The notes beneath the pieces were generated by a model, which did no database searches, was not told the origin of the DNA, and saw only the letters and a list, made by a program, of their open reading frames with translations. A DNA stretch of 64,000 nt from Candidatus Zhuqueibacterota bacterium (GTDB lineage: Bacteria > Zhuqueibacterota > Zhuqueibacteria > Thermofontimicrobiales > Thermofontimicrobiaceae). Shown piece by piece: positions 1 to 64,000 of this stretch. Within the stretch, counting starts at the first letter, position 1; each line of letters opens with the position of its first letter. The stretch covers positions 256,001-320,000 of the forward strand of contig JBMOPW010000014.1 of the NCBI GenBank assembly GCA_049322915.1. The letters run 5' to 3'. The translations under genes and the position numbers were made by a program.

Positions 1-138
1 GTTGGCGCATTGGCGATTGCGGTGCGACGAATTTATAAAAATGAGCAGATTGCGAATTATAAAATGAAGATGCAGAAAGAGGATGAACAACAAAAGAATG
101 TCCAACCATCGCAAACAAAATATATCAGAAATCGTTGA
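1..138 (+). CDS. 3' end of an upstream gene (partial), possibly a membrane protein of the polysaccharide locus
   Basis: Frame 1 is open from base 1 to TGA at 136-138 (VGALAIAVRRIYKNEQ...RNR*); hydrophobic stretch then basic tail; overlaps the next ORF. Confidence 0.35.
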   Translation, partial: VGALAIAVRRIYKNEQIANYKMKMQKEDEQQKNVQPSQTKYIRNR

Positions 139-1399
139 GCACGACACCTGCACACAGTGCGGGACGTGCGTGGCCATGTGCCCCACGCGCGCAATTACGT
201 TGCGGCAGCATCCGAAAATAGGGCTGTTGCCAATAGTCGATGATGATTTATGCACAGAATGTGGAATTTGCCTGAAGGTCTGCCCGGGCGAGGAATTGAA
301 CCTGGACCAGTTAAATCTGGATCTATTTGGCAAATTACCAGCCGATGAATTGTATGGAAATTATTTAGGTGTGTACACCGCTCATGCCACAGATGAAGGA
401 ATTCGCTACAACGGCGCTTCCGGCGGAGTGGCGACTGCCATACTGGATGCGCTGTTGAAATCCGGGCAAATCACCGGCGCCGCTGTGGTGCGCATGAGTC
501 GGGAGCGGTCTCTGGAACCGGATGTGTTCATCGCACGCAATACCGATGACCTCATTTCAGCCCAGCAATCCAAATACCTGCCGGTCCCCATGAATGTCGC
601 TATCAGAGATATTCTTGCGGATAAAAACGGGAAATACGCCATTGTCGGTCTGCCGTGTCATTTTCACGGGTTACGGTTGGCTGAAAAAGTGAATAAAAAG
701 CTGACGCAACGGATTGTCCTTCGGATGGGACTTTTTTGTGGATTCAATCCCACGCTGTCATCGACCAAATACCTGCTGCGTCGCGCTGGTGTGAAGGACT
801 TTTCGCAGATTGCCAATATCAAATATCGCGATGGCGATTGGCCCTGTGGATTCCGCGCGATCATGAAGGACGGCAGCGATCATTTCCTGTACCCCATCGA
901 TGAATTCTTATTTGCGCATTACGTGTTTGAACGGCGGCGCTGCGCCATGTGCTGCGATCAGCTCAACGAACTGGCTGATTTAGCGCTGGGCGACGAATGG
1001 CGCTCCGATCTCAAGGACGACGCCGGCGGCTGGTCGCATATTATGACTCGGACCGAAATCGGCGAGGAGTGCGTGCGACAGATGGTTGCGCAGGGGATAA
1101 TCCATGTCCAGGAATCCAATGCCGAACATATTTTTAGCGGTCAGCGCTACACCATGATTTTTAAAAAGCGCGGGAACTATGCCTTCGGGCGCATCCAGAA
1201 AATGTTGGGCAAGAAGATACCGAACTATTTGAAAACAACCCGCCACAAAATGAAGTGGCAATATTGGGTCGGTTCTTTCTTTGTATATCTGATTCCCGCT
1301 ATGTTTGAGAATGATGTATTCAGCCAATTGTTTGTGGGAATGCCCACCCGCGTGTGGAATAAATACCGGAATCTGATTTTGAAATTGTTCAAAGATTAG
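83..1399 (+). CDS. Coenzyme F420 hydrogenase/dehydrogenase beta-subunit (FrhB/FdhB)-like protein with N-terminal 2x[4Fe-4S] ferredoxin domain
   Basis: CTQCGTCVAMCP and CTECGICLKVCP; ASGGVAT, QSKY, VGLPCH, GLFC, RCAMCCD motifs; this family is common in polysaccharide loci. Confidence 0.85.
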   Translation: MNNKRMSNHRKQNISEIVEHDTCTQCGTCVAMCPTRAITLRQHPKIGLLPIVDDDLCTECGICLKVCPGEELNLDQLNLDLFGKLPADELYGNYLGVYTAHATDEGIRYNGASGGVATAILDALLKSGQITGAAVVRMSRERSLEPDVFIARNTDDLISAQQSKYLPVPMNVAIRDILADKNGKYAIVGLPCHFHGLRLAEKVNKKLTQRIVLRMGLFCGFNPTLSSTKYLLRRAGVKDFSQIANIKYRDGDWPCGFRAIMKDGSDHFLYPIDEFLFAHYVFERRRCAMCCDQLNELADLALGDEWRSDLKDDAGGWSHIMTRTEIGEECVRQMVAQGIIHVQESNAEHIFSGQRYTMIFKKRGNYAFGRIQKMLGKKIPNYLKTTRHKMKWQYWVGSFFVYLIPAMFENDVFSQLFVGMPTRVWNKYRNLILKLFKD

Positions 1400-1476
1400 A
1401 CAGTCGGGGACCTCATTCACTGGCAGTATCGAAAAGAAAATAGCTCCACGGTGGAAATATTAAGGATAAGAAGACG

Positions 1477-2766
1477 ATGAAAATTTTGATGGTGAATAAG
1501 TTTTATTACATTATGGGAGGGTCGGAGCGATATTATTTTGAATTGACAAAAATTTTGGAAGCTCACGGACATGAAGTCATTCCGTTTGCCATGAAAGATC
1601 CAAAGAATTTCAAAACCGAATATGAAGAATATTTTGTCGATAATATCGAATTCAATCTGGGTTCCGCGTGGGAGAAAGTAAAAAACAGCGGGAGAATCAC
1701 GGCGCGGATTATTTACTCGCTTCAGGCGCGCAAGCGAATCGAAAGTCTCATCGAGAAGACGCGGCCAGATATTGCGCACCTGCACATGATTGACCATCAA
1801 ATTTCGCCGTCCATTTTGCACTCGCTGAAAAAGTATAACATCCCGGTGATTCTGACAGCCCATCAATCCAAGGTGATATGCCCCAATTATCGGATGTTCA
1901 ACTGGAACACCATGCAGAATTGTGAGAAATGTCTGGATGGCCATTACTATCATCCGATCATCGAAAAGTGCCACAAAAACTCGCGCATGGCAGGACTGCT
2001 CATTGCCGTGGAAACTTACCTTCATAAAATGATGCGGATTTACGAGGACAATGTGGATATTTTTCATGTGCCGAGTAAATTCTTTCAGCAGAAGTTCACC
2101 CAGGCTGGCATCGATCCCCGCAAGATTGAGCAGTTATATTACACCATTCAAATCGATCAGTACAAGCCACATTACGAGAACGAGGATTATTACGTCTATT
2201 TCGGACGGTTAGAGGAGGCGAAGGGATTGATGACGCTGCTCAAGGCAGCGGAGAAAGTGAAAAAATCCCAGCTTTACATCATTGGAAAAGGCGATCACCG
2301 GGCTGAACTTGAGCAATTTGTCGCTGCGAAAAATATCACCAATGTGAAATTTCTCGGCGCACGTTATGGGGAGGAACTGAAAGACTTAATTTCCAAATCC
2401 AAGTTCATCGTCGTTCCATCGGAATGTTACGACAATTCTCCTCTCGTCGTGTATGAAGCGTATGCTATGGGCAAGCCTGTCATCGGTTCCATCATGGGCG
2501 GAATTCCCGAATTGATCGATAACAGAGAAACCGGCCTGTTGTTCCAGGCGGGTGATAGCGATGAATTGGCCGACCGAATTGATTTCCTGTTGAGTTATCC
2601 CCAATTACTGAATGAGTATGGCAGGAACGCACGGACCAAGGCGGAGCGGGAATTCAGCCCGGAGGTTCATTATCAAAAAATATTGACAAAATATCAACGA
2701 TTGCTGGGAGAGGATGTGGATGAGTCGGTTCGAGCTGAGCAACAGGCTATGCTTAGAACTCGCTAA
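1477..2766 (+). CDS. Glycosyltransferase family 4 (GT-B) with Cys-rich insertion
   Basis: MKILMVNKFYYIMGGSE start; YFGRLEEAKG; PSECYDNSPLVVYEAYAMGKPVI; GGIPELI; ICP..CEKC..C insert. Confidence 0.9.
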   Translation: MKILMVNKFYYIMGGSERYYFELTKILEAHGHEVIPFAMKDPKNFKTEYEEYFVDNIEFNLGSAWEKVKNSGRITARIIYSLQARKRIESLIEKTRPDIAHLHMIDHQISPSILHSLKKYNIPVILTAHQSKVICPNYRMFNWNTMQNCEKCLDGHYYHPIIEKCHKNSRMAGLLIAVETYLHKMMRIYEDNVDIFHVPSKFFQQKFTQAGIDPRKIEQLYYTIQIDQYKPHYENEDYYVYFGRLEEAKGLMTLLKAAEKVKKSQLYIIGKGDHRAELEQFVAAKNITNVKFLGARYGEELKDLISKSKFIVVPSECYDNSPLVVYEAYAMGKPVIGSIMGGIPELIDNRETGLLFQAGDSDELADRIDFLLSYPQLLNEYGRNARTKAEREFSPEVHYQKILTKYQRLLGEDVDESVRAEQQAMLRTR

Positions 2767-2827
2767 TTCGAAGTAGCCGGATTTCGTAACAAGAATGCAT
2801 TATTGAGATAGGATTTTTAGTGGTATA

Positions 2828-4705
2828 ATGGAGAACCTCGACTACTTTAATGTCGCTGCAAAAATCTTCTTCTGGCTGGAGAAATACCAGGTTCAGCAAA
2901 AGCAAATCGAAGCGAGGCGAAATTCTTACAAGCTGATGTTTCAACTTGATCATCCCATCGAGGGTAAAATTGATGTGATTGAGGTCTTCCCCAAGCAGGA
3001 GACGATGGTGAGTCATGGCATCGGACTGGAAATTCTGGAACATAACTGTCAAAAGGCAATTTTGGGCGTGTATGACTCCGGCGGAATTTATGATCCGATC
3101 GACAATCTGATTCCCGGCGACCATTACGCCACATCGCATTTCGCTTTGCTGGGCGCTATTTTATACATGCAAAAGCGTGACCCATTCATTCTGGAAAAAG
3201 TGATGCGGGCATTCGATTTTTTTGTGCGCACGTCAAAGGATGAATATCGTTTTGGCGACTGGTATTACCATTGGGATTTTAATAATTACTCGCTGCTGGA
3301 GACATTTCGGCTGCTCAAAGATCACCTTCCGAAGTCGGAGTTGAAATACTGGGAGCGGGGTCTTCGATCCACCAAACAAAACACAGATAATCCACTGACC
3401 AACTGGATCGCAATGCGGGCCTATGCGTCGTTGCTGCGCAATGAGCTGTTTGGACTTCCATCGGAAAAAATAAAATATCTGAGTCGGCTTCGTCGGCTCG
3501 AAAAAGCGCGGCATGCGGATGGCTGTTACGATGACGAGGTGAATCAGAGTCGGCCGATACAATATCACGTGTTCACACTGGCGCTGCTTCATCGCATGTA
3601 CATGGTGCAACCCAGTCCCAAAATCAGAAGGCGGTTTCTGGAAGGAGTGGAATTCTTCATCAAATTCATCGATCCGGATGGATGCTACAATTATATGGGA
3701 CGCGGTCAGGAACAAATATTTGGCTATGGCGCGGGACTCTATGTGCTGGAAGCTGCCAAAATGCTGGATGAAAAAAACGCTGCCATCTATCAATACAATC
3801 GGGATTTGATGTGGAATTATTTATTGAGCTATCAAAACGATGGCAGATTCCCTCTTGTGCTCAATCACAGGAAGGAGGAGGAAAAATTTGGTTGGTATGA
3901 TTATCACCATGCCACGGTGTACACTGCGTTTTTAGGTGTTTGGCTGGGACTGGCGCATTTGTTACATAGTCCGCAGGTTGATCGAGACAAGATGACGTCG
4001 GACGAGGTGAAAACCTATTTTCAGTATTTCAAACCAACGCAAAATGTGATAATGTCCAAACCGGAGTACTTTCTATCGGTGAGCGCCGGTACGCCGGAAT
4101 ATCTTTCTGAGCCGGGCGTCACGCCGAATCATATCTGGTTCAAAAATATTGGCTGGGTCTATACCTGTCCCGGTGGCCCGACACTACAGACCTTTGGAAA
4201 AAAGACGCAGGTTGAAAATGTGGAAATGAACTTCTTTGCCCCGATCGCGCGTCGCCAGAATGCAAGTTGGCTATTGCCCACGTTTCATCAGGGAGAAATT
4301 TTAAAATCCACTGCAGAACGTCTGGAGATGCGGTTTGACTACGGCGCATTTATCGTGAATCGATTCATTACATTCGATGAAAAGGAACTCATTTTTCAGG
4401 ATCGCTTTGAATTCAAAACGGATGAGATATATACGGAATTTCGGTACTGCAATTTTCCAATTGTGACAGATAAATTTAATATCGAAATATTGGGAAAGAA
4501 GCAGATCCAACTCATGGTGAACACCCGGAAAATTATCATTGATATTTTGTCAGCGGATTTCTCATCAAAAAAAATCGAAGTGCTGCAGTCAGTGAAAACG
4601 CCTAAAGGCCTGGCCCGGGTCATTGCCCTGAGAGAACTTAATTTTGCCACCAAACCGGAGCTGGAAAAGAATGTGGTGTTTTCTATTTCCAGGTTCGTCG
4701 AATAA
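2828..4705 (+). CDS. Uncharacterised protein, probable helical (alpha/alpha) domain plus beta-rich C-terminus
   Basis: 625-aa ORF in operon context; RPIQYH, MGRGQEQIFGY and GWYDYHH segments; family not confidently recognised. Confidence 0.6.
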   Translation: MENLDYFNVAAKIFFWLEKYQVQQKQIEARRNSYKLMFQLDHPIEGKIDVIEVFPKQETMVSHGIGLEILEHNCQKAILGVYDSGGIYDPIDNLIPGDHYATSHFALLGAILYMQKRDPFILEKVMRAFDFFVRTSKDEYRFGDWYYHWDFNNYSLLETFRLLKDHLPKSELKYWERGLRSTKQNTDNPLTNWIAMRAYASLLRNELFGLPSEKIKYLSRLRRLEKARHADGCYDDEVNQSRPIQYHVFTLALLHRMYMVQPSPKIRRRFLEGVEFFIKFIDPDGCYNYMGRGQEQIFGYGAGLYVLEAAKMLDEKNAAIYQYNRDLMWNYLLSYQNDGRFPLVLNHRKEEEKFGWYDYHHATVYTAFLGVWLGLAHLLHSPQVDRDKMTSDEVKTYFQYFKPTQNVIMSKPEYFLSVSAGTPEYLSEPGVTPNHIWFKNIGWVYTCPGGPTLQTFGKKTQVENVEMNFFAPIARRQNASWLLPTFHQGEILKSTAERLEMRFDYGAFIVNRFITFDEKELIFQDRFEFKTDEIYTEFRYCNFPIVTDKFNIEILGKKQIQLMVNTRKIIIDILSADFSSKKIEVLQSVKTPKGLARVIALRELNFATKPELEKNVVFSISRFVE

Positions 4706-4760
4706 ATGTGGGATGGTTCGGAAATTCAAGATTGAATAGAGAACAGAACTGGTTGTATTC

Positions 4761-5939
4761 ATGAAGATTGCATATTTCAATTATTTGTATGACATGGAGG
4801 AGAGCTCTGTCGGAGCCGCGGTTCATGTGAGGGAATTGGGAAAAGGTCTCCAGGCGCTGGGTCATGATGTTAGCATTCATTATATGAATCGTTTCACCAG
4901 TGTTGCCTCTTCGGTGCAATCACCGATTCGTGGTTATTTGAAACGAAAATTATGGCGATATCTGAACCAGGTGAATGCGCTGGTCTCCAATGCCGGCTAT
5001 TTTCGGAGAGAGTGGAAGATTTTATCGCAGGAGAAACCAGATGTCATTTTGCAGCGATATAATTTTTTAAACGTGTCCCTTGTCCTCGCTGCCCGAATGA
5101 AAAAAATACCTCTCTTGTTGGAGGTCAATGCTCCCATGGCTTATGAAAACAAGAAATTCTCTGACCATGCCGTGAGGCTGCCATTTTTCCCTGAATATCT
5201 GGAAAAAGTTAATCTTCAATTGGCCGATAAAGTATATGTGGTGTCGTCGGAATTAAAAAATTACTATGCCAAACGCGGCATTGCACCGGAGAAAATTCAC
5301 GTCGTCCCCAATGGCGCTGATGAAAAACGCTTCCGGCCGGACGTGGACACCCGGGGCATCCTTGAAAGATATTCTCTCAATAATAAAATTGTGATAGGAT
5401 TCATCGGTTCATTCCATTACTGGCATGGCGTGGACAATCTACTGAAATTTATCAAGGCCATTCTGTCGCAATACAATCATGTCTGTTTTCTCCTGGTTGG
5501 AACAGGGCCGCTTAAAGAGGATCTTGAAAAAGCGCTGGCGGCAGAGCAGAAAGATGGAAAAGTGATTCTGCCGGGATATATTCCCCACGAAGCCATTCCA
5601 GCGTATCTGGCAGTGATGGATATTGTGCTGGCGCCATATCCCAGGCTGGATTTCTTCTATTATTCGCCTTTGAAAATATTCGAATACATGGCAGCGGGCA
5701 AGACAGTCATTGCAAGCCGGGTGGGACAGATTGCAGAAATTATTCGCGAGAATCACGACGGCATGCTGGTGGAGCCGGACGATTTCGATGATATGCTTGA
5801 GAAATCAATGAAGCTCATTCGCGAAAATGCGTTGCGGGTTCAGATGGGCAAAAATGCCCGACACACGATCGAACAGAAGTATACCTGGACCCGGACAGCG
5901 GAGACGATTTCACATTTATTGCACGAGGTAGTAAAATAA
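4761..5939 (+). CDS. Glycosyltransferase family 4
   Basis: LLLEVNAP, VVPNGAD, GFIGSFHYWHG, YSPLKIFEYMAAGKTVIAS. Confidence 0.9.
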   Translation: MKIAYFNYLYDMEESSVGAAVHVRELGKGLQALGHDVSIHYMNRFTSVASSVQSPIRGYLKRKLWRYLNQVNALVSNAGYFRREWKILSQEKPDVILQRYNFLNVSLVLAARMKKIPLLLEVNAPMAYENKKFSDHAVRLPFFPEYLEKVNLQLADKVYVVSSELKNYYAKRGIAPEKIHVVPNGADEKRFRPDVDTRGILERYSLNNKIVIGFIGSFHYWHGVDNLLKFIKAILSQYNHVCFLLVGTGPLKEDLEKALAAEQKDGKVILPGYIPHEAIPAYLAVMDIVLAPYPRLDFFYYSPLKIFEYMAAGKTVIASRVGQIAEIIRENHDGMLVEPDDFDDMLEKSMKLIRENALRVQMGKNARHTIEQKYTWTRTAETISHLLHEVVK

Positions 5940-5944
5940 AACAG

Positions 5945-7423
5945 TTGAAATCTCAATTGAAGAACATGTTCAGGGAAGGAGAGAATCTTTCCAGCAAGAC
6001 GAAGCGAGGAAGCATCTGGGTATTCTTCACGAACATTATCGGCAACATTCTGAATGTGATTGTCTCCATTGTGTTGGCGCGATGGTTTCTTGGCCCGGAA
6101 GAATTCGGACTGGTGAGCATTACCATCCTCGTGTCCGAAGTGATACGCATGCTGTCGTCCCAGGGGATTTGCGATGTCATCATCTACATGAAGGATGACA
6201 GGCCCATCGCCATCAATACTCTTTTTATCATGGCGACAGCACTGGGACTGTTTTTGGCAGGCGTCACGGTCGCCCTGATCCCGGCGCTGGTCAGCTATTT
6301 CAAGCACGACGAATTGCGCGCTATTTTCCCCATCGTGGCCATTACATACCCGTTCATTTCCGGCAGTTCAATTACCCTGGCTTTGCTGAGAAAAGAATTG
6401 AAATTCAAGAATGAATCGTTTGTGCTGTTGGTCTCTCAAATTATCAGCACAGCGACGACATTAATTCTCGTGTTCCTTGATTTCAATGTGTACGCGGTGA
6501 TCTACGGGATGCTGGCCAAAGCCGTGGCGACTTTCTTCATTTCATTCTGGTCAGCGCGCTATTTCCCAAAATTCGAATTTGATTTCAAAGTGGTGAAAGA
6601 TACCTTCAATTATGTGAAGTACGTGACCGGTGAATTGGGCGTCATGTTTCTCCTGGAGCGAACCGATCAGACGGTGATCCCACGGTTTCTGGGAACCGAG
6701 GCGATGGGCTTTTACACGACGGCGTTCAACTTCGTTGAATACCCGCTGATGATGACGCGGATGACGTTTCACAAGGTATTGTTCTCCGGCTACTCGAAAT
6801 TGAATGATAAGCGGGACCGATTGAAGGAAGTATTTTTGGAAATCAGTCAGCATATTTCTATCTTTTTCATCCCGTTATTCGTTGGCCTGGGCGCAGTAGC
6901 ACAGCCGTTTATTCATTTTGTTATCGGGCCCAAATGGCAGCCGTGCGTTTTGCTGGTGCAGATCATTAGCCTGTACGCTGTCGTCAAGACCATTGCCATC
7001 ACATTCCCGCAGGTGATGAAGGCTGTTGGAAAACCAAAGTATCTCTTTTATTACAATCTGGGCCGGGTCGTGATTATGATTCCTGCCCTGATCCTGGCGG
7101 CACAGCGCAGCATCATCACCGTGGCTGTGACGATGGTCGCGATTTTATGGCTGTCAAAGCCGGTGCAGGTCTGGATGCTGCATCGCTCCATCGGAGTCAC
7201 AGTGACTGAATTCATGAAAACTTGCTATGCGCCCCTGCTTGCATCTGCTGTGATGTTCATGAGTATCATTTTCGCGCAAAGAATACTGCCGGAAATGGGC
7301 AATGGCGCCATGCTGGCCGTATTGATTTTCATTGGAATTGTCGTCTATTTCGGTGGCATGCTGCTCATCAGTTACAAACAAAGTGTGGAATTTAAAAACT
7401 TCATCCGGGCGTATTTCAAGTGA
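5945..7423 (+). CDS. wzx: Polysaccharide flippase (Wzx/WzxC-like, MOP superfamily)
   Basis: Multiple TM segments; IVLARWFLGPEEFGLV, LRKELKFK, GFYTTAF, GPKWQP motifs. Confidence 0.85.
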   Translation: MKSQLKNMFREGENLSSKTKRGSIWVFFTNIIGNILNVIVSIVLARWFLGPEEFGLVSITILVSEVIRMLSSQGICDVIIYMKDDRPIAINTLFIMATALGLFLAGVTVALIPALVSYFKHDELRAIFPIVAITYPFISGSSITLALLRKELKFKNESFVLLVSQIISTATTLILVFLDFNVYAVIYGMLAKAVATFFISFWSARYFPKFEFDFKVVKDTFNYVKYVTGELGVMFLLERTDQTVIPRFLGTEAMGFYTTAFNFVEYPLMMTRMTFHKVLFSGYSKLNDKRDRLKEVFLEISQHISIFFIPLFVGLGAVAQPFIHFVIGPKWQPCVLLVQIISLYAVVKTIAITFPQVMKAVGKPKYLFYYNLGRVVIMIPALILAAQRSIITVAVTMVAILWLSKPVQVWMLHRSIGVTVTEFMKTCYAPLLASAVMFMSIIFAQRILPEMGNGAMLAVLIFIGIVVYFGGMLLISYKQSVEFKNFIRAYFK

Positions 7424-7468
7424 GAGCGTCGCGGATTAAAGTGGCAAAATACATGGGGATTTTTTCTT

Positions 7469-8602
7469 ATGGAGCATAAAAAAATCAATGTTCTGCAATT
7501 GGTCGAAGGCCTCAGCTACGGAGGAGCAGAGGATAAACTTGTTGAACTGATCAATCACATGGATTCGTCCCGGTTCAATACGATCATGTGCAGTCTTGGT
7601 CTCGGCGATGATATTCATGATAAGGTACTGAAATCCGGCATTCAATTAGTGATGATGCCGAGAAAAAATCGCTTCGACATGGGACTGCTGCTACGACTGA
7701 AAAAAATGATGAAGGAAAATGAAATTGATATTGTGATGACTACGCTTTTTTACGCGGATGTCATGGGCGCGATCGCCGGCAGAATGGCCGGCGTGAAAGC
7801 GGTGTTTTCATGGGAGACCATTTCAGCGCCGGAATGGCTGATCAAACGGCGCCTCTGGCCGTATCAATTCGCCATGCGGTATTGTGCAAAAGTGGTTTCG
7901 GTTTCCAAAGCGACGGCTAAATTCCTCATTGAGGAACGCGGCGTGCCGGCAGAAAAAGTGATGATTATCCCCTATGGCGTCAATCTCCGGCATTATATTG
8001 TGGGTGATGGTAACGCGATGAGGCAACGGCTTGGGCTCAACGGCAAAGATTTTATCATCGGCATGGTTGCACGACTTCATCCCCAAAAAGGACATCAATA
8101 TTTATTCGAGGCGGCCAGATCCATCGTGGCAAAGTATCCCCATGTAAAATTCCTCATTGTCGGAGAGGGCGAGATTCGCAGAGAGCTGGAAGAGTCGGTC
8201 CAAAAGATGGATTTGTCATCGAACGTGACATTCTTGGGTCACCGAACGGATGTGAACGACTTGCTCAAAGCATTTGACGTTTTTACGCTGCCGTCGTTGT
8301 TTGAAGGCCTGCCTAATGTGGTGCTGGAAGCCATGTCCGCCGGGAAACCGGTTGTCGCAACATCAGTCGACGGCACTGTGGAGGCAGTGGTTCACGGTGA
8401 GACGGGATTGCTCGTCCCACCGAAAGATCCGGAGAAGCTGAAAGATGCTTTCATTCAGCTCATCGAGCACAAGGACCAGGCGCGCGATATGGGCAAAAAA
8501 GGACGACAGCGGATTGAGAACGTTTTCTCTCTGGACAAACAGGTCGAGGCGTTTCAGAACCTCTACGAAGAATATTATCAGAAGGCAAATAGAAAGAGCT
8601 AA
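7469..8602 (+). CDS. Glycosyltransferase family 4
   Basis: GGAE, VARLHPQKGH, PSLFEGLPNVVLEAMSAGKPVVAT. Confidence 0.92.
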   Translation: MEHKKINVLQLVEGLSYGGAEDKLVELINHMDSSRFNTIMCSLGLGDDIHDKVLKSGIQLVMMPRKNRFDMGLLLRLKKMMKENEIDIVMTTLFYADVMGAIAGRMAGVKAVFSWETISAPEWLIKRRLWPYQFAMRYCAKVVSVSKATAKFLIEERGVPAEKVMIIPYGVNLRHYIVGDGNAMRQRLGLNGKDFIIGMVARLHPQKGHQYLFEAARSIVAKYPHVKFLIVGEGEIRRELEESVQKMDLSSNVTFLGHRTDVNDLLKAFDVFTLPSLFEGLPNVVLEAMSAGKPVVATSVDGTVEAVVHGETGLLVPPKDPEKLKDAFIQLIEHKDQARDMGKKGRQRIENVFSLDKQVEAFQNLYEEYYQKANRKS

Positions 8603-8614
8603 AGGAGCATCTTC

Positions 8615-9406
8615 ATGAGTTATACATTTTATTCATTTCGGAATCGGACAGAGCAAGATGAAGGCATGTGGGCGGATCAAACGTTCGATGGACTGGTGGC
8701 CAGCGCCAAAAACAGGAAGCTTCATCGAATTCTGGATATACATTTGCCCCGTCCCGGGAAAGTGCTGGAAGCCGGCTGCGGCATGGGCACCTGGGTCCAT
8801 ATCATGAAATTGAAAGGGCATGATATCATCGGGATTGATTACATGCAATCCACGGTGGATAAGGTGAAGTCGTACGATCCATCGCTTCCCATCCAGCAGG
8901 GCGATGTGAACGCGCTGGAATTTGCAGACAATACGTTCGATGGCTATGTTTCGTTAGGAGTTGTCGAGCATTTCCAGGAGGGGCCGCAAAAAGCCCTCAC
9001 TGAGGCATATCGCGTGCTGAAACAGGGAGGCGTTGCTTTTATCACTGTGCCCTATTTGAATGTGTTTCGCCGATTGGTGACGCATCCCATGCGGGATGTG
9101 TATTTTGCACTGAGACGATTGCAGGGCAAAACGGATTATTTCTGGGAATATCGGTATACAAAGAAAGAGCTGGCTGGCTTCATTGAAGATGCCGGTTTCA
9201 AAGTTGTCGATGTGGATATCGATGACTATATCGAAGAAGATAATATCCATCACATCGGTTTGTACGCGGACTTCTTCTTCCTACGTTCGAAGCAGGGAGA
9301 ATTATGGGAACTGAATTCGGTGGGGAAACTGCTGCTGCGCATCGGGAAAATGTTTTCTCCCTGGCTTTTCTGTTCCGGCCTGCATATCGTTGCTGTCAAA
9401 GAATAA
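8615..9406 (+). CDS. Class I SAM-dependent methyltransferase
   Basis: VLEAGCGMG motif I; GDVNALEFADNTFD; GVVEH; RVLKQGG. Confidence 0.9.
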   Translation: MSYTFYSFRNRTEQDEGMWADQTFDGLVASAKNRKLHRILDIHLPRPGKVLEAGCGMGTWVHIMKLKGHDIIGIDYMQSTVDKVKSYDPSLPIQQGDVNALEFADNTFDGYVSLGVVEHFQEGPQKALTEAYRVLKQGGVAFITVPYLNVFRRLVTHPMRDVYFALRRLQGKTDYFWEYRYTKKELAGFIEDAGFKVVDVDIDDYIEEDNIHHIGLYADFFFLRSKQGELWELNSVGKLLLRIGKMFSPWLFCSGLHIVAVKE

Positions 9407-9421
9407 CGCGCTGTTTTTTAC

Positions 9422-10462
9422 ATGAATAAAAAAAAAGCAAAAAACCTGATCAATTCCCTGTTCGCGAAAACGGGCGTCGCTTCGCTGACGTCCCGATTCG
9501 TCACTCCCCGTGGGTACGCGAGGATATTGCTCTATCATCGCGTCAATGATCTGGTGTTGAAAGAATCATCCATTTCCGATCGATTGACAGTCACTGCCGA
9601 TAACTTCAGACGGCACATGAAATATGTAGCTGCCAATTTCAATGCCATGTCCCTGCCGGAGTTCGTTGCCAGCGCCAGGACAAAATCTGAAATCGCCAAC
9701 AGAGCGGTCATTGTGACGTTTGATGACGGCTATCTGGATAATTACCGTTTTGCATTTCCCATTCTCAAAGAGTTCAACATTCCAGCCACAATTTTTTTAG
9801 CCACGGACTATATCGGTTCCAATCGCTGTCTCTGGTGGGACGTGCTCGAGGAACTCGTTCTTGATCCAGGAATTGAACTGAAAAAGCTTGATTTGCTGGA
9901 GTTCAAAAACGAGGGTATAAATTTTGCAAAAGAAGATAGAGTCACCATCTTCTGGAAAATGTATTGGTATTTGAAATCGGTGGAGCCATCTCAGCGAGAG
10001 GAAATCATGACTCGGATTTTTCAGGCATCGGAACGAACGTCCGAAACGCAGTGTCTGAGCGCCAGGCGCATGCTTGCGTGGGATCAGATTCTGGAAATGA
10101 GTCAGCACGGGATCACGTTTGGGGCGCACACCCGGAGTCATGTGGTTCTCTCAAAAGTACCCCTGTCCTCGGCCAAAACCGAAATTGTCAATTCTAAAAA
10201 TGAAATTGAGCGCGAGACAGGAACGGCCGTGACCAGTTTTGCCTATCCCAACGGGGGGCTCGATACGTTCAATGAAGATATCATCGATATTCTGAAAAAG
10301 GCCGGCTACACCTGTGCTGTCACGACGGTGAAAGGATTCGCCTCGCCGAAAGATGATCTATTCCGATTGAAACGATACAACATCGATGGTGAGGACAGCT
10401 TCAGCACGTTTCAATGCAAGCTTACGGGCGTTTATGAATTGCCCGGGCTGAAATCAATTTAA
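9422..10462 (+). CDS. Polysaccharide deacetylase (CE4/NodB homology)
   Basis: ILLYHRV, VTFDDGYLDNY, FGAHTRSH, FAYPNG. Confidence 0.92.
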   Translation: MNKKKAKNLINSLFAKTGVASLTSRFVTPRGYARILLYHRVNDLVLKESSISDRLTVTADNFRRHMKYVAANFNAMSLPEFVASARTKSEIANRAVIVTFDDGYLDNYRFAFPILKEFNIPATIFLATDYIGSNRCLWWDVLEELVLDPGIELKKLDLLEFKNEGINFAKEDRVTIFWKMYWYLKSVEPSQREEIMTRIFQASERTSETQCLSARRMLAWDQILEMSQHGITFGAHTRSHVVLSKVPLSSAKTEIVNSKNEIERETGTAVTSFAYPNGGLDTFNEDIIDILKKAGYTCAVTTVKGFASPKDDLFRLKRYNIDGEDSFSTFQCKLTGVYELPGLKSI

Positions 10463-10478
10463 GAATGAAGAGCAGGTA

Positions 10479-13355
10479 ATGGATCAACATCAGGAGAGTG
10501 GGAAAATGGAACACGAGCCGACATCTTTACGGTCGGGGGGCATTTACCGCAACACATGGTTAGGCGTCGTCATCACGGCGCTCTTACTGCCGCTGACAAC
10601 GTCGCAGGCGCAGTACAATCATTCGTATCCCCGAACCAGCGTGTTTAACTGGGGCGGCGCTCCGGTTGAATGGTACGCCAAATTTGATCTGATTGATACG
10701 CCCTCCAATGAAGCGAGTTTTGTCAATGGCATCAAAGCGATAAATCCCGATGCGATGGTGCTGCCAACGCGCGATTGGAATTACGCTGCCGGCATCGAGC
10801 CTGTGCCGGATGAGTGGTATGTGAGAGATTCGAAGGGGAACAAATTCCCCATTTACGGCGGCGGCTGGAACCTGGTCGATTTTTCGAACTTCTGTCCCCG
10901 AAGCTCTTACTACGGCAACAAACGATACAATGAGTATCTGCCGGAATGGGTAGTTCAGTATAGCAATCTATCGGTTGTCGATGGTGTTGCCTGCGACGGA
11001 ATATGGGAATATCCGTATCAGACCGATGTCGATAAAGATGTGGACCTGGACCGAAATGGCGTCAACGACTGGAATGAACATGGCCGGGATTGGATCACAG
11101 CGCGATGGTTGGAAGGCGTCGAGGCTATTTTATCGAGAATTCATGGACTCATTGGCGAGCGGCCTTTTCTGGTGAATACCGGTCGATTCCATAGCTGGGG
11201 TTGGGAAACGACAAGTGGCGTGTTGCTCGAGAAAAGCTGGGCGCTTTACGATTGGCAATGGTGGAAATCCACAAATGATAAATGGATTAAAAAAGCGCCG
11301 CAGCCGCATGCTCAGCTTGTCGAAGGGTGGGCCGGTTATCGTCATTCCGGCGGGCCGGAAAAATCGAAGAATGATTTTGTCACCATGCGGTTTTTGCTGA
11401 CATCGACTATGCTGGGAGATGGCTACTTCACGTTCTGTGATATTGAAGCCAATGAACATGCATATAATAAATACTTCGATGAATTCGATCTGGATATTGG
11501 CTTCCCCACAACGGATGCGCAGGAATTAGGCAATGGCGTCTGGGTTCGGTTCTTTGACAAAGGCGTCTCGCTGGTGAATCCAACAGGCAGCGACCAATAT
11601 GTTTCGGATGGGGATTTATCCTCGCGGTCCGGTTACGCCGGCCCCTACTATCGTTTTTATGGCGGACAGGATCCTGACCACAACAATGGTGAAAAATTCA
11701 CCAGCATCACGCTTTACGGCGAGATGGATAATTCCCAAATCGATGACAAAACCATTGGAGATGGAATTATTCTGATTAGCGAACCGCTTTATGTTGTATC
11801 CGATATCATGCTGGATGATCATGATGCCGGCACGTCGCCGGCCAATGATCCCCCTGAATTCGTGGGCAACTGGGAACATAGCTACGAGCGATATGCATTA
11901 GCCTACACCCTCATCGCCAAAGAGCACATGGGATTGTTCGCCTACAGCGCGGCCCCTGCCGGCTCCGGCGAAGCAACAGCCACCTATCGCGTTCAGGTGG
12001 GAGTTTCTGCTCGATATAAATTGTATGAATGGCATGGCCATCATGGTTCAAGCCCCGGCGATTACCAGGAAGGAACCAATGTTCCCTATGAAATTAAGCA
12101 CGCCAGCGGGACAACGAATCTGACCATCAATCAATCGCAAAATTACGGTCAATGGAATTTGTTGGGCACATTTGAATTCGTGAAGGATGCGGATCAGTAC
12201 ATTCGAATTTCCAATAACGCCAATGGCTATGTCCTGGCCGATGCGTTCAAGCTGGAATTCGATGGCGTCGGGCCACCCGACAATACGCCTCCCAATTCGC
12301 CGCGGGATTTCCGGAGCGATGTGAAGACCGACAGCAGCATCACGCTCGCCTGGTCTGCGCCAACGACAGCGGAGGACGGAGATGGCGCCACAGCATATCA
12401 GATTTACAAAGATGGCGCGCTGGTTCGAACCCAGGGTGGAACGACGTACCTGGTCACGGATCTGACGGAAAATACTTCCTACTATTTTGAAGTGTACTCG
12501 GTGGACGACCGGGGCAATGTGAGCGCCCAGCCGGCTGCCGGGAATTTTACAACATTGGCGGATGTGATTGCACCGACGGTCTCCGGAGCGACGCCGTTGG
12601 GAAAGGCGCTGGTTCAGGTCGATTTTAGCGAGCCGGTAGCTGAATTCAGCGCCGAGAACGCTGGCAATTATTTAATCTCCAATGGCATTTCCGTGGTCTC
12701 GGCAAATTTGTTAGACAATCTGAAGACTGTACATCTCGTCACCACGGCGCACGATGTGGGGACAAGCTATACAGTGACGGTGAGCAATGTGACCGATCGC
12801 GCCACGGTCCCCAATGTCATCGGAGCGAGCAACCGCGCAGTTTATGCTGGCATCAGCGACCCGCTCTATGTCTCGGTGGCCGTGGATAACCAGTGCGAAG
12901 TGTACATCAATGGCGCCTATGTGGGCAACAATACCCGCTGGGAAGTGGCGCAGCAGTTCATGGCTGCTTCGCGCAGCGATAAAAATATTGTGGCCATCAA
13001 AGGCGTGGATGCGGCTGAGAAGGCCGGACTTGTTGCTGTGGTGGACTTCGATGGCAAGCGTTATGCCTCCGATGAGAACTGGAAAATCTCAACTACAGAG
13101 CAATCCGGCTGGCAGTCGGTGAATTTCGATGATACAAATTGGCAGAAAGCCACATCGTACGGATTGCATGGAGTGGCTGAACCCTGGTCCCTGTACAGAA
13201 ATGTCACGGGAATCCCGACGGATAGCGGAGTAAAATGGATCTGGAGTGCGGACAATGATAATGATAATGTCGTTTACGTCCGGTTCACCCTGAGAATGAC
13301 AGGCGATACAGACGCACCGAATCCGCCGCAGAATGTGAAAGTGAATCACCCTTAG
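10479..13355 (+). CDS. Secreted modular protein: putative glycoside-hydrolase-like N-domain, golvesin/xanthan-lyase-type binding module, FN3, Ig-like and lectin-like domains
   Basis: Signal-like hydrophobic stretch ending SQA-Q; VWVRFFDKGVSLVNPT; TNVPYEIKH..INQSQNYGQWNLLGTFEF; FN3 (SITLAWSAP..YQIYKDG); VDFSEPV Ig module. Confidence 0.7.
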   Translation: MDQHQESGKMEHEPTSLRSGGIYRNTWLGVVITALLLPLTTSQAQYNHSYPRTSVFNWGGAPVEWYAKFDLIDTPSNEASFVNGIKAINPDAMVLPTRDWNYAAGIEPVPDEWYVRDSKGNKFPIYGGGWNLVDFSNFCPRSSYYGNKRYNEYLPEWVVQYSNLSVVDGVACDGIWEYPYQTDVDKDVDLDRNGVNDWNEHGRDWITARWLEGVEAILSRIHGLIGERPFLVNTGRFHSWGWETTSGVLLEKSWALYDWQWWKSTNDKWIKKAPQPHAQLVEGWAGYRHSGGPEKSKNDFVTMRFLLTSTMLGDGYFTFCDIEANEHAYNKYFDEFDLDIGFPTTDAQELGNGVWVRFFDKGVSLVNPTGSDQYVSDGDLSSRSGYAGPYYRFYGGQDPDHNNGEKFTSITLYGEMDNSQIDDKTIGDGIILISEPLYVVSDIMLDDHDAGTSPANDPPEFVGNWEHSYERYALAYTLIAKEHMGLFAYSAAPAGSGEATATYRVQVGVSARYKLYEWHGHHGSSPGDYQEGTNVPYEIKHASGTTNLTINQSQNYGQWNLLGTFEFVKDADQYIRISNNANGYVLADAFKLEFDGVGPPDNTPPNSPRDFRSDVKTDSSITLAWSAPTTAEDGDGATAYQIYKDGALVRTQGGTTYLVTDLTENTSYYFEVYSVDDRGNVSAQPAAGNFTTLADVIAPTVSGATPLGKALVQVDFSEPVAEFSAENAGNYLISNGISVVSANLLDNLKTVHLVTTAHDVGTSYTVTVSNVTDRATVPNVIGASNRAVYAGISDPLYVSVAVDNQCEVYINGAYVGNNTRWEVAQQFMAASRSDKNIVAIKGVDAAEKAGLVAVVDFDGKRYASDENWKISTTEQSGWQSVNFDDTNWQKATSYGLHGVAEPWSLYRNVTGIPTDSGVKWIWSADNDNDNVVYVRFTLRMTGDTDAPNPPQNVKVNHP

Positions 13356-13387
13356 TACATCGTTTCACAATTTCTTGTAGGGTAGGT

Positions 13388-13489
13388 TGTCATGCCCCGT
13401 CCGTCGGCTGACGGACTATCGGGCGTCCACAAAATGGATTCCCGATAAAAACATGTGACCGAAGGGAATGCCGTGGTACGGGAATGACA
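13388..13489. repeat. REP-like palindromic intergenic element
   Basis: TGTCATGCCC...ATCGGGCGTCCA-caaaa-TGGATTCCCGAT...GGGAATGACA with internal hairpin GTCCGTC-ggct-GACGGAC. Confidence 0.55.
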
Positions 13490-13580
13490 GCATTCTATGA
13501 ATGCAGTTTTTAAAATTTTCAAACCCTATAAAAATTTATGAAACACTGTACTTAGGCTGCTGATTTGATTAAGAAAATTG

Positions 13581-13625
13581 GAAACGCCAGATAACAATTC
13601 TTTGGATAAAAAATTCTGGCGTTTC
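13581..13625. promoter_or_regulatory. 11-bp perfect inverted repeat upstream of the GH39 gene (operator or RNA hairpin)
   Basis: GAAACGCCAGA (13581-13591) and TCTGGCGTTTC (13615-13625). Confidence 0.35.
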
Positions 13626-13645
13626 TTTTTACACGTGAAAATTGT

Positions 13646-16555
13646 ATGGGGGGAATCAATCGGTTTATGAGCAAGAATACTTCAATGAGCAAGAAAATTT
13701 TTATCCCGGCGATTTTTGGATCGGCCCTAATCATCCTGCTGTTCTTCGGTTATGCCAATCGAAACAAAATCAAATCCTTCGTGAAAAAGAACCCGACAAT
13801 TTACAGCCTCCTGCTCAGGGGAAAGCAAACCTTCGACGCTCATGCGCCGGAATGGCTGGCCGGAAAAAAGAATGTGCGCCATGATCTGCCTCAGGTGAAC
13901 ATTGTCGTGGATGCCGGCCAGGCGCTCGGCCCCATCGAGCCGTTTTGGGGCGGATTTGGTTATGACTTTTTCTACAGCGGCGCGACCCAACCGAAAAATC
14001 GCGCATTGTTCCGGCTGATAAAAGAGACGAATCGGGAGCGGAACGTTTTCACCTATTATCGGGCGCACAATATTTTCTCGGATAAAGATGCGCCCTCCGG
14101 CGAAGCATCCGGCGGGCAGGTCTATTCCGAAGACGCGGCCGGGAATCCGGTCTATTCCTGGGCGCGGGTGGACGCTGTATTCGATGTCATTCTCGACGCC
14201 GGCATGAAGCCCATTGTGGAACTTGGTTTTATGCCGGAGGCGCTCACCTCCGATCCCGGGCGTATTGGTGATTGGCGCGCCGCCAATGTGGCGCCGCCCA
14301 AAAATTATCGCAAGTGGCGAAATCTGGTCTTTGAAACCGTCAAGCACCTCGGGCAGCGATACGGCGCCGAGGAGGTAACCACCTGGTATTTCGAAGTGTG
14401 GAACGAACCGGATCTCTGGCACCATTTCTGGATCGCTCACCCTGAAAATCCGGACAAGTCGCACATCGAGGAATATTTAAAATTGTACGATAATACAGTG
14501 GACGGCGCGGTAGCCGCCAACAGTCAGATTAAAATTGGCGGTCCGGCCATTGCCGGCTGGGCCGATGTGTTCGAAACATTTTTGCGGCACACGAAAAGCG
14601 GGGAAAATTTCGTCACCGGGGAGAAAGGCTCCCGGATCGATTTTATCTCATTTCACAAATACGGCTACATCGAAGAAGATATTGTTCATGGCATAAAATT
14701 TTTAATGGATATTGCCCTTGCCGTGGATGAAAAGAAATTTTCGGAAATTCCATTCTTGCTGGATGAAACCGGTCCTTCGCCCCATTCGCGCGAGCCGTGG
14801 AAGAATTCATCCTTTGTGGCGGCGTGGTTGTGCAAATTTACAGATGCAATGTTGCATTTGGAGCAAACGTACGGACAGGCCTACCGGCCGGATGCGATAA
14901 TTTTCTGGGCGGATGTCGGTAAGAATTTTCACGAGGGATCCGGCTCGCTGGCAACCGCTGTCGGCGCTGATCTCAGCACGGTGATCAAAGGTCCGGTTTT
15001 CACCAGCTACGAGTTGCTCAGTCTCATGCAGGGCAACAGGATAGCATTCAGCGGCGCGGAATTTGGGGATTATGTCCATGGTTTCGCAGCGCGGCAGGCA
15101 GACCAGTCTGTCGATGTCCTCGTGTATAAAATCAATGACGCCAATCCCTATTACGACGTCCCAACCGAAGTGAAACTGGCCATTCACAATCTGCCATTCG
15201 ATCGCTATTATTTGAAATGCTACCGCATCGATGAAGAGCATGGTCATGCATTTCATGTCTGGCAAAACATGGGCGTACTGAAGGATATTTCAGAGGAACA
15301 GGTGCAGTTGCTCCAGGCCAGCGACGATCTGGAATTGTCCGAGCCAGTGAGCCAGGGCGCTGCGGCGCAGGGCCAATTTTCCCGGCAGATGACCGTTAAA
15401 AACAACAGCGTTGTTCTGTTGAAGCTATCGCGAGTCACAGATTTTGTCCGACCATTGGCTCCGACGCGATTGAGCGCTTCCTCCATCACGTCGACATCCA
15501 TCCACCTCGTCTGGAGCGAGCCGACTCGGGCCGAAGATGGCGAAATAGCGGATCACTATCAAATCTTTCGGAACGGCGCCTTCCTGGTCCCGACACACTC
15601 AACCGCGTTTACGGACCTGAATTTGACGGACGATTCCAATTACGAGTACACGATTTACTCGGTCGATGCCCAGGGCAACCGCTGCGATGCGCCGCTGAAC
15701 AGCGTTTTCAAAACGAAAAAAGATGGAATTGCTCCGGAAGTGACTTCCTTTTTTATGCCCGATGAAAAGACACTGACTGTCGATTTCAGCGAACCGCTCA
15801 ACCGGGAAATTATCGCGGAGAAATCGAACCTGTCCATCAGCGGCGGCGTTGCCATTGAAAAAATCAGCGTGGTCAATAATGGGGCAGGTCTGCAAATTAC
15901 CACGACGCCTCATGTCGTTGGGAACAACTATGTGTTGAATCTGGAACAGCTTGTCGATTGCGCCAAAAATCCGAATCATCTCAAAACCCCGCACTGGAAG
16001 TATCGATACACCGTGTCGTTCGAGGATAATTTCAGCAGCGATACCGGCGAAGAATATGAGTGGACCCACGAACACACGGAGGGAGGCGTGGGACAACATG
16101 CATTTGATGCTGCCGGCAGGCGGTTGAAAGTTGTATCAGGGGATGATGTCAGCGAGAAATTTTCCCACGCCGTGCCGGCCGCTGCATCCGGCAGTTTCGC
16201 TGTGACCTTTTTACCGCTGGAAAAATATCCGGATGGCGGCACGGTCATCCTGCGGCTGATGGAGGATGAAAATAATTATTATCAGGTGTCCAATACCGAT
16301 GGCTATGGCCCGGGAAAAGTCGAAAAAATCGTGGCCGGAAAGGTCGTGTCGTCCGCAAACTTCAGCATGGAATATGCTCAGGCTGTCTCTCATTTCATCC
16401 GTATTCTGTTCAGCCCTGAAAAAATCGAAGTGCGCGCATTCAACCAGAACGTGGCCATGTCGACTGATCCCACGAAAATTACGGTCAGGAAATTTGAAGT
16501 GGTGCTGGCCCAGCAGAATGCTTATTTCGATGATATTCAATACGAAGGAAGATAA
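13646..16555 (+). CDS. Glycoside hydrolase family 39 with N-terminal membrane anchor, FN3 and Ig-like domains
   Basis: YYRAHNIF, GMKPIVELGFMP, WYFEVWNEPD (acid/base), IKIGGPA, DFISFHKY, LLDET (nucleophile); true start may be 13667 or 13685. Confidence 0.85.
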   Translation: MGGINRFMSKNTSMSKKIFIPAIFGSALIILLFFGYANRNKIKSFVKKNPTIYSLLLRGKQTFDAHAPEWLAGKKNVRHDLPQVNIVVDAGQALGPIEPFWGGFGYDFFYSGATQPKNRALFRLIKETNRERNVFTYYRAHNIFSDKDAPSGEASGGQVYSEDAAGNPVYSWARVDAVFDVILDAGMKPIVELGFMPEALTSDPGRIGDWRAANVAPPKNYRKWRNLVFETVKHLGQRYGAEEVTTWYFEVWNEPDLWHHFWIAHPENPDKSHIEEYLKLYDNTVDGAVAANSQIKIGGPAIAGWADVFETFLRHTKSGENFVTGEKGSRIDFISFHKYGYIEEDIVHGIKFLMDIALAVDEKKFSEIPFLLDETGPSPHSREPWKNSSFVAAWLCKFTDAMLHLEQTYGQAYRPDAIIFWADVGKNFHEGSGSLATAVGADLSTVIKGPVFTSYELLSLMQGNRIAFSGAEFGDYVHGFAARQADQSVDVLVYKINDANPYYDVPTEVKLAIHNLPFDRYYLKCYRIDEEHGHAFHVWQNMGVLKDISEEQVQLLQASDDLELSEPVSQGAAAQGQFSRQMTVKNNSVVLLKLSRVTDFVRPLAPTRLSASSITSTSIHLVWSEPTRAEDGEIADHYQIFRNGAFLVPTHSTAFTDLNLTDDSNYEYTIYSVDAQGNRCDAPLNSVFKTKKDGIAPEVTSFFMPDEKTLTVDFSEPLNREIIAEKSNLSISGGVAIEKISVVNNGAGLQITTTPHVVGNNYVLNLEQLVDCAKNPNHLKTPHWKYRYTVSFEDNFSSDTGEEYEWTHEHTEGGVGQHAFDAAGRRLKVVSGDDVSEKFSHAVPAAASGSFAVTFLPLEKYPDGGTVILRLMEDENNYYQVSNTDGYGPGKVEKIVAGKVVSSANFSMEYAQAVSHFIRILFSPEKIEVRAFNQNVAMSTDPTKITVRKFEVVLAQQNAYFDDIQYEGR

Positions 16556-16560
16556 GTCGT

Positions 16561-16593
16561 GGCGGGATTTTCCATTGTCCTGGGAATCCCGCC
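16561..16593 (+). terminator. Stem-loop after the GH39 stop
   Basis: GGCGGGATT...AATCCCGCC; no clear U-tract. Confidence 0.4.
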
Positions 16594-16750
16594 TGTCGTG
16601 ATCCAATGAGCCGGTCGCTCACTCCGCCTCTGCAATAGAATGCTCGCCTGTAACCCGGCAATGATTGACAATGGAAATTTTCTCCAATTTTCAATTCCGG
16701 CAGGGATGACTTAACGTTCAGTTTCAGAAAGACGATTCAGGGAGAGTTTT

Positions 16751-19700
16751 ATGGATTCAAACATCAAACGCTTCATCGTTTTCTTGATCATCACGATCTT
16801 ACTGGCATTCGCAGCAATCGAAGTTCAACTATCGGCCCAGGCATTGAATCGCGGATCGACGCCTCTGCCCGGGGAACAGGGAAAAGGCGGTTCGCAGCGG
16901 TACGTATGCCGCGTGAACGTTGGGGGCTCGATCCTGGTGGACATTCAGGGCAATGAGTGGCAGGCCGATCATATTTATCGCAATGGAGGATTCGGGTATC
17001 TCGGCGTTGGGGGAACCTATGAAACCCCCAATGCAATCAGCGGGACCGATAATCAGAAAATTTATAAAACGGAGCGGTATCAACTTTTTGGGTATCGATT
17101 CGACGTCCCCAATGGCGACTATGAAATTATCCTGCACTTCGCTGAAATTTATCATCAGAAAAAGGGACAGCGGCTGATGGATATTTTCATTGAAGATAAA
17201 TTGGTGGAGCAAAACCTGGATATTGTCGGGCGCGTTGGGCCATTGGCCGCGCTGCGTCTAGCGTACAGCACCAAGGAACTTGGCATCCCGATTCGGGATA
17301 ATCGCATTGACATAAAACTTAAAAATATTAAGGATGATACAAAGCTATCGGGAATTGAAGTCATTCAGTTGCCGGAACAACCGGAACTGCTGCAGGTACA
17401 ACCGGCGACGCTCGATTTTGGAACGACGCTGCAAGCGCTTTCTCTCGAAGTAAAGAATATCGGCACGACAGCCACGAATTGGGTCATCGATCAAAATTCG
17501 CTGCCGAACTGGATTCGCGTTCAATCGCCAAAGTCTGGCGATTTGGCCCCCGGCGGAACCGAGAAAGTTATGGTGACCATCGAGCGCAGCGCATTGAAAG
17601 GAGGAATGGCGCGCGGTGAAATTTCAGTTATTGCCGGCGAATCGTCCCTGAAGGTGCCGGTCAGCGCCATTGTCGCCGGGGCGGCTGCTGCGGAGATTCA
17701 GACAAAACTCATGAATTTCGAAAACGGACTCCGCCAACTCCCACTCATTTTTTCCAACCAGGGTGGGAAGGCGCTGGACTGGGTCATTGATAAATCATCC
17801 CTGCCGGCCTGGGTTGAGAGAGTGTATCCGGAACAGGGCCGCCTTGATCTGGAGCAGACAGCTACACTTAATGTGACAGTGAACCGCGCGACTTTGTCTG
17901 AGGGACAGCATCAGGCGAGTTTGACAATAAAATATCCCGGCGGCGCGGAACAGGTTCAACTGACCATCGCAGTCCCCCGACGCCATCCGCGAGTCCTTTT
18001 TGTCGATGCATCGGCGCGAGGCATGGCCAATGGCAAATCCTGGCAGAATGCATTTCGGACAATAAAAACAGCGATTCATACCGCCGGCTCCATCGGAAGC
18101 AACGAGTCGGTAGAGATTTGGGTTGCGCAAGGCATGTATTATGAATATGATATCCTCGTCACATCCGGCATTGAACTCTACGGCGGATTCAAAGGCGACG
18201 AAACAGTCAGAGAGGAGCGAATCCAGATCCGGTCGTTTCCGACGATCGTCGATGCCGGCAAGCGCGGTCGTTGTTTCGAGTGCCTGCATCGGAACGTGAT
18301 TGATGGTTTTGTCATTCAAAACGGCCGCGATTGGAAAGCTGGCGAAGGCAAGGGCGCTGGAATTCTGTCTTATGAAAACGATGTCAAAATCCGCAATAAC
18401 ATCATTCGGTATAATATCGATTCCTGGGCCGGCGCGCTGTTTGTGGAAGGTGATGATCTGTCCCGGCGCGTGGCCGGGCATTCTCCCCTCATCGAATTCA
18501 ATGTGTTGACTGAAAATTTCTCCAATTACTGCGCCGCTGCAATTGAGGTTCGCGGGAGCGCGGCCACCATCCGGAATAATACCATTGTCAATAATAATGG
18601 CTATGGTCTGGAAATCAATACTGTGCTGACCAATTTCAAACAGTACATTTTTGGCGACTATTATAACAATATCATCAGCGACAATTATCGGTTCCAAAGT
18701 AAAAATGATGTCTGGGCAGAGGCGCGAAAAGCCACGAACTACTGCTTTGTCGGAAAACAGTGGGATTTGCGCGGGGACTTTCCGCCCTACAGTCACGGGG
18801 CAGGCAATATTTTCGGCGATGTCACCGGGAAAATTCCCGGCTTTGTTGATCCTGAAAAAGGTGATTACCGGTTGTTGGAGAATTCCGCGTGCATCGATGC
18901 CGGCCACCCATCGCGGGGCGCCGATGCTGACGGGTCTCCCGCCGATCTGGGCGCTTTTCCATTCAACAAAGTGCGGACGGATTTGCAAATCGAACCGATG
19001 AACGTGAATTTCGGATCGAAAAGTCGCATCGAGACAGTGACCATTTCGGCCTCTGGCGGAAAGACAGTCCATTGGCGCGCAGCAGTATTTTCCAGCGTCG
19101 GCGATTGTTTCAGCGTTGAACCCGGCGAAGGGACGATGAAAAATGGGCAGAAGACCAATGTCCACATTTCCGTGAATCGCGATCAACTGGCCGATGGCAG
19201 ATACACAGGATATTTTTCAATCATGACGGACGATCGCAGTTATGAGGCAGAGCTCGCTTTTCTGGTCAATAACCAATCGCCTGAAATTGAGTTGCAAAAG
19301 ACATCCATTGTAATCAATGCGGAATTGCAGGGCCCGAATCCGAAAAATGAACAGGTGATGGTCATTAATACCGGCCAGGGCGATTTGATCTGGCAGGCGG
19401 AAAAGGTGGGGCCCAGCGACTGGCTACACCTGGACAATGCGAACGGCGCGAGCAGAGATGAAATGATCATTCGTTTTTCGCCATCCCACCTGGGGTACGG
19501 CGATTATAGCGAGCATATCCTTGTCTATCCGCGTCAATTGCCGCAGTTTTCGGTCCGGATACCGGTCACGCTGCACATGAAGCCGGGAAAATTTTTCCAG
19601 GAGATCGAAGCGGAATACAGCATAGCGCCGGCGAAGACTGGCTGGACTGTGGCCAATAATGATGGGGCTGTGTGCATGCAGTCGATTGTCGCCTCTCTGG

Positions 19701-20077
19701 ATTCTCCAAATCCGATGACGCGGCTGGATTATGAATTCACTGCCCCGGACGGCGTGGAATATGTCTATGTCTTTGCAGAGATCGATGTGAACCAGTCCCG
19801 CGAGAGCGACTCCTTCTGGTTTATGGTCAATGATTTTGATCCGTGTTTGTGGGATCATGTCAATTATCAAACCGATGGCTGGACCCGGGCCTGGGTGTAT
19901 CAGAAGTATCGGGATGATAAACACATGTTTGTCGTGAATCCCGGTAAAAACAGGCTGAATATGTTCACCCGCGAAACCGGCGGTTTCATCAACTGGATGG
20001 TCATCACCAATGACCCGGATGTGGATATTCGCTCCTATCGATTTGGACGCGGCAGCACCAATCCACCAGCCAAATGA
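16751..20077 (+). CDS. Secreted protein: malectin domain, BACON-like Ig domains, right-handed beta-helix, C-terminal CBM-like domain
   Basis: RVNVGG..W.AD, IYKTERY, YEIILHFAEIY (malectin); LFVDASARG..NGKSWQNAF, IRNNTIVNN, GDYRLLENSACIDAG (beta-helix). Confidence 0.8.
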   Translation: MDSNIKRFIVFLIITILLAFAAIEVQLSAQALNRGSTPLPGEQGKGGSQRYVCRVNVGGSILVDIQGNEWQADHIYRNGGFGYLGVGGTYETPNAISGTDNQKIYKTERYQLFGYRFDVPNGDYEIILHFAEIYHQKKGQRLMDIFIEDKLVEQNLDIVGRVGPLAALRLAYSTKELGIPIRDNRIDIKLKNIKDDTKLSGIEVIQLPEQPELLQVQPATLDFGTTLQALSLEVKNIGTTATNWVIDQNSLPNWIRVQSPKSGDLAPGGTEKVMVTIERSALKGGMARGEISVIAGESSLKVPVSAIVAGAAAAEIQTKLMNFENGLRQLPLIFSNQGGKALDWVIDKSSLPAWVERVYPEQGRLDLEQTATLNVTVNRATLSEGQHQASLTIKYPGGAEQVQLTIAVPRRHPRVLFVDASARGMANGKSWQNAFRTIKTAIHTAGSIGSNESVEIWVAQGMYYEYDILVTSGIELYGGFKGDETVREERIQIRSFPTIVDAGKRGRCFECLHRNVIDGFVIQNGRDWKAGEGKGAGILSYENDVKIRNNIIRYNIDSWAGALFVEGDDLSRRVAGHSPLIEFNVLTENFSNYCAAAIEVRGSAATIRNNTIVNNNGYGLEINTVLTNFKQYIFGDYYNNIISDNYRFQSKNDVWAEARKATNYCFVGKQWDLRGDFPPYSHGAGNIFGDVTGKIPGFVDPEKGDYRLLENSACIDAGHPSRGADADGSPADLGAFPFNKVRTDLQIEPMNVNFGSKSRIETVTISASGGKTVHWRAAVFSSVGDCFSVEPGEGTMKNGQKTNVHISVNRDQLADGRYTGYFSIMTDDRSYEAELAFLVNNQSPEIELQKTSIVINAELQGPNPKNEQVMVINTGQGDLIWQAEKVGPSDWLHLDNANGASRDEMIIRFSPSHLGYGDYSEHILVYPRQLPQFSVRIPVTLHMKPGKFFQEIEAEYSIAPAKTGWTVANNDGAVCMQSIVASLDSPNPMTRLDYEFTAPDGVEYVYVFAEIDVNQSRESDSFWFMVNDFDPCLWDHVNYQTDGWTRAWVYQKYRDDKHMFVVNPGKNRLNMFTRETGGFINWMVITNDPDVDIRSYRFGRGSTNPPAK

Positions 20078-20612
20078 CAGTTGTCGGCGGAGAAAATTAC
20101 ACAGTACAAAGGCGATTGCCTGATCCATGCACAGACTGAAGTGGAGAACAGAGATGTATCCGCTTCGGTCTTGCGCAATGCGCGCGTCGGAGCGAATGTG
20201 GGGTCAAAAGAGTAGCCTGCCCTTTCGTTGGGATTTCGTTTGTACCCGACTTTAAATTGAAATTCTGTAAATTCCAAAATAACTTTCCAAATCACAAGTA
20301 AATACAGCTAACCAAATTTCAATTTTCAAATTGACATCATGTTTTGAGTGAGTTTTGTATTTGAAGGTTGGTACTTACAAATTCATTTAGTAGGATAGGC
20401 TGTAGATTAACTCTATCTTCTTGGACTTCTTCTCCCACCCTGGCCGATTTTATGCCGCTCGGCCCGAACGATCATCCAGGGTGCTCCTCGGAATCTCTTC
20501 ATATTTCTGGAACCACGCTAAAAAAACTGTTTGAAAAACGAAAATAGTTTGTTATCTTTTAGCCATAATTTTTTCAAATGAAAATCCCGGCCAGTTCAAT
20601 CCAGGTGAATGA

Positions 20613-22427
20613 ATGTACATATTAGGAATATCAGCGTATTATCATGACAGCGCTGCCTGTCTGGTGAAGGATGGTGAAATCCTTGCAGCGGCGCAGGAAG
20701 AGCGGTTCACCCGAAAGAAACACGATTTCAATTTTCCGGCTTGTGCAATCGAGTACTGTCTGAATTCCGAGAAAATAACAGCGAGCGATTTGGAGTACGT
20801 CGCCTTTTACGACAAGCCCTTTGTGAAATTTGAGCGATTGCTGGAAAGCTATCTGACCTATGCGCCGAAGGGAATACGCTCCTTCATCAAAGCCATGCCG
20901 ATCTGGCTGAAACAGAAACTTTGGACAAAAGAGCTGTTGAAAAATGACCTGGGGTATGAAGGCCCGGTGATTTTTCCGGAGCATCATCAATCCCACGCCG
21001 CTTCGGCGTTCTTCCCGTCGCCGTTTCAGAACGCTGCATTTTTGACTATCGACGGCGTCGGCGAATGGAACACCACGACGTTCGGTTTCGGCGAGGGCAA
21101 TCGAATCGAAATTCTCGCTGAATTGAATTTTCCTCATTCACTGGGATTGCTCTATTCCGCCTTCACTTACTTTACCGGTTTCAAAGTGAATTCCGGCGAA
21201 TACAAACTGATGGGGCTGGCTCCCTACGGCGAGCCGAAATATGTTGATACCATTTTGAATGAACTGATCGACTTGAAGCAGGATGGTTCCTTCAAAATGA
21301 ATATGGATTATTTCAACTATTGTGTGGGCCTCACGATGACCAGTCCAAAAATGAACGCGCTGTTCGATGGCCCGCCCAGAAAATCAGAATCGCAAATCAC
21401 CCGGCGCGAGATGGACATCGCCCGTTCAATCCAGGATGTCACGGAAGAGATCATGCTGCGGATGAGCCGGCACGTTCATGCCAGTACCGGGAAAAAGAAA
21501 TTGGTTCTGGCTGGCGGCACGGCATTGAACTGCGTTGCCAACGGACGAATACTGCGGGAAGGTCCGTTCGAAGATATCTGGATTCAGCCGGCAGCCGGCG
21601 ATGCCGGCGGCGCCATTGGCGCGGCGCTGTTCACGTGGTATCAGTATCTGGAAAATGAGCGGAACGTGAATGACATGCATGATTTGCAGAAATCATCCTA
21701 TCTTGGCCCGGAGTTTTCCGAGGAGGAAATCGCGACGTTTTTGAATGAACAGCACATCCCGCATACGCGAATTTCCAGCGAAGAAATTCCCGGCGCCGTG
21801 GCGCAACTCATCAATGCCGAAAAAGTGGTCGGTTGGTTTCAGGGTCGGATGGAATTTGGCCCGCGCGCCCTGGGCAGCCGGAGTATTATCGGCGACGCGC
21901 GTTCCCGGAATATGCAGTCCACCATGAACCTGAAAATCAAGTATCGGGAGTCGTTCCGTCCGTTTGCGCCGAGCGTGTTGAGCGAGCATGTCTCCGATTA
22001 TTTTGAAATCGACCGCGAGAGTCCGTACATGCTTTTGGTCGCTCCGGTCCGGGAAGAAAAACGGATTCTCCCACAGGCATCGGCGTCTCATCTGTTCGGA
22101 ATCGAAAAATTGAAGGTGCCCCGATCGGTTATCCCTGCGGTCACCCATGTTGATTATTCAGCGCGGATACAAACAGTCGACGCGAAGAACGGTCTTTACT
22201 ACGATATGATCAAGGCGTTCTATGACATCACAAAGTGCCCGGTGATTATTAATACCTCGTTCAACGTTCGGGGCGAGCCGATTGTGTGCAATCCTCAGGA
22301 TGCCTACACCTGTTTCATGCGGACAGAAATGGATTACCTCATGCTGGGCAATTTCCTCCTGGACAAGGAGAAGCAGCCGGCCTTGCAGGAGGAAAAAGAT
22401 TGGCGGGCGGAATTTGAATTGGATTGA
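20613..22427 (+). CDS. Carbamoyltransferase, NodU/CmcH/SxtI family
   Basis: ILGISAYYHDSAA, QEERFTRKKH, EHHQSHAASAF, EYKLMGLAPYG, MEFGPRALG, RESFRPFAP, NTSFNVRGEPIV. Confidence 0.95.
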   Translation: MYILGISAYYHDSAACLVKDGEILAAAQEERFTRKKHDFNFPACAIEYCLNSEKITASDLEYVAFYDKPFVKFERLLESYLTYAPKGIRSFIKAMPIWLKQKLWTKELLKNDLGYEGPVIFPEHHQSHAASAFFPSPFQNAAFLTIDGVGEWNTTTFGFGEGNRIEILAELNFPHSLGLLYSAFTYFTGFKVNSGEYKLMGLAPYGEPKYVDTILNELIDLKQDGSFKMNMDYFNYCVGLTMTSPKMNALFDGPPRKSESQITRREMDIARSIQDVTEEIMLRMSRHVHASTGKKKLVLAGGTALNCVANGRILREGPFEDIWIQPAAGDAGGAIGAALFTWYQYLENERNVNDMHDLQKSSYLGPEFSEEEIATFLNEQHIPHTRISSEEIPGAVAQLINAEKVVGWFQGRMEFGPRALGSRSIIGDARSRNMQSTMNLKIKYRESFRPFAPSVLSEHVSDYFEIDRESPYMLLVAPVREEKRILPQASASHLFGIEKLKVPRSVIPAVTHVDYSARIQTVDAKNGLYYDMIKAFYDITKCPVIINTSFNVRGEPIVCNPQDAYTCFMRTEMDYLMLGNFLLDKEKQPALQEEKDWRAEFELD

Positions 22428-22433
22428 TCGCAG

Positions 22434-22841
22434 ATGAAGTCAAAACAATCGGTAACCACAAAGCAGTTAGTCACTTTCGGAATAGCATTTTCTTTATTTT
22501 TGGCACTGCTTGGCTATATTCAGTTTCGAAATGAAAATGAGTTGAGCTATAATTTTCTCTGGGGTGTGGCTATTTTAAATCTGGTGACGACACTGACCTA
22601 CCCCGGAGCCATCAAACCCCTGTATCGCGTTGCCATGTTCATCGCGCATATCCTGGGATGGGTGAATACTCGCCTGTTATTGGGATTGATTTATTACCTT
22701 GTGTTCACCCCAATTGCCATAGTCATTAAACTGACGGGCAGAGATCCTCTGGATCGGAAGTTCGACAGGAACGCGCCGACGTACTGGAAAACGAGAGAGA
22801 AGACCGAATCTCCCCGGGAGCGCTATCTGAAGCAATTTTAA
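22434..22841 (+). CDS. SxtJ-family membrane protein
   Basis: TM segments; LGWVNTRLLLGLIYYLVFTPI, GRDPL, TYW and C-terminal KQF; directly after the carbamoyltransferase. Confidence 0.85.
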   Translation: MKSKQSVTTKQLVTFGIAFSLFLALLGYIQFRNENELSYNFLWGVAILNLVTTLTYPGAIKPLYRVAMFIAHILGWVNTRLLLGLIYYLVFTPIAIVIKLTGRDPLDRKFDRNAPTYWKTREKTESPRERYLKQF

Positions 22842-23292
22842 ATTGTGCCCCGGGGGAGGAAAACGCCTTGCTCGTCATTTTGCAGCAATGTCTTTGCGTC
22901 CGCTGTGATACGAATGCAAATCTGCATTCCGTGCGCGAAATTACATTGTGTGCGCAATCTGAAAAGAGCAATCTCTTCTGAAAAACACAATTGCTTCAAT
23001 TATAGGCTTCGTGTTCCAAAGTTGTCCCTCTTTATTTCCTGGCCTAAACCAAATATCCTCGTCGATGAACCATTGCGTCTGCTTCCCTCTTAACACTTAA
23101 AAAAGTAAAATTTAAGTAATCAAACTTTTTGCCGATAAAGAAGTGAGGGGTTTACATTTATTTCCCCTGGCTATTGATTGAATATTGGACATTGTTTCGT
23201 ATTAGAACATAAAATCAGGTTTGCGGCGAAAATTAACCGCTGTAAGCTATTGAAATTAAAGTCTTATTTCATCAATGTTGAATGTCATTGTC

Positions 23293-23308
23293 TGGTATAA
23301 TATTTGCA
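23293..23308 (+). promoter_or_regulatory. Sigma54 (RpoN) -24/-12 promoter
   Basis: TGGTATAATATTTGCA matches TGGCACGNNNNTTGCW with exact GG-N10-GC spacing, about 125 bp upstream of the ATG. Confidence 0.6.
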
Positions 23309-23431
23309 CAATGGGGGATTGTCTCAGTTAATGTGTTAATAAATCTGTTCCTATTAATTCATTAGAAAGAAGCTGAGACAGTAGTGAGGTTCAGGCTCTA
23401 ATTTTTGCTCAAATTAATGAGGAGGTTTATA

Positions 23432-26400
23432 ATGAAGTGGATAAACAGCGCCCGATTTGCAACGAGAGTTTTGACTTTGTTAACACTCCTGATCGTTGCC
23501 ACTTCTGGATTTGTTTGGGGGCAAACTTACAAAATTATGCCGCTTGGCGATTCTATTACCCAGGGTAAATTTTCATCAGACCAAGGTGGGTATCGGCAGT
23601 ATTTGCAGGGCTACTTAACCGGGTATAGTATTTCCTATAACTTCGTGGGCAGTTTGTCCAATGGTACGTTTGCCGATAAAGAACACGAGGGACACGATGG
23701 CTATACTGCGGCCCAGATTAATAGCAATGTGAACGGTTGGCTGAGCACCTACGCTCCCAATTATGTTTTATTAATAATTGGAGCAAATGATATTTCAGGA
23801 TCGATCGATCCGAGTGTCATCGTTGGCAACATCGAAAGTATAGTCGATAAAATTTATTCCTATAACAATTCGACCTACATTTTGCTTTCCAGTTTAACGC
23901 CCCGCGGCGATTATCCCGCTGATAGTCTCACAACCGTCTTGAGCAAATATATCAAACGATTGTATGAAGAGAAAAGGGCGGATGGGTATAATGTCCGCTA
24001 TATTGGTCTCAATGAAATGTTCAAGTACAATGAAAATTGGGCAACAGAGTACATGACGGACGCCATTCATCCCAATGATGCCGGATACAATGTGATCGCC
24101 GAGACTTTTTTTCATGCGATGATTAATATCATCAATGGCGGATCCGGAGTGTTCGAACATTTCAATCGACAGGTCGGTGATCTGGGGAATATCTGGGCGT
24201 ACGACGAAGCGGATTTCGATATCCAGGTGACCGGTGGACAACGGGAATTGCACAATATTGCTGCGGATGCAGAATGGAATCATTTAATTATTTACAAAGC
24301 AGCGACGGACCCAAATATTGTCTCCTTCAAATACGGTACCGGCGCTAATGCAGCCGGGATAGAAAACAGCGGCTACGCGCTGTTACTGAATGAGCCGAGC
24401 TACTCCACGGCCAAAGGCTACTTTGTACGATACAAAACTTCAGCAAATGCATTGGAACTGTGGCGAATTAAAGATGGAACCATCAGCGGCGATGAGATTG
24501 CCGTGACGCCGAGCGCAGCTCCGGCGCCAACAGCGGGAAGCACGTTCAAAGTGGTGATCTCATCGGATGCGGACGAACATCGTTTCGACTGCTACATCAA
24601 CGACGTCTTTGCAGGCTATGTTTCTGATCCGGATAAATTCTATGGCAATGGCTCCGATCTGTATGCCGGTTTGTTGCTCAAAGGCAGCTTCAACAATAAT
24701 ATTGATAATTTTGACATGACGGTGTTAGGCGATGCGGTTGCACCGGCGCAAATAACGAACCTGGATGCGATTTCATCCACCAGTTCCAGTATTTCATTTT
24801 CATGGACAGCGCCCGGAGATGATGGAACTACAGGCAGGGCCACGAGCTATGACATCCGCTATTCAGAGTCATTAATCACGTCTGCAAACTGGCATCTCGC
24901 CAATAAAGCGCCGGCGATTCCTGCCCCGGAAGCTCCCGGTTCAGCGCAAGCGTATGTCGCTTCAGGACTGAATCCCGGGGAATCGTATTTCTTTGCAGTG
25001 AAAACAGCGGACGAGGTTCTGAATTGGTCGGCGATGTCCAATGTGAAGGAGGCGTCGACCAGTACAGGCGGAGGCGCATTGTTGAAGACAGATGAATTCA
25101 ATGACCCCAATACATTGACGCAATGGTGGAGCGCTAATCCCGCCTATGTGGTGCAAAGTGGGCGACTCAACAATGTGACAGGAGTCGGTTGGGGTCAGTT
25201 AGCTGTGTTCAAACTGAATGTAAACCCGGTGGAAGCGTCACTCCAGTGGGCTGCAGCGCCGAATGCGGATGCCGCAGGTATTGACAAGGCCGGTATCGCA
25301 ACGCTTTTGGACGCGGCCAATTATAACACAGCGAATGGCTATTTGTGCACGATTCGAACCGGGGGCGCCAGTCCGGTTCTTTATCTGTTTAAAATGACGG
25401 CGGGCACCCCGGGTGATTTATTGGGAAGCGCTACTATCGCCGGGAAAAATATTCCGGCTGCTGGAGATGTGTTCAAAATTGTTACGAGTTCGGATGTGAC
25501 CGGTCATCATTTTGATTATTATGTGAATGAAGTATTTTATGGTCGGCTCAATGATGTCAATAAATTTTACAGTAACGGGACTGACTATTACGCCGGTATT
25601 GAATTGTATGGTGGATTGAATAATGATGTGGAGAAATTCACTGTGTTGAATCAGGTGGGCGAACCGAAATATCTGGAGAAGGTCAGCCCATTGTCAGACC
25701 CGGGTGGCATTGTTGGCAAAAAATTGGCAGACTCTCTGACGGTCAGGGTTCTTGATGAGAATTATAATCCGGTGTCAAATCTCACCGTGGATTTTGCGGT
25801 GACCAAAGGCGGCGGTTCCGTGGATATCACACCATCGCCGGAAATTCGCAGGGAAGCGGAAAAAGCCAATGTCATCGAAGGGCAATTTGAAGAAGGCGTG
25901 GACACGCAAGCCAGCGGCGGCCGCTATATGGTAGTCAATGGGAATGGTGAGCGATTCCTGGGAAAACTGGAATTTAATGTGTACATTAAAACCGCTGGCA
26001 ATTATTTGATGTTCGCACGTGTCAAAATTCCGGACAATAATACCTATTCATTTTTTGTCCAGGTTGATGATGCTCCGGCTTTGGATACCCTCAATTTGAG
26101 CATCGGCGCGTGGGACCTTCCGAGAACGGCCGGTGTGTGGTTCTGGGACTGGGTTTCCGAGCGCGGCGGCGGTGAGTACAAGATATGGAACCTGACGCAG
26201 GGGATTCATAAAATTACGCTTACCACGCGGTGGAGCCCCAACGTTCAAATCGATAAGATTCTTCTTTCAAGTAATTTCAGCTACTGGCCTTCAGGAACGG
26301 ACGAGTGGCCGGAATATTCAACGGATGCAAACGGTATTGCCAAGGCTGCATTGACGCTTGGCCAGACCGCCGGCGAGAATGAGGTTCAGGCGACTGCGCC

Positions 26401-29400
26401 GGGGTATACACTGTCAGGCGCTCCGCAAATTTTCACAATTACCGGAAATCCGGATGTCCCCAAGTTAATGGTGGCGACACCGCCGACAACGGTGACCGGC
26501 GTTGGTGGTCAGCAGCTTAATTCGCCTTTCGAGGTGACATTGACCGACGCCTATGGAAATCCAGCGTACGGCTATAACGTGACGTTTCAGGTCACAGTTG
26601 GAAATGGCAAGCTATCCAATGGTCAGGCGACGCACGTGGTGACAACCGATGTGCAGGGCAAAGCCAGTTCCTACCTCACATTGAGTACAGAAAGTACAGC
26701 GAATGAAGTGCAGGTGAGTTATACCGGTTTGCCCGTTGTAAAATTTACCGCAACGGCAACCTCGGGCATTGCTAATACATTGGCGATAACAAGCGGCAAT
26801 GACCAATCCGGGCTTGTCAACACAACGCTTCCGACGCCGCTTAAAGTACGAGTGACGGATAGCGCTGGCGCCGGCGTCAGAAATCATAATGTTCATTTCC
26901 AGGTCACCGCAGGAGGTGGATCATTGAGCCCGGCTGCTGCTTCGGGCATGGAATCGTTCGATGCACTTCCGCTGGGGAAAGTCCCATCAAATAAAACGTC
27001 TTTCATCGAGGGCACGCTTGCTTCGACAATGGATGTTTTGACGGATAATAATGGTTACGCACAGGTCAGATTGCAATTAGGTTCGGCTGCCGGAACAAAT
27101 TCCGTCACGGCCACTGCGACGAAAAATGGCCAGCCACTCAGTGGATCCCCAAAGACATTCAATGCGACTGGCACTGCCGGCGCTGCGTACGCGATTAATT
27201 ACCATTCCGGCAATTCGCAGACTGGCGCTGCAGGAATGCCACTCGGGGCGCCATTCGTTGTGAAAGTCACAGATCAGTACAATAATGGCATTGTCGGACA
27301 CCAGGTTGTTTTCGAAATTAAAAGCGGCGGCGGGTCGTTCGTGACAAGCGGCCCCTGGTACAGCGAAGCCGGTGGATTGGCGCAAGTGACACTAAGATTA
27401 GGCTCTACTTCTGGTGTGGTGAATGAAGTATGGGCCTCGGCAGAATCCAACGGCGTACCCCTGGATGATTCCCCTGTCGTCTTTCAGGCGACATCCGGTA
27501 CGGTCACAACGTTGACCTACGTGGGTGGGAATAATCAAACCGGGTCAGCGGGTTGGCCATTGCAGGACTCGCTCAAGGTGAAGGTGTTGGATAATTATGG
27601 CAATCCGGTGGGCGGGTATCCTGTGACATGGACGTGCACCGGGACCAACAAGGGCACGGTTGATGGTCTGGAGCAGGTTGTCAAAAATTCTGATAGTAAA
27701 GGCATCTCCAAAGTGCAGTTCATCTGCGGCAGAATGCCGGGCGTTGCCGGCGGTGCAGAGGCAAAAGCTGGCAGCCTGACCGGATCGCCCTACAACTTTA
27801 TCGTCAATGTGGCTGATGTGGACGCCATCCATTATGTCAGCGGCGACGCGCAGACAGGCACTGTGGGTTCGGTACTGCCGCAGCCGTTCAAGGCGGAAAT
27901 CATCGATGCGCTGGGCAAGCCCATTCCCGGATTCCCTGTGGTGTTTACCGTCAGGCATGGCGATGGAAAATTGAGCGGAGATACGACAATTACTGTGCAG
28001 ACTGACAATGATAAAGTGGCTCAGACGACGCTGACGCTGGGACCCCAACCGGGAACCAATAATAATGTCGTTGAAGCGGCTGCGTTCATGTCTGGGAAAG
28101 AAATGTTAGCAAACGGGGGCTTAGACATTTGGGACGGCGATGGACCTGATAAATGGACTTTAACAAAATCTGCATCAGGCGCAACAGTTCTACAAAATTC
28201 ATCTGATTCAAGATCTGGGAATTGTGTAGAAATGAAGGTGACCACGATTAGCGCTTATAGTACACTTGAGGATGAAAATACTTACATTGTTACCCCAAAT
28301 GTTACATATGAACTTTCTTTCTGGGTGAAGGGAGCAAATGGCGGAGAAAAAATTTGGGCAACGTTTAAACAAGGGAATTATTATTTACTATCAAATGGCG
28401 ATTGGAGCTCTCAATCTGACAGTTGGATGAAAAATCAAATAATCTCTCAGAATTACAAGAAATATTCAATATTATTTACTTCAAGAAATACAGAAGGATT
28501 ACTCGGAAAAGTAAAACTCACTTTAATGAACAATAGTAATGCTACTGTTTTTTTTGATGATGTCTCCCTCATCGAAAAAAATGCCGGAGGCGAGACCCCT
28601 CTCAATGGTTCTCCTCTCACGTACACGGCTTCTGCAACTATTGGCGCGCCCAATGAGCTTAAATATGTGAGTGGAAATTATCAATCAGCAGTTGTCGGTA
28701 ATCCATTGGAGAGTCGGTTTTTAGTCAAGGTCGTCGATGTCTTGGGAAACCCGTACACTGGTCATCCGGTCAAATTCACGGTGAAGACTGGCGGCGGCAC
28801 CCTGGACGGGCAGTCGCTTACTACCGTGACGAAAAATACAGACGGGAATGGCGAGGCCGGCGCGATTCTGACTGTTGGTCTATCCTCGGGCGAAAATAAC
28901 AATTCGGTCGAAGTGGTATCCTACAAACCGGGGACGACCACCAATCTGGTCGCTTCACCCATGACATTTTTCGCTTCCGGTCGGGCGAGCGCCGCTAAAA
29001 ATCTGGAGTATGTCTCTGGTAACGGACAACCCGCAAGCGCTGTCCGCGAAAAGCTCGCTCAGCCGTTCCGCGTGAAGGTGACGGATAATGCCGGCAATCC
29101 GGTGCCGGATCATCAGGTTCAATGGATTGTCATTCAGGGACATGGCACGTTTAACAACCTGACGGATTCAGTGAAGACAGATCCGACGGATGCGACCGGA
29201 ATCTCTGATGTCTATTATTATCCTGGACCGACTGCCGGACTGACCAATATCGTCCGCGCCCGGTCATGGAATGGGCCTGAATTGAGCGGTTCTCCAAAGA
29301 CATTCCAGGTTGAAACAAAGGCCTCATCTGTCAGTGCTCAAAATTCAACGATAACGGCCACGAGCCCAATCCCGGCCGATGGCACAACCAAATCGACAAT

Positions 29401-32002
29401 TACCGTGACGCTGATGGACGCTTACGGCAACAAAATTTCCGGCAAGGCGCTGGCATTTTTCACGACAGGCTCCGGCAATATCCCGACGCCATTCACTGAA
29501 CTGACGAATGCGAACGGACAGGCGGTGGCGTACCTTGCCTCGACACGGGCGGAAGAGAAAACGATCACCGTGAGGGATATTTCCGATGGGATTGACCTAT
29601 TGTCTTCAGCGAAAATTACGTTCACGCCATTGGCAGCCCATGCGATCGGATACGTCTCAGGAACGAATCAGACACGTAACTTTGGGACTGCGCTCAAAGA
29701 TCTGCTCAAGGCCCGGGTGACGGACGCGAATGGAAATCCGATTGCCAATCACGATGTCACCTTTGAGGCCTATGTCGGCGGCGGCTCCATTTATGAAAAA
29801 CAGCCCATCAAAACCGACGCCAATGGGGTTGCTTCGGCGACCTGGATTCTTGGTTTGTCCGAAGAAGTGAATCGCGCCAGGGCAACGGCCTATAGCATCT
29901 CCGGGAGTGTCGACTATATCGCCACAGCGTATGCCAGCACAGCGACAACGCTCAAAAAGATCAGCGGCGATAGCCAGACCGGCACGGCCGGACTGCCGCT
30001 GTCGAATAATTTCATCGCGAGGGTTGTTGATGGCAGCGATAATCCGATCTTCGATTATCCTGTCAAATACAAAGTCAGTTTTGGTGGTGGTAATTTCAAT
30101 GGCGCCTCGTCGATTGAAATACGCACCGATGCATTCGGCAATGCCAGCCGCACATTCACACTCGGTCGGGTGGCTGGTTCCAATGTTGTGACAGTGGAGG
30201 CCTCAGCTCTGTCCGGTTCGCCCCAGGGATTTACAGCTCAGGGTGTTGCCGGCGAAGCGGCTAAAATCACAAAATGGGCTGGCGAAGGTAAAACAGGAAG
30301 CGTCGGCGGACAAATCAGCGGCATCCAGGTCAAAGTAACGGATATTTTTGACAATGCAGTGAGCGGCTACACAGTGACCTTCTCCGTTATTCAGGGAGAT
30401 GCAACTATGAGCGGATCAGGCGCTGTGATCAGTGGCGCTGATGGCGTTGCGTCGGCTACTATTAATGTCGGTTCAACAGTCGGTGAAATTCATGTGATGG
30501 CCTCGGCGCCTGGGATGATTGGCGATGGCGCAAAGATCACAGTGTACGCTGTCGCTTCAGCACCGGTCTCGATGGAAATTTACAAAGGCAATAATCAACA
30601 AGGCACTGTTGGTCGGGAGCTGGTTTACCCTCTATCCATAGTCGTTCTGGATCAATATGGAAACCCGGTGACAGGTCAGAATACCTCTATTTCGTTTGTG
30701 GTGACCGAAGGCACCGGTCAATTGCTCGATGGCCCGGCCGTCTATACCGATGAAAATGGAATTGCATCGGTGCGATTCAAACTGGGTTCGGTTACCGGTA
30801 GCAATTACAAAGTCTGGGCGATCAATAACGGCCTTGCTGGTTCACCCAGGGAATTTCAGGCAACCGGCGTGGGCAACAAGTTCCCACTTTTTAATGCGAT
30901 CAATGATGCATCGCTCCAGGAAAATCAGAGCATATCCTTCACAGTGAGCGCCACGGATGAAGACGGTGATCCGGTTCAGTACGGAATCAGGGATATTCCG
31001 GATGGTGCGGCATTTGACTCAACGAATACAAAACAATTTAGCTGGACGCCCAGTTATCTCCAGGCTGGCAAGCATGTCGTTCATTTCATGGTCAAAGATA
31101 ATAAAGGCGGGTTCGATGATGAGCCGGTTACGATCGATGTTACGAACATCAATCGCATGCCGCAGATTGATTACTTCGAACCGGTAAATCATTTGTTGGT
31201 GGGCCATAAGTCCATTGGCGAGACCTTCCGTATGATCGTTCAGGTTTCGGATCCGGATTACGATGAAGTCACCTATGAATGGTATGACAATGGTCTGCTG
31301 GTTGGATCGCAAAATTATTATGACTTCTTTGTTGTCAGCGAAGAACTTGGCACCCATTATATCGTTGTGAAAATATCCGATCCGTATGATACCATCCAGC
31401 GTGATTGGGAAATCTATGTGAAAACACCGGTCGAACTGGCGAACTTCTCCGGTCATATCGTCAAACGACGAGGCGTCGCGTTGCAGTGGGAAACGACATC
31501 GGAAGTCGCACATTCCGGCTTCAATGTCCTCAGACGCGAGGCATCGGAGAATGCGTATCGTCAGGTGAACACGGAGTTGATTAAATCCAATGGCGCGAAT
31601 TCCTACAATTATCTCGATCAATCGGTCGAAGTGGGAGCCACGTATTCGTACAAATTGGAAGATGTGTCCATCAATGGTCAGCATACGGAGCATGATGCGA
31701 TTACCATATTTGTTGCCAGACCCGATCGTTATGAGCTGCAGCAGAATTATCCCAATCCATTCAATCCAAAGACAAATATTGAATATCAGCTTCCAATGGA
31801 AACGCGAGTCAGTTTAAAAATTTACAACATCATGGGACAGGAAGTGAAGACGTTGATTGATGATGTGAAAGAGGCTGGCTATCACGCGCTCATCTGGAAT
31901 GGGCTGGATAATAGTGGCGTGGCGGTTTCTTCAGGTATTTACTATTATCGCATGGTGACAGGGTCGTTTGTGGAGACGAAGAAGATGGTCCTCCTGCGGT
32001 AG
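23432..32002 (+). CDS. Giant secreted surface protein (~2,856 aa): SGNH/GDSL esterase, FN3, many invasin-type Ig (Big_1-like) repeats, inserted CBM-like domains, cadherin-like domain, T9SS/FlgD-like CTD
   Basis: RBS AGGAGG then ATG 23432; PLGDSITQG, HEGHDG, IGAND, DAIHPNDAGY; repeated SGNxQxG..LxVxVxD..GNPV..GGG; TPVELANF; QNYPNPFNP...KKMVLLR. Confidence 0.9.
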   Translation: MKWINSARFATRVLTLLTLLIVATSGFVWGQTYKIMPLGDSITQGKFSSDQGGYRQYLQGYLTGYSISYNFVGSLSNGTFADKEHEGHDGYTAAQINSNVNGWLSTYAPNYVLLIIGANDISGSIDPSVIVGNIESIVDKIYSYNNSTYILLSSLTPRGDYPADSLTTVLSKYIKRLYEEKRADGYNVRYIGLNEMFKYNENWATEYMTDAIHPNDAGYNVIAETFFHAMINIINGGSGVFEHFNRQVGDLGNIWAYDEADFDIQVTGGQRELHNIAADAEWNHLIIYKAATDPNIVSFKYGTGANAAGIENSGYALLLNEPSYSTAKGYFVRYKTSANALELWRIKDGTISGDEIAVTPSAAPAPTAGSTFKVVISSDADEHRFDCYINDVFAGYVSDPDKFYGNGSDLYAGLLLKGSFNNNIDNFDMTVLGDAVAPAQITNLDAISSTSSSISFSWTAPGDDGTTGRATSYDIRYSESLITSANWHLANKAPAIPAPEAPGSAQAYVASGLNPGESYFFAVKTADEVLNWSAMSNVKEASTSTGGGALLKTDEFNDPNTLTQWWSANPAYVVQSGRLNNVTGVGWGQLAVFKLNVNPVEASLQWAAAPNADAAGIDKAGIATLLDAANYNTANGYLCTIRTGGASPVLYLFKMTAGTPGDLLGSATIAGKNIPAAGDVFKIVTSSDVTGHHFDYYVNEVFYGRLNDVNKFYSNGTDYYAGIELYGGLNNDVEKFTVLNQVGEPKYLEKVSPLSDPGGIVGKKLADSLTVRVLDENYNPVSNLTVDFAVTKGGGSVDITPSPEIRREAEKANVIEGQFEEGVDTQASGGRYMVVNGNGERFLGKLEFNVYIKTAGNYLMFARVKIPDNNTYSFFVQVDDAPALDTLNLSIGAWDLPRTAGVWFWDWVSERGGGEYKIWNLTQGIHKITLTTRWSPNVQIDKILLSSNFSYWPSGTDEWPEYSTDANGIAKAALTLGQTAGENEVQATAPGYTLSGAPQIFTITGNPDVPKLMVATPPTTVTGVGGQQLNSPFEVTLTDAYGNPAYGYNVTFQVTVGNGKLSNGQATHVVTTDVQGKASSYLTLSTESTANEVQVSYTGLPVVKFTATATSGIANTLAITSGNDQSGLVNTTLPTPLKVRVTDSAGAGVRNHNVHFQVTAGGGSLSPAAASGMESFDALPLGKVPSNKTSFIEGTLASTMDVLTDNNGYAQVRLQLGSAAGTNSVTATATKNGQPLSGSPKTFNATGTAGAAYAINYHSGNSQTGAAGMPLGAPFVVKVTDQYNNGIVGHQVVFEIKSGGGSFVTSGPWYSEAGGLAQVTLRLGSTSGVVNEVWASAESNGVPLDDSPVVFQATSGTVTTLTYVGGNNQTGSAGWPLQDSLKVKVLDNYGNPVGGYPVTWTCTGTNKGTVDGLEQVVKNSDSKGISKVQFICGRMPGVAGGAEAKAGSLTGSPYNFIVNVADVDAIHYVSGDAQTGTVGSVLPQPFKAEIIDALGKPIPGFPVVFTVRHGDGKLSGDTTITVQTDNDKVAQTTLTLGPQPGTNNNVVEAAAFMSGKEMLANGGLDIWDGDGPDKWTLTKSASGATVLQNSSDSRSGNCVEMKVTTISAYSTLEDENTYIVTPNVTYELSFWVKGANGGEKIWATFKQGNYYLLSNGDWSSQSDSWMKNQIISQNYKKYSILFTSRNTEGLLGKVKLTLMNNSNATVFFDDVSLIEKNAGGETPLNGSPLTYTASATIGAPNELKYVSGNYQSAVVGNPLESRFLVKVVDVLGNPYTGHPVKFTVKTGGGTLDGQSLTTVTKNTDGNGEAGAILTVGLSSGENNNSVEVVSYKPGTTTNLVASPMTFFASGRASAAKNLEYVSGNGQPASAVREKLAQPFRVKVTDNAGNPVPDHQVQWIVIQGHGTFNNLTDSVKTDPTDATGISDVYYYPGPTAGLTNIVRARSWNGPELSGSPKTFQVETKASSVSAQNSTITATSPIPADGTTKSTITVTLMDAYGNKISGKALAFFTTGSGNIPTPFTELTNANGQAVAYLASTRAEEKTITVRDISDGIDLLSSAKITFTPLAAHAIGYVSGTNQTRNFGTALKDLLKARVTDANGNPIANHDVTFEAYVGGGSIYEKQPIKTDANGVASATWILGLSEEVNRARATAYSISGSVDYIATAYASTATTLKKISGDSQTGTAGLPLSNNFIARVVDGSDNPIFDYPVKYKVSFGGGNFNGASSIEIRTDAFGNASRTFTLGRVAGSNVVTVEASALSGSPQGFTAQGVAGEAAKITKWAGEGKTGSVGGQISGIQVKVTDIFDNAVSGYTVTFSVIQGDATMSGSGAVISGADGVASATINVGSTVGEIHVMASAPGMIGDGAKITVYAVASAPVSMEIYKGNNQQGTVGRELVYPLSIVVLDQYGNPVTGQNTSISFVVTEGTGQLLDGPAVYTDENGIASVRFKLGSVTGSNYKVWAINNGLAGSPREFQATGVGNKFPLFNAINDASLQENQSISFTVSATDEDGDPVQYGIRDIPDGAAFDSTNTKQFSWTPSYLQAGKHVVHFMVKDNKGGFDDEPVTIDVTNINRMPQIDYFEPVNHLLVGHKSIGETFRMIVQVSDPDYDEVTYEWYDNGLLVGSQNYYDFFVVSEELGTHYIVVKISDPYDTIQRDWEIYVKTPVELANFSGHIVKRRGVALQWETTSEVAHSGFNVLRREASENAYRQVNTELIKSNGANSYNYLDQSVEVGATYSYKLEDVSINGQHTEHDAITIFVARPDRYELQQNYPNPFNPKTNIEYQLPMETRVSLKIYNIMGQEVKTLIDDVKEAGYHALIWNGLDNSGVAVSSGIYYYRMVTGSFVETKKMVLLR

Positions 32003-32011
32003 CTATTTTTT

Positions 32012-32041
32012 GGCGGAACCTCTGTGGCAGGAGGTTCCGCC
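32012..32041 (+). terminator. Hairpin after the giant gene
   Basis: GGCGGAACCTC-tgtggcag-GAGGTTCCGCC. Confidence 0.6.
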
Positions 32042-32084
32042 TATAGCTTTTCGGAAATTCAGTGATGTCTGAGAATTTTTTCCT

Positions 32085-32117
32085 AAAAACGACTGCTTGG
32101 GGCAAGCCGTCGTTTTT
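32085..32117. terminator. Second hairpin with A/T tracts on both sides
   Basis: AAAAACGAC-t-GCTT...AAGC-c-GTCGTTTTT. Confidence 0.5.
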
Positions 32118-32151
32118 CACTTTATGTATCTAAACAGAAAGGCGTTCTAGA

Positions 32152-33615
32152 ATGAGTGGGGCTTCTGTGAATTACAAACATGTGCTTTTGGTCAATCCAT
32201 CGATTGACACAGAACAGAAATACGGCAAATTGGCGAATATGCTGTTAACGCCATCCGTGCCGTTCAGCATTGTGCATCTGGGCAGCTTTTTAAAAAGTCA
32301 GGGGTATCAGGTCCGATTGTTCGACGAGCAAATTGAATTGCTCACTGAAGAAAGAGTCCAGCAAATCGTGAAAGAGTTCTCACCCTGTGTAATCGGGTTT
32401 TCCTGCACAACGCCGGGGATGGCGCGGGCGCACAAAATCGCCGCGGACATCAAAAATATCAATCCGGGCATTAAAGTGGTCATGGGCAATATTCATCCAA
32501 CGGTTCTCCCTGAAGAAACGCTGCGGGATAAAAATGTGGATCTGGTCGTGCGCGCTGAAGGCGAATATACCATTCTGGAGTATTTGCAAGCCATTGAGCG
32601 TCAGGGAGAGTTTTCCAAAATTGACGGCATTTCCTATCGTATGAACGGGGGATTCAACCATACAGTGAATCGCGAATATGTCAAAGACCTGGATGTGCTG
32701 CCGCCAGTCGATTGGTCCTTGCTGACTGATACCGGCGGTGATTACAGCGTCGAATGGATTCTGACGTCGCGGGGATGTCCGTATAAATGCATCTTCTGCT
32801 CGGCGCGAAGCGTTTCGGGGTATAAGTATCGATTCAATAGTCCTCAGCGCGTCATCGAGGAAATTGATGTGATTGTCAAAAATTACGGCAAGAAATTCTT
32901 CAGTTTTGCGGATGACAATTTTGCTGTCAAAAAGGATCGCACGCGGGAAATCTGCAATTTGATGATCGAACGCGGGTACAATAAAGAAGTGAAATGGCTC
33001 TGCCAGACCCGGGCCGATGCAGTGGATGAATCGCTGCTGGAATTGATGAAAGAGGCGGGCTGTGAATACATCAGCTTTGGTATTGAAACCGGCACCCAGC
33101 GGTTGTTGGATCTCATCAAAAAAAGCGTCAAGATCGAAACGATTGAAAAGGCGGTGAACATGGTTCACAACGCCGGCATTAAAACCAGGGGATCGTTCAT
33201 GCTCGGCCTGCCATCCGAAACCTACGAAGATTCCCTGGCGACGATTAATTTTGCTCTGAAAATGCCCCTGGATATTGCCAAGTTCAATCTGGCAGTTCCC
33301 TATCCCGGCACTGAATTGCTGAATCTGGCGATCCAGGAAGGACTGGTCGTCACGGACGATTGGTCAAAAATAAATACTGCCGCCGGATTGAGCAATACCG
33401 AGGCATTTTATGTTCCCAAAGGCCGAACCATGGAAGAACTGGCCAGGTTGCAAAAGAAAGCCCACACAAGTTTTTATCTGCGTCCCCGGCAGATCTGGAG
33501 AATATTGAAACGAGAGAATATCGATTTCAATATTCCCAAAATTAGTTCGCCTAAACAATTCTTCGAATTGGTGGCTGCTTCGGCTGAATTCATGATTCAG
33601 ACGCTCAAGAAATAA
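32152..33615 (+). CDS. Cobalamin-binding radical SAM protein
   Basis: N-terminal B12-binding domain (GFSCTT, GNIHPT, RAEGE); TSRGCPYKCIFC (CxxxCxxC); ADDNF; GIETG; PYPGT. Confidence 0.93.
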   Translation: MSGASVNYKHVLLVNPSIDTEQKYGKLANMLLTPSVPFSIVHLGSFLKSQGYQVRLFDEQIELLTEERVQQIVKEFSPCVIGFSCTTPGMARAHKIAADIKNINPGIKVVMGNIHPTVLPEETLRDKNVDLVVRAEGEYTILEYLQAIERQGEFSKIDGISYRMNGGFNHTVNREYVKDLDVLPPVDWSLLTDTGGDYSVEWILTSRGCPYKCIFCSARSVSGYKYRFNSPQRVIEEIDVIVKNYGKKFFSFADDNFAVKKDRTREICNLMIERGYNKEVKWLCQTRADAVDESLLELMKEAGCEYISFGIETGTQRLLDLIKKSVKIETIEKAVNMVHNAGIKTRGSFMLGLPSETYEDSLATINFALKMPLDIAKFNLAVPYPGTELLNLAIQEGLVVTDDWSKINTAAGLSNTEAFYVPKGRTMEELARLQKKAHTSFYLRPRQIWRILKRENIDFNIPKISSPKQFFELVAASAEFMIQTLKK

Positions 33616-33985
33616 TTTGATGATTATTTCCAGTCAATTTGTTTTGCTGAGCCTTTTCGGTGTGAACGATGGGATGATGCCGGTGAAGCTGGAATACAAT
33701 GCGCCCATGATTCATGCCCGAAATTACACCTCTGATTCAGAGCCCTATCCAAAATTTAATTGCAGGGTTATATTTTTTCAACCCAGGGATTAACGAATTC
33801 CCATTTTGCCGAGCAAAAATTTTGCTCAACATCATTGTATTGAAGGTACTACTCACATGTTATTTTTCCTTTCAGCACGATGAACCGCGGAATTGTCATG
33901 ACATGTCCCATCGGTGAAGTGCGTCGTTCAGTTTATGGTAGTGTCCATGAATATGGACAGACAAAATATGTGGATCGAGGAGTCT

Positions 33986-36649
33986 ATGAATATCGGAACT
34001 ACTCTCAGGAAAATACTGTTCCTGATCGCGATGTTGACCTGTCCGGCGATTGGGCAGGATATGGTTCAGAGCGAAGCTGGAAATTTAATTCCAAACGCTT
34101 CATTTTTAGGGCTGCATTATGTGGAACGAATCGGGTACGCGCTGGATGGCGGCGGTGATGTTAACGGGGATGGCTATGATGACTTCGTGATCGGCACGTT
34201 CCACAATGGCGTGGTCGGGCAGGATGGAGGCGCCGTCTACTTAATTTTAGGGAGTTCCAGGTTAACACGTGGGATGAATACCAGTTTGTCCAACGCAGAT
34301 GCCCGATTTTTAGGCGCGGCAGCGTTCGATGCGGCCGGCTATTCGGTCGCCTGTAACGGTGATTTAAACGGGGACGGCTTTGATGATTTCATCATTGGTG
34401 CGCCGGCCGGGAATGATTCAAAACCCAATTGGCCAGGGAAAGTCTATATCGTTTTTGGCAATGCCGGCGCTGCCTGGGGAAATTATTTTTATCTGGGGAC
34501 AAGCAGCAATGTGGTTTTTGACGGTGAAAATGGCCAGGATCTGGCCGGGCTATCCGTCGCTTACATCGGCGACTTGAATGACGATGGCTATGATGATTTT
34601 CTCTGCGGCGCTCCGTTCAATGATCAATATGGCGCCGGCGCCGGTAAAGCCTATCTGGTGCTGGGCGAAGGCGGCGCATGGGATAGCCATTCGTACCTGT
34701 CAGAAAGTGATGCCAGCTTTATCTTCGATCGTGACGGCTCGGAGGTGGGATATTCCGTCGCCGGCGTTGGAGATATCAATAACGACGGCACGCCGGACCT
34801 GGCTATCGGCGCCATGGGCGCCAGCAAGGTGTTCATATTGTACGGTAGAAAAAATGTCAGTTGGGGGATGGATTTCAATCTGCGCAATGCAGATTTACAA
34901 TTGTACGGCAGAGAGAAAGGCGAGGATGAAGGCATCGGCTGGCGAATTGCCGGCAACGGCGACCTGAACGGCGATGGCATTTCCGATGTGATGATTTCCG
35001 CCATCCATAATCACCAGGGCGGCCAATTGGCCGGCAAAGTGTATGTCCTGTTCGGAAAGAACGGCGGCTGGGTGGAATCCGAGCTCAGTCTCGAAAGCGG
35101 CGATGCGTCTTATATTGGTGAAAATTCAGAGGACTACGCCGGCTGGGGATTATCGCTGGCCGGAGATGTGAACCAGGATGGATTCGATGATTTTCTGATT
35201 GGCGCCTGGTACAATGATCAGAACGGAGCGGACGCCGGCAAGGCTTATTTGATCAATGGCAAGAGCAGCGGCTGGGTGAAGGATGTGCGGCTCGAGGAAG
35301 TCACAGATTACTTCCTGGGTGAGCGCGAGATAAATTACGCTGGTTTTGCCGTGAGCACTGTAGGCGATTTCGATGGGGACGGCATCAGCGATTATATCGT
35401 TTCTTCTCCGTACAATAGCGAAGTGCAACAATGGAGCGGCGAAGTGCATCTCTTCGCCAGCCAGGAAATACCGTACTATATTTCTGGCACGATCAATTAT
35501 ACATTGACGGATCAAAAAATCCCTCGGGTTGCAATTCAATCTGCGAACGAACCGGAGGCCATTGCATACACAACGTGGGCGGGCAATTACACATTATCTG
35601 TGACCGGCAAAATGGATCATCTGGTTTTTGCAGCGAAGGGATCGGGCGAACATACTGGCGCGGCTGTTACGTCCTATGACGCAGCATTGATCTCGAGATT
35701 GGCGGTCGGCCTGGGAGCGGATGATCCAGTCAATTCAGACGCGGCGGACGTGAATCTCGATAGTAAAATTACGATGTACGATGCGGCTAACGTTTTGCGT
35801 TACGCAGTCTCACTGCCGCCGCTGGCCGGATCCCATGCCGGCGATTGGAAATTTCAACCGCAGCAGGTCAGCTATTCCTACGTTGTCAATGATTTCAGCA
35901 ACCAGAATTACGATGCCTACATTGTCGGCGATGTGGATGCAAGCTGGACCACTCCCGATTCCGGTTTGAAAAAGCAGTTATTTGATGGAGAACTGAGTTC
36001 GAGGAAAATCGTCGCGTCGCGTGGTGAGATTTCAATACCGATTGAGATACCGGCGCAGACCAGGCTGCTGTCCTTTGATGTGGCCATGAATTACGATGCT
36101 GAGTTGCTTGAATTTGTCCGCATCGACAGGAACGCATCCCTGAGCGATTTCAATATCGCCCTGAACACCAGCCTGCCCAATAAACTGATCGCCGGCGGTT
36201 TTTCTGTCAACGAAGTGAATGTGAGCCAAACGCTTCTGACAGTTGTTTTTAAACCGAGGTTGACAACGTCTCAAAATGCACAAGTCTCTTTTGACCGGGT
36301 GGCAATCAATAATAGCGTATTGCATTTCAGCCCGCTTGAGATTGAAATAGGAGAATCGAACCGAGTGCCTGCGACGTTTGCCTTGCTGCAGAATTATCCC
36401 AATCCATTCAATAATGCCACAGCGATACCGCTGCACGTGGCGCAGTTCAGCCGCGTGACGGTTTCAATTTACAACGCGCTGGGTGAGCATGTCACCACGC
36501 TGGTGGATGAAAACCTGAATCCCGGCGCGTACCAACTTTCCTGGGATGGAACGGATCAACATGGAGTGAGGGCAGCGTCCGGGGTGTATATTTGCAAAGC
36601 GGCATTCCCCTCAGCAACGCAGCACATGAAACTCATTTACATGAAGTAG
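33986..36649 (+). CDS. Secreted FG-GAP (integrin-alpha-like) beta-propeller + dockerin-like + cohesin-like + T9SS/FlgD-like CTD
   Basis: RBS GAGGAG then ATG 33986; seven GD(V/L/I/F)(N/D)xDGxxD repeats; VTSYDAALI..AADVNLDSKITMYDAANVLRYAV; IPIEI..LLSFDVAMNYDAELLEF; QNYPNPFNN. Confidence 0.85.
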   Translation: MNIGTTLRKILFLIAMLTCPAIGQDMVQSEAGNLIPNASFLGLHYVERIGYALDGGGDVNGDGYDDFVIGTFHNGVVGQDGGAVYLILGSSRLTRGMNTSLSNADARFLGAAAFDAAGYSVACNGDLNGDGFDDFIIGAPAGNDSKPNWPGKVYIVFGNAGAAWGNYFYLGTSSNVVFDGENGQDLAGLSVAYIGDLNDDGYDDFLCGAPFNDQYGAGAGKAYLVLGEGGAWDSHSYLSESDASFIFDRDGSEVGYSVAGVGDINNDGTPDLAIGAMGASKVFILYGRKNVSWGMDFNLRNADLQLYGREKGEDEGIGWRIAGNGDLNGDGISDVMISAIHNHQGGQLAGKVYVLFGKNGGWVESELSLESGDASYIGENSEDYAGWGLSLAGDVNQDGFDDFLIGAWYNDQNGADAGKAYLINGKSSGWVKDVRLEEVTDYFLGEREINYAGFAVSTVGDFDGDGISDYIVSSPYNSEVQQWSGEVHLFASQEIPYYISGTINYTLTDQKIPRVAIQSANEPEAIAYTTWAGNYTLSVTGKMDHLVFAAKGSGEHTGAAVTSYDAALISRLAVGLGADDPVNSDAADVNLDSKITMYDAANVLRYAVSLPPLAGSHAGDWKFQPQQVSYSYVVNDFSNQNYDAYIVGDVDASWTTPDSGLKKQLFDGELSSRKIVASRGEISIPIEIPAQTRLLSFDVAMNYDAELLEFVRIDRNASLSDFNIALNTSLPNKLIAGGFSVNEVNVSQTLLTVVFKPRLTTSQNAQVSFDRVAINNSVLHFSPLEIEIGESNRVPATFALLQNYPNPFNNATAIPLHVAQFSRVTVSIYNALGEHVTTLVDENLNPGAYQLSWDGTDQHGVRAASGVYICKAAFPSATQHMKLIYMK

Positions 36650-36677
36650 GTCGTCGATTCAAATAAAGGAAATCGCT

Positions 36678-39350
36678 ATGTTCAGAAATCCCAAATGGAT
36701 CATTTTACTCAGCGCGTTATGTCTGATGTCGATTTCGGAAACAAGTCGCAGCCAGGAATCGGCTTCTGCCTTATTGAAACCGATGGAGCGACTATCCCCA
36801 TCCAGTTCATTTTATGGCGAATTGAACCTGGGCCGGCTTGGCTATTACCTATCCAGAGCAGGCGATGTGAACCGGGACGGCTATGATGATTTTATGATTG
36901 CCGGCTACCATCACCATGTTCATGGCTGGAACTCCGGCGGCGTTTATCTGTTTTTGGGCAAATCGACCATCGATTGGAGTCTCAACATGCTGGTGGGACA
37001 GGCAGCGAGCGCCCTTTTTTGTGGTTATCACGATTATGATTTTACCGGGTACAACATTGACGGCGGCGGCGATTTCAACGGTGATGGTCTCAGCGATATG
37101 CTCATCGGCGCGCCCGGGAACTGGGATCGGGAGCCTCCATTCCCCGGCAAAGCATTTATCGTATTGGGTCGGGAGAATGCAGACTGGGGCATGAATTTCG
37201 TGCTGGAGTATGGCGCGGATGAGGACTTTTTGGGTGAACGAGATTATGATCAGTTTGGCTATGCCGTCTCGTTCATCGGCGATCTGAACCAGGATGGGTA
37301 TGATGAAATTTTATGCAGCGCAGCGTTCAAAAATCTGCAATATTCCTGGCAGGGTAAAGTGTACCTGATAGCCGGGAATGCCCAGGGCTATCCCCGGGGC
37401 GCGTTAGCCGCGGAAAGCGCGGTGGCTTCGTTCATTTATCCGGCCAACGAAGCGAACGTCGGTAGCGCAGTCGCCGGGGTGGGCGATGTCAACAAGGACG
37501 GCATCCCGGATTTCGCCATTGGCGCAGCCGGCATTGGTAGGGTCTTTCTGCTGTTTGGCAGAACCGGCATGGACTGGGGCAACCCTTTTAATCTGACAAA
37601 TGCCGATGTCGTCTTTTTGCCGGAAGACGCGGAACGCGACGACTCCGGCTGGCAGGTAAAGGGTGTGAATGATGTGAACGGCGATGCCATCGATGATTTT
37701 TTAATTTCCGGGCTACAAATAAATAACGACGCCGGCAAGACCTACTTGATTCTCGGACGGGAGAACTGGCCTGCGCGACAATTCTATTTATCCCAGGCAG
37801 ATGCGTCCTTTTTGGGCGAAGGGTCGGAGCAACATTCCGGCGTGTCCATTGCAGGGGTGAACGATTTCAATGGCGACAACTATAATGATTTCATGATCGG
37901 CGCGCGCTATTACAGCGGCGGCAAATACCATCGCGGCAAAGCCTACGTGGTCACGGGAAAATCCGGCGGGTGGCAGCGAAATGTTCCGCTATCGGAAATC
38001 GAGATCAATTTCGTCGGACAGGATACAATTCACTGCGCCGGCTGGGGCGTCAGTGGCGCCGGCGATGTCAATGCAGATGGCTGCATGGATATTCTCACGT
38101 CGGCCCCGTTCAACAGCGAATTCGATAAATGGGCGGGCGAAATTTATCTGTTCCTGGGGGATTATAATGTGCTCTCACTGACGGGAAAAGTAGCTCATGT
38201 CAACGGATTCTCAATTGCCGGCGCGATGGTCAAGGTGACTGCCAATGGTACCTTTCAAACGCTCACCGATATCAGCGGGGAATATCGATTCCGGTTTTCG
38301 CCGTGCAACTCCGTGACAGTCTCAGCAACGAAAACGGAAGGCGCGGAATCTGCAAGCACAGCTATCTCGGCCTACGATGCGGCACTGGCCGCACAATTTG
38401 CCGTTGGTCTGCGACCGCTGGATGCAATTCAGCAGTCTGCCGCGGACGCGAACAGCGACGGCAAAGTGGGATGTTTTGATGCCGCGCTCATTGCGCAGTA
38501 TGCCGTGGGGCTGAACCTGGTTCCCTCATCTCAGGCTGGTGGATGGTTTTTCGAGCCAAAAAGCTATTTCTATCAGTCGCTCTACTCGGATAAAATGAAT
38601 GTCAATTTTACCGCGGGAATTCGGGGCGATGTGGACGGGAACTGGCAGGGCGCTGGTGAGCTGAAGAGAATATCTCCTTCCAACGAGGTTCACATTCTGC
38701 CGGATAAAATTGATGTGAATGACCAGTCAACTGTCGTCATTCCGATTCAGTTAACGGATTATAACAAAGTCATTTCTGCCGATATTGAGATAAATTACCC
38801 TGCGGATGTGTTGGAATTTGCCGGGATCGCGCCAACCAATTTCAGTCGTAAGTTTGCGACCGCCATAAATAACACATCGGCCGGCCTTTTGAGAATCGCC
38901 ATGTATACGATGGGACAACCCTGTCCGGGAGAGGAATTGCGTCTGCAATTCACGGTACTGAATAGAAATTACGCCGGCGTTGCGCCGGTGTCCCTGACCG
39001 ATTTGCGGGTGGATAATAAAAACGCCGTGGCCGATGAGACGACGCTGTTTTTTGGAACAGGTCAAAAACCGCTGACTCCCGTGTCGGTCAAAAATCTGCC
39101 CAATCCCTTCAATCCGGAGACGACGATTCATGTCACCAATGCAGTAACCGGACATGGCTCGGTCAATATTTTTGATGTGCTGGGCCGAAAGGTTCGGGAA
39201 TTCGATCTCGGAGTGATTCAGCCCGGGGAGCAAAAAATTCTTTGGAATGGTCGGGATGAATATGGACAGGATCTGGCCAGCGGCGTGTATCTGCTTCAAT
39301 TCCGCTGCGGCGCCGATGTGACGCTGAATAAAATGATCAAAATAAAATAG
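36678..39350 (+). CDS. Paralogous FG-GAP propeller + dockerin-like + cohesin-like + CTD protein
   Basis: Seven FG-GAP repeats; ISAYDAALAAQFAVG..AADANSDGKVGCFDAALIAQYAVG; VVIPIQL..ISADIEINYPADVLEF; NLPNPFNPET. Confidence 0.85.
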   Translation: MFRNPKWIILLSALCLMSISETSRSQESASALLKPMERLSPSSSFYGELNLGRLGYYLSRAGDVNRDGYDDFMIAGYHHHVHGWNSGGVYLFLGKSTIDWSLNMLVGQAASALFCGYHDYDFTGYNIDGGGDFNGDGLSDMLIGAPGNWDREPPFPGKAFIVLGRENADWGMNFVLEYGADEDFLGERDYDQFGYAVSFIGDLNQDGYDEILCSAAFKNLQYSWQGKVYLIAGNAQGYPRGALAAESAVASFIYPANEANVGSAVAGVGDVNKDGIPDFAIGAAGIGRVFLLFGRTGMDWGNPFNLTNADVVFLPEDAERDDSGWQVKGVNDVNGDAIDDFLISGLQINNDAGKTYLILGRENWPARQFYLSQADASFLGEGSEQHSGVSIAGVNDFNGDNYNDFMIGARYYSGGKYHRGKAYVVTGKSGGWQRNVPLSEIEINFVGQDTIHCAGWGVSGAGDVNADGCMDILTSAPFNSEFDKWAGEIYLFLGDYNVLSLTGKVAHVNGFSIAGAMVKVTANGTFQTLTDISGEYRFRFSPCNSVTVSATKTEGAESASTAISAYDAALAAQFAVGLRPLDAIQQSAADANSDGKVGCFDAALIAQYAVGLNLVPSSQAGGWFFEPKSYFYQSLYSDKMNVNFTAGIRGDVDGNWQGAGELKRISPSNEVHILPDKIDVNDQSTVVIPIQLTDYNKVISADIEINYPADVLEFAGIAPTNFSRKFATAINNTSAGLLRIAMYTMGQPCPGEELRLQFTVLNRNYAGVAPVSLTDLRVDNKNAVADETTLFFGTGQKPLTPVSVKNLPNPFNPETTIHVTNAVTGHGSVNIFDVLGRKVREFDLGVIQPGEQKILWNGRDEYGQDLASGVYLLQFRCGADVTLNKMIKIK

Positions 39351-39352
39351 AG

Positions 39353-40150
39353 GTGGGTATGAAATGGTCCAGGCTCATGGTCGTATTGTGCGCATGCCTG
39401 ATCATTTTTAACGGGGGGGAAAATGGTGCATCAGGCCAGGTTATCGTTCGGGTTCAGAATACGGCAACAACGCCGGATACAACGGTGAGCGTGCCTGTTC
39501 TCGTCGGTGATGTCACTGGCTATGGCATTATTTCTTTTCAATTCAGTGCGAAGTACGATTCACTTGTGCTGAGAGCGACGGATGTTTCGTTGGGGAATAC
39601 CATTGCAGAAAGCTGGGGCGATGTTGCCAATAATCTTGAATCACCGGGGAACATGGTTGTCGGGGCATTTGGCACTGCGGCGCTTTCCGGCTCTGGCGCC
39701 TTGCTTTTCCTTGAATTTGATGTGATTGGTTCTGTCGGGGATTCAACCCGAATTGAAATAGAACAATTCAGTTTCAATAACAACAATCCGCCAGTCGCTG
39801 TCACGCAGGGAATGCTGCATATTGTCAGCTCAACCAGCGTCACCCGGGAAAACGCTCCCTTTATTCCCGACGATGGCCAGTGGGTGAGTCACTATCCGGA
39901 GCCATTTCACACTGCGACGTCCATTGTGTGCCAAACAGAAAGAGCGGGGTTCATCGAGTTGTCGATTTACAATATCCTGGGCCAGGAAATAGATCGGTTC
40001 AGTAGAATGACATCCGCGGCCGGGCGGCACACTTTTACCTGGTTAGCGAACAAACGTTTGGGCGCAATACTGGCCCCGGGGATTTATTTTTGTGTCGCCA
40101 GATTGGACGATCGCATCATTGGAATGAATCGGCTGGTGCGCATTGAATAG
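39353..40150 (+). CDS. Small secreted protein: single cohesin-like domain + degenerate CTD
   Basis: Signal peptide; VSVPVLVGDVTGYGIISFQFSAKYDSLVL..LSGSGALLFLEFDV; HYPEPF..IYNILGQEI..PGIYF. Confidence 0.8.
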   Translation: MGMKWSRLMVVLCACLIIFNGGENGASGQVIVRVQNTATTPDTTVSVPVLVGDVTGYGIISFQFSAKYDSLVLRATDVSLGNTIAESWGDVANNLESPGNMVVGAFGTAALSGSGALLFLEFDVIGSVGDSTRIEIEQFSFNNNNPPVAVTQGMLHIVSSTSVTRENAPFIPDDGQWVSHYPEPFHTATSIVCQTERAGFIELSIYNILGQEIDRFSRMTSAAGRHTFTWLANKRLGAILAPGIYFCVARLDDRIIGMNRLVRIE

Positions 40151-40409
40151 AATTTGGATCCGAGAATATCGATAGTACAAACGATGTGGGATTTCCTGAT
40201 GGGGCTTTGGCAGTAAGGGAGATGGAGGTGTGCATCGATCTGAATGTGGGAATCGTGAGGAGCGAAGGAAAAAGCAACACACATTTGAAAGGCATCAGGC
40301 ATAAAATCAGTGTCGGTTGGGCGACGCCACCGGGTTAAATGCCGGATGCGTGTTTAGCATTATCGTTCAACGCAGGACAACGATGGATACTGGAAGCGAG
40401 GAATAACGT

Positions 40410-42848
40410 ATGCTGAAGAAAATTGGTCTGCTATTATTATTCATCTTTATTGTGGTCTCGAATGGATTGGCGCAGGTGCAGGTGACCGTGCCGGATACGA
40501 CGGCGAAAAGTGGTCTTGAAGTCACCATCCCGGTCCGGGTTTCCAATTGTTCGAATTATGAAATTTTTTCCTATCAATTTACATTGACCTATAACAGCGC
40601 GGTGCTGACGCCGGTTCGCCTGGAAACTGCCAACACGGTGACATCGAGCTGGCCAACGCCGGTGATGAACAATTCCACTGCCGGGGTGCTGGAAATTGGC
40701 GGCTATGGATCCAATAAAATTGTCGGGGGAGGCAGCCTGGTAAAAATTGTATTCCAGGTCATCGGCAATCCCAATCAGGTATCGAATCTGAATCTGTCGT
40801 ATTTTGAATTCAATGACGGTAATCCCGGCGCAATTATCGAAAACGGCAGCATCACAGTGACAATGACCGCGCTGGCTGTGACGATTACTACCAATGTGCC
40901 GGGCAATACGCAGGTGATCGTGGATGGTACTCCATTCACCGCGCCGCATGTTGCATACTGGGAATCCGGAACGCAGCACGAGATTTCTGCGGCGAGTGTG
41001 CAGACTCTCGGGACTGACCGCAGATACCTTTACCAATCCTGGAGCGATGGCGGCGGACAAACGCACACAATCACCGTCACTCAATCGACAACGATCACAG
41101 CGACTTATTCCACCCAATATTACCTGACTGTCCAATCAACCTATGGCAATCCCCAGGGGAGCGGCTGGTACAACGCCGGGGCGATCGCGTATTTTTCTGT
41201 GGAGTCGGAAATTCTGAGCGATGCCACCACGAAACGTCGATTCGCTTCGTGGTCTGGCAGCGGCTCTGGCAGCTATTCCGGCGCTCTTCGGGAAGCGAAT
41301 GTGACGATGAACGCGGCGATTGTTGAAACAGCGAACTGGACGACGTCCTATCTGGTTCAAATCAGTTCAGTCCACGGCACGCCTTACGGCGCCGGTTGGT
41401 ACAATGCCGGGACCGTCGTCAGCTTTGGCATTGATTCGACGCAGATAAATCGATGGAATGCGCATTCTCAATTCAGTTCCTGGGCAGGCACCGGGACAAT
41501 CAGTTACAGCGGGACTTCGCCGCAATCGACAGTCACAGTGAATAGCCCCATCACCGAAGTGGCGCAGTGGAATGATGAATTCCTCGTGCAGACCGGCTCA
41601 TCGCCGCAGGGCATTCTGACCGTCCCCGGCGCCGGCTGGTATCCCAAAGGCTATCCGTTCACAACGATCAGCGCGCCAGTCACCATCAATAAAGATGGAA
41701 CAGCGTATGAATTCAAAGGCTGGCTCGTCAATGACCAGGTTGTCTCAGGCAATCCCATCACGCAGGCTGTCACATTGCCAATGACAATCATCGCCGATTA
41801 CAGTCAGGATATTACTGTGACCATCACCACGAGCGTCGGCGTTGGGACAAAAGTGCTGGTTGATGGCGCAGAAAAAAGCGCGCCGCATACGGCTTCCTGG
41901 ACGGCTGGCTCGTCCCACAGCATCGGCGTCGCCAGCGAGCAGAATGGCATTCCCGGAACGCGGTACAGTTACATTCAATGGCAGCACGGCGGCAGTCAGG
42001 TGCAAACCGTGAGTCCAACCACCAATTTAAATTATGTGGCCAATTTGAAAACCGAATTTTTCCTGGACGTGTCCACTGATCCGGCGGATATCCTCACGCT
42101 GACCGGCGAAGGCTGGTACGAAGCCAATGAGGTCGTGGAACTGGATTCGGCGCCGGCATCATTCAAATCCGGACAGAGCAGCTATCGTCTTCTGCACTGG
42201 CTGGAGGACGGTGTGGTCAGGTCCGAAAATCCAATCAGCATTGTCATGAATGAGCCGCACACAGCCGTGGCGAAATTCCAGAGCGGTTATTACATCTCCG
42301 GGACAATTACGTTTGTGGGAGCAAGCCCGGCGCCTGTGACGATCAATGTTTCCGGAATGGAAAATTTCACCCTGCAAACCAAAGCCGATGGCACCTATTT
42401 GATTGGCGGCCTTCTGGCTGGAAATTATCAACTCACCCTCCTTCATCCCAATTTCCGGTTCGAGCCGGCGATCCGGACGTATCAGATCTCTAAAAACGAA
42501 GAGTATCAGTATTACGTCGCCTTCTACGTCTCTGCTGTCGTAAGCGATGATCGCTCGGGCGGAGCGACCCCTGATAATTTTTACCTGGGACAGAATTATC
42601 CCAATCCGTTTTCAGACCTGACGCATATCGACTATCACCTGAAAAATACGGAACATGTGACTATATCGATTTACAACATTCGCGGACAACTGGTAAATCG
42701 TTTGATTGATCAGCAACAGCCTGGCGGCCTGTATCGGATTCTCTGGGATCGCACTGACTTCCGCGGGATTGTCGCGCCGGCCGGAGTTTATTATTACCGA
42801 ATCGATGCCGGCGATTTTATGGATAAAAAGAGCATGATCATTTTTTAA
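40410..42848 (+). CDS. Secreted protein: N-terminal cohesin-like domain, tandem GxGWY beta repeats, carboxypeptidase-regulatory-like domain, CTD
   Basis: VTIPVRVSN..IFSYQFTLTYNSAVL..GGGSLVKIVFQV; QYYLTVQSTYGNPQGSGWYNAG-type repeats; QNYPNPFS. Confidence 0.82.
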   Translation: MLKKIGLLLLFIFIVVSNGLAQVQVTVPDTTAKSGLEVTIPVRVSNCSNYEIFSYQFTLTYNSAVLTPVRLETANTVTSSWPTPVMNNSTAGVLEIGGYGSNKIVGGGSLVKIVFQVIGNPNQVSNLNLSYFEFNDGNPGAIIENGSITVTMTALAVTITTNVPGNTQVIVDGTPFTAPHVAYWESGTQHEISAASVQTLGTDRRYLYQSWSDGGGQTHTITVTQSTTITATYSTQYYLTVQSTYGNPQGSGWYNAGAIAYFSVESEILSDATTKRRFASWSGSGSGSYSGALREANVTMNAAIVETANWTTSYLVQISSVHGTPYGAGWYNAGTVVSFGIDSTQINRWNAHSQFSSWAGTGTISYSGTSPQSTVTVNSPITEVAQWNDEFLVQTGSSPQGILTVPGAGWYPKGYPFTTISAPVTINKDGTAYEFKGWLVNDQVVSGNPITQAVTLPMTIIADYSQDITVTITTSVGVGTKVLVDGAEKSAPHTASWTAGSSHSIGVASEQNGIPGTRYSYIQWQHGGSQVQTVSPTTNLNYVANLKTEFFLDVSTDPADILTLTGEGWYEANEVVELDSAPASFKSGQSSYRLLHWLEDGVVRSENPISIVMNEPHTAVAKFQSGYYISGTITFVGASPAPVTINVSGMENFTLQTKADGTYLIGGLLAGNYQLTLLHPNFRFEPAIRTYQISKNEEYQYYVAFYVSAVVSDDRSGGATPDNFYLGQNYPNPFSDLTHIDYHLKNTEHVTISIYNIRGQLVNRLIDQQQPGGLYRILWDRTDFRGIVAPAGVYYYRIDAGDFMDKKSMIIF

Positions 42849-42871
42849 ATGAGCATTAAAGGGAAGACATC

Positions 42872-45628
42872 ATGAGAAATACTTCAATTTTATGTTTGGG
42901 AATTCTGCTATTTTTCAGCGTTGCTGCGTTGCAGGCATCTGTGGAAGTGACGCTGCCGGATACCTCCTATTTTCCCGGAGACACGCTGCGCGTGCCGGTT
43001 CGCGTCTCTGACCTGACCGGGTTGGAGATTTACTCCTATCAGTTCATGCTGCATTACGATCCGGCCGTGGTTCAAATGCTGGGCGTGGATTCGACCGGGA
43101 GCCTCACCCAGGCATGGGGCAGCGCGGTCATGAATCTGTCATCGCCGGGGACTGTAACGCTCGGGAATTACGGCACCTCCGTTCTCAGCGGCGCCGGGGT
43201 TCTGATGTATCTGGAATTCGCTTTGATCGGCCAGTCCGATGATTCGACCCAATTGGATGTTCAGAACTTTGAATTCAACGATGCAAATCCGGCCGCGGTC
43301 GTCACGGACGGATCGATTAAAATTCTGTATGAACCGGTCGTGGTCACGTTCAATGTCAATATTCCCGAAAATATGGAATTCTTCATCGATGGCGTCAGAC
43401 ACAATTTTCCATTTGAAACAGAATGGGGCGCCGGTTCGGTTCATACAATTTCAACAACATCGCCGCAACAGATCAGTGCAAACACCCGCGCTGTATTTGA
43501 ACGCTGGAGCGATGGCGGGGCCATGAGTCACACAGTTTCGGTGACCGAAAATACGCAATTCACGCTGTACATGGATAAGCAATACCTGCTGGCAGTGAGT
43601 TCGCAGTACGGCGTCATCCAGGGCCAGGGCTGGTATAGCGCCGGCGAAAGCGCCACGTTCTCGGTGGACTCGGTGGTTGTCCAGGACAATGGTACGCGAC
43701 AGAGATTCACCGGCTGGAATGGCGTGGGGACTGGTTCATACACCGGCGCGGAACGGACGAACACCATCGTCATCACAGCGCCAGTCACCGAAACAGCAAC
43801 GTGGAAGACGCAATATTTTGTCAGCGTCAAGTCCGCGCACGGAACGCCTGTGGGAGAGGGCTGGTACGATGGCGGTACCTCCGCGTCCATCAGCATCGAT
43901 TCGCTGGTGAGCGGCGCGCCGGGAACGCGGTATCTTTTCGAAAGCTGGACTGGCAGCGGCGCGGGTAGTTACAGCGGCAAAGATCGATTGGCTCAGTTCA
44001 CCGTTTCCGGGCCAATCATCGAAAAAGCATTTTGGCAAACACAATTCCATTTCTCCTTGAACTCTGACCCGGCGGATCTGGTCATTTTTAAAAACGCCGG
44101 CTGGTATAATAAAAATACTGTGGTCAAAGGCGATGTCGCGCCGGAATTCGCTGGCACAGCCGATACAACCTATCGATTTCAGACGTGGACGCTCGACGGC
44201 CAGGCAGTTTCTGTCAATCCCGTCGAAACCATGATGGACACTTCCCATGTCGCGGTTGCGGCCTACGGCATCGATAGCGTTCGGGTGAAAATTGTCACCG
44301 AGGTTGCGGACGATATCGTCATCTCCCTGGACGGTGTGAGCGAGCCTCTTCCGTACGAGGCGTTCTGGCGCTACCAATCCGACCATGTCGTGAGCGTCGC
44401 GGAAGTCCAATTTGCCAGCGACTCGACCGCACGTTACGCGTTTGCATCGTGGAGCAATGGCGGCGCGCGGGAACAGACGCTGAGAGCGACGGCAGCGCAG
44501 GTCCTCGAACTGAATGTGACGACAGAATTTCACCTGGCTGTGGGGACAAATCCGGCCGGTCTGATTGAGTTTCAGGAAAGCGGCTGGTATCTGCCGGGCG
44601 CGTCTGTTGCGGTGCAGCCGGCGCCGCCTGTGGTTGTGGCTGGTCAGGATACATTTTTCTTCAAGGGCTGGCAAATCGACGGAGCGCCGCGCGAAGGCAA
44701 TCCTGTTTCCGTCCTCATGGACGAGCCGCACGAGGTGGTGGCGATCTATGCCAATGTGTATTCGATTATTGGAATGGTCAGGAATACCCGGCAGACTTCG
44801 CTGAATGGCGCCGTGGTGATTTTATCCGGCGACAAAACGGATACGCTGGTGACGGATGATTCCGGCGAATTTTTCTTCAGCGATCTGGCGCCAGGGGATT
44901 ACCGCGTGACGCCCCGACTGGAGGGCTTTTCATTCGAGCCGGAATTTCGCGAGTACACCTCCCTGAACCAGATGCAACTGCACCAGGATTTTCTCGGGAC
45001 TGACATTCAGATGCCGGTTGTTGCGTTATTGGCTCCCACCGGCGGAGAGCAATTTCAGGGCGCGACCGAGGATACGATCCATTGGTCGGTGAGCGACAAT
45101 GGCGGCATCGATTCGGTTTTCATCGAATTCAGCTCCAACAACGGCGGCCTCTGGCAACTGCTCGCTGCGTTCAATGGCGCGACAGTGGAGACAATTGCAT
45201 GGAGCATCCCGGACATCAACAGCACGACCTGTAAAATCAGGGTGCGGGCGATTGATTTCGACGGCAATGTGGCGGTCGATGCCTGCGATAGTCCGTTTAC
45301 GATTATCGGGAATTCCGGGATCCAGGCCGATCCCGAGCCTCAAATTCCCGGCGAATTTCATGTCGCACAAAACTATCCCAATCCGTTCAACAGCGCGACT
45401 GTCATTCCCATTCAACTTCCGGAGAAAAGTCTGGTGGCCATTCGGATATACAATCTGGTCGGCCAGGAGATCTGTTTGCTGCTGAACCAGGAACTGCCGG
45501 CCGGACATCATCGCATCCACTGGGAAGCGAAAAATACATCGTTGGCAGAAATGGGTTCCGGCATTTATTTTTACCGGGTCGAAGCAATGGGCCGGGTATT
45601 CACCGGGCGGCTGGTTTATCTCCGCTGA
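42872..45628 (+). CDS. Paralog of the preceding gene: cohesin-like domain, GxGWY repeats, extra Ig domain, CTD
   Basis: LRVPVRVSDLTGLEIYSYQFMLHYDPAVV..SGAGVLMYLEF; QYLLAVSSQYGVIQGQGWY; PTGGE Ig motif; QNYPNPFNS. Confidence 0.82.
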   Translation: MRNTSILCLGILLFFSVAALQASVEVTLPDTSYFPGDTLRVPVRVSDLTGLEIYSYQFMLHYDPAVVQMLGVDSTGSLTQAWGSAVMNLSSPGTVTLGNYGTSVLSGAGVLMYLEFALIGQSDDSTQLDVQNFEFNDANPAAVVTDGSIKILYEPVVVTFNVNIPENMEFFIDGVRHNFPFETEWGAGSVHTISTTSPQQISANTRAVFERWSDGGAMSHTVSVTENTQFTLYMDKQYLLAVSSQYGVIQGQGWYSAGESATFSVDSVVVQDNGTRQRFTGWNGVGTGSYTGAERTNTIVITAPVTETATWKTQYFVSVKSAHGTPVGEGWYDGGTSASISIDSLVSGAPGTRYLFESWTGSGAGSYSGKDRLAQFTVSGPIIEKAFWQTQFHFSLNSDPADLVIFKNAGWYNKNTVVKGDVAPEFAGTADTTYRFQTWTLDGQAVSVNPVETMMDTSHVAVAAYGIDSVRVKIVTEVADDIVISLDGVSEPLPYEAFWRYQSDHVVSVAEVQFASDSTARYAFASWSNGGAREQTLRATAAQVLELNVTTEFHLAVGTNPAGLIEFQESGWYLPGASVAVQPAPPVVVAGQDTFFFKGWQIDGAPREGNPVSVLMDEPHEVVAIYANVYSIIGMVRNTRQTSLNGAVVILSGDKTDTLVTDDSGEFFFSDLAPGDYRVTPRLEGFSFEPEFREYTSLNQMQLHQDFLGTDIQMPVVALLAPTGGEQFQGATEDTIHWSVSDNGGIDSVFIEFSSNNGGLWQLLAAFNGATVETIAWSIPDINSTTCKIRVRAIDFDGNVAVDACDSPFTIIGNSGIQADPEPQIPGEFHVAQNYPNPFNSATVIPIQLPEKSLVAIRIYNLVGQEICLLLNQELPAGHHRIHWEAKNTSLAEMGSGIYFYRVEAMGRVFTGRLVYLR

Positions 45629-45656
45629 AATCAATAAAAATTTTTGTTTTTGAATC

Positions 45657-45689
45657 AGGCCAGCGCTGTAACAGGCGTTGGCCTTTTTT
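45657..45689 (+). terminator. Rho-independent terminator
   Basis: AGGCCAGCGC-tgtaacag-GCGTTGGCCT followed by a T run. Confidence 0.75.
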
Positions 45690-45770
45690 ATTATTGCTGC
45701 AATTGGTCTCCTGTTCATATCTTGAATTGCGTAAGCAAAATCTTCACACCGAGAAATTTGAATTTTTCCC

Positions 45771-45798
45771 TTGACTTTTGGCAAAATATTTATATTTT
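45771..45798 (+). promoter_or_regulatory. Possible sigma70 promoter
   Basis: TTGACT-N16-TATTTT in AT-rich intergenic DNA after the terminator. Confidence 0.35.
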
Positions 45799-45971
45799 AT
45801 TTGTTGTATTTCTTACATTTCTATCTTACCTCAAAAATTTAATGCCAACACACATGATCTACATGTCAAACGTACTTCAAAAAATCTAATAATTCAAAGG
45901 AGGTGGTATATCCAATTGTTATATTAAACCGTAGGAATTAATTAACTCATTAATCAATTAAGGGGTAACGT

Positions 45972-48900
45972 ATGGAAAGAAAGGTATTGGCATGTTTGCT
46001 GGTGATTGCGGTGCTTCTCATTGGAGCTTTCGCTGCCAGCGCACAAACAGTAAATGTTACGATTCCCAATAGTGGCGGAGCAACCGGGGCAAGCATTTCC
46101 ATCCCAATCATGGTGAGTGATGTGAGCGGTCTCGATATATTTTCCTATAATCTCACACTCACATTCGACCAGACCGTGCTGGATGCAACTGGTGTGACCG
46201 TTGTTGGTGCATTGACCGAAGGTTGGGGTGCTCCGACACTATCTGATACGGATGGACAAATCGTGATAGCCGGCGCCGGCGCCACTGCATTGACCGGGAC
46301 TGGCGCGCTCGTGTACATCAATTTCACTGTTCTGGGAGGGATTGGCTCGCATTGCGATCTGACCTTCACCGAAATGACGTTCAATGAAGGCACACCTGCA
46401 GCCACCGCGACCGGCGGCACGTTTGCTGTGGCAAAACTGTTTGAAGACTGGAATATCGCAACTACAGGCGCACATCGCGGAGTTGGCGTCTGTCCGTTGA
46501 GTGGACGCGTCTATATCAGCAACACAACAAACCGGCGAATTAACTATTTTAATGCAGGGAACGAAACCGGCACGCCGGATGGCTATATTCTCAATACAGG
46601 CTGGGATGCCTGGTTAGGCCCCTATGGTCTTGACGTCGCTGATGACGGAATGGTATACGTAACGACCTATGGTGCTACCAAATCCATATTCAGAATTACC
46701 CCGACCGGGGAAGTCACAAACATAAAAACCGTCGGTGAGAATATGCGCGCTCTCACTGTATATGGCGGTGGTGTGAATACCGTTATTTACACGCTGGAGA
46801 ACAGCGGCAAGGTTTTCAAACTAACCACAGACGGAACCACGTGGACGATGACAACGCTGTTCACAATCGGAAATACTGAAAATGCGTCCATCGCCGTCAG
46901 CCCGGATGGCAACACAATTTACACCAATGGTTACGGTACCGCCATCCATAAATGGGATGCCGCCGGCAATCCGGACGCTGCTTTCAATCAATCTCCGGCC
47001 AGTTGTATTGCGGTTCGCCTGAGCGAAGATGGTAGCCGGTTGTTCGCGATGTACAATGCGGTCGTCGGTGGAAACAGCAGCTCGTATCTCGGCGAACTGG
47101 ATCCGGCCACTGGCGCCATGATCGAATCCATTATTGTCGGACCATTGGGCGTTTCACCGACTTACAATGTCGTCAATGCGTTTGACATTCTGGATGATCG
47201 GGATTTCTTCTGGGCATCCGCCGGTCAATATCGTGGTAAAGCCCATGACGCATCGGTGACAGTCCCCAATCGGCCTCCGTACGCCGTTGCCGGGACGGAT
47301 CAGTTGGTGGAAATTTACACCGAGGTGACGCTCAACGGTTCCGGTTCAGTGGACATCGATCTGGATCCAATCACCTATGCCTGGACTCAGCTCTCCGGTC
47401 CGACTGCCACGCTCTCTGATCCAACAGCCGCAAGTCCTACGTTTACACCCAATGCAACGGGACAATATGTCTTCCAGCTGGTGGTGAACGATGGCGCTCT
47501 GGACAGCCCTGCCGATCAGGTGACCATCACTGTTTTTGAAAAAGATTTCAGTGCGAATTTTAATGTGGATGGCGATCGCAATCGGGATCTTCCCAACTGG
47601 GGAATTTTCTCGGTGACGAGCCGCTATTCAACGCCGGAATGGGATTCTACCGGCGGCGTCGGCGGTAGCGGCGCGCTGCGCGTTCGCGATGGCGGCTGGG
47701 GATTTGCCATTGAGCGAAAACTCAATGCGACCCCGGGGACAAATTTTAAGCTGACCGCGGATGTTCTCGTTCATGGGACCGATGTTCCGCTCTATTTCCG
47801 CGTCTCCGGCCTCACCGTGGAAAATGTCGATGTGCAGATTCAAACCAATAATACGAATTTCGGCTCCATCGAATTGACTGGCATCACTGTCAATGGAACC
47901 GGCTATCTCCAGATTCTGGGTGAAACCGCCGGCGGCGCTGATACGGTGTGGGTCGATAATATCGTATTCGACGACGACGCGACCCTGAATACCTATACCC
48001 TGTCCGGCAAGGTGACGCTGAGCGATCTGCCGACTGATATGTCCGGTGCAAATGTCCTGGTCGTTCAAGCCGAAAAAAGCGCAGTCACAGACACTCTGGG
48101 TAATTACTCCGTCAATGGTTTAATTGCCGGCACCTATGATGTAAAATTCAGCAAATTGAATTATAAAGATTTGGTCCAGGAAAATGTCGAAATGCTGGGC
48201 GATGTTATACTGGATGTGACGCTGCAACGCAATCTACCGCCGGTGGCCGATGCCGGGGTGGATAACCTCAGCGCACAGGCCGCCACCTATGTCGTTCTGG
48301 ATGGCTCCGGTTCTTCGGACCCGGATAATGATTCCCTCACCTACAAATGGACTTCAGCGGATCCTTCGGTGATTATGGTGACGTCATTGACGAATCCTAT
48401 CGCCGGATTCCGTCCTTCGGAGATCAATGACTACAAATTCTACCTGGTCGTGAACGATGGCACCGAAGACAGCGCAAAAGACAGCGTGTTGGTCTCCGTC
48501 ACCATGGAAGCTCCGGCGCCGCTGGGCTATGAATTTGTCGATAAATTTGCCTACGTCTACGCCGCACTCGGCGTCGCCTGCGACCCGGAAGGGAAAATCT
48601 GGGTTGGTTGTTATAGCTACGGCTCTGAGAAAAACCTGGCCGTCTGGAACGCGGATGGCACGCGACCTGACTGGCAGCCAGTCATGTCCGGGCTCGTTGG
48701 CGATCAGACTGTCACGACCGCCGGGAATTGCTACTGCGTGGAAGTTGATTTCGATGGCAATATCTATTTCAGCAATGCCACAGAACATGTCGTCATGAAA
48801 TTCGACTACAAAGATGGCACGCCTCTCGGCGGTGTTCGGCTTGCAGCCGGCAGCCCCATCATGAGCGTCGATCAGAATGGCTATTTGTTCGTGGGCACAG

Positions 48901-50315
48901 TCACCGGCGATACGGTGTGGGTGTATGACAAAGATTTCAACTTCGTCAGCAAGTCCTATGTTACGTATATCGCCCGCGACATCGAAATTTCACCGGATGG
49001 CACTGTCCTTCTTGTGGGACAATTCAGCGGAACCGTGACCCGTTTCGAAGGAACTCCGGCGACCGGTTACGTGGCGATCGATGATCTTCCCGGCCCATTC
49101 GCTTCATCCGATGGACTGGGCGCGACCACGAATATCAGCTACGACAAGTACGGCGCTCTCTGGGTGACCGAAGAACATACCACCTGGCCGCAGAAAGATT
49201 TCATTCATATCTATACGCCGGATCTGGTGACTCGCGAGACATTGCTCCCGAACGAAGCTGCTCCCTGGGATAACCCGCGCGGAACAACGTTCGACCATAC
49301 GCTGGGCGATTCTCTCTTTTACCAGGTTGACTTTGGCTCAAACAATCCGTGGATTCAGCGATGGGCAATTTCCGGCACCAGTCTGCCGCCTACCTACTAT
49401 TCCATTCCTGAAGTGGCAGCAGTCGATACCAATGGTTATCCGCTTCTGTCGGATAAAAAAGTCCGCGTCAAAGGTATCATCACTGTCGCCGGAGAATTCG
49501 GCGTGACCGGCCCGGCCTACATTCAGGACGCCATGGATTCCATTGGCGTTGCCATTTATGACGGCTCAAAGGTGCTGATCGATTCAGTGAAAATCGGTGA
49601 TGAAGTTGTCGTCTCCGGGTATGTCGATTTTTATAACGGCCTCACGGAAATCAGTCCGGTGGATGAGTTCACCATTCTCTCGTCCGGCAATATCGTCGAA
49701 CCGATGCTGATTACCTGCGCTGATCTGGGTGATGTAGTCGGCGAGCGCTTCCAGTCTGCGCTGGTCAAAATCGAAAATGTGCACACTGACGAAACGACGT
49801 TCCCGAGCAATGCCAACATCCTTTTCTCCGACAAAACCGGCATCGCCACGATGCGCATTGATAAAGACACCGATATTCCCGGCGTTGCTGTACAGGCAGA
49901 TTCGTTCGACGTGGTCGGAGTGATCACGCAATTCGATTCGCAGTCACCCTACTGGGGCGGCTACCAGATTATGCCTCGCAGCAAAGGCGATATTCCCAAA
50001 GCGACTGGTGTGAACGAGAATGCGGATGGTCTGCCCAGGATATTTGCGCTGTTCCAGAACTATCCGAACCCGTTCAACCCGGTGACCACAATCAAGTATG
50101 ATCTGCCAAAAGATTGTCTCGTTGAAATTCAGATTTTCAACGTATTGGGACAAAAGGTGAGAACCCTCGTTTCCGCACCGCAACAGGCAGGGCATCAACT
50201 GATTTTGTGGAATGGCTTGAATGATTCCGGTGTCTCCGTTGCCACCGGCACCTATATTTACAAAATCAAGGCCGCCGATTTTGTTGAGACAAAACGAATG
50301 ACGTTGATTAAGTAG
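45972..50315 (+). CDS. Large secreted mosaic protein: cohesin-like domain, two beta-propellers, two PKD-like domains, CBM-like domain, OB-fold-like modules, CTD
   Basis: ISIPIMVSDVSGLDIFSYNLTLTFDQTVL; NRPPYAVAG..TLNGSGS.D.D.DPITYAWTQ; KVRVKGIIT..YIQD..GDEVVVSG.V..YNGLTEI; QNYPNPFNPVTTIKYDLP. Confidence 0.85.
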   Translation: MERKVLACLLVIAVLLIGAFAASAQTVNVTIPNSGGATGASISIPIMVSDVSGLDIFSYNLTLTFDQTVLDATGVTVVGALTEGWGAPTLSDTDGQIVIAGAGATALTGTGALVYINFTVLGGIGSHCDLTFTEMTFNEGTPAATATGGTFAVAKLFEDWNIATTGAHRGVGVCPLSGRVYISNTTNRRINYFNAGNETGTPDGYILNTGWDAWLGPYGLDVADDGMVYVTTYGATKSIFRITPTGEVTNIKTVGENMRALTVYGGGVNTVIYTLENSGKVFKLTTDGTTWTMTTLFTIGNTENASIAVSPDGNTIYTNGYGTAIHKWDAAGNPDAAFNQSPASCIAVRLSEDGSRLFAMYNAVVGGNSSSYLGELDPATGAMIESIIVGPLGVSPTYNVVNAFDILDDRDFFWASAGQYRGKAHDASVTVPNRPPYAVAGTDQLVEIYTEVTLNGSGSVDIDLDPITYAWTQLSGPTATLSDPTAASPTFTPNATGQYVFQLVVNDGALDSPADQVTITVFEKDFSANFNVDGDRNRDLPNWGIFSVTSRYSTPEWDSTGGVGGSGALRVRDGGWGFAIERKLNATPGTNFKLTADVLVHGTDVPLYFRVSGLTVENVDVQIQTNNTNFGSIELTGITVNGTGYLQILGETAGGADTVWVDNIVFDDDATLNTYTLSGKVTLSDLPTDMSGANVLVVQAEKSAVTDTLGNYSVNGLIAGTYDVKFSKLNYKDLVQENVEMLGDVILDVTLQRNLPPVADAGVDNLSAQAATYVVLDGSGSSDPDNDSLTYKWTSADPSVIMVTSLTNPIAGFRPSEINDYKFYLVVNDGTEDSAKDSVLVSVTMEAPAPLGYEFVDKFAYVYAALGVACDPEGKIWVGCYSYGSEKNLAVWNADGTRPDWQPVMSGLVGDQTVTTAGNCYCVEVDFDGNIYFSNATEHVVMKFDYKDGTPLGGVRLAAGSPIMSVDQNGYLFVGTVTGDTVWVYDKDFNFVSKSYVTYIARDIEISPDGTVLLVGQFSGTVTRFEGTPATGYVAIDDLPGPFASSDGLGATTNISYDKYGALWVTEEHTTWPQKDFIHIYTPDLVTRETLLPNEAAPWDNPRGTTFDHTLGDSLFYQVDFGSNNPWIQRWAISGTSLPPTYYSIPEVAAVDTNGYPLLSDKKVRVKGIITVAGEFGVTGPAYIQDAMDSIGVAIYDGSKVLIDSVKIGDEVVVSGYVDFYNGLTEISPVDEFTILSSGNIVEPMLITCADLGDVVGERFQSALVKIENVHTDETTFPSNANILFSDKTGIATMRIDKDTDIPGVAVQADSFDVVGVITQFDSQSPYWGGYQIMPRSKGDIPKATGVNENADGLPRIFALFQNYPNPFNPVTTIKYDLPKDCLVEIQIFNVLGQKVRTLVSAPQQAGHQLILWNGLNDSGVSVATGTYIYKIKAADFVETKRMTLIK

Positions 50316-50337
50316 TAATTACGTTTTAAATTTTTCC

Positions 50338-50375
50338 ACACTGCCCTTCGCCAGTGATCTGTCGGGGGGCAGTGT
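50338..50375 (+). terminator. Stem-loop after the 45972 gene
   Basis: ACACTGCCC...GGGCAGTGT. Confidence 0.55.
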
Positions 50376-50410
50376 TCACTTATTTGACCAATTGAAAATG
50401 GACGAATCAC

Positions 50411-52249
50411 ATGTGGAAAAAAAATTGGAAGACCGGAATTACCAGTCTGATATTTTTTCTTCTTTTCTTGCCGCAGTTTGTTTTTAGCCAGGTATGGACG
50501 GAAACTTCGATCGACTCATTCAAAACCGGGCAGGGTATCGATTCGCTGAATGTCGCTTTCATCACCGGCGACACAGACGATGGCTCCATTATTCTCGCTC
50601 CGGCATCAGAGAATTTTGCGGCTAGAAAAAAGGCGTGGGATAGCGACGATAAAGCCAATAACAACGCCAACCTCGTGCTGGATGGCAGCCGGAAGAGCCC
50701 TAGTTTCTGGGCGTCCTACACGCCCTTTTGTGTGGGCATTTCCATCACCATCGATCTGGAAGCGACTCGCACTGTCGAACGGGTGAATATCCTGGGCAGC
50801 GACTTCAATCCGCAAATGCTGTACATCAAAGGCTACTCCATTTACACAAGTCTCGATGATAACAACTATAGTCGCGTGGCGCAGAACCTGAGCAATAAAC
50901 AGTGGGATGTCTACGAGGAGTTCGCGCCTGTCACGGCGCGTTATATTCGCATCACCATTGAGGCCACCGACAACCAGAACTGGACGATCATCGGAGAAAT
51001 TGAAGTCTATGGTTCCGGCTATGCATCTTCCGGCCATTACATTTCCAGGATAAAGGACTTTGGCAATAACGTCAATTTTGGCAAAGCAATCTGGCAGGCG
51101 ACTATCCCTTCCGAAACCAAGCTGACGGTTCAATTTCGTTCCGACTCCACTCACATTACCGGCGAAACCTACATCGCTGAAGATACAGTGAAACTCTCCC
51201 ATCGCCCGGTGATGACGGCGACAGAACGGGTCACCAACAGCGATGGCTCCGTGGTGTTCGCACGAAATATGGACTACATCATCGACTACGAAAGCGGGAA
51301 AATTCTTCGGACTGTCCAGGGAACCATCATCCCGGGCCAGGAACTGCGGATCAGTTACAAAACGTGGTCTGCCTGGAGCCCGGCCTCAGAAGCATCGACC
51401 GGGGAGCTGTTCAAAACCCTGGAGCCCCGACGCTATTTGCAATATCGGCTGAATTTCCAGACCTTTAGCCTGGAGACGCCGGCATTCCAACAGATGTCCA
51501 TTGAGTATTCAGAAAATGCTGTGATGAATCGCGCTGTGGCGACCGTTTCGCCCACGGAAGTGCCCGTGCTGCGCGAATCGAGAATTACCTATCGCATCGA
51601 ATTGACCTCCTTCGGTGGGGATTTAGGAATTGACACATTAAAAATTGAAACGCCGGCCTCAGCCAGGTTGCGGGACATTCGGCTGGATGGCGTTGCTCTG
51701 AACTATCGCGATTTGACCGACCCCCTGGTCAGTGAAATCGTCGCCTATTTCCCGAATCGGATCGCTTCATTGCAGAGCGGCTTGCTGGAAGTGGACTTCA
51801 GCATTACGCTGTTCGAAAGCGAGAATTTTTTCCCGGCGACTCTTGTCAGCACGCAAACCCCGGGGAATCCCCAATTCGTGGAACAGGGGATGGACGGCTG
51901 GCGCGTTGTAACGACCGGCATTCCCGAAAGCCCGCTCGTTTCGGTGACTGCTGACCCGAACCCCATGTCGCCCAATGGCGACAATATCTGCGACGCCACC
52001 GAGATCAGTTTCTTCGTGGCCAAAATCGCGGACTCGAGACGGGTGATGATTAAAATATTTAACCTGAACGGCGACTGCCTGCGCACACTGCACGACGCCT
52101 ATTCTATGGCCAAAGATTTCCGGGTGAAATGGGACGGCAAAGATGGCTGGGGAAATCTGGTCCAGCCCGGCGTGTACCTGTATCAGGTGTCCGTCAACAC
52201 AGACGCCGATGATTATGTAATTACCAAGACAATAACCGTTGTTTATTAA
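50411..52249 (+). CDS. Secreted protein with discoidin (F5/8 type C)-like domain and type-B-like (gliding-motility/FlgD) CTD
   Basis: ITIDLE..VERVNI..YSIYTSLD..ARYIRITI..IGEIEVYG; PNPMSPNGDNICD..IFNLNG..WDGKD..G..V.PGVYLYQV. Confidence 0.75.
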   Translation: MWKKNWKTGITSLIFFLLFLPQFVFSQVWTETSIDSFKTGQGIDSLNVAFITGDTDDGSIILAPASENFAARKKAWDSDDKANNNANLVLDGSRKSPSFWASYTPFCVGISITIDLEATRTVERVNILGSDFNPQMLYIKGYSIYTSLDDNNYSRVAQNLSNKQWDVYEEFAPVTARYIRITIEATDNQNWTIIGEIEVYGSGYASSGHYISRIKDFGNNVNFGKAIWQATIPSETKLTVQFRSDSTHITGETYIAEDTVKLSHRPVMTATERVTNSDGSVVFARNMDYIIDYESGKILRTVQGTIIPGQELRISYKTWSAWSPASEASTGELFKTLEPRRYLQYRLNFQTFSLETPAFQQMSIEYSENAVMNRAVATVSPTEVPVLRESRITYRIELTSFGGDLGIDTLKIETPASARLRDIRLDGVALNYRDLTDPLVSEIVAYFPNRIASLQSGLLEVDFSITLFESENFFPATLVSTQTPGNPQFVEQGMDGWRVVTTGIPESPLVSVTADPNPMSPNGDNICDATEISFFVAKIADSRRVMIKIFNLNGDCLRTLHDAYSMAKDFRVKWDGKDGWGNLVQPGVYLYQVSVNTDADDYVITKTITVVY

Positions 52250-52263
52250 TATATCGAGAGAAT

Positions 52264-53235
52264 GTGGTCATGGCATTTACTAAAAAATATAATCGCGCGA
52301 TTCTTTCTCTGGTCGTGGCTTTGGCAATTCTGGGGGTGACTGGGAGTTCATGGGCAGGATTCATCGATACCGGCCAGGGCGCTCGCCCGGTGGCTATGGG
52401 TCGCGCCTTCACCGCTGTCTCGGATGATATTCACGCCATGTTCTATAACCCGGCCGGCATGGCCCAGCTCAAAGGACTTGCTGCGACAACCATGTACGCC
52501 CGGCTGTATCCCGGCGTCTCCGATGTCGACCTGAATTACGGATTGCTGGCCGCGGCCGTGCCGCTGAGCTTCCTGGGCAAAATCGGCGTGGGCGTCACTA
52601 ATCTGAGCCTGGATATGTACAAAGAGAACATGTTTTACATCAGTTACGGCCGTAGCCTTCCGTTCAATGTGTCCGTGGGCGGGAGTTTCAAAATGCTGCG
52701 CTGGTCCGCCGATGGCGATACCGATCCCATCACCGGCGCCAGGGACAACAACTATGCCTACAATGGATTTTCCATCGACGCCGGGGTGATGTATCAGGTG
52801 CCGACGTCCCTGGTGAGCCGATTTCTGAAAAGCGGCCGGCTCCAATTGGGGATGATGCTGAAAGACGTCAACCAGCCCAGCATTGCTGAAAATGGCTCGG
52901 ACAGCGGCAAGCTGCCCCTGGGCATGGCGTTCGGGGTTGCCTATCTCTCCGAGAAATTGATCCTGGCCGGCGATTTCAGCAAGGTTGATGAATTCAGCAA
53001 ACTGCACGTGGGCGCCGAATACGTGCTGCAGCGATATGCGTTTGGCGCGTGGAAAACCGCCTTTACCGTGCGCGGCGGCGGCATCCACGTGATGAGCGAC
53101 GCCGAGGGCGGCGAAGCCGATTTTGGATTTGGCCTCATGGTCCGCGCCCTGCAAATCGATTACGCGTACGTCTATCCCATGGCGCTCAAAAACGTGGACG
53201 GCAGCCACAAGATTTCGTTGATGTTTTCGTTTTAG
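52264..53235 (+). CDS. PorV/PorQ-like (FadL-related) outer-membrane beta-barrel
   Basis: GQGARPVAMGRAFTAVSDDIHAMFYNPAG; amphipathic strands; IDYAY..SHKISLMFSF with C-terminal Phe. Confidence 0.8.
   Translation: MVMAFTKKYNRAILSLVVALAILGVTGSSWAGFIDTGQGARPVAMGRAFTAVSDDIHAMFYNPAGMAQLKGLAATTMYARLYPGVSDVDLNYGLLAAAVPLSFLGKIGVGVTNLSLDMYKENMFYISYGRSLPFNVSVGGSFKMLRWSADGDTDPITGARDNNYAYNGFSIDAGVMYQVPTSLVSRFLKSGRLQLGMMLKDVNQPSIAENGSDSGKLPLGMAFGVAYLSEKLILAGDFSKVDEFSKLHVGAEYVLQRYAFGAWKTAFTVRGGGIHVMSDAEGGEADFGFGLMVRALQIDYAYVYPMALKNVDGSHKISLMFSF
53177..53233 (+). repeat. Direct repeat copy 1 (3' end of the porV-like gene)
   Basis: 57 bp, 55/57 identical to 54438-54494. Confidence 0.95.
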
Positions 53236-53306
53236 GGATAATTACCCAATGCGCATTCACTTCATGCCATTGAGTCCTGTAATATTATTTCAATGAACGA
53301 TAAGTT

Positions 53307-53371
53307 TATGGATAAAATATGGGTATTTTATGGATACAAAATGTAGATAACTTATGGATAGAATATGGATG
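53307..53371 (+). repeat. Phased TATGGATA direct repeats upstream of and overlapping the fic start
   Basis: Copies at 53307, 53318, 53329, 53342, 53353, 53364 (spacing 11, 11, 13, 11, 11). Confidence 0.8.
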
Positions 53372-54429
53372 CATTCGATAAAAAACTACACTTTGGATTT
53401 CGAACGAATCAAGAAATTTTAAAACTCATTTCAGAGATTGATTTGTTCAGGGGAAAGTGGGAGCACCTTGAGAGTCAAAATATCAGTATCTTAAAAGATC
53501 TCAGAAATTTTGCTACAATACAAAGTATCGGTTCTTCAACCAGGATAGAAGGAGCAACACTTTCGGATAAAGAGATAGAAGAATTAATTTCCGATTTAAA
53601 AATTAAAAAGCTTGAGACTCGTGATGAACAGGAAGTAATCGGATATTACGATGCTCTGGAATTAATCCTTGAAAGCAATGAAGCTATTCATCTTGCTGAA
53701 AATTATATTCTGCAATTACATTCTGTATTGCTCAAATACTCAACAAAGGACAGCGGGCAAGAAGGAGCATATAAAAAGCTAACAAACAAAGTTGTGGCGA
53801 ATTATCCGGATGGGACACAAAAAATAATTTTTAAGACGACCGAACCCTATTTAGTTCAGAAAGAAATGAATGAATTACTCGATTGGACAAATAGGAATTT
53901 TGAAAGTCAGGAAAACCATCCACTCTTGATATTGGGTTTATTTATATACGAATTTTTATCAATCCATCCTTTTCATGATGGAAATGGAAGATTGTCCAGA
54001 TTATTAACAACGTTACTTTTAATAAAATTGGATTATGGTTTTGTTAAATACATTTCATTTGAACACTTGATTGAGAATCGAAAAGAACAGTATTATGCAG
54101 CTTTGATGGAATGTCAAAAAAATCGAAATACCGAAAATGAACATCTGGATAAATGGATACTATTTTTCCTGAATTCATTAAAGCTGCTTACAGTAAAATT
54201 GACTATAAAACTTGGCGACACAGAAGGTAAACATATTTATATAAATGACAGGCAACAGAGAATTAAATCATTTATATTAGAAAATCAACCATGTAAAATT
54301 GGAGATATAGATAAATACTTTTCTGAAATCTCGATAAATACGTTAAAGAAAGATTTGCAATTCCTGGTAAAAAATAAAATCATCACCAAACATGGTGAAA
54401 GAAAATCCACAATATATTCAATTCCATAG
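53365..54429 (+). CDS. fic: Fic-family protein (class II, with inhibitory helix) and C-terminal winged HTH
   Basis: HPFHDGNGRLSR canonical motif; STRIEG inhibitory motif; NTLKKDLQFLV..GERKSTIY wHTH; AT-rich. Confidence 0.92.
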   Translation: MDAFDKKLHFGFRTNQEILKLISEIDLFRGKWEHLESQNISILKDLRNFATIQSIGSSTRIEGATLSDKEIEELISDLKIKKLETRDEQEVIGYYDALELILESNEAIHLAENYILQLHSVLLKYSTKDSGQEGAYKKLTNKVVANYPDGTQKIIFKTTEPYLVQKEMNELLDWTNRNFESQENHPLLILGLFIYEFLSIHPFHDGNGRLSRLLTTLLLIKLDYGFVKYISFEHLIENRKEQYYAALMECQKNRNTENEHLDKWILFFLNSLKLLTVKLTIKLGDTEGKHIYINDRQQRIKSFILENQPCKIGDIDKYFSEISINTLKKDLQFLVKNKIITKHGERKSTIYSIP

Positions 54430-54437
54430 TGTAGATG

Positions 54438-54494
54438 CCATGGCGCTCAAAAACGTGGACGGCAGTCACAAGATTTCTTTGATGTTTTCGTTTT
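54438..54494 (+). repeat. Direct repeat copy 2 (duplicated porV-like 3' end)
   Basis: Encodes the identical peptide MALKNVDGSHKISLMFSF followed by TGA. Confidence 0.95.
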
Positions 54495-54683
54495 GAGCGG
54501 TCGGGAAAATTCCTATATATAGGAATAAGTTAATTTATGATGGAGCCTAATAGTATTATGTTGGGCTTCTTTAATAGTTTTTATTCGGTTGTCAACCTTT
54601 TATATAGAAACAAGATTAGATAGTAGGATGAATAGGATATATTTACTATCAGATGCCTATCAATTTTTTTTTGGAGCAAGAAT

Positions 54684-55136
54684 GTGGAAATAAAAGAACT
54701 ATTGGATGTGGGAAATTTTTTAGCTTCAGTTGCAGCTGCTATTGGTTTGATTCTTGTTGCTTGGCAAACGCGTGAAACTCAAAAGACAAGACAATTGCAA
54801 GCAACTATAGCAATTTTTGATGATCTAGGGTCGGAAGATAGCAGAACCGCTCGTAAATATGTATATACTAAACTGTCTGACTTTGTTGAAAATTATAAAG
54901 ATGTTGATAGATATAATGCAGAAAAAGTTATCGCATCATTAAATCGTGCAGCCCTGTTTTGTAATACAAAACACGTAAACAAGGAAATTATTTTTGCTAT
55001 GTATGGGGAAGCTTTCGTAAAATGTTGGGACAAGCTAAGTAGTTATATTATAGAAAAAAGAAAGATATCAGGTGCACAATATGCTAGCGAGTTTGAAAAT
55101 GCAGCAAAGAATGCTTCGAAGTACTGGAAGCTATGA
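54684..55136 (+). CDS. Cassette protein, DUF4760-like (N-terminal TM helix)
   Basis: TM ..GLILVAWQ; C-terminal MYGEAFVKCWDKLSSYIIEKR..YASEFE pattern. Confidence 0.6.
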   Translation: MEIKELLDVGNFLASVAAAIGLILVAWQTRETQKTRQLQATIAIFDDLGSEDSRTARKYVYTKLSDFVENYKDVDRYNAEKVIASLNRAALFCNTKHVNKEIIFAMYGEAFVKCWDKLSSYIIEKRKISGAQYASEFENAAKNASKYWKL

Positions 55137-55521
55137 TAGTCATTTATATTTCGCTTAGGAATCAATGAATTACATGATAGTAACCAAACTTATTACATAA
55201 AAAAGTTGTAAATTACTAGCTCCATAGTGTATAACTTACTTAAAAAAAATATATTTTGTGAAACGACTTATTTGATTTTGTAGAAAAAGGAGTTTTATTA
55301 ATTCCACAAACATCAATGGAACAAATCATTTGCAATATAAAAAATGAGGTTGAAATTTTGAGTTCGAGATAGCAACAATATTTGATATACAAATAAACCT
55401 GTTATTTAGATATGCTAAAGTAAAAGGATTTAAAACATCTTATGATATTAAGAGACATTAATTAAACAGTAAAACTTTACCTTGTCAGTAAATGCTAATA
55501 ATAGCAATTATAAAGTCAATT

Positions 55522-55657
55522 GCCCAACAAAAGCATGCAGCCGAACCTCGAGCACTGTTTGAATTTAATTTAGTTAAGTGCATTATTTATATTTTCGAAT
55601 ATACAGAAATGTTCGGTGGGTATTAGCCCTCGGGTCGGCTGATGATCATCGTTGGGC
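55522..55657 (+). other. attC site 1 (intact)
   Basis: R'' GCCCAAC ... CATGCAGCCGA pairs with TCGGCTGATG (extrahelical G) ... R' GTTGGGC. Confidence 0.88.
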
Positions 55658-55689
55658 TGACGGCAGACGGAACTGGAGGAGTTCAGAAG

Positions 55690-57495
55690 ATGATTGGGTC
55701 GATTGAAGAGCTTCTGACCTGCGCGCGCAACGGTACATTGCTTGAGCACAGAAGCGGCAACGTCGAATTGAAGCGGTCCTGGGACCAAGAGAATGGGAAG
55801 AAGCTCTCTGCCTTTGCCAACAGGCTGACCTCTATAGTGCAGTGGATGTGCATCGGGATTGCGGACGACGGGTCGTTGTGCGGCCGGACCGAAGCATGGG
55901 CCAAAAGCACCGAGGAGGCCGTTTCCCAGCACCTGAATCAGTACCTCGACCCGCAGGCTACGTGTGAGTTCATCTCATGTCACGAGATCGACGGCCAATG
56001 GCTAGTCGTGATCAAGTTTTGCTCACCCGGCAGTGTGGTCTACTGGAACAATACTGCGTACAAGGGAGCTGGAACGACCATCAAAAGCATGACTCCCGAG
56101 GAGGTCATGCAACTGACCGTTGCTCTTCCCGGACTCACCGATTACTCAGCACAGCGGTGGGAAGGTATCCGTGATGAGGGGAAAGCGGGGGACTTCGTCC
56201 ATGCCGTAGCAGCCAGACGCGAAGGCACAACACTAGAATCGATCACATCACTCACCATCGGCGAAGCGCTGGAGAGAATCGGTATTCGAGGCACGAATAC
56301 GGAGCGCGTTCTTTTCGGAGACATCCAGTACCGCATCGTCAAGTACGACGCAGCCGGAACGCCCCTGTCGAACGAGACACGTGTTGGCTTGCAGGATCTC
56401 CTCACTCCCCAGCTCTTCCTCGAAGTCCAGGAGTGGTCGAGGCAGACACTGGGCATTCGACAGCCCCCCTATCCCGAGCGAGCCCTCAGGGAAGGACTTG
56501 CGAATGCGGTCGCACATGCAGCGTATTATGAGGCAGGCGGGGACATCATAGTCGAGTTGTACCCGGACCGTCTGAGCATCAGCAATCTCTGTCAGAAAGA
56601 GTCCCGGTACTTCGCCAACAAGTGGTTCTCTCGTGCACACAAGACAATGAACCGCGTCCTTATGGAAGCGCTCCGTCTGGCCGGCAGCGTTGATGAGCTG
56701 GGCCGTGGAAAGACTCTCATTTTTGCCGACTCACTCTGCAACGGAAAGCGACCACCGGAGGTCATCGTTGAAAAGGGAGGACGGTACGACCGCTGGCGCC
56801 TCATCATCCACGGGGGCGATCAGGATCGGCTGCATCTTCGTGTCTACGATAGGCTGCGGAGGATGTACCCTGACGAGCACAAGGCACTGATTGCTCACGC
56901 GTTGGTGCTTTGGCGTGGGCAGACAGTGTCTCAGATTCGCCAATACGTCGACGGCGAGTCATCAAGGTCTTTCGCCGAGGTGCTCGCCGACTTGCGGGGG
57001 CCGATATTCTACTATCAGAAGCGCGACCAGATAATCCTCCGCAGGTGGGTCTCCGTGCTTCTTGGCGAAGGCAAGGACTCGAAAAAGCTGTCTGCCGCCG
57101 AGGAGGAAGACCTTTTTGAGTATGTTCGGAAGTTCCACACGGAGTTCCACAGGGGGTACATCACTCCAAAGGAGCTACGTGAAGCGGCGGATATGGGGCA
57201 TACTCCTTCCGAGGTTGTTCTAGGTTCCCAGATACTGCGAAAGTGGACAGAAGAGGGAAAGGTCGAGAGGGTCAAGAAGGGCCTCTACAAACTCATTCCG
57301 CCCCAAACGTCCGTCGTGCCGGAGGACCTTTTCGAAATGCTCCTAAGGGAATTCAACACTGGCACGGAGCGGAAGCCGGATGCCCTACAGACGGTCGGAG
57401 GCGACGCCGGAACCCGCGCCGCGGACGGCGCGGCTCCCGAAGCGCTCCTCAACCGCGCCGTTAACCCTAGACCAGAGATAGACCATTCATCATAG
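55690..57495 (+). CDS. AlbA_2 (Schlafen-like) domain + HATPase_c_4 (RecG C-terminal-like) + wHTH protein
   Basis: RBS GGAGGAG then ATG 55690; NVELKRSW..LSAFAN..IGIADDG; YPERALREGLANAVAH; VDELGRG; GC-rich relative to neighbours. Confidence 0.8.
   Translation: MIGSIEELLTCARNGTLLEHRSGNVELKRSWDQENGKKLSAFANRLTSIVQWMCIGIADDGSLCGRTEAWAKSTEEAVSQHLNQYLDPQATCEFISCHEIDGQWLVVIKFCSPGSVVYWNNTAYKGAGTTIKSMTPEEVMQLTVALPGLTDYSAQRWEGIRDEGKAGDFVHAVAARREGTTLESITSLTIGEALERIGIRGTNTERVLFGDIQYRIVKYDAAGTPLSNETRVGLQDLLTPQLFLEVQEWSRQTLGIRQPPYPERALREGLANAVAHAAYYEAGGDIIVELYPDRLSISNLCQKESRYFANKWFSRAHKTMNRVLMEALRLAGSVDELGRGKTLIFADSLCNGKRPPEVIVEKGGRYDRWRLIIHGGDQDRLHLRVYDRLRRMYPDEHKALIAHALVLWRGQTVSQIRQYVDGESSRSFAEVLADLRGPIFYYQKRDQIILRRWVSVLLGEGKDSKKLSAAEEEDLFEYVRKFHTEFHRGYITPKELREAADMGHTPSEVVLGSQILRKWTEEGKVERVKKGLYKLIPPQTSVVPEDLFEMLLREFNTGTERKPDALQTVGGDAGTRAADGAAPEALLNRAVNPRPEIDHSS
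57382..57466 (+). other. attC site 2 (R'' degenerate)
   Basis: GCCCTAC ... CCGCGCCG-cgga-CGGCGCGG central hairpin ... GTTAACC. Confidence 0.7.
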
Positions 57496-57508
57496 ATAAG
57501 GGGAGAAC

Positions 57509-57889
57509 ATGAGTGAAAAACACGAAGAATGGTTGAAGCAAGCTGATTATGACATGGGTACGGCGGATGCCATGTTTCAGAGCGGTCGGTATTTCTATGC
57601 CGTATTCATGTGTCATTTATCCATTGAGAAGTCGTTAAAGGGTCTGTATGCAGAAGTATTGGAGGAAATCCCGCCTAAAACTCATAACCTCCTATACCTT
57701 CTGGATAAAATTGGCAAGAGACCCGAACAGGAGTTGGAAAAATTTATGATCAGGCTGAATACTGCGAGTGTCGCCACTCGCTATCCAGATGATTTAGCGA
57801 AAATCCAGTCGGCCTACACCGAAGAAATCACCAAAAGTATGATCACCAAAAGCAAGGAGGTGTTGGCATGGGTCAAGACACAGTTTTAA
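57509..57889 (+). CDS. HEPN-domain protein (HEPN/MNT pair)
   Basis: WLKQADYD, FMCHLSIEKSLKG, PPKTHNL, TRYPD. Confidence 0.88.
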   Translation: MSEKHEEWLKQADYDMGTADAMFQSGRYFYAVFMCHLSIEKSLKGLYAEVLEEIPPKTHNLLYLLDKIGKRPEQELEKFMIRLNTASVATRYPDDLAKIQSAYTEEITKSMITKSKEVLAWVKTQF

Positions 57890-58179
57890 GTATAGTCCAC
57901 AAATTCAAACAGGCCCTGGAAGCCACTATTCGAGTGGAACAATTGATTTTATTTGGTTCCCATGCAGGCGGAACTGCTCGTGAGGATAGCGATATTGACC
58001 TGGTTGTCATTTCACCGAGTTTTTCAGGGAAAACGTATTGGGAACGCATAGATATTCTCTCTGAGGCTATTTATAAAGTGTTTGCACCAATCGAAGCCTC
58101 AGCATTTACTCCGGACGAATGGAAATCCGGGAAATCGTTGCTCTCGGACTATGCCAAAAATGGTGTATTGATATTATGA
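57868..58179 (+). CDS. Minimal nucleotidyltransferase (MNT)
   Basis: ILFGSHAGGTAREDSDIDLVVIS (GS-x10-DxD); overlaps the HEPN stop. Confidence 0.88.
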   Translation: MGQDTVLSIVHKFKQALEATIRVEQLILFGSHAGGTAREDSDIDLVVISPSFSGKTYWERIDILSEAIYKVFAPIEASAFTPDEWKSGKSLLSDYAKNGVLIL

Positions 58180-58404
58180 GATGATGCTCTCATGCCGGTT
58201 AAGGGATTCTTATCAATACAAAGGGTCAGGATTCCTACCCCCCTTGAAAATCGGTTATGTTCGATTTTCGGCAGAGTATTGTCACATAATTGGTTCCGAA
58301 TAACATCTTTGGTGGCTAAAAGAATGATAAGGGGTGAAGCTAAAAAAAGTAGGTCAAGTAGGATAGTATAAAGATAGTTGAAAGAAGTAAACCAAAAAAA
58401 TTAA

Positions 58405-58535
58405 TCCTAACCGCACTGTGAGAATCCGAACGGGTGGATGCCCGCATCGGTTTAAAATTTAATTTTGACGTTTAGTGCCATGCAGGTTTCGGTAGGAGAG
58501 CATCACGAACCCCGCAGTAAACAACCGAGTTATGC
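58405..58535 (+). other. attC site 3 (degenerate; right arm recognisable)
   Basis: Right arm CCGCAGTAAACAACCGA-GTTATGC; left arm TCCTAAC..ACTGTG pairs only partly. Confidence 0.45.
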
Positions 58536-58866
58536 GCAATTAGGCAGGTGAAAAAGCAGCATCAACATAGAGAGAACAGCAGTTGATGATTCAGTATAAA
58601 TGATTGAATTGAAAAAATCAATCGCTATTTCAAAAGGGCATAAACGAAGAAATAATAAGAAGTAGGTGGAATGAGTATTTTGACAATTAAAACATCTGCC
58701 GCGAAAAAGGGACCTGACTCAAAAGCAAACTTTTGTATGAATTGGTTTGGGGATAAACTTCAGAATTCAAAAGTTAAGCATGAATTCTTTGACATATCGA
58801 AAATAAAATATTTTCTGATTATAGAATTTTAAGAGTGAATGAAAAATCGGTAGGCATAAAGTCAGG

Positions 58867-58993
58867 GCATAGCATCTTGCTGCCCCAGATAAAAACGCCG
58901 ATTCTTTTAATCAGTTATGGCGGTAACAAAAAGTTCAGTTATTCGAATCGGCTGTCTCTGATGCGTTTTCAACCGGTGAGCACGTTGTTAGAT
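58867..58993 (+). other. attC site 4 (R'' degenerate)
   Basis: GCATAGC-ATCTTGCTGCCCCAGATAAAAACG pairs with CGTTTTCAACCGGTGAGCACGTT-GTTAGAT; inner GCCGATTC/GAATCGGC. Confidence 0.75.
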
Positions 58994-59018
58994 GTTCAAA
59001 AAATTAGGTAGGAATTTA

Positions 59019-59834
59019 ATGTCTAAAAGTGGTGAATTATTAGTAGCAATTATGAATAATCAGATTGATTTTTCAATTGCTCGTGATAGACATTGGTATC
59101 GAATTCCAGTTGACAGTGTGAGTAAGTGGTTAAAAAATAAATGGCCACCTCAATGGTTATCATTCTATCAGACAAAAGCTTTTCAAGAAAAAGCACATTC
59201 CATTCAGTACTATTCTCGAGTATTAAAAATAAACATAGCAAAAAGATGGCAGCTTTTTCCAGAACGACCAATAGAAAAAAATAGTGATAAACTTTATTAC
59301 CAATTACTAATCGAGCCGCTAAAAAAATTGTCAAAACCAATATATAGTAGACGTTGGCGTCGAATTGTTTTTATTCCAACAACATGGGAAAAATTTAAAG
59401 TGGCGATGGAGATCAATGATCTTTATGAAGGGAGCCCATTAGAAGATAAATTATGGGCGGCATTAAAGATGCTCGATATTCCCGCAGAACGCCAAGAGTA
59501 CATAAAAGTAAGAAATAAAAACTATTTTCTTGATTTTGCTATTTACTGTGAAAAAGGGAAATTAAATATAGAGACAGATGGTGATAAGTGGCATCACACG
59601 CCGGAGAAGGCACCGCAAGATAATTTAAGAAACAACGACTTAGTGACATCTGGCTGGCAAGTATTACGTTTTACAGGTAATCAAATCCATGATCAAATGT
59701 CTAAATATTGCATACCTAAAATAGTTGATGAAATAAATAATTTAGGCGGAGTAGAGATCGATAAAAGTACTTATAGACGAATAGACTTAGGACTACCTGG
59801 TACCACCTTCCAACAAAGCTTTTTTGATAAGTAA
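59019..59834 (+). CDS. DUF559 (Vsr-like PD-(D/E)xK endonuclease) domain protein with N-terminal extension
   Basis: SPLEDKLW, YFLDFAI, IETDGDKWH, DNLRNNDL..GWQVLRF; N-terminal WYRIP domain. Confidence 0.85.
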   Translation: MSKSGELLVAIMNNQIDFSIARDRHWYRIPVDSVSKWLKNKWPPQWLSFYQTKAFQEKAHSIQYYSRVLKINIAKRWQLFPERPIEKNSDKLYYQLLIEPLKKLSKPIYSRRWRRIVFIPTTWEKFKVAMEINDLYEGSPLEDKLWAALKMLDIPAERQEYIKVRNKNYFLDFAIYCEKGKLNIETDGDKWHHTPEKAPQDNLRNNDLVTSGWQVLRFTGNQIHDQMSKYCIPKIVDEINNLGGVEIDKSTYRRIDLGLPGTTFQQSFFDK

Positions 59835-59861
59835 ATAGTATATTTTTAAAAATAAATAATC

Positions 59862-59992
59862 ATCTATCAATCGGCTCACGTTGACCGCAGGGGGTGTGCG
59901 TCAATTTAGTTTTAACGTTCCACATAGAGTCTTTTAGTTAATCAAAGTCCAGTGCCCTGCAAGCTTGCGGCGACTTTGCCGTGCCGTTATGT
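59862..59992 (+). other. attC site 5 (R'' degenerate)
   Basis: ATCTATC-AATCGGCTCACGTTGACCGCAG pairs with TTGCGGCGACTTTGCCGTGCC-GTTATGT. Confidence 0.75.
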
Positions 59993-60005
59993 GAGAAAAA
60001 TTAAT

Positions 60006-60260
60006 ATGAGTAAATATGAACAATTAATACAACAAATACTCGGTGGTAGAGCCGACGCAAATATTAACTTTAATGATTTATGCAACCTTTTGCTCCGATG
60101 TGGATTTGAGATGAGAGTGTGTGGAAGTCATCATATTTTCAGAAAAGCAGGGATTGAAGAGAAAATAAATTTACAAAAAGATGGCAATAAAGCAAAGCCC
60201 TACCAGGTGAAACAAGTAAGAAATATCATTTTAAAATATAAACTCGGAGGTCAAGACTAA
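60006..60260 (+). CDS. hicA: HicA-family toxin
   Basis: INFNDL..LL..GF..GSHHIF..INLQ..AKPYQVKQV; ATG at 60006 lies downstream of attC5. Confidence 0.88.
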   Translation: MSKYEQLIQQILGGRADANINFNDLCNLLLRCGFEMRVCGSHHIFRKAGIEEKINLQKDGNKAKPYQVKQVRNIILKYKLGGQD

Positions 60261-60472
60261 TGGAACGGTACGAAATAATAATTTATTGGAGTGAAGAGGA
60301 CAATGTATATATAGCAGAAGTTCCTGAACTTCCCGGATGTATGGCACATGGGGAAAGTTATGAATCAGCATTAAAAAACGTTAAAGAAGCCATCCAACTT
60401 TGGATAAAAACAGCAGAGGAGTTTAACGATTTTATTCCTGAACCAAAGGGTCGTCGTCTTGTTTACGCGTAA
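60260..60472 (+). CDS. hicB: HicB-family antitoxin (short, no DNA-binding domain)
   Basis: YIAEVPELPGCMAHGESYESALKNVKEAIQLW..IPEP; TAATG coupling to hicA. Confidence 0.9.
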   Translation: MERYEIIIYWSEEDNVYIAEVPELPGCMAHGESYESALKNVKEAIQLWIKTAEEFNDFIPEPKGRRLVYA

Positions 60473-60485
60473 CATTATAAAAAAA

Positions 60486-60557
60486 ACCTTACCAATCGCT
60501 GTCCTAGATTGCCCTTTCGTTAGCGCTACAGGGCAACCTGTTAGCTTGTTTTTGTAT
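60486..60557 (+). other. attC site 6 (both R boxes degenerate)
   Basis: ACCTTAC-CAATCGCTGTCCTAGATTGCCCT pairs with AGGGCAACCTGTTAGCTTGTT-TTTGTAT. Confidence 0.5.
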
Positions 60558-60672
60558 TGCCTGAATGTTTGAAATGAAAATAGAAAAAAATTATAATCAA
60601 TTTTCCTCGGGCCAAAAGCCCAGTATAAAATTAATATGAATATGTATTGGCCTTCGTTGGGAGTATTAACCC

Positions 60673-63306
60673 ATGCGTAATTTAAAGTCTTTGTCTGTTT
60701 TCAGTGTACTTGTTTTCTCTGTGCTCATGTTGCCGCAGTATATCTTTCCTCAGTTCATCACCGCGCCCGGGGCTTCGGATGAAAAGTATAACAACTATTC
60801 TGAGGAAGGGTATAAAAACTATTCCCAGGAATTTTTGACGTTGAAGCGATACGATGACTTCGGAAATTTTCTGTTGGAAGGGTTGGATATTTTTTCCATG
60901 GCCCGCCAGAATCCGGCCAACGCCGATGACCTCATCAAGTATAAATATTACACCAACTGGTTCGAGAACCTGGTCGTGGCCAAAGACACGTACAAAGGAT
61001 TCTCCACCAGCTTCATCATCGGCGATGCGATTCGGACCAAGTTCACGTCGCTGACCCTGGAGTTGGCCCGGTTGAACGGGATCCGCTGGGACGGCAAAAC
61101 TGAGAAGAACCAGTTCTCGGTGATTTATTCCCGGTTTTCTGATCCGATTTATATGCCGCTGCGCAGCACCACGACGGTCGAGCGGGCGTCTGCGCCGCAT
61201 TTGTGGAACCGCTATCTGTTCGGCGGCCATTGGGAAACCGAGATCGGCGATGTGCTGAAATTCGGCGCGACCTATGTGAATATTCATCAGACAAAGAGCA
61301 AGGAAGGTTCGGAAGACGCATCGATCAAAGGCGAAGTGACCGAATGCCGCCCGGAAGTGCTGTACCTGAAATTCACCGATGATTCCCCGGAAGATGGATT
61401 CGGGACGAAGCTGTACAGTCGACCGAAAATTTACATTAACGGCCAGTTGGTCAATATGGCGCCGATGAATGAAACAGCATATCCGCTGGAAGCCAGTGGA
61501 ACAGGCAGCTTTGAACTGATGATCCCCATTTCCACAGAAATCACCTCGATTCAATCGATGCAAATCGCCCTGGTAGTTGCTAATGATTATAAAATTTACG
61601 GCGCGCACGAGTATTATGAAAGTCAGGTTGACCTGACCATGTCCAGGACCAATTATCAGCTTCTGGCTCAGGCGAATGGCAATGTGAAGGATGAATCCAA
61701 TAAAAAATTGGAAGTGATCGACTACAGTCTCACGACCGGCCGATCCATTTACGGCGTTAATTTCAGCGCGAATCTGTTCGGATTCCGGATCAACGGCGAG
61801 TACAACACCAATGTCCGCCATGCCAAATTCCCGGTGCTCATCGGTGATCGGTTCGAAAAAAAGAGCAATGCCTATTTTCTGCAGATGAAGCGAAACCTCG
61901 GCCCGTTGACATTTGGCGGGGAGTATTTCAAAATCGATCCGGAGTACCTGACTAACCTGTCCACGTTCAGCCGGGAGCGCGGCACCCTGGAGGTGGAGAC
62001 CAGCAGCGCCAGCGCTGTGTACGATTCCGGCGGCGTGTACGACATGCTGGTGGATGACAATGACGATAATGACCGGTACCCGGACGGGACTCTGGCTTAC
62101 CGCGGGAGCGCACTGGACCCTGTCTATGAAGAAAATCCCGAGGAAGTGTTCAGCACAACAGATATTCGTCCGGACGCGGGCATTTTCCCCGGCCTCGATG
62201 AAAACAAGGACGGCATTCCGGACGACGATCAGAATAGCAATGGCACGCCGGATTACCATGAACCATTTATGATGTTCTACCGCGACCCGCCCCGTTTCGA
62301 TTATGGAGACGATTGGAATAACAACGACGTGATTGACGTGCGAGAAAATGACCAGTTGCCTGACCATGTCTACAATCGCGATCTGAAAGGCTCTCATCTG
62401 TTCGTGGGCTATCAGGTCTGGCGCGGATTTCATATTACCGGCGGCTACTTGCGCAACGAGCAGATTGCTGCCGGTGGCCGCAATCAAATCAAATATGGTA
62501 AAATCGATTATGATTTGTTCATGCCGAAGTTGGCGCAAATTAAAGTCTATCATGTCACCAAGGATGTGCAGGACGACATTCCCGATCCGACCTATCAATT
62601 CGATATCACCGAATTGGGAGTGAATTTCAATAGTCCGAAGTACATGCAGGATGAGCTGAGCATGCGCAACTCCATGGTTTATACCACATTTCTCGGCACG
62701 AAATATCTTCAGATCCCCAATTTGAATATTGAGAATAATGTGAAATACGTGCTCAACTCTCAGCGGCGGATTGAGCAATGGTCCAGCGATGAAAATCAGA
62801 TCGTCCTTGACCAGGACAAGGGGCAGGTGAATTACTGGGGCGTCGTGAATAAAATCGATTACCAGTTCAAACTGTCAGAGAAACTCCTGTTGATTCCCCA
62901 GTTCAAACATCGCTGGGAGATTAAATATAAAGACTACGAACCGGCCATGCACGACACTCTGTACCACAATCAATGGTACATGCCGATCATTCGGCTGGAT
63001 TATTTTTTCACGCCCAAGACCGTCATTCGCATGGGCTTTCAGGGGTTCTCGTTCAAGGCGATCAATGAAAATCTCAACGATGGTGACATATTTGTCTATC
63101 GTTACCGGGATAAGCTCAATCCGGTCAACAGCACCAATGACCAGATTTTCATGATCATGGCCACGAATGCATCGGATTACAACGGGTATAAACTGAAATT
63201 CAATATCGGACTCCAAAATATAAAGCGCACCTATATCAGCGAACAGGCTGCGTACAAGAATAAAAGCTATTTCAGATTTTTTGTGCGAGTTCTGGCAGGG
63301 TGGTAA
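60673..63306 (+). CDS. Large probable outer-membrane protein with Asp-rich Ca-binding-like loops
   Basis: Signal peptide; amphipathic strands; C-terminal FRFFVRVLAGW; LVDDNDDNDRYPD, DENKDGIPDDDQNSNGTPD, DWNNNDVID. Confidence 0.7.
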   Translation: MRNLKSLSVFSVLVFSVLMLPQYIFPQFITAPGASDEKYNNYSEEGYKNYSQEFLTLKRYDDFGNFLLEGLDIFSMARQNPANADDLIKYKYYTNWFENLVVAKDTYKGFSTSFIIGDAIRTKFTSLTLELARLNGIRWDGKTEKNQFSVIYSRFSDPIYMPLRSTTTVERASAPHLWNRYLFGGHWETEIGDVLKFGATYVNIHQTKSKEGSEDASIKGEVTECRPEVLYLKFTDDSPEDGFGTKLYSRPKIYINGQLVNMAPMNETAYPLEASGTGSFELMIPISTEITSIQSMQIALVVANDYKIYGAHEYYESQVDLTMSRTNYQLLAQANGNVKDESNKKLEVIDYSLTTGRSIYGVNFSANLFGFRINGEYNTNVRHAKFPVLIGDRFEKKSNAYFLQMKRNLGPLTFGGEYFKIDPEYLTNLSTFSRERGTLEVETSSASAVYDSGGVYDMLVDDNDDNDRYPDGTLAYRGSALDPVYEENPEEVFSTTDIRPDAGIFPGLDENKDGIPDDDQNSNGTPDYHEPFMMFYRDPPRFDYGDDWNNNDVIDVRENDQLPDHVYNRDLKGSHLFVGYQVWRGFHITGGYLRNEQIAAGGRNQIKYGKIDYDLFMPKLAQIKVYHVTKDVQDDIPDPTYQFDITELGVNFNSPKYMQDELSMRNSMVYTTFLGTKYLQIPNLNIENNVKYVLNSQRRIEQWSSDENQIVLDQDKGQVNYWGVVNKIDYQFKLSEKLLLIPQFKHRWEIKYKDYEPAMHDTLYHNQWYMPIIRLDYFFTPKTVIRMGFQGFSFKAINENLNDGDIFVYRYRDKLNPVNSTNDQIFMIMATNASDYNGYKLKFNIGLQNIKRTYISEQAAYKNKSYFRFFVRVLAGW

Positions 63307-63351
63307 TCAACGGCTGAAAATTAGCGGTGCATAAAATTTTTGGATGAAACT

Positions 63352-64000
63352 ATGTTTGAAAAGCTACTCATTCTCCTGGTCGCCGGCGCGGCAACGCTGA
63401 GTCACCTGATCCCTTCTCCGACCCAGATGATCAATATGTTCGAGAAGGGGCAGAAGTTATTCGTGATTGAGGATTACGCTCAGGCAATTACCAGGTACGA
63501 GAAAATTCTGGCTATCGACAGCCCGTTTTTGAAAGAGAAAGAGGTCACCACGACACTCGCCGATATGGTCATTAGCCTACCCGTGGCGGCGAGATACCAG
63601 ATGGCGAATTGTTATAAAAATCTGGGCGACTTCGAGCGGGCGATTGAGCATTTTAAAATCGTTGTTCAAACGGCTGAGATTGAACGGTTGCAGGCGATGG
63701 CGCAGAGTCAGATCGTACTGACCCGTTACAATCAGAAAGAGTACCAGGCCACGATTGAGGAAGCGCGCTTTCTGCTCGATCATTTTGGGAACAGCGAATA
63801 CGCCGAACGGGCGTTGTACAATATTGGCTGGTCGAATTATGAATCCGGCCAGTATGCCGAGAGCATTGCGGCGTTCGAAGAAGGCATCCGTCGATTCCCC
63901 CAGGGTGAATATGCTGTCCGATCGCAGTATCAAATCGGTGAAAGCTATTTTGAATTGAAACAATTTCAAAGCGCCGTCGACGCCTACAATAAGCTCATTG
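63352..64000 (+). CDS. Tetratricopeptide-repeat protein (partial, runs off the window)
   Basis: Read by eye: MFEKLLILLVAGAA..ARYQMANCYKNLGDFERAIEHF..ALYNIGWSNYESGQYAESIAAF..SQYQIGESYFELKQF. Confidence 0.85.
   Translation, partial: MFEKLLILLVAGAATLSHLIPSPTQMINMFEKGQKLFVIEDYAQAITRYEKILAIDSPFLKEKEVTTTLADMVISLPVAARYQMANCYKNLGDFERAIEHFKIVVQTAEIERLQAMAQSQIVLTRYNQKEYQATIEEARFLLDHFGNSEYAERALYNIGWSNYESGQYAESIAAFEEGIRRFPQGEYAVRSQYQIGESYFELKQFQSAVDAYNKLI

Follow-up and report, generated by a model that had tools for sequence, protein, structure and literature searches.

How does a row of integron gene cassettes come to lie inside a host operon with no integrase gene beside it? Such arrays (CALINs) are already known and common. 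The array considered here lies in a 64,000-nucleotide stretch of DNA from a Candidatus Zhuqueibacterota genome (the window, meaning the whole stretch analysed), where a reading made from the sequence alone had seen six attC-like sites among toxin-antitoxin and defence-like genes and proposed that cassettes had collected at a secondary site. We consider it likely that the locus is a decayed integron cassette array headed by a probable attI, without an adjoining intI, and that one attC has been split at G/TT (the stroke marks the crossover) by the stump of an element encoding three tyrosine recombinases, called the trio element in the following (Table 1).

Table 1 Features of the cassette array and its flanks (window positions).
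Feature	Position	Strand	Remarks
Upstream flank, host gene for a PorV/PorP-like beta-barrel protein in a type IX secretion-like operon	52264..53235	+	NCBIfam PorV_fam, Pfam PorP_SprF
60-bp direct repeat, copy 1 (3' end of PorV-like gene)	53174..53233	+	95% identity to copy 2
Fic gene between the repeats	53365..54429	+	Pfam Fic; PADLOC SoFic 137.6 bits
60-bp direct repeat, copy 2	54435..54494	+	Stop context as in same-genus genome
16-bp palindrome; clusters of this type precede attI in related co-oriented integrons	54510..54525	.	
Likely attI core, crossover G54560/TT	54545..54566	+	35 nt after palindrome
Cassette 1, DUF4760 gene 54684-55136	54561..55651	+	Border match 7/7
attC A, canonical, sole model-scored site	55522..55657	+	R1, R2, fold
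Cassette 2, GC 0.57	55652..57460	+	Schlafen AlbA_2 / HATPase_c_4 / HTH protein from 55690
attC B, near-canonical hairpin, R'' GCCCTAC	57382..57466	+	Four boxes, fold
Cassette 3, HEPN 57509-57889 and MNT 57868-58179	57461..58203	+	Possible R'' remnant at 58197
attC C, left arm decayed, split after G58507	58386..58507	+	Homology to intact attCs
Left-end stump of trio element	58508..58645	+	Full length 3209 bp elsewhere
DUF4160/DUF2442 gene-pair fragment (broken cassette)	58643..58700	+	
attC D, decayed	58867..58993	+	72% identical to L112 site, R1 28.1 bits
Cassette with DUF559 nuclease-like gene 59019-59834	58988..59986	+	Border match 6/7
attC E, decayed	59862..59992	+	72% identical to L115 site, R1 32.8 bits
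Cassette with hicA 60006-60260 and hicB 60260-60472	59987..60485	+	
attC F, weak	60486..60558	+	R'', L'', L' present; letters vary in run X2
Host 877-aa gene, downstream flank	60673..63306	+	Abuts PorV-like gene in G010 and G017

The earlier placement of the array inside a secretion-related operon is borne out by both flanks. The upstream gene scores 89.6 bits against NCBIfam PorV_fam (cut-off 90), and in two of the three relatives holding the downstream gene it stands with that gene without the array between them; in these empty-site relatives the whole segment is absent. A same-genus genome carries other accessory genes at the locus, and no attC was detected there. The cassettes differ in GC content (0.30-0.57, against 0.49-0.53 in the flanks) and their attCs belong to mixed families, as had been noticed from the letters. 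About ten other attC occurrences, lone or in small clusters, lie within operons of this genome. Several attCs sit at contig ends. Note that the assembly is 96% complete, comprises 45 contigs and contains N gaps, and an intI may be unassembled.

All six positions named beforehand hold the 7-mers given for them, and one of them, attC A, is a canonical site. It scores 31.7 bits (E 1.2e-4) with covariance model R1 and 42.6 bits with R2, both trained on other attC sites and R1 on other genomes only, and its bottom strand folds with a z of -2.67; the sequence-only reading would have fallen had such a model scored none of the sites, this one included. The full set of R'', L'', L' and R' boxes, extrahelical bases and bottom-strand hairpin is found in A, partly in B and not in C to F. 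In the near-canonical attC B the four boxes are complete and the bottom strand folds with a z of -2.13. Neither model matched any of sites B to F, and homologue searches with B and F gave chance matches only. AttC C is 76-82% identical to intact attCs at three other loci (L098, L113, L117), homologues which the models do score; the site had been placed at 58405 and is indeed present, but wrongly delimited, being cut by the element end that follows G58507. AttC D and E are 70-73% identical to relatives' sites scored by R1 (28.1 and 32.8 bits); their own scores in a narrow search are 4.3 and 4.8 bits, and their folds are no better than those of shuffles (z -0.68 and -0.97). In attC F, which is weak, R' is unrecognisable. 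The count is thus one of six by covariance model, and four of six when decayed homologues of scored sites are included. The strict count, a single site, counts against a cluster, and six working attCs are not what is present, five being decayed or interrupted. A hand-written attC grammar that recovered the attCs of class 1 integrons gave 21.8 for A, 18.2 for B, 19.6 for D and 13.8 for E, values by which decay along the array is not strictly ordered; at low threshold this grammar has many background matches within the window, and across the genome its matches stand out from shuffles only from a score of 20 upward (16 real versus 1-5 shuffled).

The cassette array is genuine but mostly decayed. 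In four cassettes the four bases after GTT agree with R'' (GGGC, GGGC, AACC, AGAT), for which the joint chance is about 1e-6 on pooled frequencies, and in a fifth (ATGT/ACCT) three of four agree, as is expected for integrated circles. A further claimed match, TTATGC/GCATAGC, is spurious, TTATGC being part of the end of the trio element; the supposed cassette is a transposon end. The possible R'' remnant at 58197 has no fold (z +0.44). With CALINs the locus shares co-oriented cassettes, mixed attC families, the lack of an intI nearby and, if decayed homologues are counted, at least two attC sites on one strand less than 4 kb apart; it differs in that one site still scores, that an attI has likely been kept and that one attC is split by the trio element.

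Nothing in the cargo (toxin-antitoxin pairs, Fic and a Schlafen-domain gene) is unusual for integrons. HicA/HicB, HEPN/MNT, DUF559 and Schlafen-domain genes are present, and 'defence-like' refers to domain names only: no cassette gene had a strong PADLOC match, PADLOC reporting SoFic for the Fic gene, which lies outside the array, weak PDC matches for the MNT and DUF559 genes, and nothing for five others. The reading frame of cassette 2 continues through attC B to 57495. Used as a query, its protein matched nothing in the 166 other genomes of the phylum, and a solved structural relative was not found; Schlafen-HisKinase-HTH appears among the architectures listed in PMC13056530.

The statement that the window holds no intI proved correct and extends to the genome, since TIGR02249, PF00589, tblastn and a six-frame profile of 38 IntI sequences all failed to find an IntI in either. 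The best TIGR02249 match in the genome reaches 79 bits against a cut-off of 265, and PF00589 detects two Xer-like genes and no IntI. No intI remnant is present at the locus, and no IntI was found in the same-genus genome. Among the 167 genomes of the phylum, 71 encode an IntI above the cut-off.

What, then, received the cassettes? Based on sequence comparison, the head of the array is probably an orphan attI and not the secondary site originally suggested, because in relatives the arrangement of palindrome, 35 nt and G/TT follows IntI genes that read in the same direction. Among 13 palindrome-cluster loci, some of which were retrieved by their similarity to the window's palindrome, a GTT follows the last palindrome after 34-36 nt in ten and in one orientation only. 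A full IntI lies upstream in the same orientation at five of the 13, and an IntI fragment at two more. A TAAT..TATG/TT core is common to the window head and to sites downstream of IntI genes in relatives, and the first cassette agrees with its R'' at 7/7 positions in L132, L246 and L156 and at 6/7 in L113. Only 5 IntI loci out of 39 show the layout, and contig ends truncate many of the 39. The window holds one palindrome, not a cluster, and a lone palindrome is a weak sign: a GTT lies at that distance in 3 of 52 such cases, the window included. Different cassettes follow the core in two related sequence runs: X2 has, at the same locus, one palindrome more, the core in homologous form and other DNA after it; a 261-nt contig of X1 combines additional palindromes with this core and the start of another cassette. 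Runs X3 and X4 yielded nothing. An attI is recognised by a GTT crossover beside an intI gene; at this locus no intI adjoins the crossover, and the same layout stands beside IntI in five relatives. A search for attI upstream of intI yielded little, co-orientation being frequent among these integrons, and a search of viral contigs did not reveal the attI core. In the co-oriented integrons of Treponema (PMC3607928) and archaea (PMC9668308), intI likewise points at attI and the cassettes, an orientation shared by the relatives; the passages drawn on here make no mention of a palindrome cluster 34-36 nt before G/TT, and at our locus intI is missing. Two other interpretations were dropped, namely that the palindrome is a regulator box used across the genome (which has three occurrences of its core) and that the head is dif-like (the spacer is 5 instead of the 6 of the dif consensus, and the segment is absent from empty-site relatives).

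In principle, the cassettes could also have entered without any attI, the first one hitting a GTT of the host's intergenic sequence (attG) and the others being added there or at its attCs, with the palindrome a chance or host feature. IntI can insert cassettes at any GWT (10.1101/2022.09.11.507474), the other attC clusters inside operons of this genome fit such insertion, and so does the missing intI trace. Nevertheless, we regard this course as unlikely: palindrome, spacing and core are those found downstream of real IntI genes, the full palindrome occurs once in the genome, and the empty-site relatives lack the entire segment. The SALIN/attG insertions described in the same source share with our locus cassettes in a host operon far from an integrase and the G/TT joint; they differ in that a host GWT devoid of att architecture is used, whereas the head seen here resembles an integron-linked attI. 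Still less probable is a working remote array, shuffled to this day by an integron whose intI sits in an assembly gap. The 45 contigs with their N gaps, the attCs at contig ends, the intact cassette 1 and the change of cassettes behind the head in X1 and X2 would suit it, but four kinds of search yielded no IntI fragment, the same-genus genome is free of IntI, five of six sites are decayed and, a weak point as it concerns contigs only, no excision joint was seen. The probable orphan attI would make the locus a testable case of one route to a CALIN, loss of intI with retention of attI, and the palindrome layout offers a sequence signature for attI in a phylum where this site is usually unrecognisable.

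The interruption of attC C leads to a second mobile component, of which the window holds only an end. Elsewhere, two full copies measure 3209 bp with ends related by inversion, and three tyrosine recombinases of 298, 323 and 330 aa with catalytic motifs are encoded (full copies L134, L137, L140); the genes are separated by gaps of 2 and 18 bp without overlap, and each protein has at most one N-terminal domain match. The left end is present in 20 of 167 phylum genomes. After duplicates were merged (41 to 40 junctions), a G precedes 38 of the 40 left ends, and TTA follows 25 of 26 right ends. Removal of three junctions with less than 100 nt upstream left 37 for a register test, in which 22 have an attC in exact register before the element, versus 8/503 shifted and 1/370 shuffled controls; the other 15, including that of the window (11.5), fall below the attC threshold, and some insertions lie at sites without a full attC. 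The path of run X1, possibly the source run, over 58545-58607 passes short repeat pieces, and the length of the stump depends on the assembly.

We tentatively propose, with slightly less than even confidence, that the trio family is a widespread and dedicated integron parasite that inserts by its own enzymes, through one-strand exchange, at the G/TT bond used by IntI and thereby cuts, freezes and remodels arrays, and that in this phylum the palindrome-marked attI outlives its integrase and acts as a free-standing landing pad to which IntI is supplied in trans. The recombinases might instead only excise the element, IntI then recombining the circle into attC as an attI- or attG-type partner. 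The joint has only its first G in common with the target, this G being the sole requirement for IntI (PMC2811028), and the host phylum is rich in IntI. Yet the element possesses inverted ends and three recombinases of its own with catalytic motifs, a 6-base footprint and one-strand exchange are known from strand-biased elements without IntI (PMC10214605), and insertions occur where no full attC exists; we hold insertion by IntI to be rather doubtful.

Several known systems resemble the trio element in part. According to the accounts cited, RIT elements (PMC3414803, PMC8138268, PMC10214605) likewise have three tandem tyrosine recombinases with motifs, about 3.2-3.5 kb, terminal inverted repeats and multiple copies, but the trio lacks their ~410-aa protein with two core-binding domains (RitA) and their gene overlaps of 4-8 bp, has no close plasmid relative (no plasmid match for the third protein at E 1e-30; best match of the first 28.7%) and targets attC. 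Group IIC-attC introns and IS1111-attC elements also home to attC with genes opposite to the cassettes; as described in PMC7923331 and PMC3001079, their insertion, driven by a retroelement or an IS transposase, is at R'' or close to the 5' end, whereas the trio element occupies the R' crossover and encodes tyrosine recombinases. Strand-biased circularizing elements and Tn554, as presented in PMC10214605, also combine tyrosine recombinases with target specificity and a one-sided footprint of 6 bases; the trio differs in gene set, in a footprint constant across genomes and in its attC target. A published description of an attC-targeting recombinase trio was not found. With the trio, the introns and insertion sequences known to home to attC would be joined by a class based on tyrosine recombinases. 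The trio also has defined ends, footprint and target for a recombinase-trio element, a type whose mobility is called untested in the literature consulted.

The following order of events may account for the locus. A co-oriented integron platform (intI, a small accessory gene, the palindrome cluster, 35 nt and attI) would have settled after the PorV-like gene and then lost intI, and cassettes would have been added singly at G54560/TT by IntI that the lost gene or a passing integron supplied. The first cassette would be the newest and would keep the sole intact attC, older attCs having drifted while their genes stayed open. The trio element would have entered attC C, likely from a circular form, through exchange of one strand at IntI's own crossover bond, so that 6 bases of the target remained on its left and a constant 6-base footprint on its right. 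A later deletion would have taken away the body and right end of the element together with the beginning of the next cassette.

The Fic gene upstream of the head may have arrived separately, through a crossover by which 60 bp at the end of the host gene were doubled. Copy 2 of the repeat is likely the original end of the PorV-like gene, since its stop context agrees with that in the same-genus genome. No att site accompanies the Fic gene at this locus; in relatives, a Fic gene directly follows an attC (contexts L081 and L082).

Arrays of this kind are known, and this one is in decay; what the analysis adds is a likely attI without an integrase gene beside it, together with its signature, and another, broken copy of an attC-targeting mobile element with three tyrosine recombinases, referred to as the trio. 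The sequence-only reading, a cassette array without intI collected at a secondary site, was partly confirmed as an observation and partly supported in its interpretation. The absence of intI, reported for the window, extends to the rest of the source genome as assembled: no match to TIGR02249 exceeded 79 bits (cut-off 265), PF00589 picked out just two genes, one XerC-like and one XerD-like, and nothing else came up with tblastn or with a profile built on 38 related IntI sequences and run on all six frames. Across the phylum, IntI scored above the cut-off in 71 of 167 genomes; none did so in G001, a relative from the same genus.

Features in and around the array (positions without a contig prefix are window positions)
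Feature	Position	Remark
Window	G000:C14:256001-320000	source genome G000
PorV/PorP-like gene	52264-53235	upstream flank of array region
Fic gene and flanking 60-bp copies of the upstream gene's 3' end	53174-54494	
16-bp palindrome	54510-54525	35 nt ahead of G54560|TT
Core of likely attI	54545-54566	
attC candidate A	55522-55657	
attC candidate B	57382-57466	
attC candidate C	58386-58507	
Trio left-end stump	58508-58645	
attC candidate D	58867-58993	
attC candidate E	59862-59992	
attC candidate F	60486-60558	
877-aa gene	60673-63306	downstream flank of array region
Further attC clusters in source genome	C5, C7, C12, C14:332468, C14:539137, C19, C28, C32, C36	

Two covariance models were applied to the six attC candidates. 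The training set of R1 was 10 attCs from outside the source genome, taken from class 1 integrons, a cyanobacterial plasmid and phylum relatives; that of R2 was 25 sites, all outside the window, with the pairing checked. Site A was recognized by both (R1, 31.7 bits, E 1.2e-4; R2, 42.6 bits, E 5.3e-7), while sites B to F matched neither; the claim of attCs, which had been tied to an attC model scoring at least one of the sites, thus survives, but through site A alone. On bottom-strand folding, A and B gave z values of -2.67 and -2.13, and none of five other stretches tested was better than -1.31. Judged by sequence likeness, C, D and E are attCs by descent, because they align with 70-82% identity to sites in relatives and R1 scores these homologues (28.1 bits for D, 32.8 and 21.5 for E, 27.3 and 39.3 for C, with two more C homologues at just 13.6 and 14.8). 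No homologues of B and F were found. Letter changes in a related strain (sequencing run X2) seem to shift F closer to the usual pattern. In each of four cassettes, all four variable bases agree with the cassette's own R'', for which the joint chance is about 1e-6 with pooled frequencies, and the mixed GC of the cassettes was borne out (0.30 to 0.57). Between a possible R'' remnant and attC C lie about 180 bp (58204-58385) that contain two small hairpins and for which homologues were sought but not found. Elsewhere the source genome contains about ten lone or small attC clusters, some within transport operons.

The proposal of a secondary site probably does not hold for the head of the array, which is attI-like in its palindrome, the 35-nt spacing, the G|TT and a core shared with IntI-linked loci. 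The palindrome occurs once in the source genome. Among all loci compared, clusters of at least two such palindromes were found at 13, several of them retrieved by palindrome likeness and not by spacing; GTT follows the last palindrome by 34-36 nt in 10 of the 13, in a single orientation only. A full IntI lies upstream in the same orientation at five of the 13 loci and an IntI fragment at two more, and their cores can be aligned with that of the window. Behind these cores, the first cassette agrees with its own R'' at 7/7 positions in three loci and at 6/7 in one. Conversely, the layout was found at 5 of 39 IntI loci, many of which are truncated by contig ends. In run X2, the same locus, recognizable by the Fic end and the repeat, carries one extra palindrome copy and a homologous core, and the 237 letters behind the core do not resemble cassette 1. 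In run X1, possibly the source of the assembly, a contig of 261 nt (depth 45 versus 82) joins extra palindromes and the window's core to a cassette start known from contigs C19 and C4 of the source genome. We infer that the head is an attI remaining after loss of intI, which is among the four routes to CALINs given by Cury et al. Co-oriented integrons are known in Treponema (PMC3607928) and in archaea (PMC9668308). An attI marked by palindromes of the present type was not described in the mostly open-access literature searched.

Between intI and the palindrome cluster there is often a gene of 115-136 aa, whose product is a candidate for binding the palindromes. This conserved gene is found directly 3' of intI in co-oriented integrons of the phylum (loci L034, L040, L041, L256, L063 and L033). 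Beside an assembly gap, at G000:C14:509645-509743, lies the C-terminal part of such a small gene as trails intI in relatives, possibly a second platform relic.

In attC C, L' (58495-58501) is followed by a 5-nt spacer and G58507 and then, where TT is expected, by a sequence recurring in other genomes. This is the left end of the trio, whose recombinases (298, 323 and 330 aa) are encoded in tandem and read toward that end. TTATGC at 58530, taken previously as a cassette border, falls within it. Two full copies give a length of 3209 bp, with ends related by inversion and a constant 6-base tail on the right end. G precedes 38 of 40 distinct left junctions, and TTA follows 25 of 26 right junctions. 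An attC hairpin lies in exact register at 22 of the 37 left junctions with enough flank, compared with 8/503 shifted registers and 1/370 shuffles. Of 167 phylum genomes, 20 carry the left end and 11 carry the right end. For the third recombinase, 1218 of 8000 scored candidates matched at E 1e-60, possibly including distant tyrosine recombinases; plasmids gave no match at E 1e-30. Of the left end, about 138 bp remain in the window, where they are joined to part of a DUF4160/DUF2442 pair.

Upon insertion, six target bases would remain on the left and the constant six bases would be placed on the right, a pattern resembling the one-strand exchange of strand-biased elements (PMC10214605). Joint and target have one base in common, the G, which IntI also needs (PMC2811028). 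The insertion may be carried out by the trio or by IntI. RIT elements are alike in layout (PMC3414803, PMC8138268), yet the trio was not classed with them, because it lacks a RitA with two core-binding domains and genes overlapping by 4-8 bp. Elements homing to attC are already known, namely group IIC-attC introns and IS1111-attC (PMC7923331, PMC3001079). An attC-targeting trio was not described in the mostly open-access literature searched, and target lists for RIT elements in Ricker et al. 2013, other subscription papers or supplements may affect how new it is.

A TA-rich cassette run in the source genome (G000:C36:218163-221729, L073) contains one left end of the trio and three copies of its right end. 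Further trio fragments lie at C29:65550 and C16:19689-19872, namely a right end and part of the N-terminal region of the first recombinase. The cassette shared by G000:C19:91234-92724 and C4:163220 has its own attC, and in run X1 it also lies behind the attI-like head and ahead of a trio end. Its gene presumably resembles an IS91-type transposase.

The cargo of the array comprises DUF4760, a Schlafen AlbA_2/HATPase_c_4/HTH protein, HEPN and MNT, DUF559, and HicA and HicB; PADLOC gave no strong match within the array. Fusion of Schlafen to kinase-like and HTH domains, as predicted for the protein of cassette 2, is one of the common layouts in a study of anti-phage Schlafens (PMC13056530). The cassette-2 gene (55690-57495) reads across attC B and on into the cassette behind it; the three closest homologues have 588 aa, more than the 564 aa encoded ahead of R''. 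The Fic gene upstream of the array directly follows an attC in two relatives, but in the window it is bracketed by two 60-bp copies of the host gene's 3' end. These copies are one of 16 pairs of direct repeats, 35-200 bp long, that enclose low-GC DNA in the source genome.

The 877-aa gene is present in three of 40 relatives (G010, G017 and G001) and directly adjoins the PorV/PorP-like gene in G010 and G017. In G001, 3.6 kb of other genes separate the two, encoding GMT-wHTH, DUF5131 and what resembles a HEPN/MNT pair; no attC was found in this stretch. Within the genus, the gap between the two host genes may long have served as a hotspot. In G001 (L011, contig C1) the different accessory genes begin at a core-like string of weak likeness, right behind the same stop codon and with the G replaced by A.
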